Shown here: one piece after another, positions 1 to 64,000 of the stretch
Layout: each line of letters opens with the position of its first letter
How positions within the stretch are numbered: position 1 is the first letter of the stretch
Source of the DNA: Clostridia bacterium
GTDB taxonomy: Bacteria; Bacillota; Clostridia; Acetivibrionales; JBAZRJ01
Length of the DNA: 64,000 nucleotides
NCBI GenBank assembly: GCA_041662985.1
Contig: JBAZRJ010000003.1
Location: 3,793 to 67,792 of the forward strand
Direction of reading: 5' to 3'
Notes under the pieces: model-generated
What the model saw: only the letters and a program-made list of their open reading frames with translations
Told to the model about the DNA's origin: nothing
The model's database searches: none
Translations under genes and position numbers: made by a program

Positions 1-1
1 A

Positions 2-1573
2 CTGGCCAATCCGGCCTTGTTAAGCAGTATTTTAAAACTAATAAAAGCATATGATTTTCTTTACTTGCTTGATATCATCCTTACGATTCCTGCATTGGTA
101 TTCATTTTTAAAAAACATATCATCGCTGTTGTTGCCGGACGTTTTTACAAACGGTTCGTTACATTTATTCTGGTACTGGCAATAGGATCGTCAATGATCA
201 CTTTTGGATTCTATAAGCTCAATGAAATGATGGGGTTCAGATCGCTTGATACCGTGTATGACCATGGTTTTTTTCTGACAAATATAGGATGGTTGAATTA
301 TCATGGTTTCGACATTTTCTACACAATATCAAATAACGTATTTGGCAGCAATAAGGTATCTGTGAAAGAAAAGGATAAAATCGCTTCAGAAATAGCAAAT
401 AGGACTCATAAAGATACTGTTAAAAACAATTATGCAAATGTTGCCAAGGGTAAAAATCTGATTGTAATTCAGGTTGAGTCGATGCAAAATTTCGTTCTCA
501 ATATGAAGATAAAAGGAAAAGAGATAACCCCGAACCTGAACAAATTGATTAAAGACAGCATTTATTCAGATAAATACTTTTCTCAGGCGGCACAAGGAAA
601 CACGTCAGACGCTGAATTCATCTCAAACAACTCATATTATGCCTTGCCTCAAGGCGCTGTTTACTTCAGATATCCGAATAATACTTTTGATTCGATTGCA
701 AATGTATTAAAACAACAAGGATATAGTACAATGGCATTTCACGCCTATACGGCAAGCTATTGGAATCGCGCAACAATTTATCCTTCAATGGGGTTCGATA
801 AATTCATAAGCCAGAAGGATTTTGAGAAGGACGATATATTAGGAGGCTGGGGATTATCGGATAAATCGTTTTTCAGACAGTCAGCACCGTTGTTGAAAAA
901 GATCAAACAGCCATTCTACTCCTTCATGATTACTTTGAGTTCTCATTATCCGTTTGAAGATTTCAAAAATACGGATTACTTTAACATTGGGAGTTTAAAT
1001 GATACTTTTTTAGGCGGTTACTATAAATGTATGCATTATGCAGACGAAGCACTTGGCGATTTTATTAAAGATTTAAAAAAAGAAGGCTTGTATAATAATA
1101 CCGTAATAGCTATTTATGGCGATCATGAAGCTATAAAGCCGGAAAATCTTGATGAATTGAGAAATTCATATTCTCTGCCTGATTCAAACGATCTTGCCAG
1201 CCTGGAAATGAAGAATATCCCATTAATTATTCATTTGCCTCATGACCAGGGTAAGGGCACAATGTTAACTGCGGGCGGACAGGTTGACTTAATGCCCACT
1301 CTCGCTAATCTCATGGGCTTTAAAGCGAATTATATGCTTGGGCGCGACCTATTTAATACGAAAACCGGGTTTGCAATTTTTAGAGACGGAAGCGTTACTG
1401 ACGGAAAGACAATTTATAACATCAAAGATAAGCAGTATTACGATTATATTAACGGGGAAAAAACAAGCGGAAAAGATTTAATAAGAACAGTTGATAGAGT
1501 ATCCCCCGATCTTAATATTTCCGACAAAATTGTTGAAAACAATTTGATAAAATATTTTGAATCGAAAAAGTAA
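2..1573 (+). CDS. LtaS-like lipoteichoic acid synthase / sulfatase-family phosphoglycerol transferase, 5' end cut by window edge
   Basis: The frame is open from base 2, with no stop upstream of the TTG at 17. Hydrophobic N-terminal helices are followed by a sulfatase-type ectodomain (IVIQVESMQNF, GNTSDAEF, SSHYPF, YGDHE). LtaS proteins usually have about five N-terminal TM helices, so the true start probably lies outside the window. Confidence 0.8.
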   Translation: MANPALLSSILKLIKAYDFLYLLDIILTIPALVFIFKKHIIAVVAGRFYKRFVTFILVLAIGSSMITFGFYKLNEMMGFRSLDTVYDHGFFLTNIGWLNYHGFDIFYTISNNVFGSNKVSVKEKDKIASEIANRTHKDTVKNNYANVAKGKNLIVIQVESMQNFVLNMKIKGKEITPNLNKLIKDSIYSDKYFSQAAQGNTSDAEFISNNSYYALPQGAVYFRYPNNTFDSIANVLKQQGYSTMAFHAYTASYWNRATIYPSMGFDKFISQKDFEKDDILGGWGLSDKSFFRQSAPLLKKIKQPFYSFMITLSSHYPFEDFKNTDYFNIGSLNDTFLGGYYKCMHYADEALGDFIKDLKKEGLYNNTVIAIYGDHEAIKPENLDELRNSYSLPDSNDLASLEMKNIPLIIHLPHDQGKGTMLTAGGQVDLMPTLANLMGFKANYMLGRDLFNTKTGFAIFRDGSVTDGKTIYNIKDKQYYDYINGEKTSGKDLIRTVDRVSPDLNISDKIVENNLIKYFESKK

Positions 1574-1592
1574 TTATATACCGAATAAATTT

Positions 1593-2537
1593 TTATTTCT
1601 TCAAATACATATTCACAATCAGATAATCCTTATTGTTCGCAAGCTCGCCAGCAAAAGATGTCTGATCAATTATTGCTCCCACCGAAACGTTTGATTCACC
1701 AAATGCTGTTTTTATTTCACTCTTGAAACAGTAGTAATCTGTCTTTAGCATTTTAACCGTTAAACAATTCCCGTCGGCATCTTTATCAACAGCCAGATTA
1801 AAACCTTTTGCGACATTTGATATTTTTTCGTAATCACCCGCAAAGTCATTGCTCGTTATGTTGATACCAACATTGCTGCAAACAATATTTGTTGAGGCAA
1901 CTCCACTATCCGGCCCGTTGTTTGTCCCATCATTTTCAGATGATGTGCCGCTGCTTGGATTTTTAGTCGGGTTACCGCTATCCTTTATTGACGGATGTAT
2001 GCGACTGAATATGCTGTCATCCGGCTGTCTGATTGTACTTTCAGAATCATTCGGCAAAAGATCTTTTTGATCAGAATATCCCGGAGCAGGATATTTCGAA
2101 CCATCTGTTGTTTCTTTGTTTACAGTGGAGTTGCCTGTCTTGTCCGTAGGTTCTGAAGAAACTAACGTTGCATTCGCTGCCGAATTTTTTATATTCTGAA
2201 AACCGCCGATACCCCATGCAAATACTAAAACAAGCATTCCTGCTGCAATCCCCGTCATCGCTCTCACATAACCTCGATTGAAAAAAAGTATTCTCTGCTT
2301 ATCGGTTTGCGGTTTAATTTCGATCAATTTTTCGTGAAGCAAAGCTTCAAAACCGTCAGGCAATTCTGAATCCGAAATGCTGTTTACCATCTGAACTGTT
2401 GCAAGTGTTTCCTCAAATTCTTTTTTGCAGCCTTTGCAACTGTCAATATGCGCATCAAATAATGAACGGATATTTTCATCAATCTCTCCGTCAATATATT
2501 TGTTAATAAGTTTTTTCATTTCATTGCAATTAATCAC
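1593..2537 (-). CDS. Anti-sigma factor, zf-HC2 type, single-pass membrane protein
   Basis: N-terminal H-x3-C-x2-C motif (AHIDSCKGCKKEF). One TM helix (MTGIAAGMLVLVFAWGIGGF) and an S/T/N/D-rich ectodomain. Its start overlaps the upstream sigma gene stop by 4 nt. Confidence 0.75.
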   Translation of the reverse strand: MINCNEMKKLINKYIDGEIDENIRSLFDAHIDSCKGCKKEFEETLATVQMVNSISDSELPDGFEALLHEKLIEIKPQTDKQRILFFNRGYVRAMTGIAAGMLVLVFAWGIGGFQNIKNSAANATLVSSEPTDKTGNSTVNKETTDGSKYPAPGYSDQKDLLPNDSESTIRQPDDSIFSRIHPSIKDSGNPTKNPSSGTSSENDGTNNGPDSGVASTNIVCSNVGINITSNDFAGDYEKISNVAKGFNLAVDKDADGNCLTVKMLKTDYYCFKSEIKTAFGESNVSVGAIIDQTSFAGELANNKDYLIVNMYLKK

Positions 2538-3160
2538 GTCAATTTCTCCTCTCTATTACTTTTGACGTAATGCATATCAAAAAGTTCCACTTTTTTCGAC
2601 AATTTCTTTCTCAACAATTGTCTCGCCCTGCTAATTCTTGATTTAACGGTACCTTGTGGGCATTTTAAAAATGAACTGATTTCCTCGTAACTCAAATTCT
2701 GAACATCTCTCAAAATCAGAGCAATTCGAAGATCTTTTGGCAACTCCGTAATCGCTATGTTCAAAGCTTCCTTGACTTCTTTTTTTAATAAATTTGACTC
2801 CGGAGTAATACTTTCAGTCTTAAATTCAATATTGTATCTATCGTTGCTTTGTTCGATTTGCTCATCAAATGAAACAACTTTCATGTTTTTCCTGGATCTG
2901 AATTCATCCAGGCAAAGATTTGTTGTAATCCTGTAAATCCATGTTTTTAAGGAGGATTTTCCTTCAAACGTTCCAATAGACTTATATATTTTGATAAATA
3001 CTTCCTGTGTAATATCAGAAGCATCCTCATTGTTTGAGAACATCCTTAATGCAATATTGAACACAGTTTTATAATAGGCTCTGACAAGATCCTCATAAGC
3101 TTCAACGTCACCATTTTTTGCTCTTTTTATAAGCATATTGTCCTGCTCGTTCAATATCAC
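2534..3160 (-). CDS. ECF-type RNA polymerase sigma-70 family factor
   Basis: Region 2 (DASDITQEVFIKIY, LKTWIYRITTNLCLDEFR) and region 4 HTH (LSYEEISSFLKCPQGTVKSRISRAR) are recognisable. The length (~200 aa) is typical of ECF sigmas. The exact start (GTG at 3160 or TTG two codons in) is uncertain. Confidence 0.85.
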   Translation of the reverse strand: MILNEQDNMLIKRAKNGDVEAYEDLVRAYYKTVFNIALRMFSNNEDASDITQEVFIKIYKSIGTFEGKSSLKTWIYRITTNLCLDEFRSRKNMKVVSFDEQIEQSNDRYNIEFKTESITPESNLLKKEVKEALNIAITELPKDLRIALILRDVQNLSYEEISSFLKCPQGTVKSRISRARQLLRKKLSKKVELFDMHYVKSNREEKLT

Positions 3161-3181
3161 ACCTCCCTCCCAAACTATTGA

Positions 3182-3238
3182 GACCTCCGCCCCCTGTTTT
3201 GTGAATTATTTAGACCTTCCGCGCCTTGTTTTGTGAAC
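3182..3238 (-). repeat. Two ~26-nt direct repeats (period 31) just upstream of the ECF sigma gene
   Basis: On the minus strand the units read TTCACAAAACAAGGCGCGGAAGGTCT (3213-3238) and TTCACAAAACAGGGGGCGGAGGTCT (3182-3206). The proximal copy ends about 20 nt before the GGAGG SD. Confidence 0.6.
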
Positions 3239-3296
3239 GGTTGCTGTTTTCGGATATTTTAAACAAGAATAGCAATATGATTTTGGCACGGATCTT

Positions 3297-4394
3297 TTAT
3301 TCTGTGGTATTTGTTAATTGTTGTATTATTGAATATATTTTTTCAGTTGCATCTAACTTTGCAATATTCTTTGAATTTCTTGACATGGTTTTCGCTATCT
3401 CGTCATCGGTTATTATTTTTTTTATGTAATCATAGAGCAATTCTGATTTCAACTCATTCTCAGTCATAACAACGGCAGCTCCGGCCTTCTCAAGTGCTCT
3501 TGCATTGTGCTCCTGATGGTTTGCCGTTACATGAGGCGAAGGAATTAAAATTGCAGGAATTCCAAGCGCTGTCAATTCGCTTATTGTAATTGCTCCCGCC
3601 CTTGAAACGACAAGATCGGCTGAACTCATAACCTGTGCCATATCATAGATATACGGCACTATTTTAACAGTATCCGGTATCCTGTGCCATAACCGTTCGC
3701 TTATTTTTCTGAATTGCGACTCACCTGTTGCATAAATTATATCAAAATCTTTTTCAGAATAATATTTAACGAGCATTTCGGAAACAGTTTCATTTATTTT
3801 TTCTGCCCCCCGGCTGCCGCCAAAAATAACGACCAGTTTTCGGTCTGCATCCAATCCGATTTCAATCCTTGCTTTTTGTCTGTCTGCCTCCAAAATATCG
3901 TTTCTGATTGGATTTCCTGTCATGATTAGGTTCCGTGTCTTAAAATATTTTTCGGATTCAGAGAAACTTATCGCAACTTTTTTCACAAATCTCGAAAGAA
4001 TCCTGTTTGTCAGCCCCGGATATGCGTTTTGCTCATGAATCAGCGTAGGTATCTTAAGTCTTGACGCCGCAAAAAGTACCGGACCGCATACATAACCTCC
4101 TGTGCCGATTACTATATCCGGTTTATATTCTTTTAAAATTTTTCTTGCCTGAAAAAGCCCCTGAAAAAGCTCTTTAATTGCTACAAAAGTGTCAAATGAC
4201 AAGCTTCGCCTGAAACCCCTGACATTAATTGTTTTCAGCGTAAAGCCTTCAAGCGGCACAAGTTTGGTTTCAAAACCCTTTTTTGTCCCAATGAATAAAA
4301 TCTCTGCACCTTTTTTATCCCGTAGATACTTTCCAATTGCAAGGCCCGGATTTATGTGTCCTGCGGTTCCTCCACCTGCAATGATTGCTTTCAC
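3297..4394 (-). CDS. murG: UDP-N-acetylglucosamine--N-acetylmuramyl-(pentapeptide) pyrophosphoryl-undecaprenol GlcNAc transferase
   Basis: N-terminal GGGTAGHINPGLAI motif, GT28 architecture, and position at the end of the dcw cluster. Confidence 0.95.
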   Translation of the reverse strand: MKAIIAGGGTAGHINPGLAIGKYLRDKKGAEILFIGTKKGFETKLVPLEGFTLKTINVRGFRRSLSFDTFVAIKELFQGLFQARKILKEYKPDIVIGTGGYVCGPVLFAASRLKIPTLIHEQNAYPGLTNRILSRFVKKVAISFSESEKYFKTRNLIMTGNPIRNDILEADRQKARIEIGLDADRKLVVIFGGSRGAEKINETVSEMLVKYYSEKDFDIIYATGESQFRKISERLWHRIPDTVKIVPYIYDMAQVMSSADLVVSRAGAITISELTALGIPAILIPSPHVTANHQEHNARALEKAGAAVVMTENELKSELLYDYIKKIITDDEIAKTMSRNSKNIAKLDATEKIYSIIQQLTNTTE

Positions 4395-4404
4395 TTATTC
4401 CACC

Positions 4405-5520
4405 TCATAAACGATCATATTTTGAATATCTTGATATATTTAATAATATACCAACTGAAGTCATTAGGAAAAGGAGTGACGTCCCTCCGTAACTAAAGAA
4501 CGGCAAAGGAGTACCTGTTAAAGGCATTGAGGATGTGACAACTCCTACATTAAATATTACCTGGACAGCAACAAGAGATGTTATGCCAACTGCTGTCAGC
4601 ATTCCAAATGTATCGGGAGCATTCATCGCTATTTTAATGCCCCTCCAGACAAAAATCATGAACAATGCCATTATAAGGACAATCCCGACAAGACCGAGTT
4701 CTTCAGCGATTATCGAGAAAATAAAGTCAGTATGAGGTTCCGGAATATACATATATTTTTGCAGGCTTTTACCGAGTCCTCTGCCGAATATTCCCCCCGA
4801 ACCTATTGCGTACAGTGAGTTAATAATCTGATAGCCTGAGCCCTGACTGTCTTTCCAGGGATCCAGGAATGAAATAACCCTGCTCAGCCTCCACGACGAA
4901 CTAAGAACTGCCACCAGCAGTATAAAAACGGACGGAAATAAAATTATCATAAAATGAGCAAGCTTCGCTCCGCCGCAATAAAGAAGCACAAGTGCAACAA
5001 CAACAATTATTATTGTTACGCTTAAGTGAGGCTCAAGATAAAGCAACCCTGCGGAAATTCCCACTAATAAAAGATACGGTAAAAATCCGGATAAAAATCC
5101 GTCTAATTTATCCTGTCTTTTTGAAAGACTGTTTGCAAAGAAGAGTATAATTGCGATTTTCGCAATCTCTGAAGGCTGAAATCCGTACAACCACCTTCTT
5201 GCGCCGTTAGTTTCAGTACCTATGCTCGGAACCAGAACTACTATCAGAAGGACAATGCTCATAAAAAGCAGAAAAGGTGTAAACTTTGCAATTTTTTTAT
5301 AATTGAAATTCATTGCTATTATCATTCCAACCAGACCAAGACCGGCTGCTTTCAGCTGGCCTTTCAAGAAGAAATAGCTATCTCCGAAATTCAGGGAAGC
5401 GTAGGGCGCACTCGCGCTGAAAACCATAATGATACCAAGTGTCAGCAATGCCAGCACTGTCATTAGCAGCCAAAAATCAAATGGTTTTCTTGATCTTGTT
5501 TCTTCCATACCTGCCTCCAT
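4405..5520 (-). CDS. ftsW: SEDS-family lipid II polymerase/flippase (FtsW/SpoVE)
   Basis: Polytopic membrane protein with SEDS motifs (PSEIAKIAIILF, PEPHTDFIFSIIAEELG, LPLTGTPLPFFSYGGTS). It sits between mraY and murG. Confidence 0.9.
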   Translation of the reverse strand: MEAGMEETRSRKPFDFWLLMTVLALLTLGIIMVFSASAPYASLNFGDSYFFLKGQLKAAGLGLVGMIIAMNFNYKKIAKFTPFLLFMSIVLLIVVLVPSIGTETNGARRWLYGFQPSEIAKIAIILFFANSLSKRQDKLDGFLSGFLPYLLLVGISAGLLYLEPHLSVTIIIVVVALVLLYCGGAKLAHFMIILFPSVFILLVAVLSSSWRLSRVISFLDPWKDSQGSGYQIINSLYAIGSGGIFGRGLGKSLQKYMYIPEPHTDFIFSIIAEELGLVGIVLIMALFMIFVWRGIKIAMNAPDTFGMLTAVGITSLVAVQVIFNVGVVTSSMPLTGTPLPFFSYGGTSLLFLMTSVGILLNISRYSKYDRL

Positions 5521-5525
5521 ACTAT

Positions 5526-6521
5526 TTAATCAAATATCCGGGAAGTGAACGCAATATATCCCAAAACACAAAAGATAATTGACGCAAACCAAAATAGGTA
5601 CACAATCTTTGTCTCTTTCCATCCCGAAAGTTCGAAATGATGATGGACAGGAGCCATTTTGAAAACACGTTTACCCGTCGACTTAAACGATATTACCTGA
5701 ATTATAACAGACAATGCCTCGATAATATAAACAGCACCTGCAATAAAAATAATCAACGGCAGGTTCATCATCACTGCAATCCCTGCAACCGCACCCCCAA
5801 GAGCAAGTGAACCCGTATCTCCCATAAATATCTTAGCCGGATACATATTAAAAATAAGGAACCCAAGACACCCGCCGGACACAGACGACGAAAAAACTTT
5901 GATGAAGTCCCACTCAACCCTTGTCTTTGATATTACAATAAACAAAAACATTACAATCAAAGTAACTCCTGCGGCAAGTCCATCCAAGCCATCGGTCAGG
6001 TTTACCGAGTTTGTCAGGGCAGAAAATATCAGAATAATTATTAAAACATATATCCACGGCTGACCAAAAGTAATGTCAAACCCAAAAATTCTTATGTCAA
6101 AATCGGTTCCCATCGATGTTATCATATAAAGCGCAAAAACCGATGAAAATATAACTATCATAACCATCTTTTGAAAAGCGCTTAACCCGTTTTTATTCTT
6201 TTTCACAATTTTAATCATATCATCTAAAAATCCAATTGCTCCAAATGCTAGTGTCACAAGTAGAAGCGGCAGAATCTTCGGATACGCTCCGGAAAAATAA
6301 AGAAATAGCGATAAAACGGTGACAGGAATTAAAATCAAAAGACCTCCGATTGTAGGCGTTCCCGATTTTGCCAAATGTCTTAAAGGCCCGTCGTCTCTAA
6401 CTGTTTGCCCAAATTTCAGTCTTTTAAGGATGGGTATGAGAATTATCCCCAATATGAACGCAAGTATCAGAGTCATAATAAAACTTAAAAATTGAATTTG
6501 AGTGAAAAATGCAAAATCCAT
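5526..6521 (-). CDS. mraY: Phospho-N-acetylmuramoyl-pentapeptide transferase
   Basis: Motifs TPTIGG, NLTDGLDGLA, MGDTGSLALGG and APVHHHFE. Confidence 0.95.
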   Translation of the reverse strand: MDFAFFTQIQFLSFIMTLILAFILGIILIPILKRLKFGQTVRDDGPLRHLAKSGTPTIGGLLILIPVTVLSLFLYFSGAYPKILPLLLVTLAFGAIGFLDDMIKIVKKNKNGLSAFQKMVMIVIFSSVFALYMITSMGTDFDIRIFGFDITFGQPWIYVLIIILIFSALTNSVNLTDGLDGLAAGVTLIVMFLFIVISKTRVEWDFIKVFSSSVSGGCLGFLIFNMYPAKIFMGDTGSLALGGAVAGIAVMMNLPLIIFIAGAVYIIEALSVIIQVISFKSTGKRVFKMAPVHHHFELSGWKETKIVYLFWFASIIFCVLGYIAFTSRIFD

Positions 6522-6536
6522 TTTGGCCGCCTTTCA

Positions 6537-7910
6537 TTATTTAGTCAATTCCTGCACTATCTGCTCCATCTTCATTCCTCTCGAACCTTTAACGAGAACA
6601 ATATCACCGGCTCTAACTATTTTCTCCAAATATATGCAAACCGATTTATTGTCATCAAACGACTTGACATTTTCACCGGAAATTCCCCCGCTTAATGCGC
6701 CAACCGCAATATTTTGGGCGTTTTCACCAACGGTTAATATCAGATCAATGCCTTTTAATGCCGCATATTTTCCTACATCCAGATGAACTTTATACGCCCA
6801 TTCACCCATTTCAAGCATATCTCCCAAAACAGCAACTCTTTTTCCGTCAGTTGAAATATCTTTTAGCACATCCAAAGCAGCTTCCATTGATTTCGGGCTG
6901 GCATTATAAGTATCATTGATTACTTTTATGTCATTTTTCACAACTATATTTAATCTTAAATCACTTGGTTTGTACTCATAAATCCCTTTGATTATTAAGT
7001 CCATCGGGACATTAAATTCAATTCCAAGTGAAATTGCTGCCAAAGCGTTGTAAACATTATGAAAACCGGGTGTTGATGTCCTTACATTATATTCGGTATC
7101 ATTTATTGAAATTTTAAATTTGCAGCCCTGCTCTCCCAATGACAACAGGTCATAAGCCTGATAATCAAGTCCTTCTTCCGTACCATAAAATAAAGTTCTG
7201 ACTTTTAAAAGATCCTTTAATCCATGCAGCAAATTATCGTCGCCGTTCAAAATCGCCACCCCTTTTGGTGACAAGAACTCAAATATTTCGGTTTTCGCTT
7301 TCAGAATATTCTGTCTGGACCCGAGTTTGTCAATATGAGACAACCCAATGTTTGTTATGACCGCATAATCAGGCTTGACTATCGAAGACAATCTGCTGAT
7401 TTCCCCGAATCCGCTCATGCCCATTTCAAAAATTGCAATTTCGTGCTCCTTTTCCATTCTAAAAATCGAAAGCGGAAGCCCGATCTCGTTATTAAAGTTG
7501 CCGGCAGTTTTTAAAACCTTATATTTCTGCGAAAGGACAGAAGCAATAATATCTTTTGTGCTTGTTTTCCCGACACTTCCGGTTATCGCAATAAAAGGTA
7601 TATCAAATTTGCTTCTGTAAAACGCAGCAAGATTTCTTAACGCTGTAAGTGTGCTTTTAACCTTGATCAGCGTTTTGCCGTCAAAAGGAGCTAAATTTTT
7701 TTCGGTCAGGGCAATTACCGCACCCTTTTCAAAAGAAGAGATAATGAAATCATGTCCGTCAAATCTTTCTCCGATTATAGGTATAAAAAAATCGCCGGGT
7801 TTGATGTTTCGGGAATCTATGGAAATATTATCTATAGTCAAATCAATATTACCCGAAAGCAACTTTCCGTTCACTGCGCCGATTATTTCACTGCATTTCA
7901 AAGATTGCAT
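6537..7910 (-). CDS. murF: UDP-N-acetylmuramoyl-tripeptide--D-alanyl-D-alanine ligase
   Basis: Mur ligase P-loop ITGSVGKTSTKD, a DNYNASP-like motif (NDTYNASP), and dcw context after murE. Confidence 0.95.
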   Translation of the reverse strand: MQSLKCSEIIGAVNGKLLSGNIDLTIDNISIDSRNIKPGDFFIPIIGERFDGHDFIISSFEKGAVIALTEKNLAPFDGKTLIKVKSTLTALRNLAAFYRSKFDIPFIAITGSVGKTSTKDIIASVLSQKYKVLKTAGNFNNEIGLPLSIFRMEKEHEIAIFEMGMSGFGEISRLSSIVKPDYAVITNIGLSHIDKLGSRQNILKAKTEIFEFLSPKGVAILNGDDNLLHGLKDLLKVRTLFYGTEEGLDYQAYDLLSLGEQGCKFKISINDTEYNVRTSTPGFHNVYNALAAISLGIEFNVPMDLIIKGIYEYKPSDLRLNIVVKNDIKVINDTYNASPKSMEAALDVLKDISTDGKRVAVLGDMLEMGEWAYKVHLDVGKYAALKGIDLILTVGENAQNIAVGALSGGISGENVKSFDDNKSVCIYLEKIVRAGDIVLVKGSRGMKMEQIVQELTK

Positions 7911-7924
7911 TTCGTTCCTCCATT

Positions 7925-9394
7925 TTATTGCATTTTATCTGATGTATTTTCATCTGCAAGAATCTCTGTAACTACTTCTCTCTCATCAAAATGAATAGTT
8001 TTATCTTTAAATGTTTGATATGTCTCATGGCCTTTGCCTGCCAGAACAATTATATCGCCCGGTTTTGCGTTATCCAGCGCGTACTTGATCGCACTGTATC
8101 TATCGACGATTGCAATATACTTTGCACCGGTTCCCTTTATTCCGTCTTCGATTTCTTTAACAATTTTTTCCGGCTCTTCCGTTCTTGGATTATCCGAAGT
8201 AATTATTGTAAAATCGGCTAGTTTCGCTGAAATCTCAGCCATGAGCGGTCTTTTTGCCCTGTCACGGTCACCACCGCATCCAAATAAACAAATCACACTG
8301 CCCTTTGCGAAACCCTTTACAGTTGTAAGTATGTTCAAAAGACTGTTTGGCGAGTGTGCATAATCGATCATTACAGTAAAGTCCCTGTCGGTTTTTACAA
8401 TTTCCGCTCTTCCGGGAACCCTTATCGATGCCAGGCCTTTAACTATAAATTCAAAAGGTACTCCTGAAATAAGTCCTGCGCCGATTGCGGCAAGAGAATT
8501 ATAAACGCTGAATATACCGGGAACCGCTGTTTTTATGTGTTCATGACCCCATTTGCAAAAAACATCGAATTCGACACTGTCAGAATATTCAATAATGTTT
8601 TTCGCACAAAAATCCGAAACTTTATCAATGCTATATGTGTAAATCTCGCAATCGCAAGCATCCGCGATTCTTTGACCGGAATCGTCATCAATATTAACAA
8701 GTGCGGTTTTGCACATTTTAAACAATTTCATTTTTGAATTAAAATAATCATCAAAATCGGAATGTTCGTTAGGTCCGATATGATCTCTTGAAAAATTCGT
8801 AAAAATTCCGAGGTTAAAATCACAGCAGGCTACCCTATTTAGTTTTAATCCCTGTGAGGAAACTTCCATGGCTGCCGTATCAACCTTTTTTTCGACCATT
8901 TCCGCAAACAATGACTGTAAATCATATGATTCGGGAGTGGTTCGTTCAGTATAAATAACCTCGTCACCTATCATGTTTGAAATGGTTCCGATTAACCCGA
9001 CCTTTTGATGAAACGCCTCAAATATTGATTTAATCATATAAGTAGTGGTCGTTTTACCCTTTGTTCCTGTCGCTCCGATTAGCCTTAATTTGGCGGACGG
9101 ATGGTCAAAATACCTGTCGGATACATACGCTAATGCAAACCTTGTGTCAGCTACTCTGATTATAGGAACCCCGTCAATAGCTCCAATTTCATCCTCGACA
9201 ATTAATGCACCTGCCCCGTTTTCTATCGCGGATGAAATAAAATTATGCCCGTCAGATTTATATCCTTTGATGCATACGAAAACATACCCGGATTTCACTT
9301 TTCTGGAATCAAGGGCAATCCCTCTTATTTCAGTGTCCATATTTCCTTTAATATCGAGGATTTCAAGTCCCTTTATTAATTTCCCTATTTCCAT
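7925..9394 (-). CDS. murE: UDP-N-acetylmuramoyl-L-alanyl-D-glutamate--2,6-diaminopimelate ligase
   Basis: Mur ligase P-loop GATGTKGKTTTT plus a DNPR motif (ITSDNPRTEEP). I moved the start to ATG 9394 because a GGAGGA SD lies 5 nt upstream. The ORF-track start at 9436 has no SD. Confidence 0.93.
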   Translation of the reverse strand: MEIGKLIKGLEILDIKGNMDTEIRGIALDSRKVKSGYVFVCIKGYKSDGHNFISSAIENGAGALIVEDEIGAIDGVPIIRVADTRFALAYVSDRYFDHPSAKLRLIGATGTKGKTTTTYMIKSIFEAFHQKVGLIGTISNMIGDEVIYTERTTPESYDLQSLFAEMVEKKVDTAAMEVSSQGLKLNRVACCDFNLGIFTNFSRDHIGPNEHSDFDDYFNSKMKLFKMCKTALVNIDDDSGQRIADACDCEIYTYSIDKVSDFCAKNIIEYSDSVEFDVFCKWGHEHIKTAVPGIFSVYNSLAAIGAGLISGVPFEFIVKGLASIRVPGRAEIVKTDRDFTVMIDYAHSPNSLLNILTTVKGFAKGSVICLFGCGGDRDRAKRPLMAEISAKLADFTIITSDNPRTEEPEKIVKEIEDGIKGTGAKYIAIVDRYSAIKYALDNAKPGDIIVLAGKGHETYQTFKDKTIHFDEREVVTEILADENTSDKMQ

Positions 9395-9456
9395 TATATC
9401 CTCCAAAACTATATTAAAAGCAAAGTTCTGCCTCAATTGCCTATCTAAGTTTTTCC

Positions 9457-11688
9457 CTAATTATTGATAGAATTGCTGGCAGGATCGTTATACCTGAATT
9501 CAACACTTATTATGTCGCCCAAGTTTACTTTTTTGCCTGCCGGTATACTTTGACGCATAGCTGTCCCTGTCCCGCTTATCTTGATATTCAGTCCCAGTGC
9601 ATTCAGCTCCTCAGTTGCATCGTTTATTGTCTTATTATTAAGGTTTGGCACTGTTACCGCAACTTCGCTTGTTGTCTTGGTCGTATATAAAACAACAATT
9701 GAGTTCTTCGTCAGTGCTACTCCTGTCTTCACATTTTGCATTGTAACAACAGTATTTTCAGCTTTCGAATCTCCCACTATTTTGTATTTCAGGCCTTTTT
9801 GTATCAGCAAGTTCTTTGCCTCTGAGAGTTTCTTGCCTGTCAATGACGGTACGATGCTCTCATATCCTAAAGCTATCTTGTCACTGTCACTATAAACCTT
9901 TTCAATCTGGAGATAATTTAATGTTTCATCCATTATTTCTTTCACTACATACCCTGCAGTGCCGCCTCCGCCATGTCCAAACCTGCCGGTAGGATTGTCC
10001 AGTACAACAAGCACGCAAATTTGCGGATTGTCGGCAGGTGCAAATGCGCTGAAGGATGCAATATATTGTCCGACTACGCTTGTTTCCGATGTTCCTGTTT
10101 TACCCGCAACTCTATATCCCATAAGGTATGCTGTTTTTCCTGTTCCGGTTGGTGTTGATACAACCTTCTCCAATAAACCTCTTAAGGTTTCTGATGTTTT
10201 TGCGGAAATTACATTTCTGACCACAACCGGCTCGGTTTTTTTAACTATATTTCCGCTGGAATCTCTCAGTTCCTTGACAATTTGCGGCTGAAGAAGTCTT
10301 CCGCCGTTTGCGATTGAAGCATATGCTGTAATCAATTGAATCGGCGTTATTTGAAATCTCTGTCCGAATGATGCAACGGCCATATCCAAAGGAGTGGGTT
10401 TGGTATGCATTATACTGCCTGCTTCTCCGGGCAGCTGTATCCCGGTCTTGTCATAGAAGCCGAAAGCCCTTATATATTTATAAAATTTATTTAATCCGAG
10501 TAATTGCGAGGCTTTTACAAATACGGGGTTGCATGAATTGTATAAACCTTGTGCAAATGTTTCAGTTCCGTGAACATTTGGCCATTTCCAGCATTTGATT
10601 GTTCTTCCCATTACATCTATGTTATTATCTGAAGTCACTGTATCCGGCGAAACAACTCCTTCTTCCAGAGAAGCTGCGGCTACTATAGCCTTAAACGTTG
10701 AACCCGGCTCATAAGTATCGACAACAGATTTATTTCTCCAGGTCGTCTTCTCAAGAAGCTTGATATCTGCCGATGTGTGTCCGCTCCAATCCGTTTTATT
10801 CAGTCCATTTGGCTCTTTAAAAGGAAGGTTCGCATCAAAATCAGGCTTTGATGCGAGAGCAAGAATTTCGCCTGTATTAGGGTCCATAACAATTGCTGTG
10901 GCGCCATTTTTTACATTGTTGTCTTTGATTGCTTTATTTAGTGCATTGTCCACGAAGTATTGAATCGTTTCATCAATCGTCAAAACGACATTTAATCCTT
11001 CTCTTGGACTGATATAGTTCTCTTTTGTGAATGGCAGTTGAATACCTATCGCATCAATCTCGCTTAAAACCTTACCGGGCACACCCTTCAGATATTTATC
11101 CATCATTGCTTCAACTCCGCCGAGTCCCTGGTTGTCGTCGCCTGTGAATCCAATTACATGAGCCGCGAGATTATTGAAAGGATACACTCTTTTTGTATCG
11201 TCGTCGACATAAATTCCGTCTATACTTTTTTCTTTTATCCAATCCTTAACCTTGAGTCCGATTTTTTCATCGATTTTTCTGGCAATGGTTTCATAACTGT
11301 TTTTACTGTTTATTTTTTCTAATATAAAACTGCTGTCAAGGCCCAATATTTCTGCAAGCTTATTCGCAATTGCATTAACTTTTTCGCTTGATTTTCTTAC
11401 CATATATGGAGTAATTGCAATCGTATTAACCTTTTGGCTTAATGCAAGCGCCTTCCCATTCCTGTCTGAAATAACACCGCGGGTCGAGTTGATTGTACTT
11501 CCGCGTGTTTGCTGTTCAGATGCAAGTCTCTTATATTCAGTTCCTTTTACTATTTGAATCCAACCGACTCTGATAACAAGAAGTATCAGCAGTAGTGAAA
11601 AGATTGATAAGAGGAATATAATTCGTCTTTTCATGAATTTATTAAGTGCTGACAAAATTATACCCCCTTGAAAAATAGTCAGTAACAA
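9457..11688 (-). CDS. Class B penicillin-binding protein (FtsI/SpoVD/PBP2B type) with two C-terminal PASTA domains
   Basis: Transpeptidase motifs STFK, SCN and KTGT, an N-terminal TM anchor, and two PASTA-like repeats at the C-terminus. The real start is probably internal: TTG 11655 preceded by AAGGGGG, or ATG 11634. Confidence 0.9.
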   Translation of the reverse strand: MLLTIFQGGIILSALNKFMKRRIIFLLSIFSLLLILLVIRVGWIQIVKGTEYKRLASEQQTRGSTINSTRGVISDRNGKALALSQKVNTIAITPYMVRKSSEKVNAIANKLAEILGLDSSFILEKINSKNSYETIARKIDEKIGLKVKDWIKEKSIDGIYVDDDTKRVYPFNNLAAHVIGFTGDDNQGLGGVEAMMDKYLKGVPGKVLSEIDAIGIQLPFTKENYISPREGLNVVLTIDETIQYFVDNALNKAIKDNNVKNGATAIVMDPNTGEILALASKPDFDANLPFKEPNGLNKTDWSGHTSADIKLLEKTTWRNKSVVDTYEPGSTFKAIVAAASLEEGVVSPDTVTSDNNIDVMGRTIKCWKWPNVHGTETFAQGLYNSCNPVFVKASQLLGLNKFYKYIRAFGFYDKTGIQLPGEAGSIMHTKPTPLDMAVASFGQRFQITPIQLITAYASIANGGRLLQPQIVKELRDSSGNIVKKTEPVVVRNVISAKTSETLRGLLEKVVSTPTGTGKTAYLMGYRVAGKTGTSETSVVGQYIASFSAFAPADNPQICVLVVLDNPTGRFGHGGGGTAGYVVKEIMDETLNYLQIEKVYSDSDKIALGYESIVPSLTGKKLSEAKNLLIQKGLKYKIVGDSKAENTVVTMQNVKTGVALTKNSIVVLYTTKTTSEVAVTVPNLNNKTINDATEELNALGLNIKISGTGTAMRQSIPAGKKVNLGDIISVEFRYNDPASNSINN

Positions 11689-11802
11689 TAAAATAAAAAT
11701 GACTGTAGACTGTATAATTTATTATACCATCCACAGCCAAAAAATCACTATGCAACTTTAACGGTTAATTACCAAAGCATTATCAACAACTGACACCGTT
11801 CT

Positions 11803-12291
11803 TTAAACAAATCCGATGAATTTTGCGACATTATACATTAAAGTTGAAATTGAAACGCCCTTGTCTGCAACGGCCGTACCTGCAATTTTGTCATTTACAA
11901 CTGTAAAGTCTGTTTTCGGAACATCAACATATACAATCTGATTTTTGTCCGGTTTTTGCATACCTAATTTTTGTTCAGCAATCTGCCTTACCTTGTTCAG
12001 ATCGGTTTTGCTTTGAATATCAACCTTTAGTTTAACGTTTTTATCCTGTATTTCGTTATACTCGTTCGTATATTTGCTTACATTGTAATTTAATTGAGTC
12101 AGTGTTGCATATCTTCCCAGTATGACAAAACCAAGAGCAAAAATAATCATAAAACTGAAAATCATTTTTGACTTGATTTTATTGTTTGATTTATGTTTTT
12201 TCTTTTCCTTTAAAACTTCATTCTCTTCGTAAACATTATAGTCTAATTTTCTGGCCGATGTTCCGTTAATGTAATTTTTATTTGCACTCAT
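11803..12291 (-). CDS. ftsL: FtsL-like cell division protein (bitopic, coiled-coil)
   Basis: Short basic cytoplasmic tail, one TM helix (MIFSFMIIFALGFVILG), then a coiled-coil-like segment. It lies between rsmH and the PBP gene, the conserved ftsL slot. Confidence 0.65.
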   Translation of the reverse strand: MSANKNYINGTSARKLDYNVYEENEVLKEKKKHKSNNKIKSKMIFSFMIIFALGFVILGRYATLTQLNYNVSKYTNEYNEIQDKNVKLKVDIQSKTDLNKVRQIAEQKLGMQKPDKNQIVYVDVPKTDFTVVNDKIAGTAVADKGVSISTLMYNVAKFIGFV

Positions 12292-12360
12292 CTTCTGTAT
12301 CCGCCTTTTTTAAAAATTTAATTCTTCAATTCATGTACTTTAGACTATTTCCGGGATTTT

Positions 12361-12431
12361 GTATAAATAGTTAACTGCAAGCTACGAAACTTCTTAATAT
12401 TGATTTAAACCTCACAGTTAACTATTTATAC
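12361..12431. repeat. 17-bp perfect inverted repeat with 37-nt spacer, in the rsmH-ftsL gap
   Basis: GTATAAATAGTTAACTG (12361-12377) is the exact reverse complement of CAGTTAACTATTTATAC (12415-12431). Confidence 0.9.
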
Positions 12432-12448
12432 CATCTGTCATTTTCTTC

Positions 12449-12486
12449 TGTAGATTCAATTGCGCATCTTTTGTAGATTCAATTGC
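12449..12486. repeat. 15-nt direct repeat x2, period 23
   Basis: TGTAGATTCAATTGC occurs at 12449-12463 and again at 12472-12486. Confidence 0.85.
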
Positions 12487-12604
12487 TTTCTTTTGTGACT
12501 CGACTTGCAATTTCTCTTTTGTTTTTTGAACTTCTCTTTTTCTTTTGCTTAAGTGAATTCCAAACTATATACTGTGATACTGTAGCAAAGTGCCGATTTT
12601 AAAG

Positions 12605-13546
12605 TTACATTCTTTCAATTACTCTAAGTTTTGCGCTCCTTGCCCTTGGATTTTCCTCAAGTTCCTCTTTTGTCGGTATTATCGGTTTTTTTGAGATATG
12701 TTTTGCTGTCGGTTTCCTTTTGCATACACATATCGGAAAATCACGGGGGCATGTACAAGGATCTGTCGCTTTGTTAAATTCATTTTTCACTATCCTGTCT
12801 TCCAGCGAATGAAATGTTATTATGCAAAATCTTCCGCAAGGTTTAAGTATCGATATTGCATCATCTATTGCGTCCTTTAGTATCCCCAGTTCATTGTTTA
12901 CTTCTATCCTCAGTGCCTGGAATGTTCTTTTTGCAGGGTGCGGACCATCTCTTCTTGCGCTGCTCGGTATTGCCGCCTTAATTATTTCAACCAGTTCCCA
13001 TGTTGTATCAATATGTTTCTTTTCTCTGGCTGCAATTATAAATTCTGCAATCCTTGGTGCCCATCTTTCCTCGCCGTAATTTCTTATAATTTCTTTTATG
13101 TTTTCTTTCGAATATTCGTTGACTATTCTTTCCGCAGTAATTTCAATGTCCTTATCCATTCTCATGTCGAGCGGTGCATCGTTCATGTACGAAAATCCTC
13201 TTTCGGGTTCATCCAGCTGATATGAGGAAACCCCTAAATCAAGCAATATTCCGTCGACTTTCTTTATTCCGTTTTCAACACAAACCTTTTTTATATTTTT
13301 AAAATTACTTTTTACCAAAATTATTTTTGCTTTACCCGGAGTGTTATTCAATATTTCCTTTGCATGTTCGAGTGCGTCTGAGTCCTGATCTACTCCCAAT
13401 AACGTTCCGTCTTTGTCAAGCTGTTTGTATATTTCAGCGGCATGTCCTGCACCGCCTAAAGTCCCGTCTACATATATGCCGTCAGGCTTTATTTTTAAGT
13501 TTTCAAGACATTCATTCAATAATACCGGCCTATGGCTAAATTCCAT
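12605..13546 (-). CDS. rsmH: 16S rRNA (cytosine1402-N4)-methyltransferase
   Basis: N-terminal HRPVLLNE, the SAM site [10 protein letters not shown], and DLGVSS. It directly follows mraZ. Confidence 0.95.
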
Positions 13547-13555
13547 TTGGCACCT

Positions 13556-13999
13556 CTATATAAACAAATTATTTAATTCCATTTCTTCTGCTAAATCCTC
13601 AATGTTTCCGCTTTCCGAATCATATTTTTCCCAGCTGTCTTTATCCCAGATTTCTACTCTGTTTCCAACACCCAGAACATAAACATCCTTATCTATACTT
13701 GCATAATTTCTCAAAACTTGTTTAAGTAAAATCCTGCCCTGCTTGTCGGTAGTAACTTCGTCAACACCTGCAAATATTTTTCTCGAAATAGCTACAGCCT
13801 TTTTATTTGATATCGGGAGCTCTTTAAGTTTTTCGGTAAAGATATTCCAACCTTCCATTGAATATACAAACAAACAATTGTTTAAACCCTTGGTAACAAT
13901 GAACTCGTCTCCGAGTCCATCTTTTAATTTCCTGGGAACAAATACTCTCCCCTTCAAGTCAATTGTGTGTTTATATTCTCCGTAAAAGCCTGCGCTCAT
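13556..13999 (-). CDS. mraZ: Transcriptional regulator MraZ
   Basis: Two SpoVT/AbrB-like halves (DLKGRVFVPRK and DKQGRILLKQ). I chose ATG 13999 (MSAGFYGEY) because it matches the usual MraZ N-terminus and has a GGAGA SD. The GTG at 14017 lies inside the operator repeats. Confidence 0.92.
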   Translation of the reverse strand: MSAGFYGEYKHTIDLKGRVFVPRKLKDGLGDEFIVTKGLNNCLFVYSMEGWNIFTEKLKELPISNKKAVAISRKIFAGVDEVTTDKQGRILLKQVLRNYASIDKDVYVLGVGNRVEIWDKDSWEKYDSESGNIEDLAEEMELNNLFI

Positions 14000-14013
14000 A
14001 TTTGGTTTCTCCA

Positions 14014-14039
14014 CCACTTCGCTCCACTTTGCTCCACTT
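14014..14039 (-). promoter_or_regulatory. Putative MraZ operator: three AAGTGG boxes at 10-bp period
   Basis: The minus strand reads AAGTGGAGCAAAGTGGAGCGAAGTGG. The boxes (CCACTT on the plus strand) are at 14014-19, 14024-29 and 14034-39, between the -10 and the mraZ SD. Confidence 0.6.
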
Positions 14040-14047
14040 ACATGCCT

Positions 14048-14076
14048 ATTTTATTCAAAAACTTTACAAATGTCAA
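14048..14076 (-). promoter_or_regulatory. Sigma-A type promoter of the dcw operon
   Basis: Minus strand: TTGACA (14076-14071), a 17-nt spacer, then TAAAAT (14053-14048). Confidence 0.65.
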
Positions 14077-14187
14077 GCATTTTTTTAACTTTTTTTTAAC
14101 AAAAAAAAAGACAGGGCAAACGCTCAGTCTAAAACACTTTTAAATTATATTCTCAATTACATCAGATTAAATATAAAATTCGGTCAG

Positions 14188-15324
14188 TTACTTCTGATTA
14201 AATATCGCCCTCTTTCTCCTCATTGATATGCTCAGCAATACCCCCACTGCGATAAAATTCGTCAGCATTGAGCTGCCTCCTGCGCTTATGAAAGGAAGTG
14301 GTATGCCTGTTACAGGCAGTAATCCCATTGACATTCCGATATTCTCAATAAAATGGAATCCCAGCATTCCGGTAATTCCTATTGCCATGAATGATCCATA
14401 TGAATCTCTGGATTTTTTTGCAATGTATATGGATCTTATGATAATAAAGAAAATTAGCGCTACAATTAAAAAGGTGGCAATGAACCCCAATTCTTCGCCA
14501 ATTACGGCAAATATTGAGTCTGTGTCCCTTTCCGGTATACCTCCGAGTTGAGTTTGTATCCCCTGAAACAAACCTTTCCCAAAAAATTGGCCGGAACCTA
14601 TTGCTTTAATAAGTTGTTTGACATGATAGCCTGAACCCAATGGATCCAAATCAGGATTTAAAAAAACAAGGATTCTTGCCTGCCTTTGCGCATTGAGTAA
14701 AAATACCCATGCAAATGTGAAAACAGGTATTGAAGCTATTGCGGTTATAATCATGTATCTGTAACGAATTCCCGCAATGAAAACCATGAGTATGAACATA
14801 AAGATAAAAACCAGTGCAGTCCCATAATCAGGCTGCAGAAAAACGAGACCCAGAGGAAGCAAGAATATAATCACTGCTTTTAATGCGTTTATTGCAATTT
14901 TTTCTCCGTCTTTAATTTTTCCGAAGTATATCGATGCAAAGATAATTGTTCCGATTTTCATAAGTTCGGAAGGCTGAAAACTGCCAATAAAAGGAACCTG
15001 AAGCCAGCTTTTACTACCCCATTGCTCCTGTCCGATACCTTTGAATAATACAACAATTAAAAGGATGAGACTTAAAATGTAAAATACCATCGCAAAATAC
15101 CTGAAACTCTTATAATCCAGCGCACTTATGAAAAGCGCAACAAAAACACCAATCGCAAAGAACACAATCTGTTTTGTCAATACACTCGATCCGCCTGTTA
15201 AATTAGCAGTCGCACTGCGTAAAACAATAAGTCCTATTGCCGACAACATCAAAATTGCGAAGAAGAGATGATAATCAAATAATTTAAAGGGATTTGGCCC
15301 CTTTGATTTTTCAATAAAGTACAT
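14188..15324 (-). CDS. SEDS-family protein (RodA/FtsW family)
   Basis: Polytopic membrane protein with SEDS motifs (QPSELMKIGTIIF, PERDTDSIFAVIGEELG, LPVTGIPLPFISAGGSS). It is the second SEDS paralog in the window. Confidence 0.88.
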   Translation of the reverse strand: MYFIEKSKGPNPFKLFDYHLFFAILMLSAIGLIVLRSATANLTGGSSVLTKQIVFFAIGVFVALFISALDYKSFRYFAMVFYILSLILLIVVLFKGIGQEQWGSKSWLQVPFIGSFQPSELMKIGTIIFASIYFGKIKDGEKIAINALKAVIIFLLPLGLVFLQPDYGTALVFIFMFILMVFIAGIRYRYMIITAIASIPVFTFAWVFLLNAQRQARILVFLNPDLDPLGSGYHVKQLIKAIGSGQFFGKGLFQGIQTQLGGIPERDTDSIFAVIGEELGFIATFLIVALIFFIIIRSIYIAKKSRDSYGSFMAIGITGMLGFHFIENIGMSMGLLPVTGIPLPFISAGGSSMLTNFIAVGVLLSISMRRKRAIFNQK

Positions 15325-15340
15325 AATTTACCACCTTAGC

Positions 15341-16288
15341 TTAATTATCCTGATTGTTTTTCTCCTCAGGATCCCCAGATGCCTTGGCATCTTTGCTTTT
15401 CTTGCTTTCAAGTATTTCCTCGAGAATACTTATATATTCCTCCTGTTCATCAGGTTCTTTTGGTTTTCTGTTCTTTACTTTAATTAAAATAAAGAATGCA
15501 AGGAATACTGCGACTAAAGCTGCCGACAGAACCTGAGAAACTCTGAAACTTCCAAGCATCAAGCTGTCCGTCCTCAACCCTTCGATAAAGAATCTTGCCG
15601 CTCCGTATAATATCAAATATAATGCTAAAACTTCACCGTCGGCTTTCTTTCTCCTTCTTGCAAACACCAATATTACAAAAATCAATAAACAAGCCAGGGA
15701 CTCATAAAGAAATGTCGGATGAATGGGTAATGAAGGGTCAACATTTATTCCGTTTTGCTGCATTATGCTTAAACTGGTTGTTATGCCGTCACCTTTCATC
15801 CCCCATGGAAGTGTTGTATTTGTTCCAAAAGCCTCCTGGTTAAAAAAGTTTCCCCACCGGCCAATCGCTTGACCCAGTACAAGATAAGGCACTCCAAAAT
15901 CCAATATTTTCAATGCTTTTATTTTCTTTATTTTACATACTATGAATACAGCTGCAAAAGCTCCGATTACACCGCCGTATATTGCCAATCCACCCGTTCT
16001 GGTGTTTATAATATTTAATAGATTCCCTTCAAACTCACTCCAACTGAAGGCGACATAGTAGAGTCTTGCGCCGATAATTGCGGCAATCGTTGCATAAAGA
16101 GCGATGTCGACTATATCATTCTGTTTAATATCATATTTTTTACATGTTTTTAATCCCAATGCGACAGAAAGTATAAAAGCAAAAGAAATTACAATACCAT
16201 ACCAGTAAATAGGCACAGACCCAATGTAAAAAGCGATTCTCTGGACGGGAATATTCAAACCTCCAAGAAGATTGGGAAATTCAATCAT
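15341..16288 (-). CDS. lgt: Prolipoprotein diacylglyceryl transferase
   Basis: Lgt motifs YGIVISFAF, GARLYYV, GRWGNFFNQEAFG and HPTFLYESL, followed by an acidic C-terminal tail. Confidence 0.93.
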   Translation of the reverse strand: MIEFPNLLGGLNIPVQRIAFYIGSVPIYWYGIVISFAFILSVALGLKTCKKYDIKQNDIVDIALYATIAAIIGARLYYVAFSWSEFEGNLLNIINTRTGGLAIYGGVIGAFAAVFIVCKIKKIKALKILDFGVPYLVLGQAIGRWGNFFNQEAFGTNTTLPWGMKGDGITTSLSIMQQNGINVDPSLPIHPTFLYESLACLLIFVILVFARRRKKADGEVLALYLILYGAARFFIEGLRTDSLMLGSFRVSQVLSAALVAVFLAFFILIKVKNRKPKEPDEQEEYISILEEILESKKSKDAKASGDPEEKNNQDN

Positions 16289-16357
16289 TGTTTTTCTCCC
16301 TTTTCATTTATTAAATACTTAATGGTAATTTTACCATAAACATAATAATATTCATAA

Positions 16358-17566
16358 TCAAGCCTTTAAACATTCTTTTACTTTGTATTTTACAAGTTCC
16401 TCATCGATTGTCTTTAGTTCGCGCCCTTCCATAAGTATCTTTCCATCAACTATTACCGTGTCAACATCGCTTCCCTGACAGGAATAGACAATTGATGAAA
16501 CCATGTTATTGGATGGCGTAAAGTGGAGCTTGTCAGTGTCAATTATTGATATGTCGGCCTTCATGCCTTTTTTAATTTGACCTGTAACATCGCCAAAACC
16601 AATGGCCTGCGCGCCGTTTAATGTCGCCATTTTTATTGCCTGGCTTGCGCTTATCAAAAGAGGATCCATGTTAACACCTTTGTGAATCAAAGAGGTCAGA
16701 TTCATTTCCTCAAACATATTGAGATTGTTGTTGCTTGCGGCTCCGTCTGTTCCAATCGCAACATTGATTCCTCTTTTCAGCATGTCAGGTATCCTTGCGA
16801 TTCCGCTCCCGAGTTTCAAGTTACTCGTTGGATTATGAACCACGTTTACATTTTTTTGTTTCAAAATGTCAATATCTTTATCGGTTAAATGAACGCAGTG
16901 TGCTGCAATTAAAGGCACATCAAAAAGTCCGCATTTATTAAATTCCTCTGCAGAATTCATACCGTATTTTTCAACACTTGTCTCCAACTCATTTTTAGTT
17001 TCAAGGATATGGGTATGAATTCCTGTTTTCAGCTCTTTTGCAAGATCGACCGCATTTTTTAAATATTCCTCGGTAAACATATATGAGGAATGGACCTCAA
17101 GATAGACTTTTATTCTGCCTTTAGATGAATTGTTCCATTTTTTAAAATACTCTCTGCACCTGTCCGTATCTTCAACTGTCCTGCCCATTTCTCCGGCATT
17201 TAATATTAACGGGCCGATTGTAAGGTTTGCTCTTATGCCCGTATTTGTAACAGCTTCGGCAACATGATCCATGTGGATATACATATCTGCAAATGATGTT
17301 GTCCCTGACTTTATCATTTCGGCTATTCCAAGCATTGTTCCCCAGTATACATCCTCTCCGGTAAGTTTTGCCTCAGCAGGGAATATTTTATTAAAGAGCC
17401 AGTCCTCAAGTGAAAGGTCATCGGCATAATTTCTAAAAAGCGTCATCGCTGTATGTGTATGAGCATTAACGAGCCCGGGAATTGCGAGTCTGTGTTTGCC
17501 CGAAATGACTTTATCCGCAGCAAAATCGACCCTGACCACATGATTTGGATCTATGAAGTCAATCAC
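16358..17566 (-). CDS. mtaD: 5-methylthioadenosine/S-adenosylhomocysteine deaminase (amidohydrolase family); true start probably further upstream
   Basis: Metal-binding HTHTAM motif and amidohydrolase core (GTDGAASNN). The conserved N-terminal strand NILLKNIDYI...GIKDG is encoded in frame upstream of the GTG at 17566 (see finding). Confidence 0.85.
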   Translation of the reverse strand: MIDFIDPNHVVRVDFAADKVISGKHRLAIPGLVNAHTHTAMTLFRNYADDLSLEDWLFNKIFPAEAKLTGEDVYWGTMLGIAEMIKSGTTSFADMYIHMDHVAEAVTNTGIRANLTIGPLILNAGEMGRTVEDTDRCREYFKKWNNSSKGRIKVYLEVHSSYMFTEEYLKNAVDLAKELKTGIHTHILETKNELETSVEKYGMNSAEEFNKCGLFDVPLIAAHCVHLTDKDIDILKQKNVNVVHNPTSNLKLGSGIARIPDMLKRGINVAIGTDGAASNNNLNMFEEMNLTSLIHKGVNMDPLLISASQAIKMATLNGAQAIGFGDVTGQIKKGMKADISIIDTDKLHFTPSNNMVSSIVYSCQGSDVDTVIVDGKILMEGRELKTIDEELVKYKVKECLKA

Positions 17567-17671
17567 TCCATCCTTAATGCCAATGTTTCCGTTTTTAACA
17601 ACACACGTATTCTGTGTGTCGATATAGTCTATATTTTTTAATAGAATATTTATTTCAAAACACCTCCGAAA

Positions 17672-18961
17672 TTATAACTGCCAACTCTTGAAATATTTTT
17701 TCTGCTCGTCTGAAAGCTTGTCAATTTCAACTCCCCATGCTTTCAGTTTCATATTGGCAACTTTATTGTCAATTTCCTCGGGAACATCAATGACGTGATT
17801 GCCGAATTCTTTGTGGTTCTTGATCATATGAATCGCGCTTAAAGCCTGTATTGAAAAACTCATATCCATAATTTCAGCAGGATGTCCATCACCTGCGGCA
17901 AGGTTTACAAGCCTTCCTTCCGCAAGGAGGTTGATCCAGCGTCCGTCCTGCATTTGATAGCCCATGATATTATTTCTCTGTTCCTTCACTAAAACAGATA
18001 GTTTTTCAAGGTCAGGTATGTTTATTTCAACATTGAAATGTCCGGCATTGCAGAGAATTGCTCCGTCTTTCATTTGATTGAAGTGCCCGCCGGCTATTAC
18101 ATCTTTGCAACCGGTTGCTGTTACAAAAATATCGCCGATTTTAGCTGCCTCAGACATCTTCATAACCTTGAACCCGTCCATTATTGCTTCCGCAGATTTT
18201 ACAGGATCGACTTCGCAAATAACTGTACTTGCACCAAAACCCTTAGCACGCATAGCTATGCCTTTTCCGCACCATCCATAACCTACGACAACAACATTTT
18301 TCCCCGCGACGATAAGATTGGTGGTTCTGTTTATTCCATCCCAAACGGACTGTCCCGTTCCGTAACGATTGTCGAAAAGGTATTTGCATTGAGCATTATT
18401 TACTGCAATCATAGGGAATTTGAGCAAGCCCTCGCTTTCCATCGCCTTCAGCCTGATAATGCCTGTCGTTGTCTCTTCGCACCCGCCCATAACACTTGGC
18501 AGAAATTCTTTGCACTCTGTATGAAGCAGATTCACAAGATCCCCGCCGTCATCAATTATGATATTTGGTTTATCTCCCAATGCTTCAATCAACTGCTCTT
18601 TGTATTCCTCAGGTGTCGCGTTAAACCATGCATAGACATTAACTCCATCGTATGTTGAAAGGCCTGCTGCAACGTCATCCTGAGTCGAAAGCGGATTGCT
18701 TCCGGTCACCGAGACATCTCCTCCGCCGATTGCCATAACTGTCGCAAGATAAGCGGTTTTTGCTTCAAGATGCACGGAAATGGTTATTTTGAGATTTTTA
18801 AACGGTTTTGTAACCTTGAATTCTTCCTCAAGACTTCTTAAAAGCGGCATGTTCTTTCTTACCCACTCAATTTTTTGTTTGCCTTTACCGGCAAGATTGA
18901 TATCACGAATTTTACTCAATTGATTATTTCCCCCCATGTTTAGTAATATTTCCTTATACAA
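17672..18961 (-). CDS. ahcY: Adenosylhomocysteinase (short archaeal/Thermotoga-like type)
   Basis: NAD-binding VVGYGWCGKG, DDGGDL, and GHFNVEI. The start may instead be the internal MGGNN. Confidence 0.92.
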   Translation of the reverse strand: MYKEILLNMGGNNQLSKIRDINLAGKGKQKIEWVRKNMPLLRSLEEEFKVTKPFKNLKITISVHLEAKTAYLATVMAIGGGDVSVTGSNPLSTQDDVAAGLSTYDGVNVYAWFNATPEEYKEQLIEALGDKPNIIIDDGGDLVNLLHTECKEFLPSVMGGCEETTTGIIRLKAMESEGLLKFPMIAVNNAQCKYLFDNRYGTGQSVWDGINRTTNLIVAGKNVVVVGYGWCGKGIAMRAKGFGASTVICEVDPVKSAEAIMDGFKVMKMSEAAKIGDIFVTATGCKDVIAGGHFNQMKDGAILCNAGHFNVEINIPDLEKLSVLVKEQRNNIMGYQMQDGRWINLLAEGRLVNLAAGDGHPAEIMDMSFSIQALSAIHMIKNHKEFGNHVIDVPEEIDNKVANMKLKAWGVEIDKLSDEQKKYFKSWQL

Positions 18962-19778
18962 TACCCGATACTATTTCCTTGAGTAATGCCGTGAAATTTT
19001 TCTCGACATTTTTCGCGGTTTCCAGCACTTCCAGATGGTTCAGTTTTTTATTTGCAATGCCGGCCGCCATATTTGTAATGCACGATATCCCCAAAACCTT
19101 TATCCCTGAATGTCTTGAAACAATAACCTCGGGAACCGTTGACATCCCGACCGCATCTGCCCCGATTATTCCAAGTGCCCTTATTTCTGCGGGGGTCTCA
19201 TACATAGGCCCCTGTGCAAATGCGTAAACACCTTTTTTTATACTGATATTTATTTTTTTAGCTGCGTTTTCTGCCGTTTTTACTAATTCCTTATCATAAG
19301 CTTCGCTCATGTCAAAAAATCTTAAGCCAAACTCAGGAATATTCGCGCCCCGAAGAGGTGAAGGAGCAAAAAAGCTGATATGGTCTGTGATAATCATTAA
19401 ATCTCCGCTTGAGAAGTCTTTATTTATGCCTCCTGCGGCATTTGTAAGAATAATTGTCTTGATACCGAGCAGCTTGAGCACCCTTATGTAAAAGGTCGCC
19501 TCCACCGTGTCATACCCCTCATAATAATGAAATCTGCCCTTTAATGCAATTATTTTCTTTCCGCAGAAACCACCTGCGATAAGCTTGCCATCGTGGCCTT
19601 CAACTGTCGTGACCGGAAAATTCAGTATGCTTTTGTAATCTATCTCTATGGCATTTTCTATTCCGTCTGCAAGAGAATTTAAACCCGAGCCCAAAACTAT
19701 TGCGATTTCAGGCTGAAAACCTACTATGTTTTTTATATACTCTGAACTCTCACAAGCTTTTTTATAGATTTCGTTCAT
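18954..19778 (-). CDS. Purine nucleoside phosphorylase, PunA-type (trimeric PNP family)
   Basis: IAIVLGSGL, GRFHYYEGY, and MSTVPEV. I moved the start to ATG 19778 because GGAGGAAGA lies just upstream. The longer ORF would overlap the upstream gene. Confidence 0.88.
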   Translation of the reverse strand: MNEIYKKACESSEYIKNIVGFQPEIAIVLGSGLNSLADGIENAIEIDYKSILNFPVTTVEGHDGKLIAGGFCGKKIIALKGRFHYYEGYDTVEATFYIRVLKLLGIKTIILTNAAGGINKDFSSGDLMIITDHISFFAPSPLRGANIPEFGLRFFDMSEAYDKELVKTAENAAKKINISIKKGVYAFAQGPMYETPAEIRALGIIGADAVGMSTVPEVIVSRHSGIKVLGISCITNMAAGIANKKLNHLEVLETAKNVEKNFTALLKEIVSGIV

Positions 19779-19834
19779 TATCTTCCTCCAAAAATTATTT
19801 AGGATATAGGTTTTGTAATTATTCTTTTCATTTT

Positions 19835-20965
19835 TTAAAAGAAATCGATTGGTGAAGGTATTGTAATCTGCTTCATGCAATCAAGCGCAAAAGAATCAGT
19901 CATGCCTGAAACATAGTCAGTCACAATTTGGGCAGGCTTATCTTTTTCATTAATATAAAAAGTGTCCATGCTTTCTATAAATGACCCGAAGGCTTTATCG
20001 AGCTTCTTGTCCCTGGTCTTATAAGCATTATAATCATTCCCGAGATTCTTGTATAATTCCTCTAAATATTCGAAAATTTCAAGTACAATTTTGTAGCAAT
20101 AAACTTTGTATTCTTCCATTTTTTCGTTCTTGTAAATATATTTGTAATTGAAGTTCCTCAATGCATCAAAAACCTCATATTTTTCATCCGAAAAGCAGAT
20201 TGAATCTTTGTCATGTGAGTTTTCAATCATATCGATTACAAGACTGTTTATAATCTGCCCGTTCGTATTGCCCAGCTCCTTTGCGACTTTTTGGGGAACA
20301 TCCTCCATACTCACAAGCTTAGCTAATATTGCATCCTCAATGTCTCTTCCCAAATAAGCGATTTTATCCGAAAATCTGACTATGCAACCTTCGTAGGAAC
20401 TTGGCATACAGCTTCTGTCACTTATATTTTCAAGATCGTTTTTTATGCTTACGGGTTTTAAAATCAGCTCTGATTTTTCTCCGTTGTGACAAATGATTCC
20501 GTCTTTAACTCCATAGGTTAAATCCAGACCTCTCCCGTCGTTGGCAAGGTGTTCAACAACCCTGTAGCTGTTCAATTCGTGCATGAAAGCTTTCTCATCG
20601 CCCAGTTTTTTCGCAAGAACTTCCTCTCCTGCATGCCCGAAAGGCGCATGTCCCAAATCGTGTCCGAGTCCTATAGCATAAGCCATTTCAATGTCCAAAT
20701 CCCATCCGTAAGAAATAAGCCCTTTACAGATAGTTGCCGCAATTGTTGCGACATGCAGAACATGTTCAATTCTTGTACAAATATGGTCATTGTCTGGTGA
20801 AAAAAATACCTGCGTTTTATGCTTCAGTCTCCTGAAAGGCATAGAATGAATTATTGCAGTCTGGTCGCGAAAATATTCACCGCGGACATCCACATCTCTT
20901 CTTGATGTTCTTTCAAGATAAACACCTTTATCCAGAGGGTTTTTCATACTTGTCTTCCCTTTCAA
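19835..20965 (-). CDS. dGTP triphosphohydrolase-like HD-domain protein
   Basis: FRRLKHKTQVF, RIEHVLHVA, and the HD motif GHDLGHAPFGH. Confidence 0.85.
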   Translation of the reverse strand: MKGKTSMKNPLDKGVYLERTSRRDVDVRGEYFRDQTAIIHSMPFRRLKHKTQVFFSPDNDHICTRIEHVLHVATIAATICKGLISYGWDLDIEMAYAIGLGHDLGHAPFGHAGEEVLAKKLGDEKAFMHELNSYRVVEHLANDGRGLDLTYGVKDGIICHNGEKSELILKPVSIKNDLENISDRSCMPSSYEGCIVRFSDKIAYLGRDIEDAILAKLVSMEDVPQKVAKELGNTNGQIINSLVIDMIENSHDKDSICFSDEKYEVFDALRNFNYKYIYKNEKMEEYKVYCYKIVLEIFEYLEELYKNLGNDYNAYKTRDKKLDKAFGSFIESMDTFYINEKDKPAQIVTDYVSGMTDSFALDCMKQITIPSPIDFF

Positions 20966-21026
20966 TATATTTAACCCGGTGTCGGAGTGTCGTAATTCTT
21001 CGCAGACACCTAAAACCCAACGGTTT

Positions 21027-21839
21027 TTAGTCGCGCTTTAATGGCAGCTTTTCAATGAAGTTTGGAATCATTTTGTCCCAATAAGCCCAATTATGTGCGC
21101 CCGGACCTTCTTCGTATATAAAATCCAGTCCTAAATCTTCACAATGCTTCTTATATTTCAAATTATCTTCGTGCAGATCATATTTTACACCCTCGACAAA
21201 AAGAAAATCTTCAGTTCCGTCATATTGGCAAAACAAAGGCTTTTCGCCCTTAAATTCAGCGAACTTCTTTGTCATCAGGAAAATATCATCTTTATCGTCA
21301 ACGACTTTCTTTTCGTAATTGAATACTAAATTTAAATCCTTGAAATCGTCATAATCTTTTAATACACTTAATCTGTTTATATCAAGAACTCCCGAGAAAC
21401 TTCCTACAGCCGCATATCGCTCAGGATAAGTTAACCCAAGCTTCATGGCTCCATAACCGCCCATTGAAACTCCCGCGACAAAATTATCTTCTCTTTTGGC
21501 TGACAGATGAAAGAATTCACGTGCGATTTTTGGAACTTCTTCGCTTATAAATGTCCAGTATTTATAGCCCTTATCCATATCGCAGTAAAAACTTCTGCCC
21601 GCATTCGGCATAACAACCGCAATGCCGGCTTCGGCAACATATCTCTCAATCGAAGTTCTTCTCTGCCATATTGTATGGTCATCGGATAATCCGTGCAGTA
21701 GATAAAGCGTCGGGTGAAGTTTCTCAAAAACATTGCTCTCCATTCCAATCTGACTCATTGCACCCTGCGGCAGAATAACATCCATTGATGTCTGAACCTT
21801 CAATACTTCAGAAAAAAAATTGCAGTGAATCAATGCCAT
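21027..21839 (-). CDS. Esterase-D family serine hydrolase (putative esterase)
   Basis: LYLLHGLSDDH, the nucleophile elbow GVSMGGYGA, and a late H in GPGAHNW. Confidence 0.8.
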   Translation of the reverse strand: MALIHCNFFSEVLKVQTSMDVILPQGAMSQIGMESNVFEKLHPTLYLLHGLSDDHTIWQRRTSIERYVAEAGIAVVMPNAGRSFYCDMDKGYKYWTFISEEVPKIAREFFHLSAKREDNFVAGVSMGGYGAMKLGLTYPERYAAVGSFSGVLDINRLSVLKDYDDFKDLNLVFNYEKKVVDDKDDIFLMTKKFAEFKGEKPLFCQYDGTEDFLFVEGVKYDLHEDNLKYKKHCEDLGLDFIYEEGPGAHNWAYWDKMIPNFIEKLPLKRD

Positions 21840-21899
21840 ATAATTCCCTTCCTCTTTACGTAAATTTAAAATCTTAGTTTTTTTTATTCGATGTTTTTA

Positions 21900-22661
21900 T
21901 TATTCGACGATTCTGTTCTTGTTTCTTACATACACATGCTTGATTCTTGAGTCATTCGAGTCTCTTTCCTCGATTTCAAACTGCTTTTGCCTTTTCATCA
22001 AATGTGTCAGCTTATAAAATCCGAAGTTTCTTGGGTCGAAATCAGGTTGTTTTTTAATTATAAGATTGCCGACATCTGCCAGAAAAGCCCATCCATTCTC
22101 GTCTGCGACATCATTAATAGACATTTCAATCAGATTGAGAATTTCGTCATTAATTAATTGCGTGGTATGCTTTTGTTCTCTCTCTTGTATACCATTACTT
22201 TTTATTTCCATTTCTTTTTTCAACGGTGCAATTATTTCAATATAAGTGAACTTATCGCATGCCGCGATAAAAGGGCTCGGTGTCTTTCTCTCACCGATTC
22301 CGTAAACCTTCATTCCCGCTTCGCGCAACCTGGTCGCAAGCCTTGTGAAATCGCTGTCGCTCGATATTATGCAAAAACCCTCTACCTTTTCGGAATATAA
22401 AATATCCATTGCATCTATTATCATTGCCGAATCCGTGGCGTTCTTACCCGTCGTGTAACTATACTGCTGTATAGGTGTTATCGCATTTTCAAGTAAAACG
22501 TTTTTCCAGCCCGAAACCGTAGGTTTTGTCCAGTCGGCGTATATTCTCTTTATCGTAGGTGTTCCGTACTTCGCAATTTCCTCCATCATACCTTTTACAT
22601 TGCTGTATGGAACATTGTCAGCATCTATAAGTACTGCCAATCTTAGTTCTTTTAAATCCAT
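21900..22661 (-). CDS. NYN (LabA-like) nuclease-fold domain protein with C-terminal OST-HTH/LOTUS domain
   Basis: LAVLIDADNV, YADW, and IISSDSDFTRLATRLREAG are typical of NYN. The C-terminal ~70 aa (WAFLADVGNLI...FGFYKLTHLM) looks like OST-HTH. Start set at MDLKEL (22661). Confidence 0.75.
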   Translation of the reverse strand: MDLKELRLAVLIDADNVPYSNVKGMMEEIAKYGTPTIKRIYADWTKPTVSGWKNVLLENAITPIQQYSYTTGKNATDSAMIIDAMDILYSEKVEGFCIISSDSDFTRLATRLREAGMKVYGIGERKTPSPFIAACDKFTYIEIIAPLKKEMEIKSNGIQEREQKHTTQLINDEILNLIEMSINDVADENGWAFLADVGNLIIKKQPDFDPRNFGFYKLTHLMKRQKQFEIEERDSNDSRIKHVYVRNKNRIVE

Positions 22662-22674
22662 TTTGTATCTCCCC

Positions 22675-23298
22675 TCAATTTGCCTTTTTTGCAATTAATA
22701 CAAATACATTATACACCTTATCGCCACTGTGTTCCCGTTTCATTTCGAAGCAGAACTTATAATGAATAGTATTAAGTCCTAAATTTTCTAACTTTTGTTC
22801 CAAATCACCTCGGTTGAAGCCTTTGTGGCCTTCAAAGTCTTTGCCGTGGAAAGAGCCGTCTTCCTCATCCAGGTCTGCTATGCAAAGATAACTTCCGACA
22901 TTCAGCATTTCACTGAATTTTTCCAACACAACATCAACTTCAATTATATGATGTAAAGTCATCGATGTATAGATGATATCGAACTTTTCGTCGATTATAG
23001 AATCGGCCGTCAAATCAAGATTTATCGGAAACATATTGTCGATTCCGGAATCTTTGACTTTGTCCTTCAATACGGCAATCATACCATCCGAATTGTCTGC
23101 CATCTTGATGCTTTTCAAATCGCTGTGCAGATTGAAGCTCAGCAGTCCTGTGCCGCAGCCGTATTCAAGCCCTTTCATTCCTTTTGTAAGAGAAATGCTC
23201 TGCTTGATATAATCTGCAACGCAGCCCGCTCTCGCCACCTTCATCGGGTCATTGTCCCAGGTTAGTGCTCTTTCGTCAAAGTCATTCGTTTTTGTCAT
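22675..23298 (-). CDS. Class I SAM-dependent methyltransferase
   Basis: Motif I LEYGCGTGLLS, and an acidic motif II/post-I region. Start set at ATG 23298 (MTKTND), with AAGGCGGA upstream. Confidence 0.8.
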   Translation of the reverse strand: MTKTNDFDERALTWDNDPMKVARAGCVADYIKQSISLTKGMKGLEYGCGTGLLSFNLHSDLKSIKMADNSDGMIAVLKDKVKDSGIDNMFPINLDLTADSIIDEKFDIIYTSMTLHHIIEVDVVLEKFSEMLNVGSYLCIADLDEEDGSFHGKDFEGHKGFNRGDLEQKLENLGLNTIHYKFCFEMKREHSGDKVYNVFVLIAKKAN

Positions 23299-23314
23299 TT
23301 TATTTTCCGCCTTT

Positions 23315-24016
23315 TTAATTCGCTTTTTTAATATCATTTAACCCCTTATCCTTTAATCTCTTTTTGTTTTCTTCATCCATTTTTAATTTATTTGAATCAA
23401 TATACCTTCTGTTGTTTTGTCTCCAAGTGCTTCTGTCATAAATGTATACTGAAACAAACCCAATTAAAGTTCCAATGATAACTCCAATCAAAGAAAGAAC
23501 ATCCATTTCCCTTTTTATAATAATCTTTAGAAGAACTAAGATTACGATTACACCGATAAAATTTAAAAAAGCTAATAAATTTCCGCCGATTATTTTTAGG
23601 TTATAAGATCTCTTTCCTTTGGCGTATATTAATTCCCATTCCTGCTTTTTTTGCATTTCAATTGCAAGGAGTTTTTCATCTTCTGTTTTTGGTCCCAACC
23701 CTGTATTTAAAGAAATTCCGTCAATAAAGCAGTCATATTTCAACCGGTCATTTTCAGGGGTATCTATAAAGGGATAGCGGGAATCTATTTCAATCTCAAC
23801 TTTTACATCGTCAAGCTCAAAGGAATACATTTCGTCTTTTCTTAAAAAGGCTGTAAATTTCAATATCTTCAGCACATTATCAATGAATATCTTTCTCTTT
23901 CCCTTATGCATCCGTTCTTGCAGTTCTATCATATGACTTTTTCCTTCAATGGAAAAATTCCAGATTACTTTCTTGGTTTTTTTATTCACCTTTTCAAAAT
24001 TAACCGTCCCATCCAT
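23315..24016 (-). CDS. Hypothetical membrane protein: N-terminal beta-rich domain, two C-terminal TM helices
   Basis: Strong AGGAGGA SD. The N-terminal segment WNFSIEGKSHMIELQERMHKGKRKIFID resembles the FAIM1-type signature, from memory only. TM helices are at LLAFLNFIGVIVILVLL and LSLIGVIIGTLIGFVSVYI. Confidence 0.6.
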   Translation of the reverse strand: MDGTVNFEKVNKKTKKVIWNFSIEGKSHMIELQERMHKGKRKIFIDNVLKILKFTAFLRKDEMYSFELDDVKVEIEIDSRYPFIDTPENDRLKYDCFIDGISLNTGLGPKTEDEKLLAIEMQKKQEWELIYAKGKRSYNLKIIGGNLLAFLNFIGVIVILVLLKIIIKREMDVLSLIGVIIGTLIGFVSVYIYDRSTWRQNNRRYIDSNKLKMDEENKKRLKDKGLNDIKKAN

Positions 24017-24248
24017 TCGAGTATCCTCCTGCTTTGTCTTAAATTAAAGTTTTACCCGTTCGTTCAACCGTTTTATTCCCCGACAAGCCAGGTCTTTGCA
24101 ACCTCGGGATAGTCAAAATAAAGGGAAAACAAACTTTCCGGAGATTTTATTTTATTCAATCAGCACTTCTTCTTTAGTAAAATTCAATTTCAAGTTTCAT
24201 AACTTTAGTTACTTATAATAATACTATCTCAGCCTTATATTGGCAAAT

Positions 24249-24273
24249 AAAAAGCCCGATTTTTCAATCGAGC
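24249..24273 (-). terminator. Rho-independent terminator after yqeY
   Basis: The minus strand reads GCTCGAT-TGAAAA-ATCGGGC followed by TTTTTATTT. Confidence 0.55.
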
Positions 24274-24719
24274 TTTCCTTCTAAAAGTTTTTTTGATATT
24301 TCATTAATCATTCTGCCGTCCGCTTTGCCTTTGACCTTCGGCATTACTTCCTGCATAATCTTTCCGATTTCTCTCATTGAGCTTGCCCCGGTGCTTTCGA
24401 CTGCTTCTTTGATAATTGCTTCGAGTTCGCTCTCTGTAAGCTGTTCCGGTAAATATTTAAGCAATATCTTTATTTCTGAGTTAATATCATCTATGAGATC
24501 CTGCCTGTTGCTCTTTTCGTAGTCCGGAAGTGAATCTCTTCTTCTTTTGACTTCCTTAGATATTATTTCCAATATACCGTTATCATCGAGAGTTATCTTT
24601 TTGTCCTTTTCAATCTGAAGTACCGCCGCTCTTACCAGTTGGACCGTATCCTTTTTTATTCTGTCCTTCTCCCTCATGGCGTCTTTCATATCTTCGAGCA
24701 GTTTTTCTTTTAGGGACAT
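24264..24719 (-). CDS. GatB/YqeY domain protein
   Basis: LKEKLLEDMKDAMREKD and AVLQIEKD are characteristic YqeY N-terminal sequence. It lies directly downstream of rpsU, as in many Firmicutes. Confidence 0.88.
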   Translation of the reverse strand: MSLKEKLLEDMKDAMREKDRIKKDTVQLVRAAVLQIEKDKKITLDDNGILEIISKEVKRRRDSLPDYEKSNRQDLIDDINSEIKILLKYLPEQLTESELEAIIKEAVESTGASSMREIGKIMQEVMPKVKGKADGRMINEISKKLLEGKLD

Positions 24720-24732
24720 ATCTTATTGCCTC

Positions 24733-24909
24733 CTATTTAAACTTTCTTTTTCTTGCAGCCTCAGATTTTTTCTTCCTCTTAACGCTTGGCTTTTCGTAAT
24801 GTTCTCTTTTTCTAACCTCTGCTAAAACGCCGGATTTGGCGCACGACCTCTTAAACCTCTTAAGAGCACTATCAAGAGACTCATTCTCTTTAACTCTGAC
24901 TTCAGACAT
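24733..24909 (-). CDS. rpsU: 30S ribosomal protein S21
   Basis: [21 protein letters not shown]...[13 protein letters not shown] is a near-textbook S21. Start set at the internal ATG 24909. Confidence 0.93.
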
Positions 24910-25059
24910 GTATTTCCCTCCCCTCGATAGTAACAATTATGCCAGGAATAAGCTGCATCTGTTGTTCCGCCTTCAAAACTAAGTGTTACCGAATACGGCA
25001 CATCCTATATTATATATTATATTCGAAAATAAAGTCAATATAACTGAGAAATAAAGCTT

Positions 25060-25407
25060 TTATAATATTTTGGCACCTAAAAATTTCCCTCCCAGCAAAT
25101 GATAATGCAGATGATTCACTGATTGTCCCGCATCCCTGCCGCAGTTGTTTATGAGCCTGTATCCTTTATCATATATACCCAGCTTCTCCGCCACCTTGTT
25201 TGCCGCGTAATGAATGGCAACGAGGTACTCGGAGTTGCCGTCATTAAGCTCCTGTATACTGCCTATATGGAGCTTGGGAACAATCAAAACATGAATCGGA
25301 GCCTCCGGCTTGATGTCCTTAAAAACAACAATCTTATCGTTCTCATACACCATATCCGACGGTATCTGCCCGTTAATTATTTTGCAAAATAAACAATCAT
25401 CCATCAA
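25060..25407 (-). CDS. HIT-family (histidine triad) nucleotide-binding protein
   Basis: CLFCKI zinc-ribbon-like N-terminus and the HIT motif HLHYHLLGG. Confidence 0.9.
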   Translation of the reverse strand: MMDDCLFCKIINGQIPSDMVYENDKIVVFKDIKPEAPIHVLIVPKLHIGSIQELNDGNSEYLVAIHYAANKVAEKLGIYDKGYRLINNCGRDAGQSVNHLHYHLLGGKFLGAKIL

Positions 25408-25473
25408 AATCGCTTCCTTTCAATCAAATAAATCATCAGATTATAAAAAATTTTCATTGCCTTGATACTAATA

Positions 25474-28113
25474 TCACTTCAATTGGTCTTCAATAATTTT
25501 AACAGCGGCTTTCAGCGCCTCGTCAATCTTCGAAACGTCTTTGCCCCCTGCCTGAGCCATGTCAGGCCGGCCGCCTCCGCCTCCTCCGGTTATCTTTGCG
25601 ACTTCTCTGATAATGTTTCCGGAATGAGCTCCCCTTTGAATCACGTCTGGTGTTGCCATTACGACGAAATTTACTTTATCCCCAATGCTTCCTCCAAGAA
25701 CTATTATTCCCGACCCAAGCTTTCCTTTGAGCATGTCTCCTGTGTTTCTCAAAGCATCCATATCGAGTTGGTCGTAGCGGGCGCACAGAACTTTGACACC
25801 CTTTATTTCAATAACATTTGACAATACATCTGCGGCTGAACTCCTGACAAGCTTTGTCTGCAATCTCTCGAGTTCCTTTTCCGCTTTTTTTAATTCTGCC
25901 GACATCGTTTCAATTCTTTTCAACGCTTCATTCGGTGCGGTCTTTAAGGTTGCGGCAACCTCATTCAGCGTCTTTTCTTTCTCAATATAGTATTCCATTG
26001 CCGATTCGCCTGTAAGTGCTTCAATCCTTCTTACGCCTGCTGCAACACCGCTCTCGCCGAGTATCTTAATCAAGCTCGCCTGTGAGGTGTTGGTCAGATG
26101 CGTTCCTCCGCATAATTCCATGCTGTAATTATCAATTTTCACCACTCTTACGACATCTCCGTATTTTTCGCCGAACAATGCCACGGCACCTGCTTTTTTT
26201 GCCTCTTTGACAGACATTTCATTTGTCTCGACCGGCAATGCCTCAAGGATTTTTTGATTGATTTCCTTCTCTATTTTCGATAATTCATCCATTGTAATCG
26301 GAGAAAAATGTTTAAAATCGAACCTAAGCCTCTCGGAATCAACCATGGAACCCGACTGTTCAATATGTGAGCCAAGCGTATTCCTTAATGCCTTTTGCAA
26401 GAGATGCGTCGCCGTGTGATTTCTGGCAATAGCCATACGTCTCTTAGCATCAACTTCGGTTTTAACTGAATCTCCGCTTTTAATCGAACCCTTTTTAATC
26501 AAACCTGTGTGCAGGAATTTTCCATCGGCCGTTTTCTTGCATCCATCTATCTTTATCAATACGTCAGCTGTTTTTATAACGCCGATATCCCCTGCCTGTC
26601 CGCCGCTTTCCGCATAGAAAGAAGTCTTGTCCAAAATTACCGTCACAAAGTCGCCTTCACGCGCAATGTCAACTATTTCATTGTCTTTTGCAATAACAAG
26701 GATTTTCCCTTCGGCTGTAAATGAAGTGTAGCCTGCGAATTCAGTCTTAAGACTCTTGTCTGCTTTTGAAAACAAGCCTTCGCTCCAGGCTGCGGCGCCC
26801 TTGTTCTTTAAAGCTTCTCTTCCTTTTTCTTTTTGTCCGGTCATCAGGGCATCAAAACCTTTCCCGTCAATTTCGAGTCCGTTTTCTGATGCTATTTCCT
26901 TTGTCAGATCAAGAGGAAATCCGAAAGTATCGTGAAGTTTGAACACAACATCTCCTGAGATTGTCTTTTCCTTCTTCTCTTTGCATTTGGAAATATATTC
27001 ATTCAGGATAGTCAAACCCTGGTCAATCGTAATCTCGAAGCGTTCCTCCTCAGTTTTGATAACCTTTAATATGTAGTCTGATTTTTCCTTCAATTCGGGA
27101 TATGCCTGCTTTGATTCCTCAATGACAGTCATTGCGACTCTATACAGAAATGTTTCGTTTATTCCGATTAGTTTTCCGTGTCTTGCCGCGCGTCTCAAAA
27201 GTCTTCTCAGTACATATCCTCTGCCTTCGTTTGATGGAATGACTCCGTCGCAGACCATCATTGTGGTACTTCTGATATGGTCTGTTATTACACGCACTGA
27301 AATATCTGTCTTTTCTGATTTTCCGTATTCGATTTTTGCAATTTTACATATATGGTTTAACACATTTTTTATAGTGTCGACTTCGAAAAGGCTGTCAACA
27401 CCCTGCATTATGCAAGCCAGTCTTTCCAGTCCAAGACCTGTGTCAATGTTCGGATGTGCCAATTTTGTATAACTGCCGTCTTCGCCTTTATTGAACTGAG
27501 TGAAAACATTATTCCAGAATTCAATATATCTGTCGCAGTCGCAGCCAACCTTACACTTGGAATGTCCGCATCCTTTATCCAGTCCTCTGTCAAAATAAAT
27601 TTCAGAGCTGGGTCCGCAGGGACCAATGCCATGCTCCCAGAAATTGTCCTCTTTTCCCATCCTGACAATCTTGTCCTTCGATACCCCGACTTCGTTTGCC
27701 CATATATCAAATGCCTCATCATCGTCTTCATATATTGAAATCCAAAGTAATTCCTTTGGTATTTTTAAGTCCTCGGTTATGAATTCCCAAGCCCATGCAA
27801 TAGCTTCCTTTTTGAAATAATCGCCGAAAGAAAAATTTCCGAGCATTTCAAAAAAAGTGCCGTGTCTGGCGGTTTTACCCACATTTTCAATATCTGGAGT
27901 TCTGATACACTTCTGACAGGTCGTTATTCTTTTGCTCGGAGGCTCCTGCTCACCCGTAAAATATGGTTTCAACGGCGCCATACCTGAATTTATCAACAAA
28001 AGACTCGGGTCGTCCCGCGGAATTAGCGAAAAGCTCGGAAGTCTCAAATGATCCTTGCTTTCAAAGAATTTTAAAAATCTTTCTCTCAGTTCGTTTAACC
28101 CGACTTTTTGCAT
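25474..28113 (-). CDS. alaS: Alanine--tRNA ligase
   Basis: Class II core (FFESKDH, FEMLGNFSFGDYF), editing-domain HTATHLL and CGGTH, and a C-terminal GGGGGRPDMAQAGG DHHA1 motif. Start uncertain: ATG 28113 or TTG 28125. Confidence 0.95.
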   Translation of the reverse strand: MQKVGLNELRERFLKFFESKDHLRLPSFSLIPRDDPSLLLINSGMAPLKPYFTGEQEPPSKRITTCQKCIRTPDIENVGKTARHGTFFEMLGNFSFGDYFKKEAIAWAWEFITEDLKIPKELLWISIYEDDDEAFDIWANEVGVSKDKIVRMGKEDNFWEHGIGPCGPSSEIYFDRGLDKGCGHSKCKVGCDCDRYIEFWNNVFTQFNKGEDGSYTKLAHPNIDTGLGLERLACIMQGVDSLFEVDTIKNVLNHICKIAKIEYGKSEKTDISVRVITDHIRSTTMMVCDGVIPSNEGRGYVLRRLLRRAARHGKLIGINETFLYRVAMTVIEESKQAYPELKEKSDYILKVIKTEEERFEITIDQGLTILNEYISKCKEKKEKTISGDVVFKLHDTFGFPLDLTKEIASENGLEIDGKGFDALMTGQKEKGREALKNKGAAAWSEGLFSKADKSLKTEFAGYTSFTAEGKILVIAKDNEIVDIAREGDFVTVILDKTSFYAESGGQAGDIGVIKTADVLIKIDGCKKTADGKFLHTGLIKKGSIKSGDSVKTEVDAKRRMAIARNHTATHLLQKALRNTLGSHIEQSGSMVDSERLRFDFKHFSPITMDELSKIEKEINQKILEALPVETNEMSVKEAKKAGAVALFGEKYGDVVRVVKIDNYSMELCGGTHLTNTSQASLIKILGESGVAAGVRRIEALTGESAMEYYIEKEKTLNEVAATLKTAPNEALKRIETMSAELKKAEKELERLQTKLVRSSAADVLSNVIEIKGVKVLCARYDQLDMDALRNTGDMLKGKLGSGIIVLGGSIGDKVNFVVMATPDVIQRGAHSGNIIREVAKITGGGGGGRPDMAQAGGKDVSKIDEALKAAVKIIEDQLK

Positions 28114-28298
28114 TAATCCAATCAATCCTTTCGTGTGTTCAGGCGCTAATAATCAAGCTTTTGCATAGTTATAATATATAAGAGTAGCATATCCGTGTCA
28201 AGTTTACAATGCATCGCAAGATACCTGATTTAACTTGCATTTAGCGTGGTAAATCACATATAATGTCCATATAGTTTTGATTTTTGAAAGGAATTCCT

Positions 28299-29639
28299 AT
28301 GAAAAACCATTTGCGCGAACTCGGAGTCGAAATTCCTAAAATTATGCTTCCAAACAAAACAGTCAATATGGAGAAATGGTCTGTTGTCGCATGTGATCAG
28401 TATACTTCCCAGCCTGAATACTGGAGTGCTGTGGCAAATTTTGTCGGAAACAGCAGCTCAACCCTAAAAATGATATTGCCTGAAATTTACCTTGGGGATA
28501 ACAACGATTCAAGAATTGAAAACATAAATCGCACAATGAAACAATATATTGACGGAAATGTGCTTGTTTCACAGGATTCGGGATTCATACTGGTTGAACG
28601 CAAAACATCGAATTGTCCGTCGAGAAAAGGCCTGATATTGGCGCTTGACCTCGAGAAATATGATTACAGCGAAGATTCCCAAACTTTAATCAGAGCGACA
28701 GAAGGCACAGTCTTAGACAGGCTTCCGCCAAGAGTCAAAATTCGTGAAAATGCGCTTTTGGAAATCCCTCATATCACAATTCTGATCGATGACCCCGGAA
28801 AAACTGTTATTGAACCTTTGTTTAAGAAGGTTTCGACCTTTGAAAAGCTTTATGACTTCGATTTAATGATGGAAGGCGGACATATCAGAGGCTATCTGGT
28901 TGATGACATCGAATCCGTCTCATCTGTTTTTGGTGCTTTGGACAAACTTATCGATAAGGATGTTTTTAAATCCAGGTACGGTGCGGGAGAAGATAAAGAA
29001 ATTCTCCTTTTTGCTGTTGGTGACGGAAACCACTCTCTCGCAGCAGCGAAAGTATGCTGGGAGAATATAAAGAAAACCCTTTCAGATTGTGAAAAGAGTG
29101 AACATCCGGCACGCTATGCACTTGTTGAGGTTCAAAACATTCATGATGATTTTTTAAATTTCGAACCTATTTTCAGAGTTGCTTTCAATATTGATGAAAA
29201 GGATATGCTTAACGCACTCGAGGACTTTTTTAAAAACAAACCTGTGCTGTATTCTGAAAAATCTTCTGTTGAAGATGCTGCAGCAGAACTCAGAAAAGAC
29301 AAAAACATCCATGTAATATCTTTTGTAATGTGCGAAAGATATGGAATTATAGTGAACAATAATCCTAAATCGACGCTTGAAGTTGCTTCATTGCAAGCTT
29401 TCCTTGATGAATATCAAAAAAGTCACACTGATATTGAAATTGATTACATTCACGGAAGAGACGTTTTGGAATCCCTCGGCGAAAAGAAAGGCAACATCGG
29501 TTTCTATACTTTACCATTAGACAAAAAGGATTTATTTAAAACAATAATTAAGGACGGAATACTTCCACGGAAAACATTTTCAATGGGAGAGGCAAGTGAA
29601 AAAAGATTTTATTTGGAATGCAGGCAAATTAAAACTTAG
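28299..29639 (+). CDS. DUF1015-family protein
   Basis: N-terminal EKWSVVACDQYTSQPEYW and mid-protein LFAVGDGNHS match my memory of DUF1015. ATG 28299 has AAAGGAA upstream. Confidence 0.7.
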   Translation: MKNHLRELGVEIPKIMLPNKTVNMEKWSVVACDQYTSQPEYWSAVANFVGNSSSTLKMILPEIYLGDNNDSRIENINRTMKQYIDGNVLVSQDSGFILVERKTSNCPSRKGLILALDLEKYDYSEDSQTLIRATEGTVLDRLPPRVKIRENALLEIPHITILIDDPGKTVIEPLFKKVSTFEKLYDFDLMMEGGHIRGYLVDDIESVSSVFGALDKLIDKDVFKSRYGAGEDKEILLFAVGDGNHSLAAAKVCWENIKKTLSDCEKSEHPARYALVEVQNIHDDFLNFEPIFRVAFNIDEKDMLNALEDFFKNKPVLYSEKSSVEDAAAELRKDKNIHVISFVMCERYGIIVNNNPKSTLEVASLQAFLDEYQKSHTDIEIDYIHGRDVLESLGEKKGNIGFYTLPLDKKDLFKTIIKDGILPRKTFSMGEASEKRFYLECRQIKT

Positions 29640-29648
29640 GAGGCAAAT

Positions 29649-29972
29649 ATGCTTGATTTCTCGTTTTCGGTAGGTAAGAAAGAAATCCACAAGGTTGAAT
29701 TTTATTTCAATCAATTCATGGGAAAAACAAATGTGAGGGTTGACGAAAAACTTATTATTGAAGACACAAGAACAATCACCAATCATTTGGCTAAAGTTTA
29801 TGAGTTTAATCTTGGAAAAGACGAAATACATATTGTAAAAATTGAACTGTCTCAAAAGCCTTTTTTCGCAGGTATGAGAGATCGCTTAGTTAAAGTTTTC
29901 GTAGACGGAGATTTGATCGAGGAATATACCGGGCGCGGTACATTCTACGAGATGTTTAAACTCAAGAAATAA
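29649..29972 (+). CDS. Hypothetical small protein (two-repeat beta-rich)
   Basis: Strong TAGGAGG SD 6 nt upstream. Internal repeat signatures: GKKEIHKVEF...GKTNVRVDEK and GKDEIHIVKIEL...VKVFVDGD. Confidence 0.6.
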   Translation: MLDFSFSVGKKEIHKVEFYFNQFMGKTNVRVDEKLIIEDTRTITNHLAKVYEFNLGKDEIHIVKIELSQKPFFAGMRDRLVKVFVDGDLIEEYTGRGTFYEMFKLKK

Positions 29973-29978
29973 TGATTT

Positions 29979-30012
29979 CGGGGACAGTTCTCAAACTCGA
30001 GAACCGACCCCG
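29979..30012 (+). terminator. Imperfect hairpin terminator after 29649..29972
   Basis: CGGGGACAGTTCTC / GAGAACCGACCCCG form a 14-bp stem with 2 mismatches, followed a few nt later by a T-rich tract. Confidence 0.5.
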
Positions 30013-30034
30013 GAATCTATTATTTCTTTTTCAT

Positions 30035-30074
30035 TATTTATTGAAAGCAACTTCTATTTATTGAAAGTAACTTC
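30035..30074. repeat. 20-bp tandem direct repeat x2
   Basis: TATTTATTGAAAGCAACTTC then TATTTATTGAAAGTAACTTC, differing at one position. Confidence 0.85.
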
Positions 30075-30104
30075 TTGCTCAGATTATTTTGTCAATTATG
30101 CTTT

Positions 30105-30392
30105 TTATTTCTGCAATTCAGCCTTTTTCTTAATGTATTCTTCGTCGTTGATTTCACCTTTAGCATAACGCTCATTCAGTATTTCAAGAGCTTTTCCCGA
30201 ATTATTTACTGAACTTTCTATTCCTCCGCAACAAGAATGATGTGTTCCGCTATGCGAATAATGTCTCATTGTCTTGATTACAAGCACAATCAGTAGAACT
30301 GCTAAAGCTATTCCAATCAAACAGAACAGTAAACCACCAAAGTGCGCAAACCTTCCGTCCATCATCCCGGGGCCGTATCTGACTAAAAACAT
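30105..30392 (-). CDS. Small membrane protein with C-terminal SHOCT domain
   Basis: Strong GGAAGGAGGGG SD and one TM helix (LLFCLIGIALAVLLIVLVI). A His/Cys-rich linker (HYSHSGTHHSCCGG) precedes a SHOCT-like tail (LEILNERYAKGEINDEEYIKKKAEL). Confidence 0.7.
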   Translation of the reverse strand: MFLVRYGPGMMDGRFAHFGGLLFCLIGIALAVLLIVLVIKTMRHYSHSGTHHSCCGGIESSVNNSGKALEILNERYAKGEINDEEYIKKKAELQK

Positions 30393-30529
30393 ATAAATCC
30401 CCTCCTTCCTTCATATATATAATTGTATTCCTAAATTGTGAAGAAATTATGAGTTTTTTATTAATGTTTTTTATTGAATACATAATTAATCAAAGTCAAT
30501 AAACTAATTTTCGAGAACCGTCCCCGCTT

Positions 30530-32134
30530 TTAAAACTTCAGCATCGATGCTTTCAGAACACCGTCTATACTTTTCAGTTCATTCAAAACTTCATCGTTTA
30601 CTTCGACATCAACGCTTACAAATGATACGGCTTTTTCGCCGCTTCTGTTTCTGCTCCATTGCATTGCGGCGATATTGATTCCTGCGTGTCCGAGGATAGT
30701 ACCTATTCCGCCGATTATGCCCGGTTTGTCTATATTCTGAATTGCAATTACGTGAGGAGTCGGTTCGAAGTCAAGCTTGTATCCAAAGAAGTCTACAATT
30801 CTTAATTCCTCTTTTGCAAATATTGTGCCTGAGACGCTCTGACATCCTTTTTTTGTGGTAAATACAACCGTAATAAGGTTCGTATATTTGTCGAGGTGAG
30901 AACTCTTGCTCTCGGTCATCTGTACGCCCATGTTTTTGAGCATAAGCTCGGCATTCACATAATTTACTTTTTCTTTAATTATTGGGTCTAAAAATCCTTT
31001 TAAAACCGAAAGTGAAATAACCCTGGTTTCAGCATCTACAAGGTCCCCGCTGTAAATAATCTCAATTTTCTGGACTGTCTCTTTCTCAGCCTGATAATAA
31101 ATCTTGCCAAGCATTTCGGCAAGAGTCAGGTAAGGTCTCAATTCTTCAATATTCTTTGCCTGCATGGAAGGCATATTGACTGCCGCAACCATTTCACCGT
31201 TCAGCGCCGCGCATACAAGTTCGGTAATCTTAGTCCCCACATTGAAATTCGCTTCATCGGTTGACGCGCCAAGATGCGGAGTTATTAGTACATTGTCAAG
31301 ATCAAGCAAAGGATTGACAAAATCCTGATCCTCAGGTTTTTTATCATAGCTTGGCTCAGGATCCAAAACATCAAGCGCCGCTGCAGCAACCTGCCCTGAA
31401 ACAATAGCGTCGTACAATGCTTTTTCATTCACAAGCCCGCCTCTTGCTGCATTTACTATTCTGACGCCTTTCCTGCAAATCTTTAACTCCTTTTCACCAA
31501 TCATTCCGTAAGTCTCTGCCGTCTTTGGCGTATGCAGTGTTATTAAATCAGACTGTTTCAAAAGCTCTTCAAGTGTTTCGCATTTTTCGACTCCAATCTG
31601 AGTGAATCTTTCATCCGTAATATATGGATCGTACGCAATTACTCTCATATTAACGCCCATTAATTTCCTGGCAACAATAGAGCCGATTCTGCCAAGACCG
31701 ATAATTCCGGCAGTTTTTTCGTCAAGCTCATTTCCTATAAATTTATTTCTTCTGAAATCTTTATTCTTAACTGCCAGATAAACCTTGGAAATATTTCTGA
31801 ATATCGCAAAGGCAAGAGCTACCGCAAGCTCGCCGGCTGCCATAATATTGCTCTCAGGTGTGTTGACAACAATAATTCCCCTTTGTGTGCAACCCTTTAC
31901 GTCTATATTGTCAATACCGTTTCCGGCACGGCCTGCGACCTTAAGTGATGCAGCTCTTTGCAGCAGCTCTTCGTTCACTTTGGTAACGCTTCTCACTATA
32001 ATTGCATCATATCCTCCGATTATTTCAAGAAGCTCTTCTCTCGGAAGACCATATTTTGTGTCAACTTCAAATCCATTTTCCCTTAGATATTCAATTCCCT
32101 CTTCTGCAATTCTTTCCGTAACGATAATTTTCAT
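30530..32134 (-). CDS. serA: D-3-phosphoglycerate dehydrogenase (long form with ASB and ACT domains)
   Basis: NAD site GIIGLGRIGS, the catalytic region TPHLGAST, and a C-terminal ACT-like segment (NIDKPGIIGGIGTILG). Start set at ATG 32134 (MKIIVTE). Confidence 0.9.
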   Translation of the reverse strand: MKIIVTERIAEEGIEYLRENGFEVDTKYGLPREELLEIIGGYDAIIVRSVTKVNEELLQRAASLKVAGRAGNGIDNIDVKGCTQRGIIVVNTPESNIMAAGELAVALAFAIFRNISKVYLAVKNKDFRRNKFIGNELDEKTAGIIGLGRIGSIVARKLMGVNMRVIAYDPYITDERFTQIGVEKCETLEELLKQSDLITLHTPKTAETYGMIGEKELKICRKGVRIVNAARGGLVNEKALYDAIVSGQVAAAALDVLDPEPSYDKKPEDQDFVNPLLDLDNVLITPHLGASTDEANFNVGTKITELVCAALNGEMVAAVNMPSMQAKNIEELRPYLTLAEMLGKIYYQAEKETVQKIEIIYSGDLVDAETRVISLSVLKGFLDPIIKEKVNYVNAELMLKNMGVQMTESKSSHLDKYTNLITVVFTTKKGCQSVSGTIFAKEELRIVDFFGYKLDFEPTPHVIAIQNIDKPGIIGGIGTILGHAGINIAAMQWSRNRSGEKAVSFVSVDVEVNDEVLNELKSIDGVLKASMLKF

Positions 32135-32165
32135 GTAAATTCCCCTTCCAAAGCCATCAGTATTA

Positions 32166-33236
32166 TTATATACCAAGAATCCCGTCAATAACCGACAAGA
32201 GCTCTTTTATTTCATCAATCTGCATGTCCGCCATATGTGCAATCCTGAAGGTTATATTTTTATAATCTCCGTATCCGTTTGAAATCATGTATCCTTTTTC
32301 TCCGAGTTTTTTGTTCAATTCCTGAACATCTATGTTTCTTGTGTTGCTAATTGCCGTAACTGTATTTGATAAATACTTTTCGTCAGCAAATAATTCAAAT
32401 TTCTCTCTCGCCCACCCGCGGACACAATCCGCCATATCCAAATGGCGTTTGAACCTGTTTTCAAGACCTTCCTCAAGTATCCTGTCAAGCTGATAATCAA
32501 GTGCGAACATATGCGACAGCGAAGGAGTCGAAGGATACTGATAATCCTTTTTCTGAATACAATTATATAAATCAAGCAAGTCGAGGTACAAACCTCTGAA
32601 CTCGACATTTTTTGCCGCTTCTACTGCCTTTTGAGAAATCGAACAAATTGACATTCCCGGAGGCAGTCCAAGACATTTCTGTGTCGAAGTGATGCAGACA
32701 TCAACTCCAAGCCTGTCAACCTCAATCTTTGTTCCTCCCATGGAACTTACTGTATCCATGCACCAGACAACATGTGGATATTTCTTAATTACCTCTGCTA
32801 TTTCATCCATAGGATTCATTACACCTGAAGATGTTTCATTGTGTGTTATTGTTATAACGTCATATTTTTCTGTTTTCAACACTTCGTCAACCATTGCAGG
32901 TATTGTTGCGTGACCTGCTTCCGAAGTAAACTTATCTGCCGGCACATTGTTTGCGACAGCCATCCTGTACCATCTTTCTCCGAATGCTCCGACTGAAAAA
33001 ACCGCTGCTCTTTTTTGTGTGCATGAACGAATCGCACCTTCCATCAAGCCGCTGCCCGATGAAGTCGATAAAATTATTTCATTGTTTGTATACATGACCT
33101 TTCTCATTTTATCCGAAATGGTTCTCTGTAAATTTGAAGCATCCTTTGAACGATGGCTTATCATTGGCGTTGCCATCTTTTCCAAAACATCCTGTCTGAC
33201 TTCAACGGGTCCCGGTATAAATAATTTCTTGTGCAT
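32166..33236 (-). CDS. Class-V aminotransferase (AGXT/serine-pyruvate family; probable alternative-type phosphoserine aminotransferase)
   Basis: LFIPGPVEV N-terminus and the PLP-lysine region TSTQKCLGLPPG. It forms an operon with serA. ATG 33236 is preceded by GGAGGA. Confidence 0.8.
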   Translation of the reverse strand: MHKKLFIPGPVEVRQDVLEKMATPMISHRSKDASNLQRTISDKMRKVMYTNNEIILSTSSGSGLMEGAIRSCTQKRAAVFSVGAFGERWYRMAVANNVPADKFTSEAGHATIPAMVDEVLKTEKYDVITITHNETSSGVMNPMDEIAEVIKKYPHVVWCMDTVSSMGGTKIEVDRLGVDVCITSTQKCLGLPPGMSICSISQKAVEAAKNVEFRGLYLDLLDLYNCIQKKDYQYPSTPSLSHMFALDYQLDRILEEGLENRFKRHLDMADCVRGWAREKFELFADEKYLSNTVTAISNTRNIDVQELNKKLGEKGYMISNGYGDYKNITFRIAHMADMQIDEIKELLSVIDGILGI

Positions 33237-33299
33237 TTTATCCTCCATTCCAATAAATAAAGGTCAAACCATTAAACTGATTTGACCTCCGAAAACACC

Positions 33300-33337
33300 A
33301 AAAACGCAAGTGCTCTTTCGAACACTAACCCTTGCGT
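33300..33337 (-). terminator. Expression-platform terminator of the glycine riboswitch
   Basis: Minus strand: ACGCAAG...CTTGCGT stem (33337-33331 / 33310-33304) followed by TTTTT. Confidence 0.7.
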
Positions 33338-33340
33338 ATA

Positions 33341-33482
33341 CTCTGTCCTTTTGCCTGAGAGATTATTCCCCTTCGGCGCCATTTTGGTCTCTCCAGAGAT
33401 CCGTCATGATGAAGTCTTTTATACCTGAGAGTGCTACTCCTTCGGTGAATTTCCGGAAATCGAAAATTTCTCTCCCTCATCA
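33341..33482 (-). ncRNA. Tandem glycine riboswitch (two aptamers)
   Basis: Aptamer 1 (33482-33407): UGAUGAGGGAGAG...CACCGAAGGAGUAGCACUCUCAGGUAUAAAAGACUUCAUCA. Aptamer 2 (33398-33341): CUCUGGAGAGACC...GGCGCCGAAGGGGAAUAAUCUCUCAGGCAAAAGGACAGAG. Both carry the GGAGAG / CCGAAGG / CUCAGG..AAAGGAC glycine-aptamer signature. Confidence 0.85.
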
Positions 33483-33522
33483 GTCATCCGTCTATATTTA
33501 CTTTAAAGTTAATTTTGATATA

Positions 33523-33551
33523 ATTATAAATATTCGAATAAAACATGTCAA
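33523..33551 (-). promoter_or_regulatory. Consensus sigma-A promoter driving the riboswitch leader
   Basis: Minus strand: TTGACA (33551-33546), a 17-nt spacer, then TATAAT (33528-33523). Confidence 0.7.
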
Positions 33552-33572
33552 GTATTTTTTGGAGGAATGACA

Positions 33573-34295
33573 ATGGATGAAGCGCTGAAAATCATTGATT
33601 TAGAGAAATCTTACGGAAATCTGCACGCACTCAAAGGAATTAGTTTTGATGTCAAGCCAAACGAAGTTTTTGCTCTTATTGGTCCAAATGGTGCAGGTAA
33701 AACAACGACCTTAAGAATCATCGCAACAATTCTCAAACCGTCCTCGGGAAGTGCCCGAATATATGGGTTTGATGCAAATAAGGAAGCTGAAAAAGTGAGG
33801 AAGATAATCAGTTACCTTCCCGAAGAGGCAGGTGCCTATAAAAATCTCAAAGGCATCGACTATCTGAATTTCATGGCTTCGTTGTTTGCTCCCGACAAAA
33901 AGTCACATGATGAATATATTGAAATCGCAAGAGAAGTCTCCGGTTTGGGAGTTCGTTTAAGCGACAAAGTTTCCACATACAGTAAAGGTATGACACGCAA
34001 GCTGCTTTTGGCGCGTGCGATTATGACAAAACCAAAACTTGCAATTCTTGATGAGCCGACAAGCGGTCTCGATGTAATAAATGCTCTTGAAATCAGGCGC
34101 ACAATCAAAGAATTCGCAAGCCGGGGGATGGCAGTTTTGGTTTCCAGCCACAACATGCTTGAAATAGAATTTTTATCCGATAGAGTCGCTATAATTGACA
34201 ACGGTAAAATTCATGCTGTCGGAACTCCTTCCGAATTGAAAAAAACCTACAATGCGGCAAACCTTGAAGAAGTTTTTGTGGAGGTGGTAAAATGA
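33573..34295 (+). CDS. ABC transporter ATP-binding protein (ABC-2 subfamily)
   Basis: Walker A GPNGAGKTT, signature YSKGMTRKL, and Walker B LAILDEPTSGLD. The second ATG is preferred because of its spacing from GGAGGA. Confidence 0.9.
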   Translation: MDEALKIIDLEKSYGNLHALKGISFDVKPNEVFALIGPNGAGKTTTLRIIATILKPSSGSARIYGFDANKEAEKVRKIISYLPEEAGAYKNLKGIDYLNFMASLFAPDKKSHDEYIEIAREVSGLGVRLSDKVSTYSKGMTRKLLLARAIMTKPKLAILDEPTSGLDVINALEIRRTIKEFASRGMAVLVSSHNMLEIEFLSDRVAIIDNGKIHAVGTPSELKKTYNAANLEEVFVEVVK

Positions 34296-35581
34296 GAAAA
34301 TTCAATACGCTTATAAAAAAGGAACTCAAAGAATTGCTGACTCTTCAAATGCTTATTCCCATGATTGTCGGGGTTATGTTTTTCGTATTTATCGGCAATG
34401 TCATGGGAAATGAATCCAAGAAAATCAATGCTCCCCAGACCATTCTTGTTCTGGATAACGATAATTCGGTATCCTCACGGTCAGTTATAGGCGAGCTTAC
34501 AGAAAACAATTTTAAAACCACTACGTTTACCGATTCTAAAATTAATATTGTTACGAATTTAGCCAAAGAAAAAAACATTTCCACAGTTATATCCATACCA
34601 AAAGGGTTCGAGGCAAATCTTGCAAAACTTAAACCCCAAAAGATAGAAACATACTCAATTATCAACAACTTTTCATTAATGTCCACAAAAAATTCAGCGG
34701 TTATCAGTGAAATATTGAAATCCGTCAATGATTTTGTCAGCAACAGTATTATTTCGAAGGAGTTGCCGGGTGTCAAACCTGAAAACATCAAGAATCCAAT
34801 TGTTAAAAGTGACCATGTCATCATCGGGAATAATACTGCAAATGTAAGTGCAGACCAGATTTCCGGTTTTATTCTATCGCAGTCAATTTTTATACCGATA
34901 GTTATGTTTATTATCATCATGTTTTCCGCTCAAATGATTGCAGTTTCAGTCGCATCGGAAAAAGAAAACAAAACGCTTGAAACACTCCTCAGCACACCGG
35001 TTAACAGAACATCTCTCGTTTCGGCAAAAATGATTGCTGCGGGACTGGTTTCTCTGCTCATGGCGGCCGTTTATATGTTTGGTTTCAAATACTATATCGG
35101 CGGGATTACAGGAGTTTCAGGTTCTCAGCCTACCCTTGCCTCTTCGGCAATCAACCAATTGGGTTTGGCGCTTGATACAAAAGGTTATATTCTGCTCGGG
35201 CTCTCCCTTTTCTTCAGCATTCTGGTAGCACTTGCGCTGGCTACAATTCTCGGAGCATTCGCCGAGGATGTAAAAAAGGTTCAGGGATTGATTTTACCAA
35301 TCACATTTTTAATTATGATACCATACATACTCACAATGTTCCTTGATATTAATTCAACCTCAACTTTGATTAAGATTATTGTTTACTTAATACCGTTTTC
35401 TCACCCGTTCCTGGCATCGCCGAACCTTCTCCTGCATAATTACAGTGCGGTGATTTATGGAATTATTTATCAGGCAGTTGTTTTCGGCATCCTTGTAATT
35501 ATCGCCGGAAGAATTTTCTCGACTGACAGAATTCTTACAATGAAGTTAAGCTTTAAAAAGAAATCATTATTTTCGAGATAA
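34292..35581 (+). CDS. ABC-2 type transporter permease with large extracytoplasmic loop
   Basis: ATGA overlap with the ATPase gene. An N-terminal TM helix is followed by a ~150-aa loop and five C-terminal TM helices, a NatB-like architecture. Confidence 0.8.
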   Translation: MRKFNTLIKKELKELLTLQMLIPMIVGVMFFVFIGNVMGNESKKINAPQTILVLDNDNSVSSRSVIGELTENNFKTTTFTDSKINIVTNLAKEKNISTVISIPKGFEANLAKLKPQKIETYSIINNFSLMSTKNSAVISEILKSVNDFVSNSIISKELPGVKPENIKNPIVKSDHVIIGNNTANVSADQISGFILSQSIFIPIVMFIIIMFSAQMIAVSVASEKENKTLETLLSTPVNRTSLVSAKMIAAGLVSLLMAAVYMFGFKYYIGGITGVSGSQPTLASSAINQLGLALDTKGYILLGLSLFFSILVALALATILGAFAEDVKKVQGLILPITFLIMIPYILTMFLDINSTSTLIKIIVYLIPFSHPFLASPNLLLHNYSAVIYGIIYQAVVFGILVIIAGRIFSTDRILTMKLSFKKKSLFSR

Positions 35582-35629
35582 TATTGTCAGAGCTGTTAAA
35601 TAGTCGACAGAACAAGATTGGAACACTTA

Positions 35630-35658
35630 ACACACTTTCGATTTCAGGAAATGTGTGT
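35630..35658 (+). other. Hairpin / inverted repeat upstream of the P-type ATPase gene
   Basis: ACACACTTTC-GATTTCAG-GAAATGTGTGT forms a 10-bp stem with one bulge. No U-tract follows. Confidence 0.5.
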
Positions 35659-35733
35659 ATGCATCATCGCCTATCTTATCTGTGTGAATCAGTCAGCAGT
35701 TTCTTACCGGCAGGCAAGCATAAGGAGTTTTTT

Positions 35734-37623
35734 ATGAGAATTAATCAAATCGCAATAGGAAAAATTGAAATAGATTCCGGAATTTCAAAGCAAATACTTA
35801 TAATTGTTTCAGGCACGGTATTTTTTTTGACAGGGCTTCTTCTAAACGCACCTGTCTGGGCTGAATTCAGTTTATTTGCAATCGGTTATTTAATGTGCGG
35901 TGCGGATGTATTAATCAATGCGGGAAAAAACTTAATAAAAGGCAAGTTCTTTGACGAAAACTTTTTAATGGCCCTTGCTACAATCTGTGCTTTTGTAATC
36001 GGTGAGTTTCCCGAAGCGGTTGCAGTTATGCTGTTTTACAAATTAGGTCAGTTAATGGAGGATGTCACAGTAAGCAAATCCAGAAAATCAATCGCCTCTT
36101 TGATTGACATTCGCCCTGATTTTGCAAGACTGGTTACCGATAAGAAATCTATAGAAGTATCTCCTGAGAGCATTAATATTGGCGACATAATAATGGTAAA
36201 ACCCGGAGAAAGAATACCTTTAGACGGCCGAGTAATTTCAGGTTCCTCATCAGTTGACACAAAATCTTTAACCGGTGAATCAATGCCGAGAGATATTTTT
36301 GAAAACGATGAAACTCTAAGCGGTTTCGTAAATTTAAGCGGTGTTCTAACTATTAGGGTAACAAAAAGTTTCGGTGAGTCGACCGTGTCCAAAATACTCG
36401 ACCTTGTTCAAAACGCTTCTTCGAAAAAGGCGCCGACCGAAAAATTCATAACGAAATTTGCAAAAGTATATACACCGGTTGTGGTTCTGTTGGCAATTTT
36501 AACAGCCGTTTTGCCCCCTCTGTTTACAGGTAATATGGATTTCCTGTTTTGGGTTAAAAGAGCGCTTATATTTCTCGTGATATCATGTCCGTGCGCACTT
36601 GTCATATCTGTTCCAATGGGTTATTTTGGCGGTATCGGAGGTGCTTCGGCAAATGGAATCCTTATAAAAGGAAGTAATTATCTGGATGCCTTAAACAATA
36701 TCGGCACAATTATTTTTGATAAAACGGGAACACTCACCAAGGGAATTTTCAAGGTCGTTGATATTGTTCCATATAACAAGTACTCAAAGGAACAAATACT
36801 TGAATATGCTGCTTTTGCCGAGTCAAATTCAAATCATCCTATTGCCAGAATGATAGTGAAGGAATACGGTAAGGAAATCTTACCCGGCACAATAAGCAAA
36901 TACGAGGAATTATCAGGTTTTGGGATAAGAGCGACAGCCAACGGTATTGAAATTCTTGCAGGAAATGACAGGCTGCTTCATAAATGCGATGATATAGAAC
37001 ACGATACTTGCGATGTTGAAGGAACGGTAATTCATGTTACCGCAGATAAAAATTATCTCGGATATATACTGATCTCAGACGAGCTTAAGGCGGATTCAAT
37101 AAGTACAATCTCGAAACTAAAAAAAATTGGCATAAAAAGAATTGCAATGCTCACGGGAGACAGCGAATTGACTGCAAGTATAATGGCCGGTAAACTTGGC
37201 ATTCATGAATATTATTCCGAACTTTTGCCTGATGAGAAGGTAAAGAAGCTCGGTGAAATCAATTTATCAAAATCAAATAAAAATATATTGTTTGTTGGAG
37301 ATGGAATAAACGACGCCCCTGCCCTAGCCATTGCAGATATCGGTATCGCCATGGGCGGTTTGGGTTCAGACGCAGCTATTGAGGCGGCAGATATTCTCCT
37401 GATGACCGATGAGCCTTCAAAAATTGTCGATGCCATAAAAATTGCCCGTAAAACGAGGAAAATTGTTTTACAGAACATCATATTTGCATTGGGTGTGAAA
37501 TTAATAATAATGGGTCTTGGAACTCTGGGTTTTGCTCAAATGTGGGAGGCAGTCTTTGCAGATGTAGGTGTTACTGTCATTGCGGTTATTAATTCACTGC
37601 GCGCAATGAATAAACCGAAATAA
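35734..37623 (+). CDS. Heavy-metal translocating P1B-type ATPase (Cd/Zn/Co-like), no N-terminal HMA domain
   Basis: SCPCALV (CPC) in the TM region, the phosphorylation site FDKTGTLT, TGES, the HP motif SNHPIA, and the hinge GDGINDAPAL. ATG 35734 has an AAGGAG SD. The upstream part of the ORF-track call has no SD and no ATPase homology. Confidence 0.9.
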   Translation: MRINQIAIGKIEIDSGISKQILIIVSGTVFFLTGLLLNAPVWAEFSLFAIGYLMCGADVLINAGKNLIKGKFFDENFLMALATICAFVIGEFPEAVAVMLFYKLGQLMEDVTVSKSRKSIASLIDIRPDFARLVTDKKSIEVSPESINIGDIIMVKPGERIPLDGRVISGSSSVDTKSLTGESMPRDIFENDETLSGFVNLSGVLTIRVTKSFGESTVSKILDLVQNASSKKAPTEKFITKFAKVYTPVVVLLAILTAVLPPLFTGNMDFLFWVKRALIFLVISCPCALVISVPMGYFGGIGGASANGILIKGSNYLDALNNIGTIIFDKTGTLTKGIFKVVDIVPYNKYSKEQILEYAAFAESNSNHPIARMIVKEYGKEILPGTISKYEELSGFGIRATANGIEILAGNDRLLHKCDDIEHDTCDVEGTVIHVTADKNYLGYILISDELKADSISTISKLKKIGIKRIAMLTGDSELTASIMAGKLGIHEYYSELLPDEKVKKLGEINLSKSNKNILFVGDGINDAPALAIADIGIAMGGLGSDAAIEAADILLMTDEPSKIVDAIKIARKTRKIVLQNIIFALGVKLIIMGLGTLGFAQMWEAVFADVGVTVIAVINSLRAMNKPK

Positions 37624-37746
37624 TTGTTAATGCTTTGTTCATACAGTTAATAATAAGTTAACATAATTTTGCCTTATTTAAGCGTATAATATAGGAGTGA
37701 ACAAGTTTTTCATTTTGTTCCTCCTTTTTATACTTACCTTTTTACA

Positions 37747-37784
37747 ATAAAGCACTCGCTGATACTGACAGCAAGTGCTTTATT
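37747..37784. terminator. Hairpin between convergent genes (candidate bidirectional terminator)
   Basis: AATAAAGCACT (37747-57) pairs with AGTGCTTTATT (37774-84). This is an 11-bp perfect stem that overlaps the stop of the methyltransferase gene. Confidence 0.5.
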
Positions 37785-38583
37785 GCGAGTGGGTTTGTCT
37801 CACTCTTTCAAACGCAATAATCGCAGCTGCTACTGAAGCATTCAGTGATTCAGCATCCCCCGGCATCGGAATTTTAATTAATTCATCAGCTAAAACTGCA
37901 ACTTCTTCACTTATTCCGTTTGCTTCGTTCCCTATTATCACGGCAATTTTACCGGTCAAATTTACCTCAAAATACTCTTTTTTTGCTTCAAGATGAGATG
38001 CAAAAACCTTTACTCCGGCGTCTTTAAGAACATTTATTGTTTGCGTGGTATCCACGTCCAGTAAAATCGGTATATGGAAAACGGAACCCATCGTTGCTCT
38101 CAGAACCTTTGGATTATATATATCCACACATTTTTTTGATAAGATTATTGCATCCGCTCCCGCGGCATCGGCAGTTCTAATAATTGTGCCCATATTTCCG
38201 GGATCCTGTATTGATTCGAGCAGAATAAAAAATTCAGAACCTTGCAATATTTCTTTGTCATTCCAAATTATTTTATCAATAACACAAAGAATTCCCTGTG
38301 GGTTTTCAGTGTCGGAGATTTCATCGAATATTTTATCGGCAACTATATGAATCGGAACATTTTTTAACCTTGGTTCTTTCTGTAACCCTTTAGCATAATC
38401 GCTTTCAGAAAAGGTTTCAGAAAAGAAAACACTTGAAACTCTGCAATTCGAAGCAAGCGCCTCTTCAAAAATTCTGGTGCCTTCAATAAAGAATTGGTTT
38501 CTGTCATCCCTGCTCTTTTTTAATTTAAGTGACTTTGTTTCTTTCAGAATCTGATTCTTATTACTCGTAATCACTGTCAACAA
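37780..38583 (-). CDS. TrmH/SpoU-family RNA 2'-O-methyltransferase (RlmB-like, group 3)
   Basis: N-terminal substrate-binding domain, then SpoU motifs (QDPGNMGTIIRTA, IIGNEANGISEE, IPMPGDAESLNASVAA). Confidence 0.88.
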   Translation of the reverse strand: MLTVITSNKNQILKETKSLKLKKSRDDRNQFFIEGTRIFEEALASNCRVSSVFFSETFSESDYAKGLQKEPRLKNVPIHIVADKIFDEISDTENPQGILCVIDKIIWNDKEILQGSEFFILLESIQDPGNMGTIIRTADAAGADAIILSKKCVDIYNPKVLRATMGSVFHIPILLDVDTTQTINVLKDAGVKVFASHLEAKKEYFEVNLTGKIAVIIGNEANGISEEVAVLADELIKIPMPGDAESLNASVAAAIIAFERVRQTHSQ

Positions 38584-38764
38584 ATCATCTCCCTAATGTG
38601 AATAAAAATCTCTCGAACCCGACTTCATTTTACTATATAAGGTCGAATAATTCAACGAATTCGAATACCCTTGAAATATTAGTGTATCGCTCAATTCACA
38701 TATATACTGAACATAAAAAATTTTTCTGTTTAATTGGCTAATCTTGTAAAATTTATGAAACATT

Positions 38765-38793
38765 TTGAAATTACTCTAAGTTTATTGTATAAT
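38765..38793 (+). promoter_or_regulatory. Sigma-A type promoter of the sensor gene
   Basis: TTGAAA (38765-70), a 17-nt spacer, then TATAAT (38788-93). Confidence 0.6.
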
Positions 38794-38854
38794 TGATGTA
38801 ACGATATTTAAATGACGATAAATTACATAGTAAGGAATAAACGGTGAGATTACT

Positions 38855-40858
38855 ATGAATACAAATTTATTCTATGCATTAGTCAATAATACCGCTCTTC
38901 TTTTAGTTTTGTCCGTAATTTATGAAATCGGCTTTATGTTGCCGAAAAAGTATCTGAGATTTCGACCGCTGGTAAATGGTTTAATGACTTCGTTTATTTG
39001 CATCGCAATTATGTTGATACCATTTACGCTTGCACCCGGTTTGGTTTTTGACACCCGATCAATTTTAATCAGTGTTATTGCATTGACATTTGGAATAGTA
39101 CCTACATCTATAACGGTTGGTGTCGCAGGTATTTTTAGATTCGCATCCGGTGGAATAGGTGCAATGCCTGGTATTGCAGTCATTTTTGCAAGTGCTTTGA
39201 TTGGTCTCGCATGGCGGCGCTGGCTTTATCCGAAATCAAAGAAATTAAGATGGCTAAACACATATGCTATGAGTGTCACAGTTCACATTACAATGTTGGC
39301 ATGTATGCTTCTGCTGCCTTATCCAAACAGCATAAATGTTATCCGTGAAATTTCAATTCCTGTGTTAATCATCTATCCGGTGGCATCTGTCATTCTGAGT
39401 CTGTTAATTATAAGACAAATCGAACACAGACATTTTCAGGAACAGCTTAAAGAGTCCCAAAAGGCTTTGTTTGAAAGTGAAAGCAAATATAGGAGTTATA
39501 TTGAAAATGCACCTGATGCAGTTTTTGTCGTAGATGAAACCGGCAGATATCTGGAAGTCAATAATACGGCTATTGAATTGACAGGTTACAGCGAAGAAGA
39601 ACTCTTGAGAATGTCTATCAACGATATAACCTGTAAATGCGCTGTCGAAGAAGCCTTAAATTCTTTCAATGAATTGCTGAAAACAGGATCTTCGAATGTA
39701 GTTTTGCCGTATGTTCACAAGGATGGTTCAAATCATTGGTGGACAGTCAATTCAGTTAAAATTTCAGAGAATCGTTTTTTGGGCTTTTGTTCTGATGTCA
39801 CAGATAAGAAAAAAGCTGAAGATGACCTTATTTACTCACTTAATCATGATTATCTCACCAAACTTTATAACAGGAAATATTTCGAAGAGTCAAAACTAAA
39901 GATGGTTAAGGAAAAAAGATTGCCTATTTCAATTATAATTGCCGATATTAATGGTGTACGATTAATAAACGATGCATTCGGATTTGACAAGGGAGATAAA
40001 TTGATATTCGAAACATCAAAAATTCTACAAAGCATTACCCGAAAAGATGATGTTTTAGCCCGTATAGGCGGTGATGAATTCGGTTTTATCCTTCCTGAAA
40101 CCGATTATAAAGAAACCGATAAAATTGTAAGCTCAATAAACAAAGCCTTCAATGCTTATAATCATAAAAAAAAGAATAAGCTTTATGAGATTAATCTTTC
40201 AATCGGGTACGCAACGAAAACAAATGAGGATAAAAGCATAAAAGAAATATCAAAATTGGCGGACGAACATCTGCATAATCAAAAACTTTTAAACCTAAAA
40301 AGTTTCAGAAGCAATTTAATTTCTACAATTATAGCTACAGTGTATGAAAAAAGCGAAGAAACTGAACAGCACTCAAAAAGGCTTTCTGATTTATCTGTTA
40401 AAATCGGTAAAAAGCTAAATCTTTCACAAAAGGATCTAAGCGAGCTTGAACTTTTATCTGTCCTTCATGACATCGGCAAGGTTGCTATTGACGACAGAAT
40501 TCTTAAAAAACCCGACCCTCTGACCGAAGATGAATGGATCGTTATGAAGACGCATCCGGACATCGGTTACAGAATAGCAAAATCGACATCTGAACTCGAG
40601 AATATTGCCGATTACATCAGAACGCATCACGAACGCTGGGACGGCAAGGGTTATCCTCAGGGGCTCCGGGGGGAGAACATTCCGTTGCTTTCAAGGATAC
40701 TCGCCGTTGCTGATGCATATGATGCGATGACAAACGACCGAGCCTATAGAAAATCTATAGCAAAAAGCAATGCAATTGAAGAATTAAAATCTTACGCCGG
40801 AACTCAATTTGACCCCAATATTGTAAAAGTATTTGAATTACTTATTAATCCAAAATAA
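38855..40858 (+). CDS. Membrane sensor: 5TM (LytS-type) - PAS - GGDEF - HD-GYP
   Basis: Five to six N-terminal TM helices, and a PAS region (YIENAPDAVFVVDETGRYLEVN). The GGDEF domain has an intact GGDEF and an RKDD I-site five residues upstream. The HD-GYP domain carries HDIGKV and HHERWDGKGYP. Confidence 0.88.
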   Translation: MNTNLFYALVNNTALLLVLSVIYEIGFMLPKKYLRFRPLVNGLMTSFICIAIMLIPFTLAPGLVFDTRSILISVIALTFGIVPTSITVGVAGIFRFASGGIGAMPGIAVIFASALIGLAWRRWLYPKSKKLRWLNTYAMSVTVHITMLACMLLLPYPNSINVIREISIPVLIIYPVASVILSLLIIRQIEHRHFQEQLKESQKALFESESKYRSYIENAPDAVFVVDETGRYLEVNNTAIELTGYSEEELLRMSINDITCKCAVEEALNSFNELLKTGSSNVVLPYVHKDGSNHWWTVNSVKISENRFLGFCSDVTDKKKAEDDLIYSLNHDYLTKLYNRKYFEESKLKMVKEKRLPISIIIADINGVRLINDAFGFDKGDKLIFETSKILQSITRKDDVLARIGGDEFGFILPETDYKETDKIVSSINKAFNAYNHKKKNKLYEINLSIGYATKTNEDKSIKEISKLADEHLHNQKLLNLKSFRSNLISTIIATVYEKSEETEQHSKRLSDLSVKIGKKLNLSQKDLSELELLSVLHDIGKVAIDDRILKKPDPLTEDEWIVMKTHPDIGYRIAKSTSELENIADYIRTHHERWDGKGYPQGLRGENIPLLSRILAVADAYDAMTNDRAYRKSIAKSNAIEELKSYAGTQFDPNIVKVFELLINPK

Positions 40859-40860
40859 AA

Positions 40861-40898
40861 CACCTTCAAAAATCAGAATTATCTAATGTTTGAAGGTG
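40861..40898. terminator. Bidirectional rho-independent terminator
   Basis: CACCTTCAAA / TTTGAAGGTG form a 10-bp stem with T-rich tracts on both strands. It lies between the sensor gene and rplT. Confidence 0.7.
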
Positions 40899-40931
40899 CA
40901 TTCTGTTTGACCCAAAATTAATTACCGGTAA

Positions 40932-41285
40932 TTATACTGATTCTTTAACCTTTTCAACCAATTGCGCAAAGCTCGGTGCATCATTCATAGCCATATCGGC
41001 TAATACTTTTCTGTTTAAGTCGATACCTGATTTTTTCAGACCGCTTATAAATCTGCTATAAGACAAGCCGTTTATTCTTGCTGCGGCATTTATTCTGACA
41101 ACCCAAAGTTTCCTGAAGTCTCTCTTTTTCGCTTTCCTGTCTCTATATGCATAAACAAGTGATTTCATGACCGCTTGATTAGCCGTTCTAAAAAGCTTAC
41201 TCTTGTGTCCGAAATATCCTTTAGCTAACTTTAATATTTTCTTGTGTCTTGCACGTGTTCTCATTGCGCCTTTTACTCTTGCCAT
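40932..41285 (-). CDS. rplT: 50S ribosomal protein L20
   Basis: [26 protein letters not shown] is a canonical L20 N-terminus. Confidence 0.97.
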
Positions 41286-41303
41286 GATAAATTTCCTCCT
41301 TCT

Positions 41304-41501
41304 TTAAGCATATGGAATTAGTTTTTTGACATTGCTTGCGTTTGCTGCTGAAACATAGGCGGTAAGCCTATGATGTTTTTTCGCTTTTGTTCCCTTAGAT
41401 GTAAGCCTATGACTTCTAAATGCGTGGCCCATCTTTATTTTGCCGCTTGCAGTAAGCTTAAATCTTTTCTTTGATGCGCTGTGTGATTTTAATTTTGGCA
41501 T
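41304..41501 (-). CDS. rpmI: 50S ribosomal protein L35
   Basis: MPKLKSHSASKKRFKLTASGKIK is a canonical L35 sequence. Confidence 0.97.
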   Translation of the reverse strand: MPKLKSHSASKKRFKLTASGKIKMGHAFRSHRLTSKGTKAKKHHRLTAYVSAANASNVKKLIPYA

Positions 41502-41539
41502 ATTACTTATCCTCCTATATATTTTAAGTTTAAAAATTA

Positions 41540-42052
41540 TTATTTTGGATTTAGAATCATTATCATGCTTCTGCCTTCAAGCTTCGGTTTTCTTTCAACA
41601 ACACTGAATTCTTCGACTGCGACAGCAAATTTTTCGAGCATTTCGGCCCCCAATGAAGTATAATTCATTTCTCTGCCTCTGAACCTTATTGTCACTTTAA
41701 CCTTATCGCCTTCTTTTAAGAATTTGATGGCATTTTTTGCTTTGAAATCGAAATCATGTTCCTCGATTCCCGCTGATATTCGAACTTCCTTTATATTGAC
41801 TACCTTTTGGTTTTTTCTTGCTTCTTTTTCTTTTTTCGAAAGTTCAAACATGTACTTGCCGTAATCCATAATTCTGCATACCGGCGGGGCTGCCTGAGGT
41901 GCGATTTTTACCAGATCAAGATTCTTATCAACCGCCATTTTTTGAGCATCCTTTAACGGAACAACTCCAACCATGCCTCCATCGGCATCAATTAGCCTTA
42001 CTTCCTTATCTCGAATCTCTTCATTGATCAACAATTCGTTTTTGCTGATAAT
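41540..42052 (-). CDS. infC: Translation initiation factor IF-3, probable ATT start
   Basis: LINEEIRDKEVRLID...PPVCRIMDYGKY is IF-3. In frame and 6 codons upstream of the ORF-track TTG is ATT (42052-42050), 6 nt after GGAGG. It would give IISKNELLINEEIR, the usual IF-3 N-terminus. Confidence 0.9.
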   Translation of the reverse strand: MISKNELLINEEIRDKEVRLIDADGGMVGVVPLKDAQKMAVDKNLDLVKIAPQAAPPVCRIMDYGKYMFELSKKEKEARKNQKVVNIKEVRISAGIEEHDFDFKAKNAIKFLKEGDKVKVTIRFRGREMNYTSLGAEMLEKFAVAVEEFSVVERKPKLEGRSMIMILNPK

Positions 42053-42079
42053 AGAACACCTCCGTTTACAATTTTAAAT

Positions 42080-42200
42080 AAAAAAAATGGATTACCGATA
42101 GTAATCCACTCGAATACAAGTTAAAGTTCAATAAACTTTACCATTAACCTTAAAGAACATATCCGTAAGGTGAGAAGCGGATTACCTCTGCTTTATTTCG
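42080..42200 (-). promoter_or_regulatory. L20 leader (ribosomal-protein autoregulatory attenuator) upstream of infC
   Basis: A ~120-nt leader between the promoter and the infC SD. It ends in the hairpin TGGATTAC-TATCG-GTAATCCA plus T8 (42108-42080). Position and architecture match the Firmicutes infC-rpmI-rplT leader. Confidence 0.65.
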
Positions 42201-42207
42201 CTTTTAC

Positions 42208-42236
42208 ATATTAACACACGACTTTATAAATGTCAA
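42208..42236 (-). promoter_or_regulatory. Sigma-A promoter of the infC operon
   Basis: Minus strand: TTGACA (42236-31), a 17-nt spacer, then TAATAT (42213-08). Confidence 0.65.
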
Positions 42237-42299
42237 TTATTTTGGATTTCTCTATGCCGGAACATTTTTTGCTCCGCGTCTTAATTTTCAGGAAAGAAT

Positions 42300-44207
42300 T
42301 CAATTCTCTTTTGCGGTGATTTCACAGGTTGCTTTTTTTATAAACTCTTCAACACTCATTGAGCCTAAGTCGCCGTCTTTCCTTGATCTGACGGAAATCG
42401 TGTTCGTTTCTGTCTCTTTATCGCCTGCCACAAGCATATACGGAATCTTTTCCATCTGTGCTTCTCTGATTTTATAACCGATTTTTTCGTTTCTCAAATC
42501 GCATTCCGTGCTGATTCCGGCGCTTTCAAGCTTTTTACTAAGTTCCTCTATATAAGGATTATGCTTTTCAACAATTCCAAGCAGTTTCACCTGGACAGGT
42601 GCAAGCCATATAGGAAACGCTCCGGCATAATGCTCGGTTAAAATTGCAATAAACCTTTCAATACTTCCAAACACAACCCGGTGAATCATAACCGGTCTGT
42701 GCTTTTCACCATCCGGACCGATATAGCTGAGGTCAAATTTCTCGGGCATCTGAAAGTCTAATTGTATCGTTCCGCATTGCCACGTACGGCCTATTGAATC
42801 CTCAAGATGGAAGTCGATTTTCGGTCCGTAAAATGCTCCGTCGCCTTCATTTATCTTGAATTTGATTTCCCTGTCTTCAAGCACTTCTTTTAAAGCGTTT
42901 GTCGCTGTATCCCAGTCTTCATCCTTACCCATCGAATTCTCAGGTCTTGTGGAAAGTTCCACATGATATGTAAAACCGAACACTTTATAGAAATCGTCAA
43001 TCAGTTCTATAACACCCGCTACCTCTGATTTTATCTGGTCGGGAGTCATAAATATATGGGCGTCATCCTGTGTGAAACATCTCACTCTCATCAATCCGTG
43101 AAGCGCTCCGGAAAGCTCATGTCTGTGGACTAGTCCAAGCTCGGCAATTCTTTGCGGTAAATCCCTGTAAGAATGAAGCTTTCTTTTAAATGCAAGCATT
43201 CCACCCGGGCAATTCATCGGTTTAATCGCATAATCCGCATCATCTATTTTTGTAAAGTACATATTTTCTTTATAGTGATCCCAATGACCTGAACGATGCC
43301 ATAGTTCTTCATTTAGGATTATCGGTGTGTTGATTTCCTGATACCCTCTTTTTTTATGCTCTTCTCTCCAAAAGTCCAGAAGTTTGTTTCTTAAAACCAT
43401 TCCTTTTGGGAAGAAGAAAGGGAATCCCGGTCCTTCATCATAAATATCAAACAAATCAAGTTCACGTCCAAGTTTCCTGTGGTCTCTCTTTTTTGCTTCC
43501 TCCAGTCTGAATAAATACTCATCAAGATCGCTTCTCTTTGGAAAGCTTGTTCCGTATATTCTCTGAAGCATTTTATTTTTTTCGCTGCCACGCCAATATG
43601 CACCTGCTACGGATAAAAGTTTGAATGCTTTTATCTTTCCTGTGGACATTAAATGCGGTCCTGCGCAAAGGTCGGTAAATTCACCCTGCTTATAGAAAGA
43701 AAGTTCTTCATTTTCGGGCAAGTCAAGAATCAACTCGGCCTTATACGGTTCTTTATTTTCATTCATAAGCTTTAATGCTTCTTCTCTTGAAAGCGTAAAT
43801 CTTTCAATCTGCAGGTCTTCTTTAACTATCCTGCTCATTTCTAATTCAATCTTCTCTAATTCTTCAACTGAAAAGGGTTTCTCTATATCAAAATCATAAT
43901 AAAATCCATTGTCTATAGAAGGTCCAATCGCAAGCTGTATCCCCGGATATAACCGCTTAACTGCCTGTGCCATAATATGTGAGGTTGTATGTCTGTATGC
44001 GAGCTTTCCGCCATCGTCATTAAACGTCAAAAGACTAAGCTTACAGTCATTTTCAAGTTTAAACCGCAGGTCTTTGACTTTTCCGTCAACCTCCCCTGCC
44101 ATCGCAACTCTTGCAAGTCCATCACTTATGCTCAATGCGACATCAAATACGGTAATTCCTTTTGCATATTCTTTTGAGCTTCCGTCTTTTAAAGTAATTT
44201 TTATCAT
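42300..44207 (-). CDS. thrS: Threonine--tRNA ligase
   Basis: TGS domain (MIKITLKDGS), editing HTTSHIMAQA, and class II motifs (RHELSGALHGLMRVRCFTQDDAHIF, GTIQLDF). ATG 44207 is preceded by GGAGG. Confidence 0.96.
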   Translation of the reverse strand: MIKITLKDGSSKEYAKGITVFDVALSISDGLARVAMAGEVDGKVKDLRFKLENDCKLSLLTFNDDGGKLAYRHTTSHIMAQAVKRLYPGIQLAIGPSIDNGFYYDFDIEKPFSVEELEKIELEMSRIVKEDLQIERFTLSREEALKLMNENKEPYKAELILDLPENEELSFYKQGEFTDLCAGPHLMSTGKIKAFKLLSVAGAYWRGSEKNKMLQRIYGTSFPKRSDLDEYLFRLEEAKKRDHRKLGRELDLFDIYDEGPGFPFFFPKGMVLRNKLLDFWREEHKKRGYQEINTPIILNEELWHRSGHWDHYKENMYFTKIDDADYAIKPMNCPGGMLAFKRKLHSYRDLPQRIAELGLVHRHELSGALHGLMRVRCFTQDDAHIFMTPDQIKSEVAGVIELIDDFYKVFGFTYHVELSTRPENSMGKDEDWDTATNALKEVLEDREIKFKINEGDGAFYGPKIDFHLEDSIGRTWQCGTIQLDFQMPEKFDLSYIGPDGEKHRPVMIHRVVFGSIERFIAILTEHYAGAFPIWLAPVQVKLLGIVEKHNPYIEELSKKLESAGISTECDLRNEKIGYKIREAQMEKIPYMLVAGDKETETNTISVRSRKDGDLGSMSVEEFIKKATCEITAKEN

Positions 44208-44300
44208 AAAAACAGCCTCCATCTTATTTTACTTATTATATCTTTCAGCATTTTCTATGTCAATAATGACGCCGGCTGTTTCAATAGCGAATAATACCTG

Positions 44301-45047
44301 TCATACCTTAATTAAAGCCCTTATCGAGTCAAATCTCTTTTGTCCTATTCTTGATACATTCATTATTTCTTCGATTTTTTTAAATCCTCCGCTTTTCTCC
44401 CTGTATGCAATTATATCCGCAGCCGTCTTTTCTCCCACACCCGGCAGAACATCAAGTTCCGAGGCTGTTGCGGTATTAATGTTTATCAACCCTCCTTTTT
44501 TTGAATCTCCGTCAGAATCGTTAATAAGCGCATTCCCTGTCTCATTTGTAATTACAACGCCCTTCCCGGCTTCCCCATTTCCGGAGCTGTTTGCACTTTC
44601 GGGAACTGTTTTACCGGCACCTTTTTTGTTTATTCTCAACATGACATTTTCGGTAAGCTTGTAAACCATATTTATATTGAAAATATCAGCGTCATTTGTC
44701 GGTCCTCCTGCAGCTTTTATAGCATCTGAAATTATTTGCCCTTTTTTTATCTCAATAATTCCGGGATTCTTTACACATCCCACAACGTAAACTTTTATTC
44801 TTTCAATATCAGTTTTGGTTGAATCATCTGATTCAACAGCATTCTTTACCTCCCCGTCTGAACTTGTACTGCCGGCATCGGTCTTATTTATTACAATTTG
44901 GGCATCATTCCTGCTCAGGACAAAACCCGTAACTGCAAGTGACATGAAAACGAAAACTACTATCAGAACAAACATAACTTTTTCGATATGAATATGTATT
45001 CCAAATATAAAAAAATCCACAAAACACCTCACGAATATAATGTACAT
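44301..45047 (-). CDS. comEA: ComEA-like DNA-binding protein (SLBB + helix-hairpin-helix)
   Basis: C-terminal tandem HhH (INTATASELDVLPGVGEKTAADIIAYRE..GGFKKIEEI) and a mid-protein SLBB-like segment (VYVVGCVKNPGIIEI). The start codon is uncertain; an internal ATG near 44975 is plausible. Confidence 0.8.
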   Translation of the reverse strand: MYIIFVRCFVDFFIFGIHIHIEKVMFVLIVVFVFMSLAVTGFVLSRNDAQIVINKTDAGSTSSDGEVKNAVESDDSTKTDIERIKVYVVGCVKNPGIIEIKKGQIISDAIKAAGGPTNDADIFNINMVYKLTENVMLRINKKGAGKTVPESANSSGNGEAGKGVVITNETGNALINDSDGDSKKGGLININTATASELDVLPGVGEKTAADIIAYREKSGGFKKIEEIMNVSRIGQKRFDSIRALIKV

Positions 45048-45168
45048 ATTATACCATTTATATTAATAAATGTCATGCTTGTTTTTTTGAAAATTTTATT
45101 AAATATTGTTTTTTTTATTAAAATAATTTGATATACTATCACTTATAAAATATCTCCGGGGGGAAACA

Positions 45169-46443
45169 TTGAAGAAACTGCTTTTGATTTTACTATCTTC
45201 ATTATTGTTAATTGCGAATATTACAACAGTGAATGCCTCATCACCAAAGCTTAACGTTGATTCATATGTTTTAATGGATTCATCGACCGGCAGAATATTG
45301 GATTCAATGAACCCTGATTCAAAGCTCTATCCTGCCAGCACCACTAAAATAATGACAGCAATTTTAGCTCTAGAAAAAGGCAGGCTTGACCAGATGATGA
45401 CTGCGAGTGAAGCAGCGATATGCGACATCGGTCCCGGTGGTTCCAATGCAGGCATTCCTCCGGGTGAAAAACTTTCAATGAAGGTTTTGATGGACGTATT
45501 GCTTGTGAATTCGGCAAATGATGCCGCAAATATAATAGCTGAAAATCTGGCTCCGACCCGTAAGGATTTTATTGATTTAATGAATGAAAAAGCAGTTCAG
45601 TTAGGGGCAATCCATACTCATTTTGTAAATACAAACGGAATATATGATCCCGACCACTATACAACAACGGCCGACATGGCCTTGATCGCATCCTATGCAA
45701 TGAAGATTCCCGAATTTCGAAACATAGTATTGAAAAAAAGTGTTGTAATGCCTCCAAACAGATACCAAAAAAAGGCAGTTACCCTTTATAACACTAATAA
45801 TCTGCTCTATTATAAGAACGATAATTTTACCATTACCGGTATAAAAACAGGATTCATAAACCAGTCAGGTCATAATCTCGTTTCGTCTGCTATCAACAAA
45901 GACGGGATGGAACTTATTGCCGTAGTATTCGGTTCAAAATACGGACCAACCGGGAGAACTGATTTTGCCAATTCATACAGTTTGCTCAAATACGGTTTCA
46001 GCACTTATTCAATTAAATCAATTGCTGATTCAGGTTCGATAATCAAGAATATTTCTGTGATTGATTCGGATTCGGGTAAAAATTTGAAGCTTCTTGCAGC
46101 ATCGCCTATTGTGTGTGCGATGCCAAACGATAAAGTCAAATGGAATATTGGTCAGACATTCAAGTTTACTCCAAATATTAAAGCGCCCATAAGCAAAGGC
46201 TCCGTTCTTGGAACTGTGACCTTTACATCCAACGGTGTCCCTGTAAGAACAGTAAATTTAATTGCGGAAAGTTCAGTTAACAAAAGTTTCGGTGCGAATG
46301 TCAGAGACTTTTTCGGAAATTTAATCAACAGCGGTTTGATACTCAAAATAATTTTACTTGTTATTTTCTTTGTATTGTTAAGATTTGTGCTGAAGAGGAT
46401 TTCGAGACTTAGGCGTTTGAGGAAATATAAAAGAGATTATTGA
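45169..46443 (+). CDS. D-alanyl-D-alanine carboxypeptidase (peptidase S11, PBP5/DacB-like)
   Basis: Signal peptide; motifs STTK, SAND (SxN) and KTG; and a C-terminal membrane anchor. TTG start. Confidence 0.88.
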   Translation: MKKLLLILLSSLLLIANITTVNASSPKLNVDSYVLMDSSTGRILDSMNPDSKLYPASTTKIMTAILALEKGRLDQMMTASEAAICDIGPGGSNAGIPPGEKLSMKVLMDVLLVNSANDAANIIAENLAPTRKDFIDLMNEKAVQLGAIHTHFVNTNGIYDPDHYTTTADMALIASYAMKIPEFRNIVLKKSVVMPPNRYQKKAVTLYNTNNLLYYKNDNFTITGIKTGFINQSGHNLVSSAINKDGMELIAVVFGSKYGPTGRTDFANSYSLLKYGFSTYSIKSIADSGSIIKNISVIDSDSGKNLKLLAASPIVCAMPNDKVKWNIGQTFKFTPNIKAPISKGSVLGTVTFTSNGVPVRTVNLIAESSVNKSFGANVRDFFGNLINSGLILKIILLVIFFVLLRFVLKRISRLRRLRKYKRDY

Positions 46444-46461
46444 CTTATTGATTCTCTGTAT

Positions 46462-47505
46462 TCACGAATTTACAACATATTCATAAACCATTTTCGAAAT
46501 ATTTGCGATTGCATCATAAGTTTCGTCTTCGTCTGCTTTTTTAGTCATTACTGAAATGATGTAAGGTTTATCGGCGTACACAATCCCTATGTCGTGTAAA
46601 GCCGCTCCCCATTCCTCACTCCAAAAATTCCCGATCTTATGCGCAACTTTGATATCCTTTGGAAGAAGCTTTGGAATTCTGTCATTGAATATTGTGTTTT
46701 CAAAATAATCTATAAGATGACCGCCAAGCTTCGGGTTTGATACCGAGAATTCGTAGACCCTTTTCATATAAAGCGCCATGTCTTTGGCGCATGTAATATT
46801 CTTGTCTCCGTAAGTGACAATTCCGCCGAGTTTCTTCATGTATCCTCTTATTACACTTCTTCCGCCCAAAAATCTTTGAAGCATATTTGTAGCAACATTG
46901 TCGCTCAGTTCGATTGAAAGCTTGGATAATTCGTCAACCGTATAAATTGTGCCTTTTTTCTCGTATTGCAAATCCCCCGTCCCGCCTTCATAATCACGGG
47001 ATAAATATGTTACTTTATCGGTTTTGCTTACATCCCCCGCTTCAATCTCTTTAAATAAATAAAAATTAATCGGTATTTTTATTGTGCTTGCAGCTACAAA
47101 AACTTCAGTGTCATTAATTCCAAACTGGCTTCCGTCCGACAGGTTTAAATAATAGACACTAAACTCTCCCGTTTGCTTGTCTATATATGTTGATATGCTT
47201 TTCTTTAATTCCTTCACTCCCTGCAGCGTTATATCATCCGCAGGACTTGCAGTCGGTACGACCGATGGTTTTGGTGATGTTGTATTTGAAGGTGATACAG
47301 TCGTTGTATTGGTTTCTTGAGCGTCTGCATTGCGATTGAAGATATCAAAATTAACATTTCCGAATTTAAAGCCTGTACCTACAAGAACTCCAAGAATAAT
47401 TAAAAACAGCAATAACAAAAGAAACACAATAAAACGTATTGGTTTCTTTTGTTTTTTTCTTTTGGGTTGTCTTTTTCGTACAGGCATTTCCACTTGAATA
47501 TTCAA
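46462..47505 (-). CDS. Membrane-anchored class-A beta-lactamase-fold serine hydrolase
   Basis: Basic N-terminus plus a TM helix, an S/T/P linker, and the active-site STIK in FVAASTIKIPI. Confidence 0.7.
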   Translation of the reverse strand: MNIQVEMPVRKRQPKRKKQKKPIRFIVFLLLLLFLIILGVLVGTGFKFGNVNFDIFNRNADAQETNTTTVSPSNTTSPKPSVVPTASPADDITLQGVKELKKSISTYIDKQTGEFSVYYLNLSDGSQFGINDTEVFVAASTIKIPINFYLFKEIEAGDVSKTDKVTYLSRDYEGGTGDLQYEKKGTIYTVDELSKLSIELSDNVATNMLQRFLGGRSVIRGYMKKLGGIVTYGDKNITCAKDMALYMKRVYEFSVSNPKLGGHLIDYFENTIFNDRIPKLLPKDIKVAHKIGNFWSEEWGAALHDIGIVYADKPYIISVMTKKADEDETYDAIANISKMVYEYVVNS

Positions 47506-47535
47506 ATTTCTTTATCCTCCGCAATTAAGAGGCAA

Positions 47536-48465
47536 TTAAGCTTTTCCGTTGCAGCCCAAAACATTTACAAGCTTGTTTTTCACAAGTAATTTAATGTTTT
47601 CTCTTGCCGGTTTCAAATACTGTCTTGGGTCAAAATCTCCCGGATTCAATGCAAAGTGCTCTCTGATTGATGCTGTCATGGCAAGTCTTAAGTCCGAGTC
47701 GATATTAATCTTGCAAACAGCCATTTTAGCGGCTTGTCTTAACATTTCTTCAGGTACTCCCCTTGCTCCCGGCATTTGTCCGCCGTACTTATTTATTAAA
47801 TCAACAAACTCAGGAATAACCGAAGATGCGCCATGCAATACTATTGGGAATCCCGGTAATCTTTTCTGAACTTCTTCCAAAATATCAAATCTCAAAACAG
47901 GTTCCCCTTTGAATTTGAATGCTCCGTGACTTGTGCCGATAGCGATTGCAAGCGAGTCAACACCTGTCTTAGTGACAAATTCAAGAACTTCGTCAGGGTC
48001 TGTATATGATGAATCTTCAGCCTTAACTTTAATATTATCTTCTACACCTGCAAGTCTCCCAAGCTCTCCTTCAACTACAACGCCCTTTGAATGAGCATAC
48101 TCAACAACCTGTTTTGTCAGTTTGATGTTATCTTCGAACGAATGCTTTGAGCCGTCTATCATGACTGAAGTAAACCCGCCGTCAACGCATGATTTGCACA
48201 CTTCAAAATCTTCTCCATGGTCTAAATGGACACAGATTGGAAGTCCTGTATCTTCTAATGCAGCTTCAATCAGCTTCATTAAGTATACATGTTTTGCATA
48301 TTTTCTTGCTCCTGCCGATACCTGAAGAATCAACGGTGCGTTTTCTTCCCGCGCCGCTTCTGTGATTCCCTGTATGATTTCCATGTTATTGACGTTAAAT
48401 GCGCCAATTGCATAGCCGCCTTCATAAGCTTTTCTGAACATTTCGGTTGATGTTACCAATGGCAT
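47536..48465 (-). CDS. fba: Class II fructose-1,6-bisphosphate aldolase
   Basis: YAIGAFNVNN, VHLDHG, and GTSHGAFKF. Confidence 0.95.
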   Translation of the reverse strand: MPLVTSTEMFRKAYEGGYAIGAFNVNNMEIIQGITEAAREENAPLILQVSAGARKYAKHVYLMKLIEAALEDTGLPICVHLDHGEDFEVCKSCVDGGFTSVMIDGSKHSFEDNIKLTKQVVEYAHSKGVVVEGELGRLAGVEDNIKVKAEDSSYTDPDEVLEFVTKTGVDSLAIAIGTSHGAFKFKGEPVLRFDILEEVQKRLPGFPIVLHGASSVIPEFVDLINKYGGQMPGARGVPEEMLRQAAKMAVCKINIDSDLRLAMTASIREHFALNPGDFDPRQYLKPARENIKLLVKNKLVNVLGCNGKA

Positions 48466-48809
48466 AATAATTCACTCCTTAATATATGTGTTTGTATATA
48501 AAACTCAATTAATCCGTACAGAGGGACGGGTCTTCCGGTACAGAACGACGTTCTCCCAATCCAACTGTCCGTTAAGTTTTTATCACATCAATTCTATCAG
48601 ATTAAATAAAGAAATCAAGTTTTATTCAAAAATTCTTTATCAAATGAAAAGACGGTTCTCGATTTAGGTGACCGTCTTCACAATTTCCCGGCTTAATTTC
48701 AGCACGTATAATTGATTTTTAAAATAGTATATGTTATATTCTTATATGATGTTTTGATGGTATAATTAATATAAATCGGATAGATTTCAACTAACTGGGA
48801 GGTTTTTAA

Positions 48810-50057
48810 ATGAGTACTTTAAAGGGTGCATGTATGTTCGGCCAGTCGGGCGGACCTACGTCGGTAATTAATGCAAGTGCAGCAGGTGTTATACAGGAAG
48901 CGCTTAAGCAGGAATGTATAACTACGGTTTACGGTGCGGCGCACGGTATCAAAGGTATTCTGACAGAGAACTTTTATGATATGAGCAAGGAAGATCCTTA
49001 TGAACTGGAATTGATGAAAACAACTCCGTCGTCCGCTTTGGGTTCGGTGCGTTACAAACTTAAGAATGCGGAAGACGATGAGACTGACTACATAAGACTT
49101 CTCGAGGTTTTTAAAAAATATGACATACGATATTTCTTCTATAATGGCGGAAACGATTCAATGGATACCTGTAATAAAATAAGCAAATATATGCAAAATG
49201 CAGGCTACGAATGCCGGGTTATGGGCGTTCCAAAGACAATCGACAACGACCTTTGGGCAACAGATCACTGTCCGGGATACGGAAGCGCGGCAAAGTTCAT
49301 TGCAACATCAACTATGGAGGTTTATCATGACGCAAGAGTTTATGACACCGGTATGATAACAATTCTCGAGGTTATGGGACGCAACGCCGGATGGCTTACA
49401 GCGGCAACAGCTCTCGCAAGTTACAAGGGCAACGGACCTGACTTGATTTATCTCCCTGAAATCGCATTCGATATTGATGAGTTTTTAGCTGATGTTCAAA
49501 GGATTTATAATAAAACCGGCAAAGTAATTGTTGCTGTTTCCGAAGGTATAAAAGACAAAGACGGAAAATATATATCCGAATACGGTTCAGACCTTGCAAG
49601 CTGCAAGGATTCTTTTGGCCACGCTCAGCTTGGCGGACTTGCCGCAACACTCGCCAGCATTATTAAATCAAAAACAGGCGCGAAAGTTCGCGGAATTGAG
49701 TTCAGCCTCCTTCAAAGATGCGCCGCTCATATTGCATCATTAACCGATATAAATGAAGCTTATCTGGCAGGCCAGATGGCTGTCAAATATGCGGTCGAAG
49801 GCAAAACAGACTATATGGTTGCCTTTGAAAGAGCTGAAGGCAAAGAATACAAGTGCAATATTAAACTTATTAGTCTTGAGGATGTTGCAAACAAAGAAAA
49901 GGTAGTGCCGATGGAATGGATTAATACGGAAGGCAACGGATTGAACGAACAATTTATAAATTATGCATTGCCTCTAATCCAAGGACAGCCTGTACTTACT
50001 CAGACAGATGGTCTTCCGAGGTTTGCAAAACTAAAGAAAGTTTCTGCGAAGAAATAA
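48810..50057 (+). CDS. pfp: Phosphofructokinase, predicted pyrophosphate-dependent (PPi-PFK)
   Basis: PFK fold (GQSGGPTSVINAS, GRNAGWL). The discriminating positions read GGNDS (Asp at the E. coli G104 position) and PKTIDND (Lys at G124), the pattern associated with PPi use. Confidence 0.85.
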   Translation: MSTLKGACMFGQSGGPTSVINASAAGVIQEALKQECITTVYGAAHGIKGILTENFYDMSKEDPYELELMKTTPSSALGSVRYKLKNAEDDETDYIRLLEVFKKYDIRYFFYNGGNDSMDTCNKISKYMQNAGYECRVMGVPKTIDNDLWATDHCPGYGSAAKFIATSTMEVYHDARVYDTGMITILEVMGRNAGWLTAATALASYKGNGPDLIYLPEIAFDIDEFLADVQRIYNKTGKVIVAVSEGIKDKDGKYISEYGSDLASCKDSFGHAQLGGLAATLASIIKSKTGAKVRGIEFSLLQRCAAHIASLTDINEAYLAGQMAVKYAVEGKTDYMVAFERAEGKEYKCNIKLISLEDVANKEKVVPMEWINTEGNGLNEQFINYALPLIQGQPVLTQTDGLPRFAKLKKVSAKK

Positions 50058-50148
50058 TACATATGCTTCCTAAAAAACAAGTCGGCATATCCAACAATAA
50101 ATAGATTATGGGGTACTTTTTACAAAATCACACCTTTATTAGTTAATA

Positions 50149-50180
50149 AAGAAGAAAGGGCGTTAACTCCCTTTCTTCTT
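50149..50180. terminator. Bidirectional rho-independent terminator
   Basis: AAGAAGAAAGGG-CGTTAACT-CCCTTTCTTCTT forms a 12-bp perfect stem, T-rich on both sides. It lies between convergent genes. Confidence 0.75.
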
Positions 50181-50202
50181 TGATATTTCTCGATATTAAG
50201 CC

Positions 50203-53200
50203 TTAATTTACCGTTACCTTGCATTTATCGGTTTTCTTTCCATCAACTGTGTAAACATATATATATGTCGTGCCTTTTTTAATTCCTTTAACAACGCCCG
50301 TTGAGCTTACAGTCGCAAATGCTTTATTCCCTGATTTCCAGGTAACTTTCTTGTTACTTGCGTTTGTTGGGTTCACAGTCGCGCTCAACTTCATGGTTTT
50401 TCCTTTTTTTAGAGATGCCGATATTTTGCTCAATTTTACTCTTGTTACAGGTTGGGTAACCGTTACAGCACATGTCGCAACTCTTCCTCCGCTAACGGAT
50501 GAAGCTATAATCAAAGTTGTTCCTCTTGTCTTTGCGGTTACTTTTCCCGTAGACGTAACAGAAGCAATTTTAGAGTTGGCCGATGTCCACATAACAGCTT
50601 TATTGGAAGCATTGGTCGGATAGACAGTCGCAGTCAGTTTTACCGTCTGGCTCACTTTCAAAAAACTGCTTGCCTTATTGATAGTAATTTTAGAAACACT
50701 AATCGGTGTTGGCTTAGGAGTTGGTATTACAGTTGGCGTAGCCGTTGGTGTTGCTGTCGGCGTTGCTGTTGGTGTTGCTGTCGGCGTAGACGTTGGAGTT
50801 GCCGTCGGCGAAGCCGTTGGCGTAACTGTCGGTGTAGTTGTCGGCGTAGCCGTTGGAGTTGCCGTCGGCGTTGCTGTTGGTGTTGCTGTCGGCGTAGACG
50901 TTGGAGTTGCCGTCGGCGAAGCCGTTGGCGTAACTGTCGGTGTAGTTGTCGGCGTAGCCGTTGGAGTTGCCGTCGGTGTAGCCGTCGGCGTAGCCGTTGG
51001 AGTTGCCGTCGGCGTAGCCGTTGGCGTAACAGTCGGAGTTGCCGTTGGAGTTGCTGTCGGCGTAACTGTCGGCGTAGCCGTTGGTATTGCCGTCGGCGTA
51101 ACCGTTGGTGTTTGATAACCCTCAGGGAAAATTGTGTGATTCTCAATTTTAAATAAGTTATTGGCAGTATCGGATATAAAGAACACTTTCCCGACATCGT
51201 CGGTATAAGGTGCCTCCGCTCTGAAAAGATAATTACTCGCTATTTGCGTCCTCATGCCTCCCTGCGGCGTAACCCAGACACTAAATGTTTTGGAAATCAT
51301 ATTAGCCTGTATTTCAATATGATATTTTGTATTTGCAGAATATGTCACCTTGTTATCATATTCACATAACCAACCGCTTCTGGCGTCAAATATGCCTGCA
51401 TCATTCAATCTGACCTGGATTGCAAGGTCGTCAAAACCGGTTATCAAAGTGGAAGAATCAATATATGCTATTTGAGCATCAATATTATCCGCCAATGGAG
51501 TAACATCAAAACTCATTACCTGATTTCCGGTATTTGAACTTCCCAAGTCATACCCGTTATTTTGCCAATCAGGATTCTTAAAAGAATATGCCGTCTCAAT
51601 AAACGCACCGCCGGGAGTTGCTGTTGGAATTGGTGTCTCAGTCGGTACCGGCGTTGCCGTAGGTGTCGGTTCAAGAGTCGGTGTTGCAGTAGGAAGGTTC
51701 TGGCTGCTGCTTCCGTCCATTTTGATGAAATCATCAGGATTTACAGATACACCTGACCTAATCAATCCGGATGCTGCGGCAATCGGATCTTGAGAACTGT
51801 TCCACTTATTGCCTAATGCTGTATGAATGTAAACCATATCTCCTGTCGGGTAATTATAGATAGTTCCTGTTAAAACTCCGGGATCAATATTAATCGGAGG
51901 GTCGAACATATCATATCTGCCGCCGGGTTTTACTGCTTCCGCATGTTCCGGACTCTCGATAAATTGCATACGTTCCATCTTGCATACCGCAATAGGAGGA
52001 TTTGTGTTTGAACCGGCAATTATAACGCTGTTTGTAAAATTAATGTTTGAAGGTCTTATCGCGGGATCGATCTGGTTATCCAGTTCCCCATGATTATCTC
52101 CGAATATTTCAAATGCGTATTTTGTCGGTAATACTGAATAAAAACTATCGACATACTGGTCATGGTTGAGCCTCATTTCACTTGCGATTGATACAGGCGA
52201 ACCCCTGTCTCCGCAGCGGACCATCTCACAGATACCTCGACCGGGATTAACCTCTTCTCCTCTTTCATTGCCAAAAAGCCAACCCGCTTTTTCTCCGTTA
52301 ATTGAAACACATTCTTCGAAATAACCGCCCTGGAAAAAGAAATTTGACCCTTCGGTTTCAGCAGGGATAGTATGTCTCGGTATGACAGGGTTGCCAAATT
52401 CGTCTCTGTAAAGAGCTCTCTGTCCTGCATCAATTGAAACGCAACGATATAATGAAAGGTTTTTAATATTCCCTCCGGATGCTTCCGGCTCGGTATAAAA
52501 ACCTGCTTTCCAGCAATCTATGGCGTAGCAGTCTCTTGCCACCACATCTTCAATATTCTGATTTTCGCAGAAATCAAAACCTACCGACCAGTCTGCGCTT
52601 CCGCCCTCAATTTTTCCCGATCCTCCGTGCAATGCACGGCAATTTTTAAAATAAATATTTTTTGATGTGCCCGGATTTTGTCCGGTTTGTATTGCAAAAC
52701 TATGGTGGGATGAACATTGCACATTAATGTTTTCAAGTGTGACGGTATTGCAGCTTCCGTATACCCACAGGGTTCCGGTTGCGCCGGCGTTGCCCATGAA
52801 GCACCAAGTTCCGTTTGGGTATGTTCCGTGATAATTATGTATAAGCACATTTTTTACTATAGAATTGGTAATATTGTCTAAAGTCATAACAACATATCCG
52901 CTGAATTCAACATCTTGAATTCTAATATTTGTTGCGCCGCTGACTGTATCGACATATCCTATATTTCCTGACGGTGCCTGTACTGAAGAATCAAGAAATG
53001 TCCTTGTCGCAAAAACAGCTTGTGTCGAGGAGTTGGGATAGAGCATCTGAGACTTGTCCTCAGGAAGAGCAACATGTGTTTCACCGAGAATGCTTGTATT
53101 GCTTCCAATTATAAATTGTCTTGTAGGGCCTTCGATCCAGTATTCTCCCGGTGCAAAATAGCAGGTAACATTGCCCCGAACCAACAAATTTTTTAATGAG

Positions 53201-53457
53201 GTCGGCAGGACTCCATTTGTGCAGATAATTGTTCCGGATGCATTTTTATATAAAGCCGGACTTGTATCAGTGGCAACATGTATCACACTTGCGGCTGATA
53301 CCTTTTCTCCGGTATCAATAATAAACGACATTGTGGAAATCATTGCAACTGTCAAAATTATTGAAAGAAATCTTTTTGCATTAATTATGTTTCTCAAATT
53401 TTTCCCCCTGAATTGGTTATTTATTTTAGAAAATATATCCTTATAGAATTCTACCAT
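50203..53457 (-). CDS. Secreted multidomain protein
   Basis: Domain order: signal peptide, right-handed parallel beta-helix, P/T linker, ~150-aa unassigned module, long P/T linker, two Big_2 Ig-like domains. Signal peptide [21 protein letters not shown]. PbH1-like repeats ([36 protein letters not shown]). The module is at 51133-51591, and the (TPTATP)n linker follows. The two C-terminal Big_2-like repeats are [29 protein letters not shown] and [29 protein letters not shown]. Confidence 0.85.
50757..50976 (-). repeat. Perfect 108-bp in-frame tandem duplication inside the P/T linker
   Basis: 50757-50868 is identical to 50865-50976 (period 108 nt = 36 codons, [36 protein letters not shown]). 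It is embedded in a ~410-nt ACN-CCN repeat tract (50700-51110). Confidence 0.9.
51133..51591 (-). other. Unassigned ~150-aa module, copy 3 (in the beta-helix protein)
   Basis: [33 protein letters not shown]...[26 protein letters not shown]...FKIENHTI aligns along its length with the two copies in the Rhs protein. Confidence 0.8.
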
Positions 53458-53515
53458 TGTTTACAATAGTAGTAAACATGGCTCTGGTTTTTGAGGATTA
53501 CATTCCCTAATATCA

Positions 53516-53544
53516 TTGACAATTGAAAGTTTGCGTGTTATAAT
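53516..53544 (+). promoter_or_regulatory. Perfect-consensus sigma-A promoter of the AAA ATPase gene
   Basis: TTGACA (53516-21), a 17-nt spacer, then TATAAT (53539-44). Confidence 0.7.
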
Positions 53545-53579
53545 TCTCATAAAGTTTGTTCAAGAGGGAGTATTGATAT

Positions 53580-54788
53580 ATGAATAGAATCCAAAGAAAA
53601 GAATATCTTGATTTTTTAATAAGAGGCAGGGACAAACAAATAGTTAAAATTGTGTCTGGCGTTCGCAGATGCGGTAAATCAACCTTATTCGAGATATATC
53701 GCGACTACTTGAAAGAGAACGGTGTAAATGAAAATCAATTCATATCAATAAACTTCGAGGATATTGATTTTGAATATCTGAATACATATCGCAAGCTTTA
53801 TGATTATATAAAACCTCTTTTGACTGAAAATAAAATGAATTACATTTTCCTTGATGAAATTCAACATGTAGAAAATTTCGAAAAAGCAGTTGACAGCCTG
53901 TTTATCAAAAAAAACTGTGACGTATATGTAACAGGCTCAAATGCATTTTTCATGTCCGGCGAATTTGCAACCTTGCTTTCAGGGCGTTATACAGAATTGA
54001 AGATGCTCCCTTTATCATTCAAGGAATTTTGCTCGGAATATAAAAAGGGCAAAAGTCATTTGCCAAATATACAAAAGTATACGGCTTATCTTGAAAACAG
54101 TTCTTTCCCCTATACCATGCAATTAACGGAAAAAAAAGATGTAAAGCAGTATCTGCAAAGTATATATGATTCAGTGCTGCTGAAAGATATTGTTGCAAGA
54201 CTTAATATATCCGATGTTCTAATGCTTGAAAGCATCGTTAAGTTTGTCTTCGATAATATTGGTAACCTTCTGTCAACGACAAGTATTGCTAAAACAATGA
54301 CTTCAAAAGGACGGAAGATTGACCAAAAAACAGTTGAAAAATATATTAAGGGCTTGATGAACAGTCTTATCGTCTATCAGGCAAAGAGGTACAATATAAA
54401 GGGTAAGCAATACCTTGCTACTCTTGAAAAATACTATGTTGTCGATATAGGTCTCAGATACATGCTTCTGGGGGACAAAGGAATCGATGTAGGGCATATT
54501 CTTGAAAATGTTATTTACTTAGAACTGCTGCGCAGAGGTTTTGATGTTAGTGTAGGCAAAGTCGAAGATTTTGAGGTCGATTTTGTTGCGTCTGACGAAA
54601 ACGGGCTGAAATACTTCCAAGTCGCCGCATCAACAAGAGACAACTCAACCCTTGAGAGAGAATTAAAATCTCTTCAAAAAATATCCGATCATTACCCAAA
54701 ATACATCTTGACTCTTGATGAAGACCCTGAAGCTGACTATGAAGGAATCAAGAGAATAAATGCTCTTGAATGGCTGCTTTCAGAATAA
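53580..54788 (+). CDS. AAA-family ATPase with C-terminal DUF4143-type domain
   Basis: Walker A GVRRCGKST and Walker B IFLDEIQ. The C-terminal third (FEVDFVA....YFQV) matches the ATPase+DUF4143 architecture as I remember it. Confidence 0.8.
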   Translation: MNRIQRKEYLDFLIRGRDKQIVKIVSGVRRCGKSTLFEIYRDYLKENGVNENQFISINFEDIDFEYLNTYRKLYDYIKPLLTENKMNYIFLDEIQHVENFEKAVDSLFIKKNCDVYVTGSNAFFMSGEFATLLSGRYTELKMLPLSFKEFCSEYKKGKSHLPNIQKYTAYLENSSFPYTMQLTEKKDVKQYLQSIYDSVLLKDIVARLNISDVLMLESIVKFVFDNIGNLLSTTSIAKTMTSKGRKIDQKTVEKYIKGLMNSLIVYQAKRYNIKGKQYLATLEKYYVVDIGLRYMLLGDKGIDVGHILENVIYLELLRRGFDVSVGKVEDFEVDFVASDENGLKYFQVAASTRDNSTLERELKSLQKISDHYPKYILTLDEDPEADYEGIKRINALEWLLSE

Positions 54789-54886
54789 TTCTGATTCCAT
54801 ATGTCTGATTCGCTTATCCAGCGCACGGTGTTTGTGTCAATTTCCATTTCTTCTGCAACGCTTGTCGCTGATTTATTGTTTGGCAT
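54740..54886 (-). pseudogene. Possible remnant of an HTH gene (49 codons, runs antisense into the ATPase gene)
   Basis: ATG 54886 after AAGGA gives MPNNKSATSVAEEMEIDTNTVRWISESD. This is an HTH-like helix-turn-helix stretch. The rest is read-through into the antisense of the neighbouring CDS. Confidence 0.3.
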
Positions 54887-54973
54887 GGTTTAGTCCTTCT
54901 TTTGTATGCATATGACTTTATCATTTTGGCTTAATAAAAGTCGAACTATTCCACTACAGACGATAAATTTAAA

Positions 54974-54989
54974 TCAGCGGAACCGCTGA
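54974..54989 (-). terminator. Candidate terminator of the Rhs-ankyrin operon
   Basis: The minus strand reads TCAGCGG-TT-CCGCTGA followed by TTTAAATTTAT, ~90 nt after the ankyrin gene stop. Confidence 0.5.
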
Positions 54990-55077
54990 CTGCACCAAAT
55001 CCTAACAGAATCTTAGCTTTTTATTATCTCGCTATGAAAAAACACTATGATACCTTTTGTTATAAAACTATTCCATC

Positions 55078-56673
55078 CTATTTGGCACCTTTCTTAGAAA
55101 GATATTCCGCTATGTGTTTACTTCCTCTTTGAATGGCAAAAGTCCTTATTGACTTGATGCTATCATCCGAATCAATATACTCCAAATCCGCACCATTTTC
55201 AACAAGTAACTTAACAATATCAAATGCTCCGCTTTGTATTGCTTCAACTAATGCAGAATTGGTTTTAGAGCCATCATCCCATACTCCTATTGCATTAACA
55301 TCAACTCCTTTTTTTATCAAATACTCTGCAATATTTGTTCTGCAAAATTGAGATGCTAAATTAAGTGGCAACCCCTTCAGGCCACTACCATCAACATTAG
55401 CACCACTTTCAACCAATAATTTTACAAAATTCATTTTCCCTAATGTACAAGCCTCTCCTAATAATGTAGTTCCATTTTGATCTTCAATGTCTAAATCTAT
55501 CCCTAAATCTAAAAAATATTTTAAGGAATTTAATTGATCCCATTTTATAGCTTCAATCATAGCCGGTATTATGTTCTTGGCATTACGCGGATATCCATTT
55601 TCAATTAATAATTTTATTATTCTTACATCCCCATTTGCAGATGCAAAATTCATAGCGCTCACCTGGTAACCATTATGTTCATAATATGTTCGAGCACCTT
55701 TCTTCAACAAATACTTTGCAGTTTCATATTGATTATTCCGAACGGACAATATTAATGCAGTTTCATTATCATTGTTTTCATTTTCTGTACCTTTAAATTT
55801 TGCGAGTAAGTATTTTAAAGTTTCTAACTGTCCATATTTTGCCGCAATCGCTAAAGTCGAGTTTTTATTATCATCAAATAATCTGATTTCAAGCCCTCTG
55901 TTTTCAAGCAGTTTAACTGTCTTTAAGTTGCAGAATGCAGTAGAATAAAGCACAATCTTCTTTTCGTAATCTTTTTTTACTTTACCCTTTAATACATACT
56001 CTGCTACTTTTGAAGACTCACCTAATATCGCAGCTTCAAAAACCGGATCTAAATTTGACTTAAACCCGGCATTTATCAACCCCTGTAGAATTTGCTTAAT
56101 CATGCCGTATTTGCAGTAACCAATACTATTTCTCAAAATCGACTCTAATGTTTTTGGGGTAATCTTCGCACCGTTTTTAATAAGCATATTAAATGTCAAA
56201 TTTGAATACTGTTCAAGTGGACCCCATTGTAACATAAAATCCAAAGCCGTATATCCATCCTTACCGGTTTGATTGATTTTTGCCCCATGTTTAAGGAGAA
56301 GCTCACATAATTCATTATTCCCCATACCCGCTGCATACATCAATTGTGAAACACCTGCACTATCAGTGTAATTGGGATCAGCACCTTTTTCTATAAGATA
56401 TCGGGCTATGGAATCCCTTCCATCCTCGCATGCTATCCTAAAAGGGTTTTTTTGTCTCACACCAAATTGTGTGATTTTTGTTAACAAAAATCCACTTAAC
56501 TCGTTTAGATTTGCACCATCATCAATTGCTTCCTTTGCACCTTCTAAACTTCCATTCTCTATACTGGTAAATAATTTCATATCATTTCCTTTCCCTGTTA
56601 TTATTGAGCATGAAGATAAAAACAATCCTACTAAAATTATCATGCCCAATATTTGAATTGGCTTAATTTTCAT
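55078..56673 (-). CDS. Ankyrin-repeat lipoprotein (about 12-14 ANK repeats); candidate immunity protein
   Basis: Signal peptide with lipobox LSSC (MKIKPIQILGMIILVGLFLSSCS). It has many ANK repeats (e.g. GADPNYTDSAGVSQLMYAAGMGNNELCELLLKHGAKIN). A GGAGGG SD is present, and the gap after the Rhs stop is only 43 nt. Confidence 0.85.
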   Translation of the reverse strand: MKIKPIQILGMIILVGLFLSSCSIITGKGNDMKLFTSIENGSLEGAKEAIDDGANLNELSGFLLTKITQFGVRQKNPFRIACEDGRDSIARYLIEKGADPNYTDSAGVSQLMYAAGMGNNELCELLLKHGAKINQTGKDGYTALDFMLQWGPLEQYSNLTFNMLIKNGAKITPKTLESILRNSIGYCKYGMIKQILQGLINAGFKSNLDPVFEAAILGESSKVAEYVLKGKVKKDYEKKIVLYSTAFCNLKTVKLLENRGLEIRLFDDNKNSTLAIAAKYGQLETLKYLLAKFKGTENENNDNETALILSVRNNQYETAKYLLKKGARTYYEHNGYQVSAMNFASANGDVRIIKLLIENGYPRNAKNIIPAMIEAIKWDQLNSLKYFLDLGIDLDIEDQNGTTLLGEACTLGKMNFVKLLVESGANVDGSGLKGLPLNLASQFCRTNIAEYLIKKGVDVNAIGVWDDGSKTNSALVEAIQSGAFDIVKLLVENGADLEYIDSDDSIKSIRTFAIQRGSKHIAEYLSKKGAK

Positions 56674-56716
56674 TTGTTAGCCCTCCATACTGAAGTAAGC
56701 ATCTTATATTTCATTC

Positions 56717-59700
56717 TTATCCCCACCACTCAATAATTAATTCCTTTTTATCATTTGATGCTATATATATTCTCGCCTTGGAATAACAACTCTTAAATCC
56801 TCTATAACACGCAGAACACATTCCTTCATTTGGGAATATAATTTTTGCAATCATATATAAATTTTTTGCAGAGTAAACTCTACCCGGTGTGAAACCAGTC
56901 AACCACCAATGATACTGAAATACCCTATGAACAAGTTTTTTATCATTTAATGTTCTAAGATAGATTGCCATTTTTAACATATCACTATTTTTTACACTTG
57001 CATACCATCCTGGTACATAGAACCATTCCCTATAATAAACTCCTATTTCACAGCCGGATGCAACTAAATACTGACCCTTCCAAAGTTGGACTCTCCAATC
57101 CATTTTTGTACCATCTTTTCTTTTATAAGTAAAATAGCTTTTTAAACTGTCTATATGAAATCCGAGAGCAGGTGCAGCCCAATCAAAAGCATCACAATAT
57201 CCAAAACCCCTTTGCCACGCATTCAATGATGTATAATAAAAATCATAAGTGCGGTCTTTGTAATGATTTAGTCCTGTATAAATTTTAGTAACCCCATTGG
57301 TAAAAAGTGAAAGATCGTATAAAGTCCCGCTTGGGTCAGAATAAATAATCGGATTATTCCCACAATACGCAAATATATTCGCTCCAAGTACTTCACCCTG
57401 TGTATCCTGCAAAATACCTATTTCATCCGCATTAATAAACCTTCCGGTATTTGAATCATAATATCTGCTCTGCAGATAATAAAGCCCGGTTTCGGTATCA
57501 AAGTAGTAACTTCTATAGCGGAATGGATTTATTACCCCTAATGTGCTCGCCGCGCTTCCTGTAGTTGATAGCAATTTGCCCCATGCATCATATGTATAGT
57601 CTACCACATCGTTGCCGTTGCTATCAAGAATACTCAATATATCTCCCTGAATATTTTTAACATAGTAATAATCTGTGGTTGTACTGCCGGTCGTTTTCTC
57701 AAACCCGATTAAGTTATCATTTCCATCGTATCTAAAATACAGCTTATTTGTTCCGTCATCCTGATAAGTTATTTTATTTCCAACCAATGTATATTTTGTA
57801 GTTGTACCGTTTACGGTTTTGCTTTGACGGATACCGTCCTGGTTGTATTTATAAGCTATCGTTTTACTGTTACCCGTTACTCCTGCAAGTTCTCTTCCCA
57901 TTTCCCATGTGAAGTTATACCCATTGTAATAGCTTAGCGGATTACCCACATCGTCATATGTAATGCTGTTTCCATCGTAACTTGTTAATTTATCCTTCCA
58001 TGTGTTGTCGTATCCATAGTTTTTCGTTGTGAGAACTGAACCAAGAGTTCCTGTGGTATAAGCATATGTTTTTTTGCTCGATATGTTTCCGCCTACATCA
58101 TAAGCATAAACAGTTGTTCCATTATTAGGGTCATTTACCCTTGTAAGCTCCCCGGCATCATTGTAAACATATGTTTTGCCGCTGTCATTTACAATATTTC
58201 CAACTTTGTCATATTGATATGAAAATATTTTGCTGTATCCGTTATTGCCAAACATGCTGACTGCGCATGGCAAGGTTCCGGTCTTATATTGTGAGAAATT
58301 CGGATAACTATAGGTAGTGTTTAAAAGATTGGCAGTAATTTCACCGGACGAGTTCTTTTTGTACAAACTTCCCCCTGTAATCCTGCCTAAACCGTCATAA
58401 GCAGCCTCGCTGTTTACGACAGAGCCATTGGATAGACTAAAGTATGCTTTGCTTGCAAGACCATCCGAATCAGTAAGAAAATTTGTTGTGTATGTGATGC
58501 TTCCTATCGATTCACTGAAAGTATTCGCATCATTCTCCCCGGCACTGTTCCAAAAACTATGAGTGTACGGGCTTGCTCCGATTGTGTTTTTTTGGTTTGT
58601 TATACTGTTGCCATCACTGTCAGAGCTATAGCTTGTCTGAATATTATTCACATGGTCTATTATTGTATTGATATTTCCCGCATTTCCATATGAGAACTTA
58701 TATCTCAATAAATCATTATATGAGACACTGCTTGGATTGAAATTCGTGTCGTAATCGAAGCTGACAGTCCCGCAGCTGCTATTTACTCCGTAATCAATTT
58801 CGTTTAAGCTATATCCGTTTGCGGCATTATTGTATGTAAAATTCATCAGCGAATTTGATTCAACACTAACCGATGAAATCGCACCTTTTGTATTATATGT
58901 AAAGTCATAAGTAAAGTCATTATGGGTTACACTTGCAAGCGCATCGTTTTTGTAATATTCATAACCGGTCAGAAGACTATTGGTTCCGTCTGATTTTGAA
59001 ACAGAGGATAAGTTTCCAAACGCATTATAGTTGTAACCTGTTGTTACGTTATTTGCATCGGTTTCTGAATCCAGCAAACCAAGGTTTGTATCGTAGCTGT
59101 ATGTCGTCACATTACCGACATCGTCTGTCAAATCGGCAAGATAATTTCCGTCGGCGGTATATGTATTGTCGGTTTCAATCATTTGTCTGCCGTTTGTGGT
59201 AACCGAACGCAAAGGATTGTTATTTAAATCAAATGTACACAAGCTTTCAACACCTTCACTGCTCACTGAATCTGTTGTATTGCCAAAAGTATCTGTTACA
59301 GTCTTTGATTTATCCTCCACACTATCCATAATGCTGTCATCATTTATACCCGGTGCAGCTGTTGGAGTAGCCGAAGGTGATGAAGTCGGTTCCGGTGTTG
59401 GTTCAGGTATATCCTGAGAATCAATTAATATCCCATCTTCGTCATAATTATAGTTTGTTCCAAACGGTTCTTTATATAACTGAATAGCGTCAAAGAAAGA
59501 AACATTTGACTGCTTGGCATAATCGACAGTAATCTTAATACTGTCATAATCACCTTCGGCGGTAAAACCTGACATCGAATACTGCCAGTCTGTGACCGAA
59601 GGGTTAAATACAGCATGATAAGTTTCAGTTACACTTGAGTTTTTAATCAAATCTGCGCGTATCTCAAATGTCCTGTCTCCGGATAGCGGTACTGCCTTGC

Positions 59701-62700
59701 TTTTTGCCCAACCCCCGAAAGAATATTGATCGCCCTTTTTGCCGCCTACTGCAATATTCTGATATATTGCCGCATTTTTTAACGGATTGCCTTGAATTTG
59801 CATGTAGTTTTTCCCAACAGGACTCAAAGGCGCAGTATTTAAGACATTTGATGTTGAAGACTCGGTATCGTTATTGTTATTAAAACTGTAATAAGACCAT
59901 GAAGCAGGGGTGGCCGGAGTACCTGTTGTCTTTTCAAACCCGCTGTTTTCAACAAAGTTGAAACTACCGGGTTCAGTATTTGAAGATGTTTGGGCATATT
60001 CAAGCTGTACTCCGTCGAACCAGGCAGAACCAATAGAATCATATGCAAGTTCAGTCCAAGATTTAACTGTTGTTGCATTGTTTATATGGAAAGACATATA
60101 AATACGTTTCCAGTCACTTTGACCATCAATAATTTCGCTGTCATGTGTAATAGTAATATCTCCGGATGCAGTTGCTGTAACATTAAGCCTTGCACCGTCA
60201 ATTCCCGAGCTCCTCTTTACATAAGCCGAGAGGACATAATCTCCTCCTGCTTCCAAATCAATACTTTGATAATATGATGATTTGGCAGCATAGCCTGAAT
60301 AATGTATAAATTTGAAAGAATTGCTTCCAAAGTATTTATAATCTGTAGCAATTGAATTATTGCCGCCTGAACTCGTCCAACCTGTTGCTCCGTTTTCCGC
60401 AGAACCGTTTGTCAATAAATTCACCGAGGTCTTTTTTAAATCTGAAATACATACAATTCTGTCGGGGTTTTTTGAGCTTCCTGCATTCGGAGCATATGAG
60501 CCAAACACAGCGTTTCCCAAATGATCCTGAACTGATATAACATTACCCGAATTGTCAAACTGCAAAGTAACTGACTTATTTGTATCGATGTCTGTATATT
60601 TTGTTGAGTTTTGAGTATATGTAACGTTCACCTGCTGCATTTTATGTTCACTCAAATTACCCGAATTATATGCGCCTATATCATACTGGGTTATACTCGA
60701 AATTTTTGCACCGGTTGTATAACCCAAATCCAATTGACATCCATCCACATTTACAATCCTGGAAATCGTCTTGTCAGAATTCCACTCGTAAATCACATTT
60801 CTGTCATCGTCACCTGAAACAGTAGGATAACTCACGTCCGCAGGGTAAACAACACCCGTTAAATTATTGCTTGAGTCATATGAATAGCAAACAGTTTTGA
60901 GTACTGTGGTTCCTTTACCAATGTAATCAATACGTGTCAGCCTATGTGTGGTTGCATTATATGTAAACTGATACTTTCTGCCAACACCGTCAGTTATATG
61001 GTCTATCGCGCATGATGCTGCTTCCGATGTATCATATACGATATCTATGGATTTTTGAGTAATATTACTGCTATTTAAAGTTGCTATCCTGCCCGCACCG
61101 TTAAAAGTGATAATCTCATTTGTATCTGTTTTTGTCACCGTCATCTTGCTTAAATCATTCGGATAGTTTGAGTCAACTGTCAGGGAATAGGTATCGTCTG
61201 TGTCTGTAAATGTTATGTTTGATTCTTCAGTACCCGTGGATGTAGGCGTAGGTGTTGCAGCAACTCCTGCAATAACTCTATGGTTTTCTACTTTAAAATC
61301 ATTTACCGTATTTGAAACACAAAATAGCTTTCCGGCATCATCTGTAGCCGCACAGCCTGTTCTAAAAGCATAATTGGCGGCTATCTGTGTTTTTGTGCCT
61401 CCTGTTGGGGTAACCCAAACACTGTAAGTATTCGCGCTCATGTCTGCAGCAATTTCTACATGATATTTAGTATACGCGGAATAACTTACTGCATTTGTAT
61501 GTGTGCATGATGAACCGTTCCGTACATCAAAAACACCTGTATCACTTAAGGCTATTTGCATCGCCAGTTTGTCAAATCCCGTCACATCGGCAGAAGAATC
61601 TGCATAAGATATCTGTGCATCCAAATCATTTTCTAACGGCGTTACATCAAAACTTATATCTTGATTTCCGGTATTGCCGTCGCCAAGTGAGTATCCGTTG
61701 CTTAACCAGTTACCCGAAGAGGAGTATATCCGAGCCGGTATACTGGCAGGAGTATATGTAGGTGCAGCAATCACTCCTTCTTCTATTGTTTGATTTTCAA
61801 CTTTAAAAGCATTGCTGTAGGCTTCGGAAATAAAATATGCTTTTCCGACATCATTTGTTAAAGGCGCACTCGACCTGAATTCATAGTTGCTTGCTATTTG
61901 GGTTCTTGCCCCTCCGTCAGGAGTAATCCATACGCTGTACGTATGAGCGCTCATATTTGCTTCAATTTCAACATGGTACTGAGTATACGCCGCATAATTT
62001 ACAGTACCTGAATGCGTACATCCCGCACCTTTCCTTACTTCAAAAATACCGCTTGGATTAAGCCAGATTTGCATTGCAAGCTGATTAAAGTTCGTAACCG
62101 TAGTTGCATATCCGGCATATGCCACCTGACCATCAATATTATTTCTTAGCGGTGTAATATCAAAATTAATTACCTGATTTCCCGTATTGCCGCTTCCTAA
62201 ATCGTACGGACTGTTTACCCAAAACCCGTCACGTTGCGAATAAATCTCATCTGTTTGTTTTGGCTCTGTGGTTTCATCCGATACAGTTTCGGTTCCGGTT
62301 TCGTCAAAAGCAGTTTTTGTTCCGTCTGCTGCCGTAAACTGATAATAGTCTTCTCCGTCTTTTGGTGTAATACGTCTTATACTCTGCATATTGTTTGATA
62401 TTTTAACAAGCCTTCCGATGCTGCCGTTTGAAGGATTATCAAATGAAAGAATTTGATTGTCCGGAGTATATACCGAAACTTTTGTGTAGTCATCAAGGTC
62501 GCTTGGGTACACAGTCAATATGTAGCCGCTTCCGCTATTATCAATATATGATTCCGTCGGGTCCGCAACTTTTGAATTGTTTTCAAAATATATTATATGT
62601 CCGTCCTCTGCCGTGTATGCATAATATGGTATTAAGTTTGTTAAACTGGCAGGATAGAATTTTATTGTCTGGCTGTAATTGGTTCTCCAGCCGTTTCCAT

Positions 62701-64000
62701 ACCTTGCAACATTCCCCGAGGAGTTTGTAATGTATTTGTCTTTGTCGGATGTGTTATATATCATTGAGATATCTACAGGTAAAATATTTCCGCCGACCCC
62801 TATATCTTCTCTGCTTACGCTTAGTTTTCCGGTATAATCATTAAGATAAACCGTTCCGGCTTTTCCCACGCCTATGCTGCGCTGACTTGTTATACTCTTA
62901 TTTCCAATATCATTTTTATAGGTTATTTGAACATACGGATACCAATTCTCATTTGTATAACCATTAAAAAAGTAATCCGATGAATAGAAATAACCGCAGT
63001 TTCCTGCAGTCGGCACAGGGCTGTCACTTTTCAACATTACTCCGTAGTTCGTTGCTGTTCCGCTATACCAGTCTTTTACTAGTCCTGTTATATCAAAGTG
63101 AACATTTTTAATAAAATCCTCATTAGTCTGCGTTGCCCAATCAAGAATTTTCGGGTCATTCGAAGGTGCTTCGGTTGAGTTTACATATCTTTCATCCCAA
63201 TCGCTTATAACCTTGTATAAACTTGTGGTCCATGTAGCTCCATTGCTGTTTGGGGCTTGTGTTAAATTCAATTGTGCATCAGTTATTATACTTCCATTAT
63301 CGAGTACCGGAAGAGTGTTTACCTTTAAATATGTTCTATAAACCTGATTGGAAGAACCTTTACCTGTATACAGGTAAATTGGATTTTGATTGGTTGCACC
63401 ATAGCATGTGTTGTCACCTTCAATGACATAAGCATCACTGTATGTTGTATTGCCTCCGTTTGTATTTACATGTCCGTTTACTGCAGTTATTGTAGGGTCA
63501 ATCGTAACAGGATATGCGCGATCGGTTGCGTTTAACCAAACATCTGATGGTGTATATGTCAGTTTATACCCATTGCCGACACTTTTAATTATTGCGGTTA
63601 TATCGCTTGAATTAACATTTTTGCTGTCAAACATAAAAGGTGCAGGCATAACAAAAACAGGCGTTTTGGATTTATCGGAAGAGGAATAGAAATTAACCGA
63701 ATTGTCTTTTTGTAGTTCTGCTGTTAACCCAGTTGTCTTTATATCATAAACATAATCTACTGCCTTGCTCGGTATTTTATTTAAAGTAATTGTTTCTTTT
63801 AATGAATTTGATTGCAGACTGTAATTTACATTTGTGTCTTGTTCAACTGCATTGTACTTAGCTGTGTCGGATTTGTCACTCATGTTGGTCATTTCGATTG
63901 CTGACTTTTTGTCTGAATCGGAAACCTTTTGTACAACAATTTCATCCTTGACTGTTCCCGCTTTTTCTGCCGCTGAGATTTTATCAACCTTATTTATCTT
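56717..64000 (-). CDS. Giant Rhs/YD-repeat polymorphic toxin, 5' end beyond the window
   Basis: The reading frame stays open for 36 codons upstream of the ATG at 63892, to base 64000. YD repeats run throughout 57.3-61.2 kb (e.g. YSYDSSNNLTGVVY, YAYDVGGNISSK, YTYDAWGKL). The canonical Rhs C-terminal boundary is YYLQSRYYDSNTGRFINADEIG...NNPIIYSDPSGT, followed by a 201-aa tail. Confidence 0.9.
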   Translation of the reverse strand, partial: KINKVDKISAAEKAGTVKDEIVVQKVSDSDKKSAIEMTNMSDKSDTAKYNAVEQDTNVNYSLQSNSLKETITLNKIPSKAVDYVYDIKTTGLTAELQKDNSVNFYSSSDKSKTPVFVMPAPFMFDSKNVNSSDITAIIKSVGNGYKLTYTPSDVWLNATDRAYPVTIDPTITAVNGHVNTNGGNTTYSDAYVIEGDNTCYGATNQNPIYLYTGKGSSNQVYRTYLKVNTLPVLDNGSIITDAQLNLTQAPNSNGATWTTSLYKVISDWDERYVNSTEAPSNDPKILDWATQTNEDFIKNVHFDITGLVKDWYSGTATNYGVMLKSDSPVPTAGNCGYFYSSDYFFNGYTNENWYPYVQITYKNDIGNKSITSQRSIGVGKAGTVYLNDYTGKLSVSREDIGVGGNILPVDISMIYNTSDKDKYITNSSGNVARYGNGWRTNYSQTIKFYPASLTNLIPYYAYTAEDGHIIYFENNSKVADPTESYIDNSGSGYILTVYPSDLDDYTKVSVYTPDNQILSFDNPSNGSIGRLVKISNNMQSIRRITPKDGEDYYQFTAADGTKTAFDETGTETVSDETTEPKQTDEIYSQRDGFWVNSPYDLGSGNTGNQVINFDITPLRNNIDGQVAYAGYATTVTNFNQLAMQIWLNPSGIFEVRKGAGCTHSGTVNYAAYTQYHVEIEANMSAHTYSVWITPDGGARTQIASNYEFRSSAPLTNDVGKAYFISEAYSNAFKVENQTIEEGVIAAPTYTPASIPARIYSSSGNWLSNGYSLGDGNTGNQDISFDVTPLENDLDAQISYADSSADVTGFDKLAMQIALSDTGVFDVRNGSSCTHTNAVSYSAYTKYHVEIAADMSANTYSVWVTPTGGTKTQIAANYAFRTGCAATDDAGKLFCVSNTVNDFKVENHRVIAGVAATPTPTSTGTEESNITFTDTDDTYSLTVDSNYPNDLSKMTVTKTDTNEIITFNGAGRIATLNSSNITQKSIDIVYDTSEAASCAIDHITDGVGRKYQFTYNATTHRLTRIDYIGKGTTVLKTVCYSYDSSNNLTGVVYPADVSYPTVSGDDDRNVIYEWNSDKTISRIVNVDGCQLDLGYTTGAKISSITQYDIGAYNSGNLSEHKMQQVNVTYTQNSTKYTDIDTNKSVTLQFDNSGNVISVQDHLGNAVFGSYAPNAGSSKNPDRIVCISDLKKTSVNLLTNGSAENGATGWTSSGGNNSIATDYKYFGSNSFKFIHYSGYAAKSSYYQSIDLEAGGDYVLSAYVKRSSGIDGARLNVTATASGDITITHDSEIIDGQSDWKRIYMSFHINNATTVKSWTELAYDSIGSAWFDGVQLEYAQTSSNTEPGSFNFVENSGFEKTTGTPATPASWSYYSFNNNNDTESSTSNVLNTAPLSPVGKNYMQIQGNPLKNAAIYQNIAVGGKKGDQYSFGGWAKSKAVPLSGDRTFEIRADLIKNSSVTETYHAVFNPSVTDWQYSMSGFTAEGDYDSIKITVDYAKQSNVSFFDAIQLYKEPFGTNYNYDEDGILIDSQDIPEPTPEPTSSPSATPTAAPGINDDSIMDSVEDKSKTVTDTFGNTTDSVSSEGVESLCTFDLNNNPLRSVTTNGRQMIETDNTYTADGNYLADLTDDVGNVTTYSYDTNLGLLDSETDANNVTTGYNYNAFGNLSSVSKSDGTNSLLTGYEYYKNDALASVTHNDFTYDFTYNTKGAISSVSVESNSLMNFTYNNAANGYSLNEIDYGVNSSCGTVSFDYDTNFNPSSVSYNDLLRYKFSYGNAGNINTIIDHVNNIQTSYSSDSDGNSITNQKNTIGASPYTHSFWNSAGENDANTFSESIGSITYTTNFLTDSDGLASKAYFSLSNGSVVNSEAAYDGLGRITGGSLYKKNSSGEITANLLNTTYSYPNFSQYKTGTLPCAVSMFGNNGYSKIFSYQYDKVGNIVNDSGKTYVYNDAGELTRVNDPNNGTTVYAYDVGGNISSKKTYAYTTGTLGSVLTTKNYGYDNTWKDKLTSYDGNSITYDDVGNPLSYYNGYNFTWEMGRELAGVTGNSKTIAYKYNQDGIRQSKTVNGTTTKYTLVGNKITYQDDGTNKLYFRYDGNDNLIGFEKTTGSTTTDYYYVKNIQGDILSILDSNGNDVVDYTYDAWGKLLSTTGSAASTLGVINPFRYRSYYFDTETGLYYLQSRYYDSNTGRFINADEIGILQDTQGEVLGANIFAYCGNNPIIYSDPSGTLYDLSLFTNGVTKIYTGLNHYKDRTYDFYYTSLNAWQRGFGYCDAFDWAAPALGFHIDSLKSYFTYKRKDGTKMDWRVQLWKGQYLVASGCEIGVYYREWFYVPGWYASVKNSDMLKMAIYLRTLNDKKLVHRVFQYHWWLTGFTPGRVYSAKNLYMIAKIIFPNEGMCSACYRGFKSCYSKARIYIASNDKKELIIEWWG
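56720..57322 (-). other. Rhs C-terminal payload, DUF4474-like, activity unknown
   Basis: The tail after DPSGT contains AWQRGFGYCDAFD, DWRVQLWKGQY, GCEIGVYY and HWWLTGF. I associate these with Pfam DUF4474 (memory only, no search run). Confidence 0.6.
59465..60421 (-). other. Two tandem CBM4/9-like (galactose-binding-like) modules within the Rhs protein
   Basis: The first is NLLTNGSAENGATGWTSSGG...WFDGVQLEYA (59992-60421). The second is NFVENSGFEKTTG...FFDAIQLYKEP (59465-59962). The N[GS]xFE...W start and F[FD]D..QL end are typical of this CBM fold. Confidence 0.55.
61277..62239 (-). other. Unassigned ~150-aa module, copies 1 and 2 (tandem, in the Rhs protein)
   Basis: Copy 1 is at 61784-62239 and copy 2 at 61277-61726. 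By eye about half of the aligned positions are identical (Y.LG.GNTGNQ..F D.TPL, LAMQI, CTH, YHVEI, YSVW.TP.GG..TQIA.NY.FR, FKVEN). Confidence 0.8.

Follow-up and report, generated by a model that had tools for sequence, protein, structure and literature searches.

The serine-biosynthesis-type operon analysed here, which encodes a SerC3-like aminotransferase and SerA in the genome of an uncultured member of the Clostridia, is probably controlled by a tandem glycine riboswitch that acts as a transcriptional OFF switch. The operon lies within a stretch of 64,000 nucleotides, hereafter called the window, and all positions refer to the minus strand of the window unless the plus strand is indicated.

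Organization of the leader and the operon

The leader is preceded by a sigma-70-type promoter with 12 of 12 consensus matches (33523..33551), in which the TTGACA box (33551-33546) and the TATAAT box (33528-33523) are separated by a spacer of 17 nt; transcription is predicted to start at about 33516. The consensus promoter and the leader of about 280 nt behind it are in agreement with the initial annotation of this region, which had also listed a Shine-Dalgarno sequence, a class-V aminotransferase gene and serA as the elements that follow. Indeed, the Shine-Dalgarno sequence GGAGGA (33241..33246) is located 4 nt 5' of the start codon ATG 33236 of a gene encoding a class-V (AGXT-family) aminotransferase of 356 aa (32166..33236, PF00266), and the next gene is serA (30530..32134), which encodes a D-3-phosphoglycerate dehydrogenase of 534 aa with an ACT domain and reaches 618.5 bits against the equivalog model TIGR01327 (cut-off 454). 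serA starts with ATG 32134, 31 nt past the aminotransferase stop, and has the Shine-Dalgarno sequence GGAAGGGGA. The earlier remark that this gene context is unlike the usual gcv context also holds, in that the leader precedes an aminotransferase-serA operon.

The aminotransferase belongs to the alanine-glyoxylate/serine-pyruvate type (PF00266), and none of the NCBIfam equivalogs, including SerC, reaches its cut-off for this protein. SerC3 has been defined as a PF00266 aminotransferase adjoining serA in Clostridium (PMC9026213), with A5I0W7 of Clostridium botulinum as a validated representative (PMC9026213; bioRxiv 10.1101/2024.10.14.618325), and a serC mutant of E. coli could be rescued with one SerC3 protein (bioRxiv 10.1101/2024.10.14.618325). 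The window shows the corresponding context, that is, a PF00266 aminotransferase encoded directly 5' of serA in Clostridia, and we infer that the protein is a SerC3-type phosphoserine aminotransferase and that the operon would make phosphoserine from 3-phosphoglycerate. A DUF1015 gene (28284..29639, plus strand; PF06245, 206 bits) is convergent with serA. An alternative SerB function, i.e. that of a phosphoserine phosphatase, has been suggested for DUF1015 (bioRxiv 10.1101/2024.10.14.618325), and the protein may provide the third enzyme of the pathway; its gene lies outside the riboswitch-controlled transcript.

Homologues of the aminotransferase with 70-90% identity are present across many Clostridia genomes and MAGs, including named Clostridium species (73-76% identical), and serA is located 3' of the aminotransferase gene in all checked relatives whose DNA reaches far enough. 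The nearest relative (L081, 90% identical aminotransferase) fully matches the synteny of the window including DUF1015, and its serA orthologue encodes a protein of 534 aa with PGDH_inter and ACT domains.

Two glycine aptamers flanking a K-turn linker

In a window-wide Rfam scan, matches were limited to the glycine aptamer and an L20 leader at 42 kb, and neither a T-box nor a ZTP partner was found at the Rfam gathering score in the window. The scan with the glycine model RF00504 that had been suggested for the minus strand at about 33341-33482 yielded two adjacent matches above the gathering score of 32 bits. Aptamer 2 (33341..33398; P1 formed by CUCUG 33398-33394 and CAGAG 33345-33341) was matched at 33406..33333 with 54.2 bits and an E-value of 2.2e-8 in the whole-window scan; its core is fully canonical, and its P1 is invariant among 45 related leaders. 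Aptamer 1 (33407..33483; P1 formed by CUGAUGAG and CUUCAUCA) was matched at 33487..33408 with 41.1 bits and an E-value of 9.1e-8, a match that was obtained only when this stretch was scanned alone, the filters having dropped aptamer 1 in the whole-window scan. Its core comprises GGAGAG, CACCGAAGG, CUCAGGU and AAAAGAC and departs from the canonical core at two sites: the first P3 pair is A-U and not G-C, which represents a compensated change (ACC...GGU), and J3/1 reads AGAC and not GGAC. Every motif quoted in the initial annotation for the two aptamers (GGAGAG, CCGAAGG, CUCAGG..A(A/G)GAC) could be located, and both P1 helices that it had described, UGAUGAG/CUUCAUCA and CUCUG/CAGAG, are present.

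Upstream of aptamer 1, the leader strand ACGGAUGA (33484..33491) pairs with the linker UGACGG (33406-33401) in an alignment to the tandem model RF03166, in which the two strands occupy the P0/K-turn columns (model positions 1-9 and 105-110, CGGAUGA...UGACGG). The outermost P0 pair is non-standard, and ACGGAUGA and UGACGG otherwise fit the P0/K-turn columns of the tandem model; the K-turn frame CGGAUGA...GGACG was found in all relatives. With two adjacent RF00504 aptamers, conserved cores within P1, P2 and P3, and a P0/K-turn, we conclude that the two-aptamer RNA is, as judged from its sequence, a tandem glycine riboswitch with predicted glycine binding.

Among the best 80 species-level relatives of the aminotransferase, 24 carry a glycine aptamer core directly upstream of the gene, and an Rfam scan confirmed the core at all of the 20 loci tested. 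In 20 loci without an aptamer core (126 kb), no Rfam family reached its gathering score. The 24 riboswitch-bearing loci comprise 21 type-2 singlets and 3 tandems. In the singlet leaders, a short hairpin replaces aptamer 1 inside the CGGAUGA...GGACG K-turn, i.e. a 5' ghost aptamer, and the leaders L081-L084 from metagenomes, whose aminotransferases are 80-90% identical, are tandems like the one in the window. A tandem leader is also carried by a cultivable relative, Anaerobacterium chartisolvens DSM 27016 (L022).

These relatives bear on the contribution of aptamer 1. The RNA might function as a type-2 singlet in which aptamer 1 is a scaffold only (A-minor, K-turn partner), a reading that is compatible with an OFF switch. 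It is favored by the lower score of aptamer 1 (41.1 compared to 54.2 bits) and its two core departures, of which AGAC in place of GGAC is common to the tandem relatives, by the ghost hairpin that replaces aptamer 1 in 21 of the 24 riboswitch-bearing relatives, and by published OFF tandems, which depend mainly on aptamer 2 (PMC7161355). However, aptamer 1 scores above the Rfam threshold, keeps GGAGAG, CCGAAGG, CUCAGG and the pocket-adjacent P3 G-C pairs, and its P1 is predicted to be stable (p ~0.9). We consider it possible but rather doubtful that aptamer 1 is only a scaffold, and the accompanying notion that aptamer 1 is on its way to the ghost aptamer of most relatives is likewise tentative.

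Hairpins downstream of the aptamers

Two hairpins are located between aptamer 2 and the aminotransferase gene. Hairpin H1 (33304..33337; ACGCAAG..GUGUUC-GAAA-GAGCAC..CUUGCGU, −11.1 kcal/mol) begins 3 nt after P1 of aptamer 2, and a U5 tract (33304-33300) lies directly 3' of it; the earlier observation that a terminator stem starts 3-4 nt past P1 and does not overlap the P1 3' strand is accurate for this hairpin. Of 53 unique leaders, 96% have a hairpin at the position of H1, with a mean z of −2.4 relative to shuffles; its structure is kept but its sequence is not, and the U-run behind H1 was seen in the window alone, being absent in L081, L083, L084, L105 and all singlets.

Hairpin H2 (33260..33289; 13 pairs, −16.2 kcal/mol) is 45 nt downstream of H1, was flagged as terminator-like and did not appear in the initial annotation. 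Its pairs run from A33288-U33261 to A33278-U33271 around the loop GUUUAA, and it overlaps the U-rich tail UUUAUUUAUU (33261-33252), the U-tract of which is interrupted. H2 is near-identical in every relative (RGGUCARRUC...GAUUUGRYCU): 10 of its pairs can form in all (100%) of 51 unique leaders, and in a second alignment of 45 leaders the paired fraction was 97%, compared to 23-52% for slid controls. The substitutions in H2 are nearly all changes of G-C or A-U to G-U. Sequestration of the Shine-Dalgarno sequence by H2 was also considered. Since H2 is separated from the Shine-Dalgarno sequence by 60-300 nt in several relatives, it does not act by masking this element, and the match in the window is limited to a weak CCUUU:GGAGG. 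From this we conclude that, based on sequence conservation, H2 and not H1 is the conserved intrinsic terminator of the related leaders. The ACGCAAG...CUUGCGU-U5 terminator of the initial annotation therefore exists as a hairpin with a U5 tract, but the conserved and putatively regulated terminator is H2.

Alternatively, H1 together with U5 (33337..33300) could be the operative glycine-responsive terminator, with H2 being incidental or a back-up. Such a role would agree with the features of a 7+7-bp hairpin of −11.1 kcal/mol with UUUUU directly after it, the inner part of which was flagged as terminator-like, and with the start of H1 only 3 nt past P1. However, a search for an antiterminator of H1 gave best partners of its two strands with −9.9 and −6.0 kcal/mol, which is weaker than most shuffles, so that there is no above-chance upstream complementarity by which H1 could be switched. 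Moreover, none of L081, L083, L084, L105 and the singlets has the U-run, whereas every relative has H2, and the U-run itself is part of the extended antiterminator of the window described below. We regard H1 as a very unlikely operative terminator. As the search gave H1 no upstream partner beyond chance, it was treated as constitutive, and H1 with U5 may be a site of pausing or a constitutive but leaky attenuator. H1 with U5 resembles an unregulated terminator, and the mechanism proposed below leaves this resemblance unexplained.

A candidate antiterminator that could compete with P1 of aptamer 2

Aptamer 2 contains sequence complementary to the 5' half of H2. The 5' strand of the candidate antiterminator, GGAUCUCUGGAGAGACCAAAA (33383..33402), runs from the linker through the P1 5' strand and J1/2 to the P2 5' strand of aptamer 2, and its 3' strand, UUUUGGUGUUUUCGGAGGUC (33284..33303), reaches from the spacer into the 5' half of H2. 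The 3' strand contains CGGAGGUC (33291-33284), which mimics the 3' strand of P1 and extends into the base of H2; most tandems have CAGAGGUC instead. The partner of CGGAGGUC on the side of aptamer 2 is GAUCUCUG (33401-33394), and the mimic element can generally pair with GAYCUCUG, i.e. with the linker together with the 5' strand of P1. The window extends this complementarity through the spacer (UUUUGGU:ACCAAAA), including the U-run of H1, so that about 20 bp could form. Most of the spacer, UUUUGGUGUUUU at 33303-33292, and of its partner, GGAGAGACCAAAA, is outside P1, and this partner overlaps the conserved GGAGAG core. The complete duplex has a predicted energy of −23.2 kcal/mol, compared to −13.5 ± 2.5 kcal/mol for shuffles, none of which (0/200) reached this value.

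Complementarity of this kind is found throughout the family. Across the family alignment, YRGAGGUC and GAYCUCUG were paired in 86.9% of cells in register, compared to 27-44% when slid. Leaders of the GGUCAAAUC type, to which the window belongs, have the mimic helix 89% paired, while singlets of the GGUCAGGUC type mostly pair a neighbouring aptamer segment (GAGACC:GGUCUY, 99% paired). Thus, the detail of the antiterminator does not seem to be uniform across the family. In an unbiased search, the upstream stretch that paired best with the 5' half of H2 lay within the 5' half of aptamer 2 in 45 of 54 leaders, and in minimum free energy (MFE) folds of truncated transcripts GGUC of H2 paired with the 5' half of aptamer 2 in 33 of 58 leaders, compared to 54 of 580 shuffles. 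In L081, the nearest relative, only 5 of the 8 pairs of the mimic helix are possible. The family alignment shows no compensatory changes in the antiterminator, and varying pairs change on one side only, which renders the covariation shuffle control uninformative. The antiterminator is thus a candidate defined by conserved complementarity only.

Folding of the alternative structures, which had been proposed with the initial annotation, gave a divided picture. In the MFE fold of a window transcript that stops before the 3' strand of H2, a helix of about 20 bp including GGAGGUC is formed. In the complete transcript at equilibrium (ViennaRNA), however, H2 stays formed (p ~0.9), with the antiterminator state 2.5 kcal/mol and the P1-enforced state 5.5 kcal/mol above the MFE; a separate MFE fold of the full-length leader gave the antiterminator instead of H2. 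Since H2 is retained at equilibrium, antitermination would have to be kinetic. When both P1 helices were enforced, the full 13-bp H2 formed, as expected for an OFF-type leader, in which the terminator forms with P1 formed and does not overlap the P1 3' strand. A classical design in which the P1 3' strand is switched was rejected, given that CAGAG is identical and not complementary to the base of H2. The P1 3' strand is not part of either hairpin, which excludes the classical ON design, and as the pairing of the H2 5' half and the spacer would compete with P1, the architecture reads as glycine-OFF. Contrary to the earlier statement that the switch logic cannot be read by eye, a direction can thus be proposed, since the 5' half of H2 matches the region around the 5' strand of P1.

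According to the mechanism that we propose, glycine would bind, chiefly to the canonical aptamer 2, and lock P1 (CUCUG:CAGAG). CGGAG in CGGAGGUC, which copies the 3' strand of P1 further downstream, would then remain unpaired, and this would allow H2 to form and RNA polymerase to terminate in the U-rich tail at about 33255. Without glycine, P1 would be weak, and GGAUCUCUGGAGAGACCAAAA could pair with the emerging UUUUGGUGUUUUCGGAGGUC before the 3' strand of H2 exists; this pairing would sequester the G+C-rich base of H2 and permit read-through into the operon. H1 may act as a structural hinge or pause hairpin that separates the two competing CAGAG-type strands.

Genes downstream of related leaders and the direction of the switch

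A metagenome scan with a pattern that combined the 3' end of aptamer 2 with a subsequent H2 5' strand returned 52 loci, in which the downstream genes were aminotransferase-serA (20 loci), SHMT/glyA (21 loci), serC (4 loci) and an amino-acid binding protein (1 locus), with 6 loci being too short or undetermined; because the pattern itself required H2, the prevalence of the platform cannot be read from this set. SHMT scored 638-640 bits (cut-off 335) and the canonical serC 556 bits (cut-off 253), the latter with a serA-like gene next to it. The genes of this regulon make serine or glycine, which fits feedback repression. This fit is tempered by glyA being glycine-induced in some organisms.

Serine is the precursor of glycine. 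As glycine is made from serine, high glycine would signal that the branch from 3-phosphoglycerate to serine can be shut. The OFF option of the initial annotation, i.e. end-product feedback on the serine pathway, is the favored one, owing to the complementarity described above and to the type-2 singlets among the sister leaders.

The second option of the initial annotation was an ON switch, with the aminotransferase-dehydrogenase pair running catabolically on glycine-derived serine. Spelled out, glycine would induce this pair (and glyA elsewhere), and glycine-derived serine would be fed into glycolysis. The phosphorylated pathway would run in reverse, the neighbouring DUF1015 protein acting as the serine kinase: serine would be converted to phosphoserine, then to 3-phosphohydroxypyruvate and finally to 3-phosphoglycerate. 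Several observations are in line with this option: some DUF1015 proteins may be kinases, and reversed SerC and SerA could serve serine utilisation in Bacteroides (bioRxiv 10.1101/2024.10.14.618325); glyA of Clostridium acidurici is induced by glycine (PMC3519856); and the Streptomyces gcvT-gcvH-glyA-sdhA operon, which includes glyA, is riboswitch-controlled (PMC12452182). In addition, the aminotransferase scores below every SerC equivalog cut-off, and equilibrium folding alone does not demonstrate antitermination. On the other hand, the P1 3' strand is free of terminator overlap and no aptamer-stabilised helix competes with H2, which forms completely when P1 is enforced and whose complementarity to the P1 5' strand corresponds to OFF logic. 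Moreover, type-2 singlets, to which the sister leaders belong, have been reported as OFF (PMC6239177), the SerA protein matches TIGR01327 and has an ACT domain, as is typical of the feedback-inhibited biosynthetic enzyme, and the DUF1015 gene is on the opposite strand, outside the regulated transcript. We consider a catabolic ON switch unlikely, and the reversed route with a serine kinase is similarly improbable. If it were true, GlyA, the aminotransferase, SerA and the DUF1015 protein would feed glycine carbon into glycolysis in anaerobes.

Compared to the glycine-ON reading, it is more likely that Clostridia possess a dedicated glycine-OFF platform, in which two CAGAG copies on either side of a hinge hairpin alternate as partners of the P1 5' strand, and that this platform is reused for glyA, serC and serC3-serA.

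Comparison with known glycine riboswitches

The gcvT-gcvPA-gcvPB riboswitch of B. subtilis (RF00504) shares with the window two like cores, a P0/K-turn and one downstream transcriptional platform. It is an ON switch for glycine catabolism genes, and its terminator includes the P1 3' strand of aptamer 2, whereas in the window the terminator lies apart from P1 behind an intervening hairpin, a copy of the P1 3' strand competes, and the genes are biosynthetic.

The window is closer to the known OFF types, namely the tandems upstream of sodium:alanine symporter genes in Vibrio cholerae, Fusobacterium nucleatum and Streptococcus pyogenes and the type-2 singlet of Desulfitobacterium hafniense (PMC7161355, PMC6239177, PMC5829553). 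Type-2 singlets have been reported almost exclusively as OFF switches, one of them being OFF in vitro (PMC6239177, PMC7161355), and published OFF tandems retain the K-turn and depend on aptamer 2 (PMC7161355). The leader in the window likewise has a canonical K-turn, a better conserved aptamer 2 and predicted repression by glycine, and its sister leaders resemble the OFF class in being type-2 singlets with a 5' ghost hairpin. The difference lies in the targets: the published OFF examples control transporters, which make up 99% of the characterised contexts of type-2 singlets (PMC6239177), while the window targets enzymes of serine/glycine biosynthesis. Judging from the family comparison, the 99% figure undercounts biosynthetic targets. 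The occurrence of tandems and ghost-aptamer type-2 singlets within one gene context fits the published decay of OFF tandems into singlets. In the literature on OFF-type glycine riboswitches that we examined, we found no description of a terminator whose base mimics the P1 3' strand.

The tandem variant glycine-GGAnGA (RF03166) was considered as an alternative assignment. It shares a tandem model with K-turn, to which the window aligns over the full length, yet the score of 84.8 bits is below the gathering score of 110, and the window has canonical cores and RF00504 matches above the threshold.

With respect to the regulon, glycine riboswitches 5' of phosphoserine aminotransferase, serC and serA genes have been reported from comparative genomics (PMC3766115), and the part of Kazanov 2007 that is cited there concerns glycine control of serC/serA. 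Sherlock 2022 predicted OFF switches for glycine/T-box-Ser 5' of serC-serA-serS, a case with two full aptamers, and for ZTP/glycine 5' of serA (PMC9481103). These cases share the ligand class and the pathway with the window. They involve canonical serC or serA alone, often with T-box-Ser or ZTP in series, whereas the window has the riboswitch alone and a non-canonical class-V SerC3-like aminotransferase as the first gene. The characterization of the regulon as non-standard in the initial annotation is thus overstated (PMC3766115, PMC9481103), and glycine repression of serine synthesis is a rare but previously reported use of this riboswitch.

The leader described here leaves the understanding of the riboswitch class unchanged. 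It adds an example of a little-documented third use, feedback on serine/glycine synthesis, beside the induction of glycine cleavage and the repression of uptake, and the link between riboswitch and SerC3 provides independent regulatory support for a role of SerC3 in serine synthesis. While the regulon is only partly new, the new detail compared to the known systems consists of the candidate strand-mimic mechanism and of one conserved clostridial terminator module that is common to the leaders of glyA, serC and serC3-serA.

Variation at the 3' end of the riboswitch

The run of five uridines (33300-33304, minus strand) that follows H1, the hairpin placed after aptamer-2 P1, is found only in the window; in the relatives L081, L083, L084 and L105, mixed A and U residues take its place after H1. 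H1 and this run may act in termination, in pausing, or solely by supplying the 3' strand of the proposed antiterminator. Across the leaders L003-L136, the aptamer-2 P2 loop has a sequence that differs from group to group and is related to the terminator. In the GGUCAGGUC-type singlets, the P2 loop AUGAC can pair with GUCA in the 5' strand of the conserved terminator hairpin H2, and in many glyA leaders the loop GUCAA can pair with UUGAC in the 3' strand of H2.

At the other end of the leader, window positions 33497-33551 hold two back-to-back promoters with overlapping -10 boxes, i.e. the riboswitch promoter on the minus strand and an opposing site on the plus strand (TTTACT-16-TG-TATAAT, 10/12 matches), which points toward a divergently oriented gene for an ABC-transporter ATPase at 33567.

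Operon layout and other RNA regulators

In two relatives, L083 (3602-6068) and L084 (3733-6206), the aminotransferase gene is followed by two tandem phosphoglycerate dehydrogenase paralogues. In two others, L039 (~2800-3000) and L064 (~2700-3000), the stretch from the riboswitch terminator to the start codon of the aminotransferase gene contains short repeated hairpin-like units (e.g. AGCAGRCGRAYCUGYCUYAUR and AUAACAGGAGACAAAYRC) over 180-300 nt.

In several relatives (L015, 6358-6627; L039, 6735-7004; L023, 6136-6236; L038, 6587-6686), the aminotransferase-serA operon is followed at a distance of a few kb by single or paired matches to the c-di-GMP-I-GGC riboswitch (RF03167), and in L047 a c-di-GMP-II match is located upstream (931-1015). 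No Rfam family reached its gathering score in the 126 kb covering the 20 aminotransferase-serA loci that lack the riboswitch (L001, L005, L007 and 17 more). The window itself contains a ribosomal protein L20 leader (42073-42199, minus strand; RF00558, 61.1 bits, gathering score 58.7), presumably upstream of infC-rpmI-rplT.

Gene content around serA

Directly 3' of serA, on the same strand, lies a small ORF that carries a SHOCT domain at its C-terminus (30105-30392, minus strand; PF09851, 35 bits). A DUF1015 gene (28284-29639, plus strand; PF06245, 206 bits) is convergent with serA, and this synteny is identical in L081, the nearest relative. Since DUF1015 has been proposed as an alternative phosphoserine phosphatase or serine kinase (bioRxiv 10.1101/2024.10.14.618325), the window locus may encode all three steps of serine synthesis, although the riboswitch precedes the genes for only two of them, the DUF1015 gene not being located behind it.

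Follow-up and report, generated by a model that had tools for sequence, protein, structure and literature searches.

We propose, with a probability of about 0.7, that an Rhs/YD-repeat gene and the ankyrin-repeat (ANK) lipoprotein gene following it form a polymorphic toxin/immunity pair, in which the ANK lipoprotein is the predicted immunity protein. The pair was identified in the window, by which we mean the whole stretch of 64,000 nucleotides of Clostridia DNA that was analysed. The C-terminal tail of the Rhs protein, its putative toxic part, is the Pfam domain DUF4474, and the pair most likely represents a previously undescribed toxin family with an ANK antidote. The toxin/immunity family is new within a well-known kind of system, since both the arrangement of an Rhs tail followed by an immunity gene and the idea that ankyrin lipoproteins serve in immunity are already known.

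Organization of the Rhs-ANK locus

The features of the locus are listed in Table 1. The original prediction, which was made from the sequence letters, had overlooked that the locus lies on the minus strand, that the Rhs ORF continues up to the edge of the window, and that its tail belongs to a named Pfam family. The Rhs ORF runs without a stop codon up to base 64000, its N-terminus and export signal lying beyond the window.

Table 1. Coordinates of the Rhs-ANK locus in the window.
Feature	Coordinates	Strand	Details
ANK lipoprotein gene, putative cognate immunity gene	55078..56673	(-)	ATG start, 531 aa
Rhs/YD-repeat putative toxin ORF	56717..64000	(-)	more than 2,427 codons; 5' end past the window edge
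Rhs-associated core, end of the YD shell	57326..57592	(-)	TIGR03696, E 2e-20; residues 637-725 of ORF 56717-59500
Rhs C-terminal tail (DUF4474), putative toxin	56717..57322	(-)	201 aa plus stop; Pfam match 56756-57259
Intergenic spacer, 43 nt, with Shine-Dalgarno GGAGGG	56674..56716	(-)	read directly from the sequence
Lipoprotein signal peptide (residues 1-21) and lipobox Cys22	56608..56673	(-)	N-terminus MKIKPIQILGMIILVGLFLSSC
Ankyrin solenoid, residues 29-527, 15 helix pairs	55093..56589	(-)	AlphaFold2 secondary structure

The TAA stop codon of the Rhs gene (56719-56717) and the ATG of the ANK gene (56673-56671) are on the same strand and leave a gap of 43 nt, in which a GGAGGG sequence (ccctcc on the plus strand, 56681-56686) is localized 7 nt before the ATG. 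Direct reading of the sequence thus confirmed the earlier claim that the ANK gene starts 43 nt after the Rhs stop with a Shine-Dalgarno sequence of its own. No terminator-like site was found in this spacer, and from the Rhs stop as far as the convergent gene downstream, the ANK gene is the only supported ORF. The DUF4474 tail and the ANK gene have GC contents of 0.333 and 0.339 and GC3 values of 0.24 and 0.27, respectively, compared with 0.384 and 0.35 for the Rhs core. As expected for a cassette that is swapped as one unit, the lower GC content is common to the tail and the ANK gene. A database entry 100% identical to the ANK protein of the window comes from a Clostridia MAG.

The Rhs protein ends in a DUF4474 domain

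The Rhs ORF matches the families RHS_repeat, TIGR01643 (YD repeat) and TIGR03696, together with an N-terminal DNRLRE domain; a match to a Sialidase-like CBM was below threshold. TIGR03696 recognizes the Rhs core with 73 bits (cut-off 32.5), and this match ends 202 residues ahead of the stop codon. The terminus of the core reads NPIIYSDPSGT, a DPxG-type cleavage motif, after which the tail begins. Thus, the protein has the YD/Rhs shell, the core and the DPxG-type motif of an Rhs polymorphic toxin. In addition, its variable C-terminal domain, DUF4474, also occurs on other scaffolds, and a co-directional downstream gene, encoding the ANK protein, travels with this domain. As far as sequence can tell, the locus passes every test for a putative Rhs polymorphic toxin/immunity pair.

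The assignment of the tail to DUF4474 (PF14751) is clear (E values of 4.2e-37 and 5.7e-35; 128 bits against a cut-off of 23). The match spans profile positions 11-179 of 240, and the tail is without the C-terminal helical extension of the DUF4474 family. AlphaFold2 models the tail as a mostly beta structure (pLDDT 90), for which Foldseek found no structural relative in PDB and BFVD, the two libraries that could be searched. An HMM search of DUF4474 against the PDB sequences gave no match either, and no paper mentioning DUF4474 or PF14751 was found in the searchable literature library. The residues that are invariant in both the standalone and the toxin-type DUF4474 proteins (tail numbering, alignment A4) include Q37, D47, W81, K82, G83, Y85, G90, E92, G94, Y96, W139 and W140. 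We also considered a Cys43/His138 catalytic dyad, as the position of Cys43 at a helix start suggested a papain-like site. This candidate was rejected, since the dyad is lost in several toxin-type members, which carry GYN or GYS in place of GYC and L, G, T or A before WW in place of HWW.

The ANK protein is a predicted surface-anchored lipoprotein

The N-terminus of the ANK protein consists of MKIK, a 15-residue hydrophobic core and the lipobox L-S-S-C22, and therefore has the charged n-region, the hydrophobic core and the lipobox ([LVI][ASTVI][GAS]C) that define a lipoprotein. In an alignment of 43 sequences, the lipobox columns carry L, F, I or V at position -3 (40/43), S or T at -2 (39/43) and S, A or G at -1 (43/43). 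Cys22, at position +1, is kept in all 43 relatives and is among only eight invariant columns. Because the lipobox is a textbook one and Cys22 is invariant, export and lipid anchoring of the ANK protein are strongly predicted. The original description of a 531-aa protein with a lipoprotein signal (lipobox LSSC) was therefore correct.

Pfam recognizes ankyrin repeats in the protein (Ank_2, E 1.4e-57; Ank, E 6e-39). The AlphaFold2 model, built with 43 relatives, is of high confidence (pLDDT 92.1, pTM 0.86) and consists of a signal-peptide helix, a short tether and 15 helix-turn-helix pairs in one continuous solenoid. The ankyrin array had been anticipated, but the 12-14 repeats given for it were slightly too few compared with the 15 helix pairs modelled. 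Residues 21-26 have low pLDDT, which is consistent with their forming a flexible tether in the model. The best Foldseek matches of the model were the long ankyrin arrays of AnkB/AnkR and DARPin fusions (E 1e-17 to 1e-19).

Full-length relatives of the ANK protein share 31-47% identity and have 520-626 aa. Other similarities were taken as generic to the repeat, among them those to the Legionella/Dot/Icm Ank effectors (AnkY, AnkX, AnkH and others; 47-87 bits against NCBIfam cut-offs of 500-1,400) and a PADLOC match, PDC-M72A, on the C-terminal half of the protein. Scanning genome contigs with the generic ankyrin pattern VKLLVENGAD yielded only unspecific ANK proteins, with 22-34% identity and from many phyla.

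ANK relatives recur downstream of DUF4474

The original prediction had proposed, as a check, the co-occurrence of ANK lipoproteins with homologous Rhs tails upstream of them. We analysed the genomic context of 11 members of the ANK family, the window included. In six of them a DUF4474 domain is encoded directly upstream and on the same strand, forming seven cassettes with gaps of -4 to about 150 nt. All six pairs were re-checked with purpose-built profile HMMs. The co-occurrence check was thus positive, and it supports the reading of the ANK gene as the immunity gene.

The six paired loci present four delivery architectures: Rhs, VgrG-linked, a Sec signal with an undetected N-terminal domain, and peptidoglycan-binding repeats. 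In P0016 (L001), a PAAR-like DUF4280 gene and two VgrG-like genes precede a 386-aa DUF4474 protein and the ANK gene. In P0027 (L175), a VgrG-like gene comes before a 433-aa DUF4474 protein, whose gene shares 4 nt with the beginning of the ANK gene. P0023 (L005) encodes an 886-aa DUF4474 protein with a Sec signal, and P0025 (L006) a 1,295-aa DUF4474 protein with three PG_binding_1 domains, each followed by an ANK protein. Finally, P0038 (L176/L177) carries the DUF4474-ANK cassette twice in succession, next to an Rhs fragment and an IS91 element. Polymorphic toxin/immunity cassettes are defined by a C-terminal domain that is combined with exchanged delivery modules yet keeps one and the same gene family downstream, and it is this signature that the gene neighbourhoods show here. 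Because DUF4474 is so rare (about 1,900, or 1,889, of 1.84 billion protein clusters), we consider a chance adjacency of DUF4474 and ANK genes to be excluded on these sequence data.

Two further ANK members are localized in Rhs cassette arrays that lack an intact DUF4474. P0013 has a weak DUF4474 remnant only (E 0.005), with an Rhs fragment nearby. In P0009, the closest relative, an orphan Rhs C-terminal fragment starting LNRYTYVSNNPVNFIDPTG comes after the ANK gene, and no DUF4474 was found in the 291 nt available upstream. Imm11, DUF2247 and orphan Rhs C-terminal fragments are among the neighbouring genes of the related loci, a setting typical of toxin islands. The remaining three members, P0039, P0044 and P0047, are orphans in unrelated contexts with no toxin nearby. 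Conservation of the ANK protein independently of Rhs genes, which the original prediction had named as evidence against itself, is thus seen in part: it is confined to one diverged clade, in which three of the three members examined are toxin-less; the paired members are distributed over the remainder of the tree. This is a common picture for orphan immunity genes. A mirror-tree comparison of toxin and ANK distances revealed no significant co-variation (Mantel r 0.29, reached by 880 of 5,040 permutations, n=7).

Standalone DUF4474 proteins have a different partner

Most of the DUF4474 family has another form. A standalone DUF4474 protein was present in all 80 metagenome loci obtained with the DUF4474 profile, in 4 viral-contig loci and in 2 isolate genomes. 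These proteins have 212-553 aa, most of them about 300, and no ANK-family gene was found next to them in the 80 metagenome loci, the 4 viral-contig loci or the 2 genomes. Nor did the metagenome and viral scans with the DUF4474 alignment reveal new toxin-type loci.

An N-terminal transmembrane segment was found in 97 of 121 standalone relatives, and it is followed by basic residues in the proteins that were read. By the positive-inside rule, we infer that the standalone DUF4474 domain would be on the cytoplasmic face of the membrane. A calcineurin-like metallophosphoesterase is encoded directly downstream in 46 of the 57 loci with enough sequence, and two natural fusions of DUF4474 with a metallophosphoesterase were observed (P0271 and P0374). 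In contrast, this partner was found in none of the toxin-type loci, and the toxin-type DUF4474 domains are on long branches outside the standalone clade. DUF4474 would thus occur in two settings, one facing the cytoplasm with a phosphoesterase and the other delivered with an ANK lipoprotein. To judge by their sequences, most DUF4474 proteins, which are of the standalone form, are not delivered toxins. This bears on another observation that would speak against the original prediction, namely homologous tails paired with unrelated downstream genes: the metallophosphoesterase is such a gene, but the DUF4474 proteins that it accompanies are not predicted to be delivered.

Relationship to known toxin/immunity systems

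The closest functional analogue of the DUF4474-ANK pair appears to be Tle6/Tli of Enterobacter cloacae, in which a T6SS phospholipase is paired with an ankyrin-repeat lipoprotein immunity protein (10.1101/2023.03.28.534661; PMC11470151). Tli protects only from outside the cytoplasm, in the periplasm, and cups the lipase with six repeats; Tle/ANK pairs are found repeatedly with VgrG-linked, Rhs and CdiA forms of delivery (10.1101/2023.03.28.534661; PMC11470151). In both systems the immunity gene, or its candidate, is located directly downstream of the toxin gene and encodes an ankyrin-repeat lipoprotein. However, Tle6 is an alpha/beta-hydrolase lipase, whereas the tail of the window is a mostly beta DUF4474 domain without a lipase match; Tli has 6 repeats, whereas the window ANK protein has about 15; and Tli acts in a Gram-negative periplasm, whereas the host here is presumed to be a monoderm member of the Clostridia. 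The two pairs show no specific sequence relationship past the type of repeat. As the tail matches DUF4474 only, we do not assign it to the Tle6/Tli family, which is defined by a Ser-nucleophile lipase, although the two may work alike.

Two Gram-positive systems are also comparable. WapA/WapI of Bacillus subtilis is reportedly (Koskiniemi et al. 2013) a YD-repeat wall-associated toxin whose tails are tRNases, with a small cytoplasmic immunity protein, WapI. It shares with the window a Firmicute YD/Rhs protein, a variable C-terminal toxin after the core and an immunity gene immediately downstream. In contrast to the small cytoplasmic WapI, the immunity candidate of the window is a 531-aa lipoprotein predicted to be exported. 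TelC of Streptococcus intermedius is said to be an LXG/T7SS lipid II phosphatase and TipC its membrane-tethered partner (Whitney et al. 2017). As proposed for the DUF4474-ANK pair, a Gram-positive antibacterial toxin is there neutralised outside the membrane by a tethered immunity protein, although TipC is not an ankyrin protein and TelC uses the LXG/T7SS route. TelC/TipC is a Firmicute precedent for external immunity against an envelope-acting toxin.

Ankyrin repeats serving as polymorphic-toxin immunity also appear in Imm-ank, described by Zhang et al. (2012; PMC3482391) as ankyrin immunity proteins, Firmicutes included, that accompany Tox-AHH nucleases and are part of cytoplasmic multi-immunity proteins. 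The table row for Imm-ank in that source gives no lipoprotein signal and no DUF4474 partner, and we do not place the window pair in this family, since the partner of its ANK protein is DUF4474 and not AHH. A further case is Bd3460 of Bdellovibrio bacteriovorus, an ankyrin protein protecting the producer from its own peptidoglycan DD-endopeptidases (PMC4686830). Bd3460 differs in being small, in being directed against the predator's own secreted endopeptidases, and in not belonging to a polymorphic toxin cassette.

A model for the DUF4474-ANK pair and its alternatives

Our model suggests that the DUF4474 tail is the toxic cargo inside the Rhs shell, from which it would be freed by autoproteolysis, and that neighbouring cells are the target of its delivery. 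The ANK protein would be exported, lipid-modified on Cys22 and held at the outer face of the cytoplasmic membrane of the host, presumably a monoderm. There, the concave face of its solenoid would bind and block the incoming toxin, much like Tli, which cups the lipase Tle6. With an antidote predicted to be extracytoplasmic, the toxin would be neutralised outside the membrane, and it most likely acts there as well, with the wall or membrane-linked envelope material as its target. The producer cytoplasm may need no protection if the Rhs shell, or Sec export in an unfolded state, keeps the toxin inactive inside the cell.

The original prediction had deduced from the location of the ANK protein that the toxin acts in the envelope. 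We find an envelope site plausible, as the immunity candidate is predicted to be external and DUF4474 also occurs in PG_binding_1 fusions and in a form with a Sec signal. Such a site is not compelled by the location of the ANK protein, as a surface-tethered binder could instead capture a toxin destined for the cytoplasm. Moreover, the cytoplasm-facing standalone forms sit awkwardly with an envelope target. We also put forward tentatively a more specific scheme, which we regard as rather unlikely: DUF4474 would be a new envelope-acting toxin fold recruited from a housekeeping module, the latter consisting of a membrane-anchored DUF4474 protein and a metallophosphoesterase, sometimes fused, on the cytoplasmic face. 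Their shared substrate would be phosphate-containing, membrane-linked and present on both leaflets, for example an undecaprenyl-pyrophosphate-linked wall precursor. In this scheme, the ANK lipoprotein, with its 15 repeats, would serve as a dedicated inhibitor outside the membrane and might, like Tli, act as an activator as well.

We also weighed readings in which the pair is not, or not primarily, a toxin and its antidote. DUF4474 might be a surface enzyme or binding module, for example a wall-acting one, rather than a toxin, with the ANK protein as its membrane-side regulator or docking partner, so that the pair serves the envelope of the producer. The largely housekeeping appearance of the DUF4474 family, with its conserved metallophosphoesterase partner and fusions, would fit this idea, and the PG_binding_1 fusions could act on the producer's own wall. 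We nevertheless judge it unlikely, since the DUF4474 domain of the window occupies the position after the Rhs core, in which, to our knowledge, only toxin cargo is found. DUF4474 is also carried as cargo beside VgrG and PAAR-like genes and is found in arrays of orphan cassettes that also contain IS elements and members of immunity families; its modules are swapped, and its toxin-type branches are long, divergent and outside the standalone clade.

Immunity of the producer could also be secondary or absent if the ANK lipoprotein were mainly an activator, chaperone or export helper of the DUF4474 toxin. There is a precedent for a dual function in Enterobacter, where Tli is required to produce active Tle (10.1101/2023.03.28.534661; PMC11470151). 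As in Tli, a cytosolic isoform could arise in the window, from an in-frame Met32 just past the signal peptide that has a purine-rich AAGGAAA tract ahead of it. However, only 4 of 43 family members have Met32, and an internal start is thus not a family feature; the invariant lipobox indicates that selection acts on the exported form, and the toxin-less orphan genes fit protection better than activation. This makes a mainly activating role distinctly improbable. Finally, bacterial ANK proteins are often effectors, and the window protein has weak NCBIfam similarity to Legionella Ank effectors; it might be a host-directed effector or an accidental neighbour of the Rhs gene, the true immunity gene being elsewhere. 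To this we give hardly any credence: the scores against the effector families are far under their cut-offs, type IV effectors are not marked by a lipobox, the locus offers no other supported ORF as immunity candidate before the convergent gene, and the recurrent DUF4474-ANK adjacency excludes chance. A polymorphic toxin with a surface-anchored ANK antidote is therefore the reading that we prefer.

Implications

Three aspects of the pair go beyond a routine Rhs locus: the lack of a structural match for its putative toxin domain in the libraries searched, the size and predicted external anchoring of the ANK protein in a Gram-positive lineage, and the housekeeping link between DUF4474 and a phosphoesterase. 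Our analysis provides DUF4474, a Pfam family without an assigned function, with a likely role as a delivered toxin, and it defines a matching candidate immunity family whose ankyrin solenoids are unusually long and predicted to be lipid-anchored. In Gram-positive toxin systems, immunity proteins located outside the cytoplasm are uncommon, and they point to toxins that can be blocked, and that probably also act, on the outer side of the membrane. The two partners of DUF4474, the metallophosphoesterase and the ANK lipoprotein, are two independent handles on the biochemistry of the domain. If DUF4474 toxins were indeed recruited from the housekeeping module, the toxin/immunity pair would directly indicate what DUF4474, an orphan family with about 1,900 protein clusters in Clostridia, does.

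Composition and architecture of the Rhs–ANK region

The DUF4474 tail of the Rhs ORF (GC 0.333, GC3 0.24) and the adjacent ANK gene (GC 0.339, GC3 0.27) are both richer in AT than the window overall (GC 0.384) and than the Rhs core (GC 0.384, GC3 0.35), the pattern to be expected if tail and gene had been gained together as one cassette. The visible N-terminal part of the Rhs ORF contains a DNRLRE domain and a ~190-aa module (GNTGNQ.I.FD.TPL...) that is duplicated, together with a sub-threshold CBM-like match. As the ORF remains open through the window edge, its N-terminus and export signal lie outside the visible sequence.

Shortly past its signal peptide, the ANK gene carries an in-frame Met32 codon with an AAGGAAA purine tract upstream. 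By analogy with Tli, the ankyrin-repeat lipoprotein immunity protein of Enterobacter cloacae, initiation at this codon could produce a cytosolic isoform; Met32 is kept in only 4 of 43 ANK relatives. In the ANK protein, the C-terminal half (residues 348-530) also matches the PADLOC candidate PDC-M72A (E 2e-45), which probably reflects generic repeat similarity.

The ANK gene converges with a neighbour encoding an AAA_14/DUF4143 ATPase, which shows a full-length match (E 3e-157) to PDC-S01, a phage-defence candidate in PADLOC. Between the two genes lies a 16-nt perfect palindrome, TCAGCGGAACCGCTGA, followed by a T-rich run on the minus strand. The palindrome may be a terminator common to both genes; it is absent from the calls of the terminator scan. 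Separately, a stretch whose GC (0.42-0.445) exceeds that of its surroundings encodes a 1,084-aa protein that has Big_2 domains at its C-terminus.

Coordinates of features in the window and at related loci (L-handles)
Feature	Coordinates	Strand	Remark
1,084-aa Big_2 protein	window 50203-53457	-	
AAA_14/DUF4143 ATPase gene	window 53580-54788	+	
Palindrome	window 54974-54989		
Tail + ANK gene	window 55078-57322	-	AT-rich
PDC-M72A match	window 55078-55630	-	
Met32 codon	window 56578-56580	-	
Rhs ORF	window 56717-64000	-	no stop codon up to window edge
Second ANK-family gene, fragments	L005:12903-13277, 13379-13828		profile positions 472-594, 1-155
Orphan Rhs fragment	L184:2359-3252		
Transposase/integrase pair	L008:9999-11994; L176:7162-9166		
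Diverged-clade ANK genes	L008:8001-9602; L010:8001-9590; L178:8001-9617		
Standalone DUF4474/metallophosphoesterase loci	L094-L173, e.g. L154:6686-7720; L092:7174-8091		

Partner genes, possible cassette remnants and orphan ANK genes at related loci

Genes for the standalone, membrane-anchored form of DUF4474 are conserved partners of a gene for a calcineurin-like metallophosphoesterase of ~300 aa; in 46 of the 57 loci with sufficient sequence, the latter follows directly downstream in the same orientation. P0271 and P0374, both database proteins, are natural fusions of DUF4474 and the metallophosphoesterase. This partner was seen at none of the toxin-type DUF4474 loci.

P0009 is the closest ANK relative, at 47% identity; 286 nt downstream of its gene lies an orphan Rhs C-terminal fragment. 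The fragment starts inside the end of the conserved core (LNRYTYVSNNPVNFIDPTG), and its tail is unrelated and lacks a Pfam match. At another locus, L005, two fragments of a second ANK-family gene are located ~1 kb downstream of the intact one; these pieces look like the remains of a displaced cassette. Moreover, an IS91-type transposase (Zn_Tnp_IS91/Y2_Tnp) and a phage-type integrase form the same pair just 3' of the ANK gene both at an orphan ANK locus (L008) and in a DUF4474-ANK cassette array (L176), which hints that this element mobilises the ANK genes.

Finally, P0039, P0044, P0047 and their relatives form a diverged clade of ~530-aa ANK lipoproteins that keep the lipobox. No DUF4474 or Rhs gene was found near these ANK genes in three unrelated contexts (L008, L010 and L178). 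The diverged-clade genes could represent orphan immunity genes or serve a different function.

What the first reader, a model, noticed from the sequence alone, without database searches (positions are those of the whole stretch)
56720..57322. Rhs toxin whose C-terminal payload is a DUF4474-like domain of unknown activity
**Evidence for a payload**
- The canonical Rhs core ending is RYYDSNTGRFINADEIG....NNPIIYSDPSGT, the DPxG autoproteolysis-type boundary.
- After it the protein continues for 201 aa. These residues have no YD repeats and no motif of any nuclease, deaminase, ADP-ribosyltransferase, peptidase or lipase toxin that I recognise.

**Family resemblance**
- The tail carries AWQRGFGYCDAFD, DWRVQLWKGQY, GCEIGVYY and HWWLTGF.
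- I associate these strongly with the uncharacterised Pfam family DUF4474. That is recollection, not a search.
- The tail also has four Cys near the C-terminus.

**Implication**
- The encapsulated, variable payload slot of an Rhs protein is reserved for toxins.
- This placement therefore predicts a toxic activity for a family with no assigned function.
- Together with the exported ankyrin lipoprotein encoded next door, it may define a previously undescribed toxin-immunity pair acting on the envelope.
Basis: partly seen in the sequence, partly recalled or inferred. Interest (0 to 1): 0.8.

Follow-up and report, generated by a model that had tools for sequence, protein, structure and literature searches.

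The report
Rhs toxin with DUF4474 payload
A giant Rhs protein of a gut-type Clostridia bacterium ends in a domain of unknown function (DUF4474) that comparative evidence marks as a new interbacterial toxin acting on the cell envelope, blocked by an ankyrin-repeat lipoprotein encoded next door.

Summary
Window 56717-63892 (-) encodes an Rhs protein of at least 2391 aa. Its core ends in PIIYSDPSGT, and the last 201 aa match Pfam DUF4474 (E 2.9e-37) but lack the family's C-terminal helical part.

**Evidence that the tail is a toxin (comparative only, no experiment):**
- At least 26 other protein clusters fuse an Rhs core end to a DUF4474 core at the same boundary.
- One such tail sits in an array of orphan Rhs-tail cassettes beside Ntox37.
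- One stand-alone DUF4474 effector lies behind VgrG and PAAR-like genes.
- The gene directly downstream encodes an exported protein in all 15 partner lineages examined. Thirteen carry a lipoprotein signal; two carry another signal or membrane segment. They fall into at least four unrelated families.
- The ankyrin lipoprotein pairing seen in the window recurs in five diverged lineages.
- One Rhs payload is SH3_3 plus DUF4474.

The toxin therefore most likely acts outside the cytoplasmic membrane. Its chemistry is unknown: there is no Pfam, NCBIfam or PDB sequence match, and Foldseek finds nothing for two high-confidence models.

Most DUF4474 proteins are not toxins. They are membrane-anchored proteins, by inference on the cytoplasmic side, in a conserved two-gene operon with a metallophosphoesterase. 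I rate it a new variant of a known kind.

The parts
56717..64000 (-). Rhs/YD-repeat polymorphic toxin gene. It is at least 2391 aa from the first ATG at 63892, and the frame is still open at the window edge.
   Evidence: Pfam RHS_repeat; NCBIfam Rhs_assc_core, YD_repeat_2x, DNRLRE.
57326..57592 (-). Rhs-associated core domain (residues 2101-2189), the plug that carries the autoproteolysis motif.
   Evidence: TIGR03696 E 6.3e-20. The role of this region is taken from PMC8636562.
57323..57352 (-). PxxxxDPxG boundary motif PIIYSDPSGT (residues 2181-2190) between the shell and the payload.
   Evidence: Motif definition PxxxxDPxGL from PMC8636562. The last residue here is T, not L.
56720..57322 (-). 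C-terminal payload, 201 aa, a truncated DUF4474 core. It is basic (pI 9.3) and 21% aromatic.
   Evidence: Pfam PF14751 E 2.9e-37. AF2 model pLDDT 90. Composition.
56756..57259 (-). Stretch matching the DUF4474 profile (residues 2212-2379). Residues invariant across all 142 aligned sequences: Q37, W81, K82, G83, Y85, G90, E92, G94, Y96, W139, W140, F144 (tail numbering). Y42, D47 and T142 are invariant among the Rhs tails and at least 90% conserved overall.
55078..56673 (-). Predicted immunity gene: 531-aa ankyrin-repeat lipoprotein starting 43 bp after the Rhs stop codon.
   Evidence: Ank_2 E 1.4e-57. Collinear 27% identity to the ankyrin lipoprotein downstream of Rhs-DUF4474 protein P0271. 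Four further lineages with the same pairing.
56608..56673 (-). Lipoprotein signal peptide and lipobox (LSSC) of the ankyrin protein.
   Evidence: Sequence read; lipobox scan.
55100..57300 (.). Low-GC block (about 0.31-0.35 in 600-base windows) covering the tail plus the ankyrin gene, against about 0.38-0.42 in the Rhs body. This fits a swapped toxin/immunity cassette.
   Evidence: A GC difference between Rhs tails and shells is described in PMC8636562.

Best explanation
The region encodes the payload of an Rhs polymorphic toxin of a Clostridia bacterium.

**Proposed mechanism**
1. The roughly 200-aa DUF4474 core is carried inside the Rhs shell.
2. It is released by autoproteolysis at the PIIYSDPSGT boundary (inferred from the family).
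3. It attacks a neighbouring cell from outside the cytoplasmic membrane.
4. The producer and its kin are protected by the ankyrin-repeat lipoprotein encoded 43 bp downstream. This protein is tethered to the outer face of the membrane and binds the toxin (inferred).

**Most likely activity**
The domain is probably an enzyme rather than a pore-former. It would use a conserved polar set (Q37, D47, K82, E92, T142) within an aromatic cradle. The likely substrate is a membrane-proximal, probably phosphate-containing envelope component: peptidoglycan or its undecaprenyl-pyrophosphate-linked precursor, teichoic acid, or phospholipid.

**Confidence by step**
- About 0.8 for 'Rhs-delivered toxin acting outside the cytoplasmic membrane, with ankyrin lipoprotein immunity'.
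- About 0.35 for the specific cell-wall or lipid-linked-precursor hydrolase idea.
For: **Shown directly**
- Rhs core plus DUF4474 tail.
- At least 26 protein clusters with the same fusion. Their tails of 190-225 aa begin right after the Rhs core end and all lack the family's C-terminal extension.
- A DUF4474 tail sits in an orphan-cassette array beside an Ntox37 tail.
- A DUF4474 effector with an ankyrin lipoprotein sits downstream of an Imm11-family gene, a DUF4280 gene and two VgrG-like genes.
- The gene directly downstream is exported in every one of 15 partner lineages examined, 13 of them with a lipobox:
  - ankyrin lipoproteins, 5 lineages;
  - DUF5104 lipoproteins, 3 lineages;
  - BspA-type LRR proteins, 2 lineages;
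  - small lipoproteins or membrane proteins, 5 lineages.
- Tails and ankyrin partners have diverged to similar degrees: 31-43% identity for tails and 22-41% for ankyrin proteins between lineages.
- The payload of a 1883-aa Rhs protein is SH3_3 plus DUF4474, both after the core end.
- GC drops across the tail and the ankyrin gene.
- The same polar and aromatic residues are invariant in toxin tails and housekeeping homologues.
- Housekeeping homologues are coupled to phosphoesterases.

**From the literature**
- Ankyrin repeats are a recognised immunity class (PMC3482391).
- An ankyrin-repeat lipoprotein, Tli, neutralises an envelope-acting lipase only when it is in the periplasm (bioRxiv 10.1101/2023.03.28.534661).
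Against: - There is no toxicity, binding or cleavage experiment. Immunity is inferred from position and conservation only.
- No catalytic motif is recognised.
- Foldseek finds no PDB or BFVD relative for two confident models. Profile searches of PDB sequences find nothing.
- Most DUF4474 proteins are not toxins and appear to face the cytoplasm. A cytoplasmic substrate therefore cannot be excluded.
- Other exported DUF4474 proteins (lipoprotein, dockerin-fused, surface-protein forms) have no obvious immunity gene next to them. The domain need not be self-toxic when tethered.
- The N-terminus and export route of the window protein are not visible.
Confidence: 0.7

Rival explanations
1. The tail is a non-enzymatic, membrane-permeabilising toxin. 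It would insert into the target membrane from outside, and the lipoprotein would sequester it at the membrane surface.
For: - All partners are lipoproteins at the membrane surface.
- The domain is beta-rich, basic and very aromatic.
- The second tail subtype carries a hydrophobic AAIGAFFL segment at its N-terminus.
- Rhs pore-forming toxins exist (PMC10684867, listed).
Against: - The window tail has no long hydrophobic segment.
- The invariant residues are polar (Q, K and E, plus the near-invariant D and T). They are shared with housekeeping homologues that work with phosphoesterases. That pattern fits an active or ligand site better than a pore.
Confidence: 0.12
2. The tail acts in the target cytoplasm, for example on a nucleotide or another phosphoester substrate as its housekeeping relatives may do. 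The surface lipoproteins would protect by intercepting the toxin before entry.
For: - Housekeeping DUF4474 proteins appear to face the cytoplasm: a basic stretch follows the N-terminal membrane helix, or the anchor is at the C-terminus.
- They sit in an operon with a cytoplasmic metallophosphoesterase in 58 of 75 loci, or with a YfbR-like 5'-deoxynucleotidase.
- Some are fused to Metallophos.
Against: - Fifteen of 15 partner lineages are exported and none is cytosolic.
- Cytoplasm-acting Rhs toxins normally have cytosolic immunity proteins (general knowledge of the family).
- The SH3_3 fusion in one payload and the naturally exported DUF4474 forms point outward.
Confidence: 0.12
3. The tail is not a toxin. 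It would be a binding or structural module, such as a plug or adhesin, and the ankyrin gene would be an unrelated neighbour.
For: - DUF4474 cores also occur on surface proteins, with dockerin or with Big_2 plus Flg_new-type repeats, and as tethered lipoproteins without an immunity-like neighbour.
- There is no toxicity data.
Against: - The tail occupies the position after the PxxxxDPxG boundary in many Rhs proteins.
- It occurs in orphan cassette arrays with a known toxin domain.
- It has a conserved, co-diverging downstream partner in five lineages, including one non-Rhs, VgrG-linked locus.
- GC shifts across the tail-plus-partner cassette.
Confidence: 0.05

Closest known systems
Rhs/YD-repeat polymorphic toxins with a downstream immunity gene (e.g. 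Photorhabdus Rhs1-Tre23, PMC8636562; Bacillus/Streptococcus WapA type)
   Same: - YD repeats, an Rhs-associated core and a PxxxxDPxG boundary.
- A variable C-terminal payload with a different GC content.
- An immunity-position gene directly downstream.
- Relatives in orphan tail/immunity cassette arrays.
   Different: - The payload is a family with no described activity and no detectable structural relative.
- The immunity candidate is an exported 531-aa repeat lipoprotein rather than a small cytosolic protein.
- The delivery route is unknown because the N-terminus lies outside the window.
Enterobacter cloacae Tle phospholipase with Tli, an ankyrin-repeat lipoprotein immunity protein (bioRxiv 10.1101/2023.03.28.534661)
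   Same: - An envelope-acting toxin paired with an ankyrin-repeat lipoprotein.
- Tli must be outside the cytoplasm to protect.
- That paper notes the same lipase domain on other delivery systems, also linked to ankyrin genes.
   Different: - Tle is an alpha/beta-hydrolase lipase delivered by a Gram-negative T6SS.
- The DUF4474 tail is a beta-rich domain with no lipase motif or Pfam lipase match.
Streptococcus intermedius TelC lipid II phosphatase with the membrane-tethered immunity protein TipC (PMC5555719, PMC6193138)
   Same: - A Gram-positive interbacterial toxin that acts outside the cytoplasmic membrane.
- It is neutralised by a surface-tethered immunity protein (abstracts).
- This is a functional analogy for the proposed site of action.
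   Different: - TelC is an LXG/T7SS toxin of a different fold.
- No sequence or Foldseek similarity to the DUF4474 tail was found.
Stand-alone DUF4474 proteins of Clostridia (Pfam PF14751)
   Same: The same core fold and the same invariant residues: WQ, GY..YD, WKGxY, GxExGxY, WWxTGF.
   Different: - They carry an N-terminal or C-terminal membrane anchor and an extra four-helix C-terminal region.
- They are in an operon with a metallophosphoesterase.
- They have no lipoprotein partner and no delivery module.

Membership tests
Rhs/YD-repeat polymorphic toxin | YD/RHS repeats forming the shell | tested here: met
   Pfam RHS_repeat E 5e-8; TIGR01643 E 1e-5.
Rhs/YD-repeat polymorphic toxin | Rhs-associated core domain ending in PxxxxDPxGL | tested here: met
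   TIGR03696 E 6.3e-20 at residues 2101-2189. The motif is PIIYSDPSGT at 2181-2190, with T in place of the final L.
Rhs/YD-repeat polymorphic toxin | Variable C-terminal domain after the boundary, with its own base composition | tested here: met
   201-aa DUF4474 tail. GC is 0.33 in the tail against 0.38 for the whole gene.
Rhs/YD-repeat polymorphic toxin | Autoproteolytic release of the C-terminal domain | not testable with these tools
   Only the motif is seen. Cleavage needs biochemistry.
Rhs/YD-repeat polymorphic toxin | N-terminal secretion or delivery determinant | not testable with these tools
   The ORF is open at the window edge. The only other contig retrieved is too short to reach it.
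Pfam DUF4474 (PF14751) | Score above the gathering threshold | tested here: met
   128.8 bits against 23; E 2.9e-37.
Pfam DUF4474 (PF14751) | Full-length domain (240 profile positions, including the C-terminal helical region) | tested here: not met
   Only profile positions 11-179 are matched. The four C-terminal helices seen in the model of stand-alone member P0005 are absent from the tail.
Ankyrin-repeat immunity proteins (Imm-ank of PMC3482391) | Ankyrin repeats, encoded directly downstream of the toxin, with the pairing conserved elsewhere | tested here: met
   Ank_2 E 1.4e-57 and a 43-bp gap. The pairing recurs in five lineages.
Ankyrin-repeat immunity proteins (Imm-ank of PMC3482391) | Neutralises the cognate toxin | not testable with these tools
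   Needs co-expression and binding assays.
Known toxin catalytic families (nuclease, deaminase, ART, peptidase, lipase, Ntox/Tox Pfam models) | Profile match or fold match | tested here: not met
   - No Pfam or NCBIfam family other than DUF4474.
- No PHROG.
- No PDB sequence hit.
- Foldseek against PDB and BFVD finds nothing at E <= 0.001.
Lipid II-degrading toxins (TelC, colicin M type) | Sequence or structural similarity to the catalytic domain | tested here: not met

The most novel reading that the evidence does not exclude
The DUF4474 core is a new enzyme fold acting on a phosphate-containing, membrane-bound envelope substrate, for example an undecaprenyl-pyrophosphate-linked wall precursor.

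- In most Clostridia it would work at the inner face of the membrane, together with a dedicated metallophosphoesterase, in a pathway not yet recognised.
- The bare core would have been repeatedly weaponised. It occurs as an Rhs payload and as a VgrG-linked effector, and it has at least four unrelated lipoprotein immunity families.
- It would kill Gram-positive neighbours from outside the membrane.
Probability: 0.3. Interest if true: 0.8.

Novelty: new variant of a known kind. Interest (0 to 1): 0.58.

Why it matters
- It assigns a first testable role to a Pfam family of unknown function. The family has about 1,900 clusters at 50% identity in public data and is not mentioned in any paper of the searchable library.
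- It adds a toxin domain, with ankyrin, DUF5104, BspA-type LRR and small-lipoprotein immunity families, to the little-studied antagonism systems of gut and anaerobic Clostridia.
- An envelope-acting toxin with no detectable structural relative could reveal a new way to attack the Gram-positive cell surface.
- The conserved operon of housekeeping DUF4474 with a metallophosphoesterase points to an undescribed membrane-associated pathway. The toxin's chemistry would help to decode it.

Tried and rejected
- **Single-sequence homology search.** The tail alone gave only 7 hits, all stand-alone proteins. The Rhs fusions appeared only when the query spanned the core/tail junction.
- **Representative search.** The profile included the C-terminal extension, so the 150 rows shown were almost all stand-alone proteins. 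It was of little use for finding fusions.
- **Structure comparison.**
  - Foldseek against PDB for the tail model and for a full-length stand-alone model gave only chance-level hits: GFP-like barrels, CapZ and CrdA, with TM-scores of about 0.37 or lower. These were rejected.
  - Foldseek against BFVD gave the same kind of result.
- **Sequence and profile searches of PDB.** No result for the tail, the metallophosphoesterase partner or the DUF5104 partners.
- **Other libraries.** PHROGs gave nothing. NCBIfam did not name the metallophosphoesterase subfamily; it gave only weak YfcE- and LpxH-like matches.
- **Conserved Cys or His as catalytic or metal ligands.**
  - The C-terminal Cys residues and C43 are not conserved.
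  - H138 is replaced in the second tail subtype.
- **DUF5104 in the window.** I looked for a DUF5104 gene or a second DUF4474 or metallophosphoesterase gene in the window. There is none.
- **Rhs N-terminus.** I tried to recover it through the contig of the ankyrin protein. Only a 6.6-kb contig was retrievable.
- **Locus search with a broad alignment.** The alignment of both tail subtypes was too divergent to make search patterns.
Full report
**1. What is in the window**

- The minus strand carries one ORF from 63892 down to 56717, giving 2391 aa from its first ATG. The frame has no stop between 63893 and the window edge at 64000. The protein is therefore probably longer, and its N-terminal export or delivery signal is out of view.
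- Pfam and NCBIfam find RHS/YD repeats, a DNRLRE domain at residues 161-307, and the Rhs-associated core domain at 2101-2189 with E 6.3e-20.
- The core ends in PIIYSDPSGT at 2181-2190. This is the PxxxxDPxG(L) motif that separates the shell from the toxin in Rhs proteins (PMC8636562).
They match Pfam DUF4474 with E 2.9e-37 and 128.8 bits against a cutoff of 23.
- The match covers profile positions 11-179 of 240. No other Pfam or NCBIfam family matches the tail.
- There is one small error in the finding. The tail has three Cys near its end (positions 169, 172, 179), not four, and none of the tail's five Cys is conserved.
- Exact-sequence look-up places the window on a 69.5-kb contig of a metagenome-assembled 'Clostridia bacterium'.

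**2. Is DUF4474 a recurrent toxin payload?**

- No paper in the searchable library mentions DUF4474 or PF14751.
- A search with the tail alone found only stand-alone proteins of about 300 aa.
- A query spanning the junction of Rhs core and tail found at least 26 protein clusters that combine the YD-shell end (PF25023, with or without PF05593) with PF14751.
- In these proteins the DUF4474 part begins directly after the Rhs core end and is 190-225 aa long. None has the C-terminal extension of the stand-alone proteins.
- The tails fall into two subtypes:
  - one like the window tail, with WQRxFGYCD, WKGQY and HWWLTGF;
  - a second with CWQQYFGYN, WKGDYINLGAGAE and WWITGFNP.
- Full-length Rhs proteins with such tails were confirmed on metagenome contigs, at 1047, 1169, more than 1174 and more than 1883 aa.
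- In locus L010 the DUF4474 tail is one cassette in an array of orphan Rhs-tail genes, each with a small downstream gene. One of the other tails is the known toxin domain Ntox37.
- In locus L106 a 391-aa DUF4474 protein without Rhs repeats follows an Imm11-family gene, a DUF4280 (PAAR-like) gene and two VgrG-like genes.
- The same domain appearing on different delivery scaffolds is the hallmark of a polymorphic toxin domain, as defined in PMC3482391.

**3. The partner gene**

In the window, a gene for a 531-aa ankyrin-repeat protein with a lipoprotein signal (LSSC) starts 43 bp after the Rhs stop. The pairing is not a local accident.

- The closest Rhs-DUF4474 relative, P0271, is followed by a 509-aa ankyrin lipoprotein. 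It aligns end to end with the window protein at 27% identity, E 3e-52.
- Loci L094, L095, L114 and L115, loci L096 and L110, and the VgrG-linked L106 carry the same arrangement. Together with L012 and the window this gives five lineages.
- Between lineages the tails are 31-43% identical and the ankyrin proteins 22-41% identical. Both have diverged to similar degrees, as expected for partners that evolve together.

Other tails have other partners:

| Partner family | Loci |
|---|---|
| DUF5104 lipoproteins | L007, L009, L010 |
| BspA-type leucine-rich-repeat proteins | L111, L133 |
| Small lipoproteins or membrane proteins | L011, L013, L113, L119, L164 |

- Four of these small proteins (L011, L113, L119, L164) share a KYGEDY...W-x-V pattern.
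- Counting lineages, 15 of 15 downstream proteins are exported. Thirteen have a lipobox, and two have a signal peptide or membrane segment.
- Ankyrin and LRR proteins are recognised immunity classes (PMC3482391).
- The window tail and ankyrin gene also share a lower GC (about 0.33) than the Rhs body (about 0.38-0.42). This fits a swapped cassette.

**4. Where the toxin acts**

- Immunity proteins sit where their toxin acts. TelC-TipC and Tle-Tli are worked examples. Uniformly exported, membrane-tethered partners therefore place the DUF4474 tail's action outside the cytoplasmic membrane. This is an inference.
- Two further observations agree.
  - In the Rhs protein of more than 1883 aa in L164/L165, the payload after the core end is a bacterial SH3_3 domain followed by DUF4474. 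From general knowledge, such SH3 domains typically target cell-wall enzymes to peptidoglycan.
  - Bare DUF4474 cores are naturally exported in other settings. They occur as lipoproteins (L060, L063, L091), behind a signal anchor and Thr/Pro-rich linker (L029, L042, L058, L081), fused to a dockerin-like module as judged by sequence motif (L069, L070, L082), and inside a surface protein with immunoglobulin-like repeats (L083).

**5. The rest of the family**

- The profile search found 1,889 clusters at 50% identity. Most are proteins of 280-370 aa.
- They have an N-terminal hydrophobic helix followed by a basic stretch, or a C-terminal tail anchor. By the positive-inside rule this puts the domain on the cytoplasmic side (inference).
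- They carry an extra C-terminal region of about 80-100 aa, modelled as four helices.
- In 58 of 75 such loci from different genomes, a roughly 300-aa calcineurin-like metallophosphoesterase without a signal peptide lies immediately downstream on the same strand. It often overlaps the stop codon.
- Fusions of the two domains exist. A gut subgroup has a YfbR-like HD 5'-deoxynucleotidase in that position instead.
- No lipoprotein partner accompanies the three stand-alone loci whose called genes I inspected.
- So DUF4474 is not a toxin family as such. The toxins are a truncated core taken from a housekeeping protein that works with a phosphoester hydrolase.
- Across 142 aligned sequences, toxin tails and housekeeping members share the same invariant residues: Q37, W81, K82, G83, Y85, G90, E92, G94, Y96, W139, W140 and F144 in tail numbering. 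D47 and T142 are conserved in at least 90%. They probably share one chemistry.

**6. Structure**

- AlphaFold2 gives confident models of the tail (pLDDT 90, pTM 0.85) and of a stand-alone member (pLDDT 93.5, pTM 0.91).
- The core consists of a short helical start, a large antiparallel sheet of about ten strands and one long helix.
- Foldseek finds nothing at E <= 0.001 in the PDB or BFVD. The best TM-scores are about 0.3-0.4, on unrelated proteins.
- Profile searches of PDB sequences are also empty.

**7. Mechanism and rivals**

- I commit to this mechanism: an Rhs-encapsulated toxin, released at the core boundary, acts on the outer face of the membrane or the wall of a neighbouring Gram-positive cell. 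It is neutralised by binding to the tethered ankyrin lipoprotein.
- I think an enzyme is more likely than a pore, because the conserved residues are polar and shared with cytoplasmic homologues.
- The phosphoesterase linkage, the membrane anchoring of the housekeeping forms, the SH3_3 fusion and the exported immunity proteins are jointly best explained by one kind of substrate. It would be membrane-bound, contain phosphate and be present on both faces of the membrane, such as undecaprenyl-pyrophosphate-linked wall precursors. Peptidoglycan, teichoic acid or phospholipid remain possible.
- This last step is conjecture, at about 0.35.
- The rivals are a non-enzymatic membrane disrupter (0.12), a cytoplasm-acting enzyme whose immunity works by interception (0.12), and a non-toxic binding module (0.05).

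**8. Comparison and novelty**

- The architecture is that of a classical Rhs toxin-immunity module. The defining features that could be tested are met.
- The payload fails every test for membership of a known toxin catalytic family.
- Functionally, the nearest analogues are Tle-Tli, an ankyrin lipoprotein immunity against an envelope lipase, and TelC-TipC, a Gram-positive toxin acting outside the membrane. Neither is related in sequence or fold.
- I rate the finding a new variant of a known kind. Specialists in bacterial antagonism would find it interesting but not astonishing, since many Rhs tails remain uncharacterised.
- Its value lies in the breadth of the family, the absence of structural relatives, the four immunity families and the link to a conserved housekeeping operon.

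Noticed in passing
L014-L093 (e.g. L014 5818-6795 and 6782-7687): Stand-alone DUF4474 genes of Clostridia form a conserved two-gene operon with a roughly 300-aa calcineurin-like metallophosphoesterase. It lies directly downstream, often overlapping the stop codon, in 58 of 75 genome loci. Fusion proteins of the two domains also exist (P0151, P0254). The pathway is unknown.
   Followed up: partly
L116-L173 (e.g. L120 4632-5594 and 5647-6228): A human-gut subgroup of stand-alone DUF4474 genes has a YfbR-like HD 5'-deoxynucleotidase directly downstream instead of the metallophosphoesterase (Pfam E 1.5e-72).
   Followed up: partly
window 63893-64000: The Rhs reading frame has no stop up to the window edge, so the real start and any signal peptide or delivery domain lie outside the window. 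The ORF tool's 2391 aa is a minimum length.
   Followed up: partly
window 61247-62248 (-): The Rhs N-terminal region holds two tandem copies of a roughly 164-aa module (residues about 549-712 and 721-882, 54% identical). Pfam gives a weak Sialidase-like CBM match, probably a carbohydrate- or surface-binding repeat.
   Followed up: partly
L106 1143-7400: This gene cluster runs DUF4280 (PAAR-like), two VgrG-like genes, a 391-aa DUF4474 effector with an N-terminal repeat region, then a 584-aa ankyrin lipoprotein that is 41% identical to the window one. An Imm11-family gene lies upstream. The same toxin-immunity pair therefore occurs in a spike-protein context.
   Followed up: partly
L164 3-5654 (also L165): An Rhs protein of more than 1883 aa has a payload, after the core end, of a bacterial SH3_3 domain followed by DUF4474. 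A 243-aa lipoprotein gene overlaps its stop codon.
   Followed up: partly
L069 3977-5002, L070 5599-6624, L082 5575-6606; L083 5098-7899; L024 1656-3803: Other DUF4474 architectures were seen:
- a signal peptide plus a dockerin-like calcium-binding repeat plus the core (identified by motif, not by Pfam);
- a 933-aa surface protein with N-terminal Ig-like repeats and C-terminal repeats around the core;
- a Treponema protein fusing DUF6765 to full-length DUF4474.
   Followed up: no
L029, L042, L058, L081 (e.g. L042 851-1879 and 2010-2717): Signal-anchored, linker-tethered DUF4474 proteins are each followed by a conserved secreted protein of 235-310 aa. The two scanned (L042, L081) have no Pfam match, and its role is unknown.
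   Followed up: no
L011 6760-7197, L113 1180-1650, L119 4757-5146, L164 5645-6376: Small exported proteins downstream of DUF4474 tails share a loose pattern (KYGEDY ... GG ... W-K/H-V). Three have a lipobox and one (L119) only a membrane segment. They may form an undescribed immunity family; the three scanned have no Pfam match.
   Followed up: no
window 53580-54788 (+) and 50203-53457 (-): Beyond the ankyrin gene lie an AAA_14/DUF4143 ATPase gene on the opposite strand and a 1084-aa protein ending in Big_2 domains. No further Rhs-tail or immunity cassettes follow in the window.
   Followed up: partly
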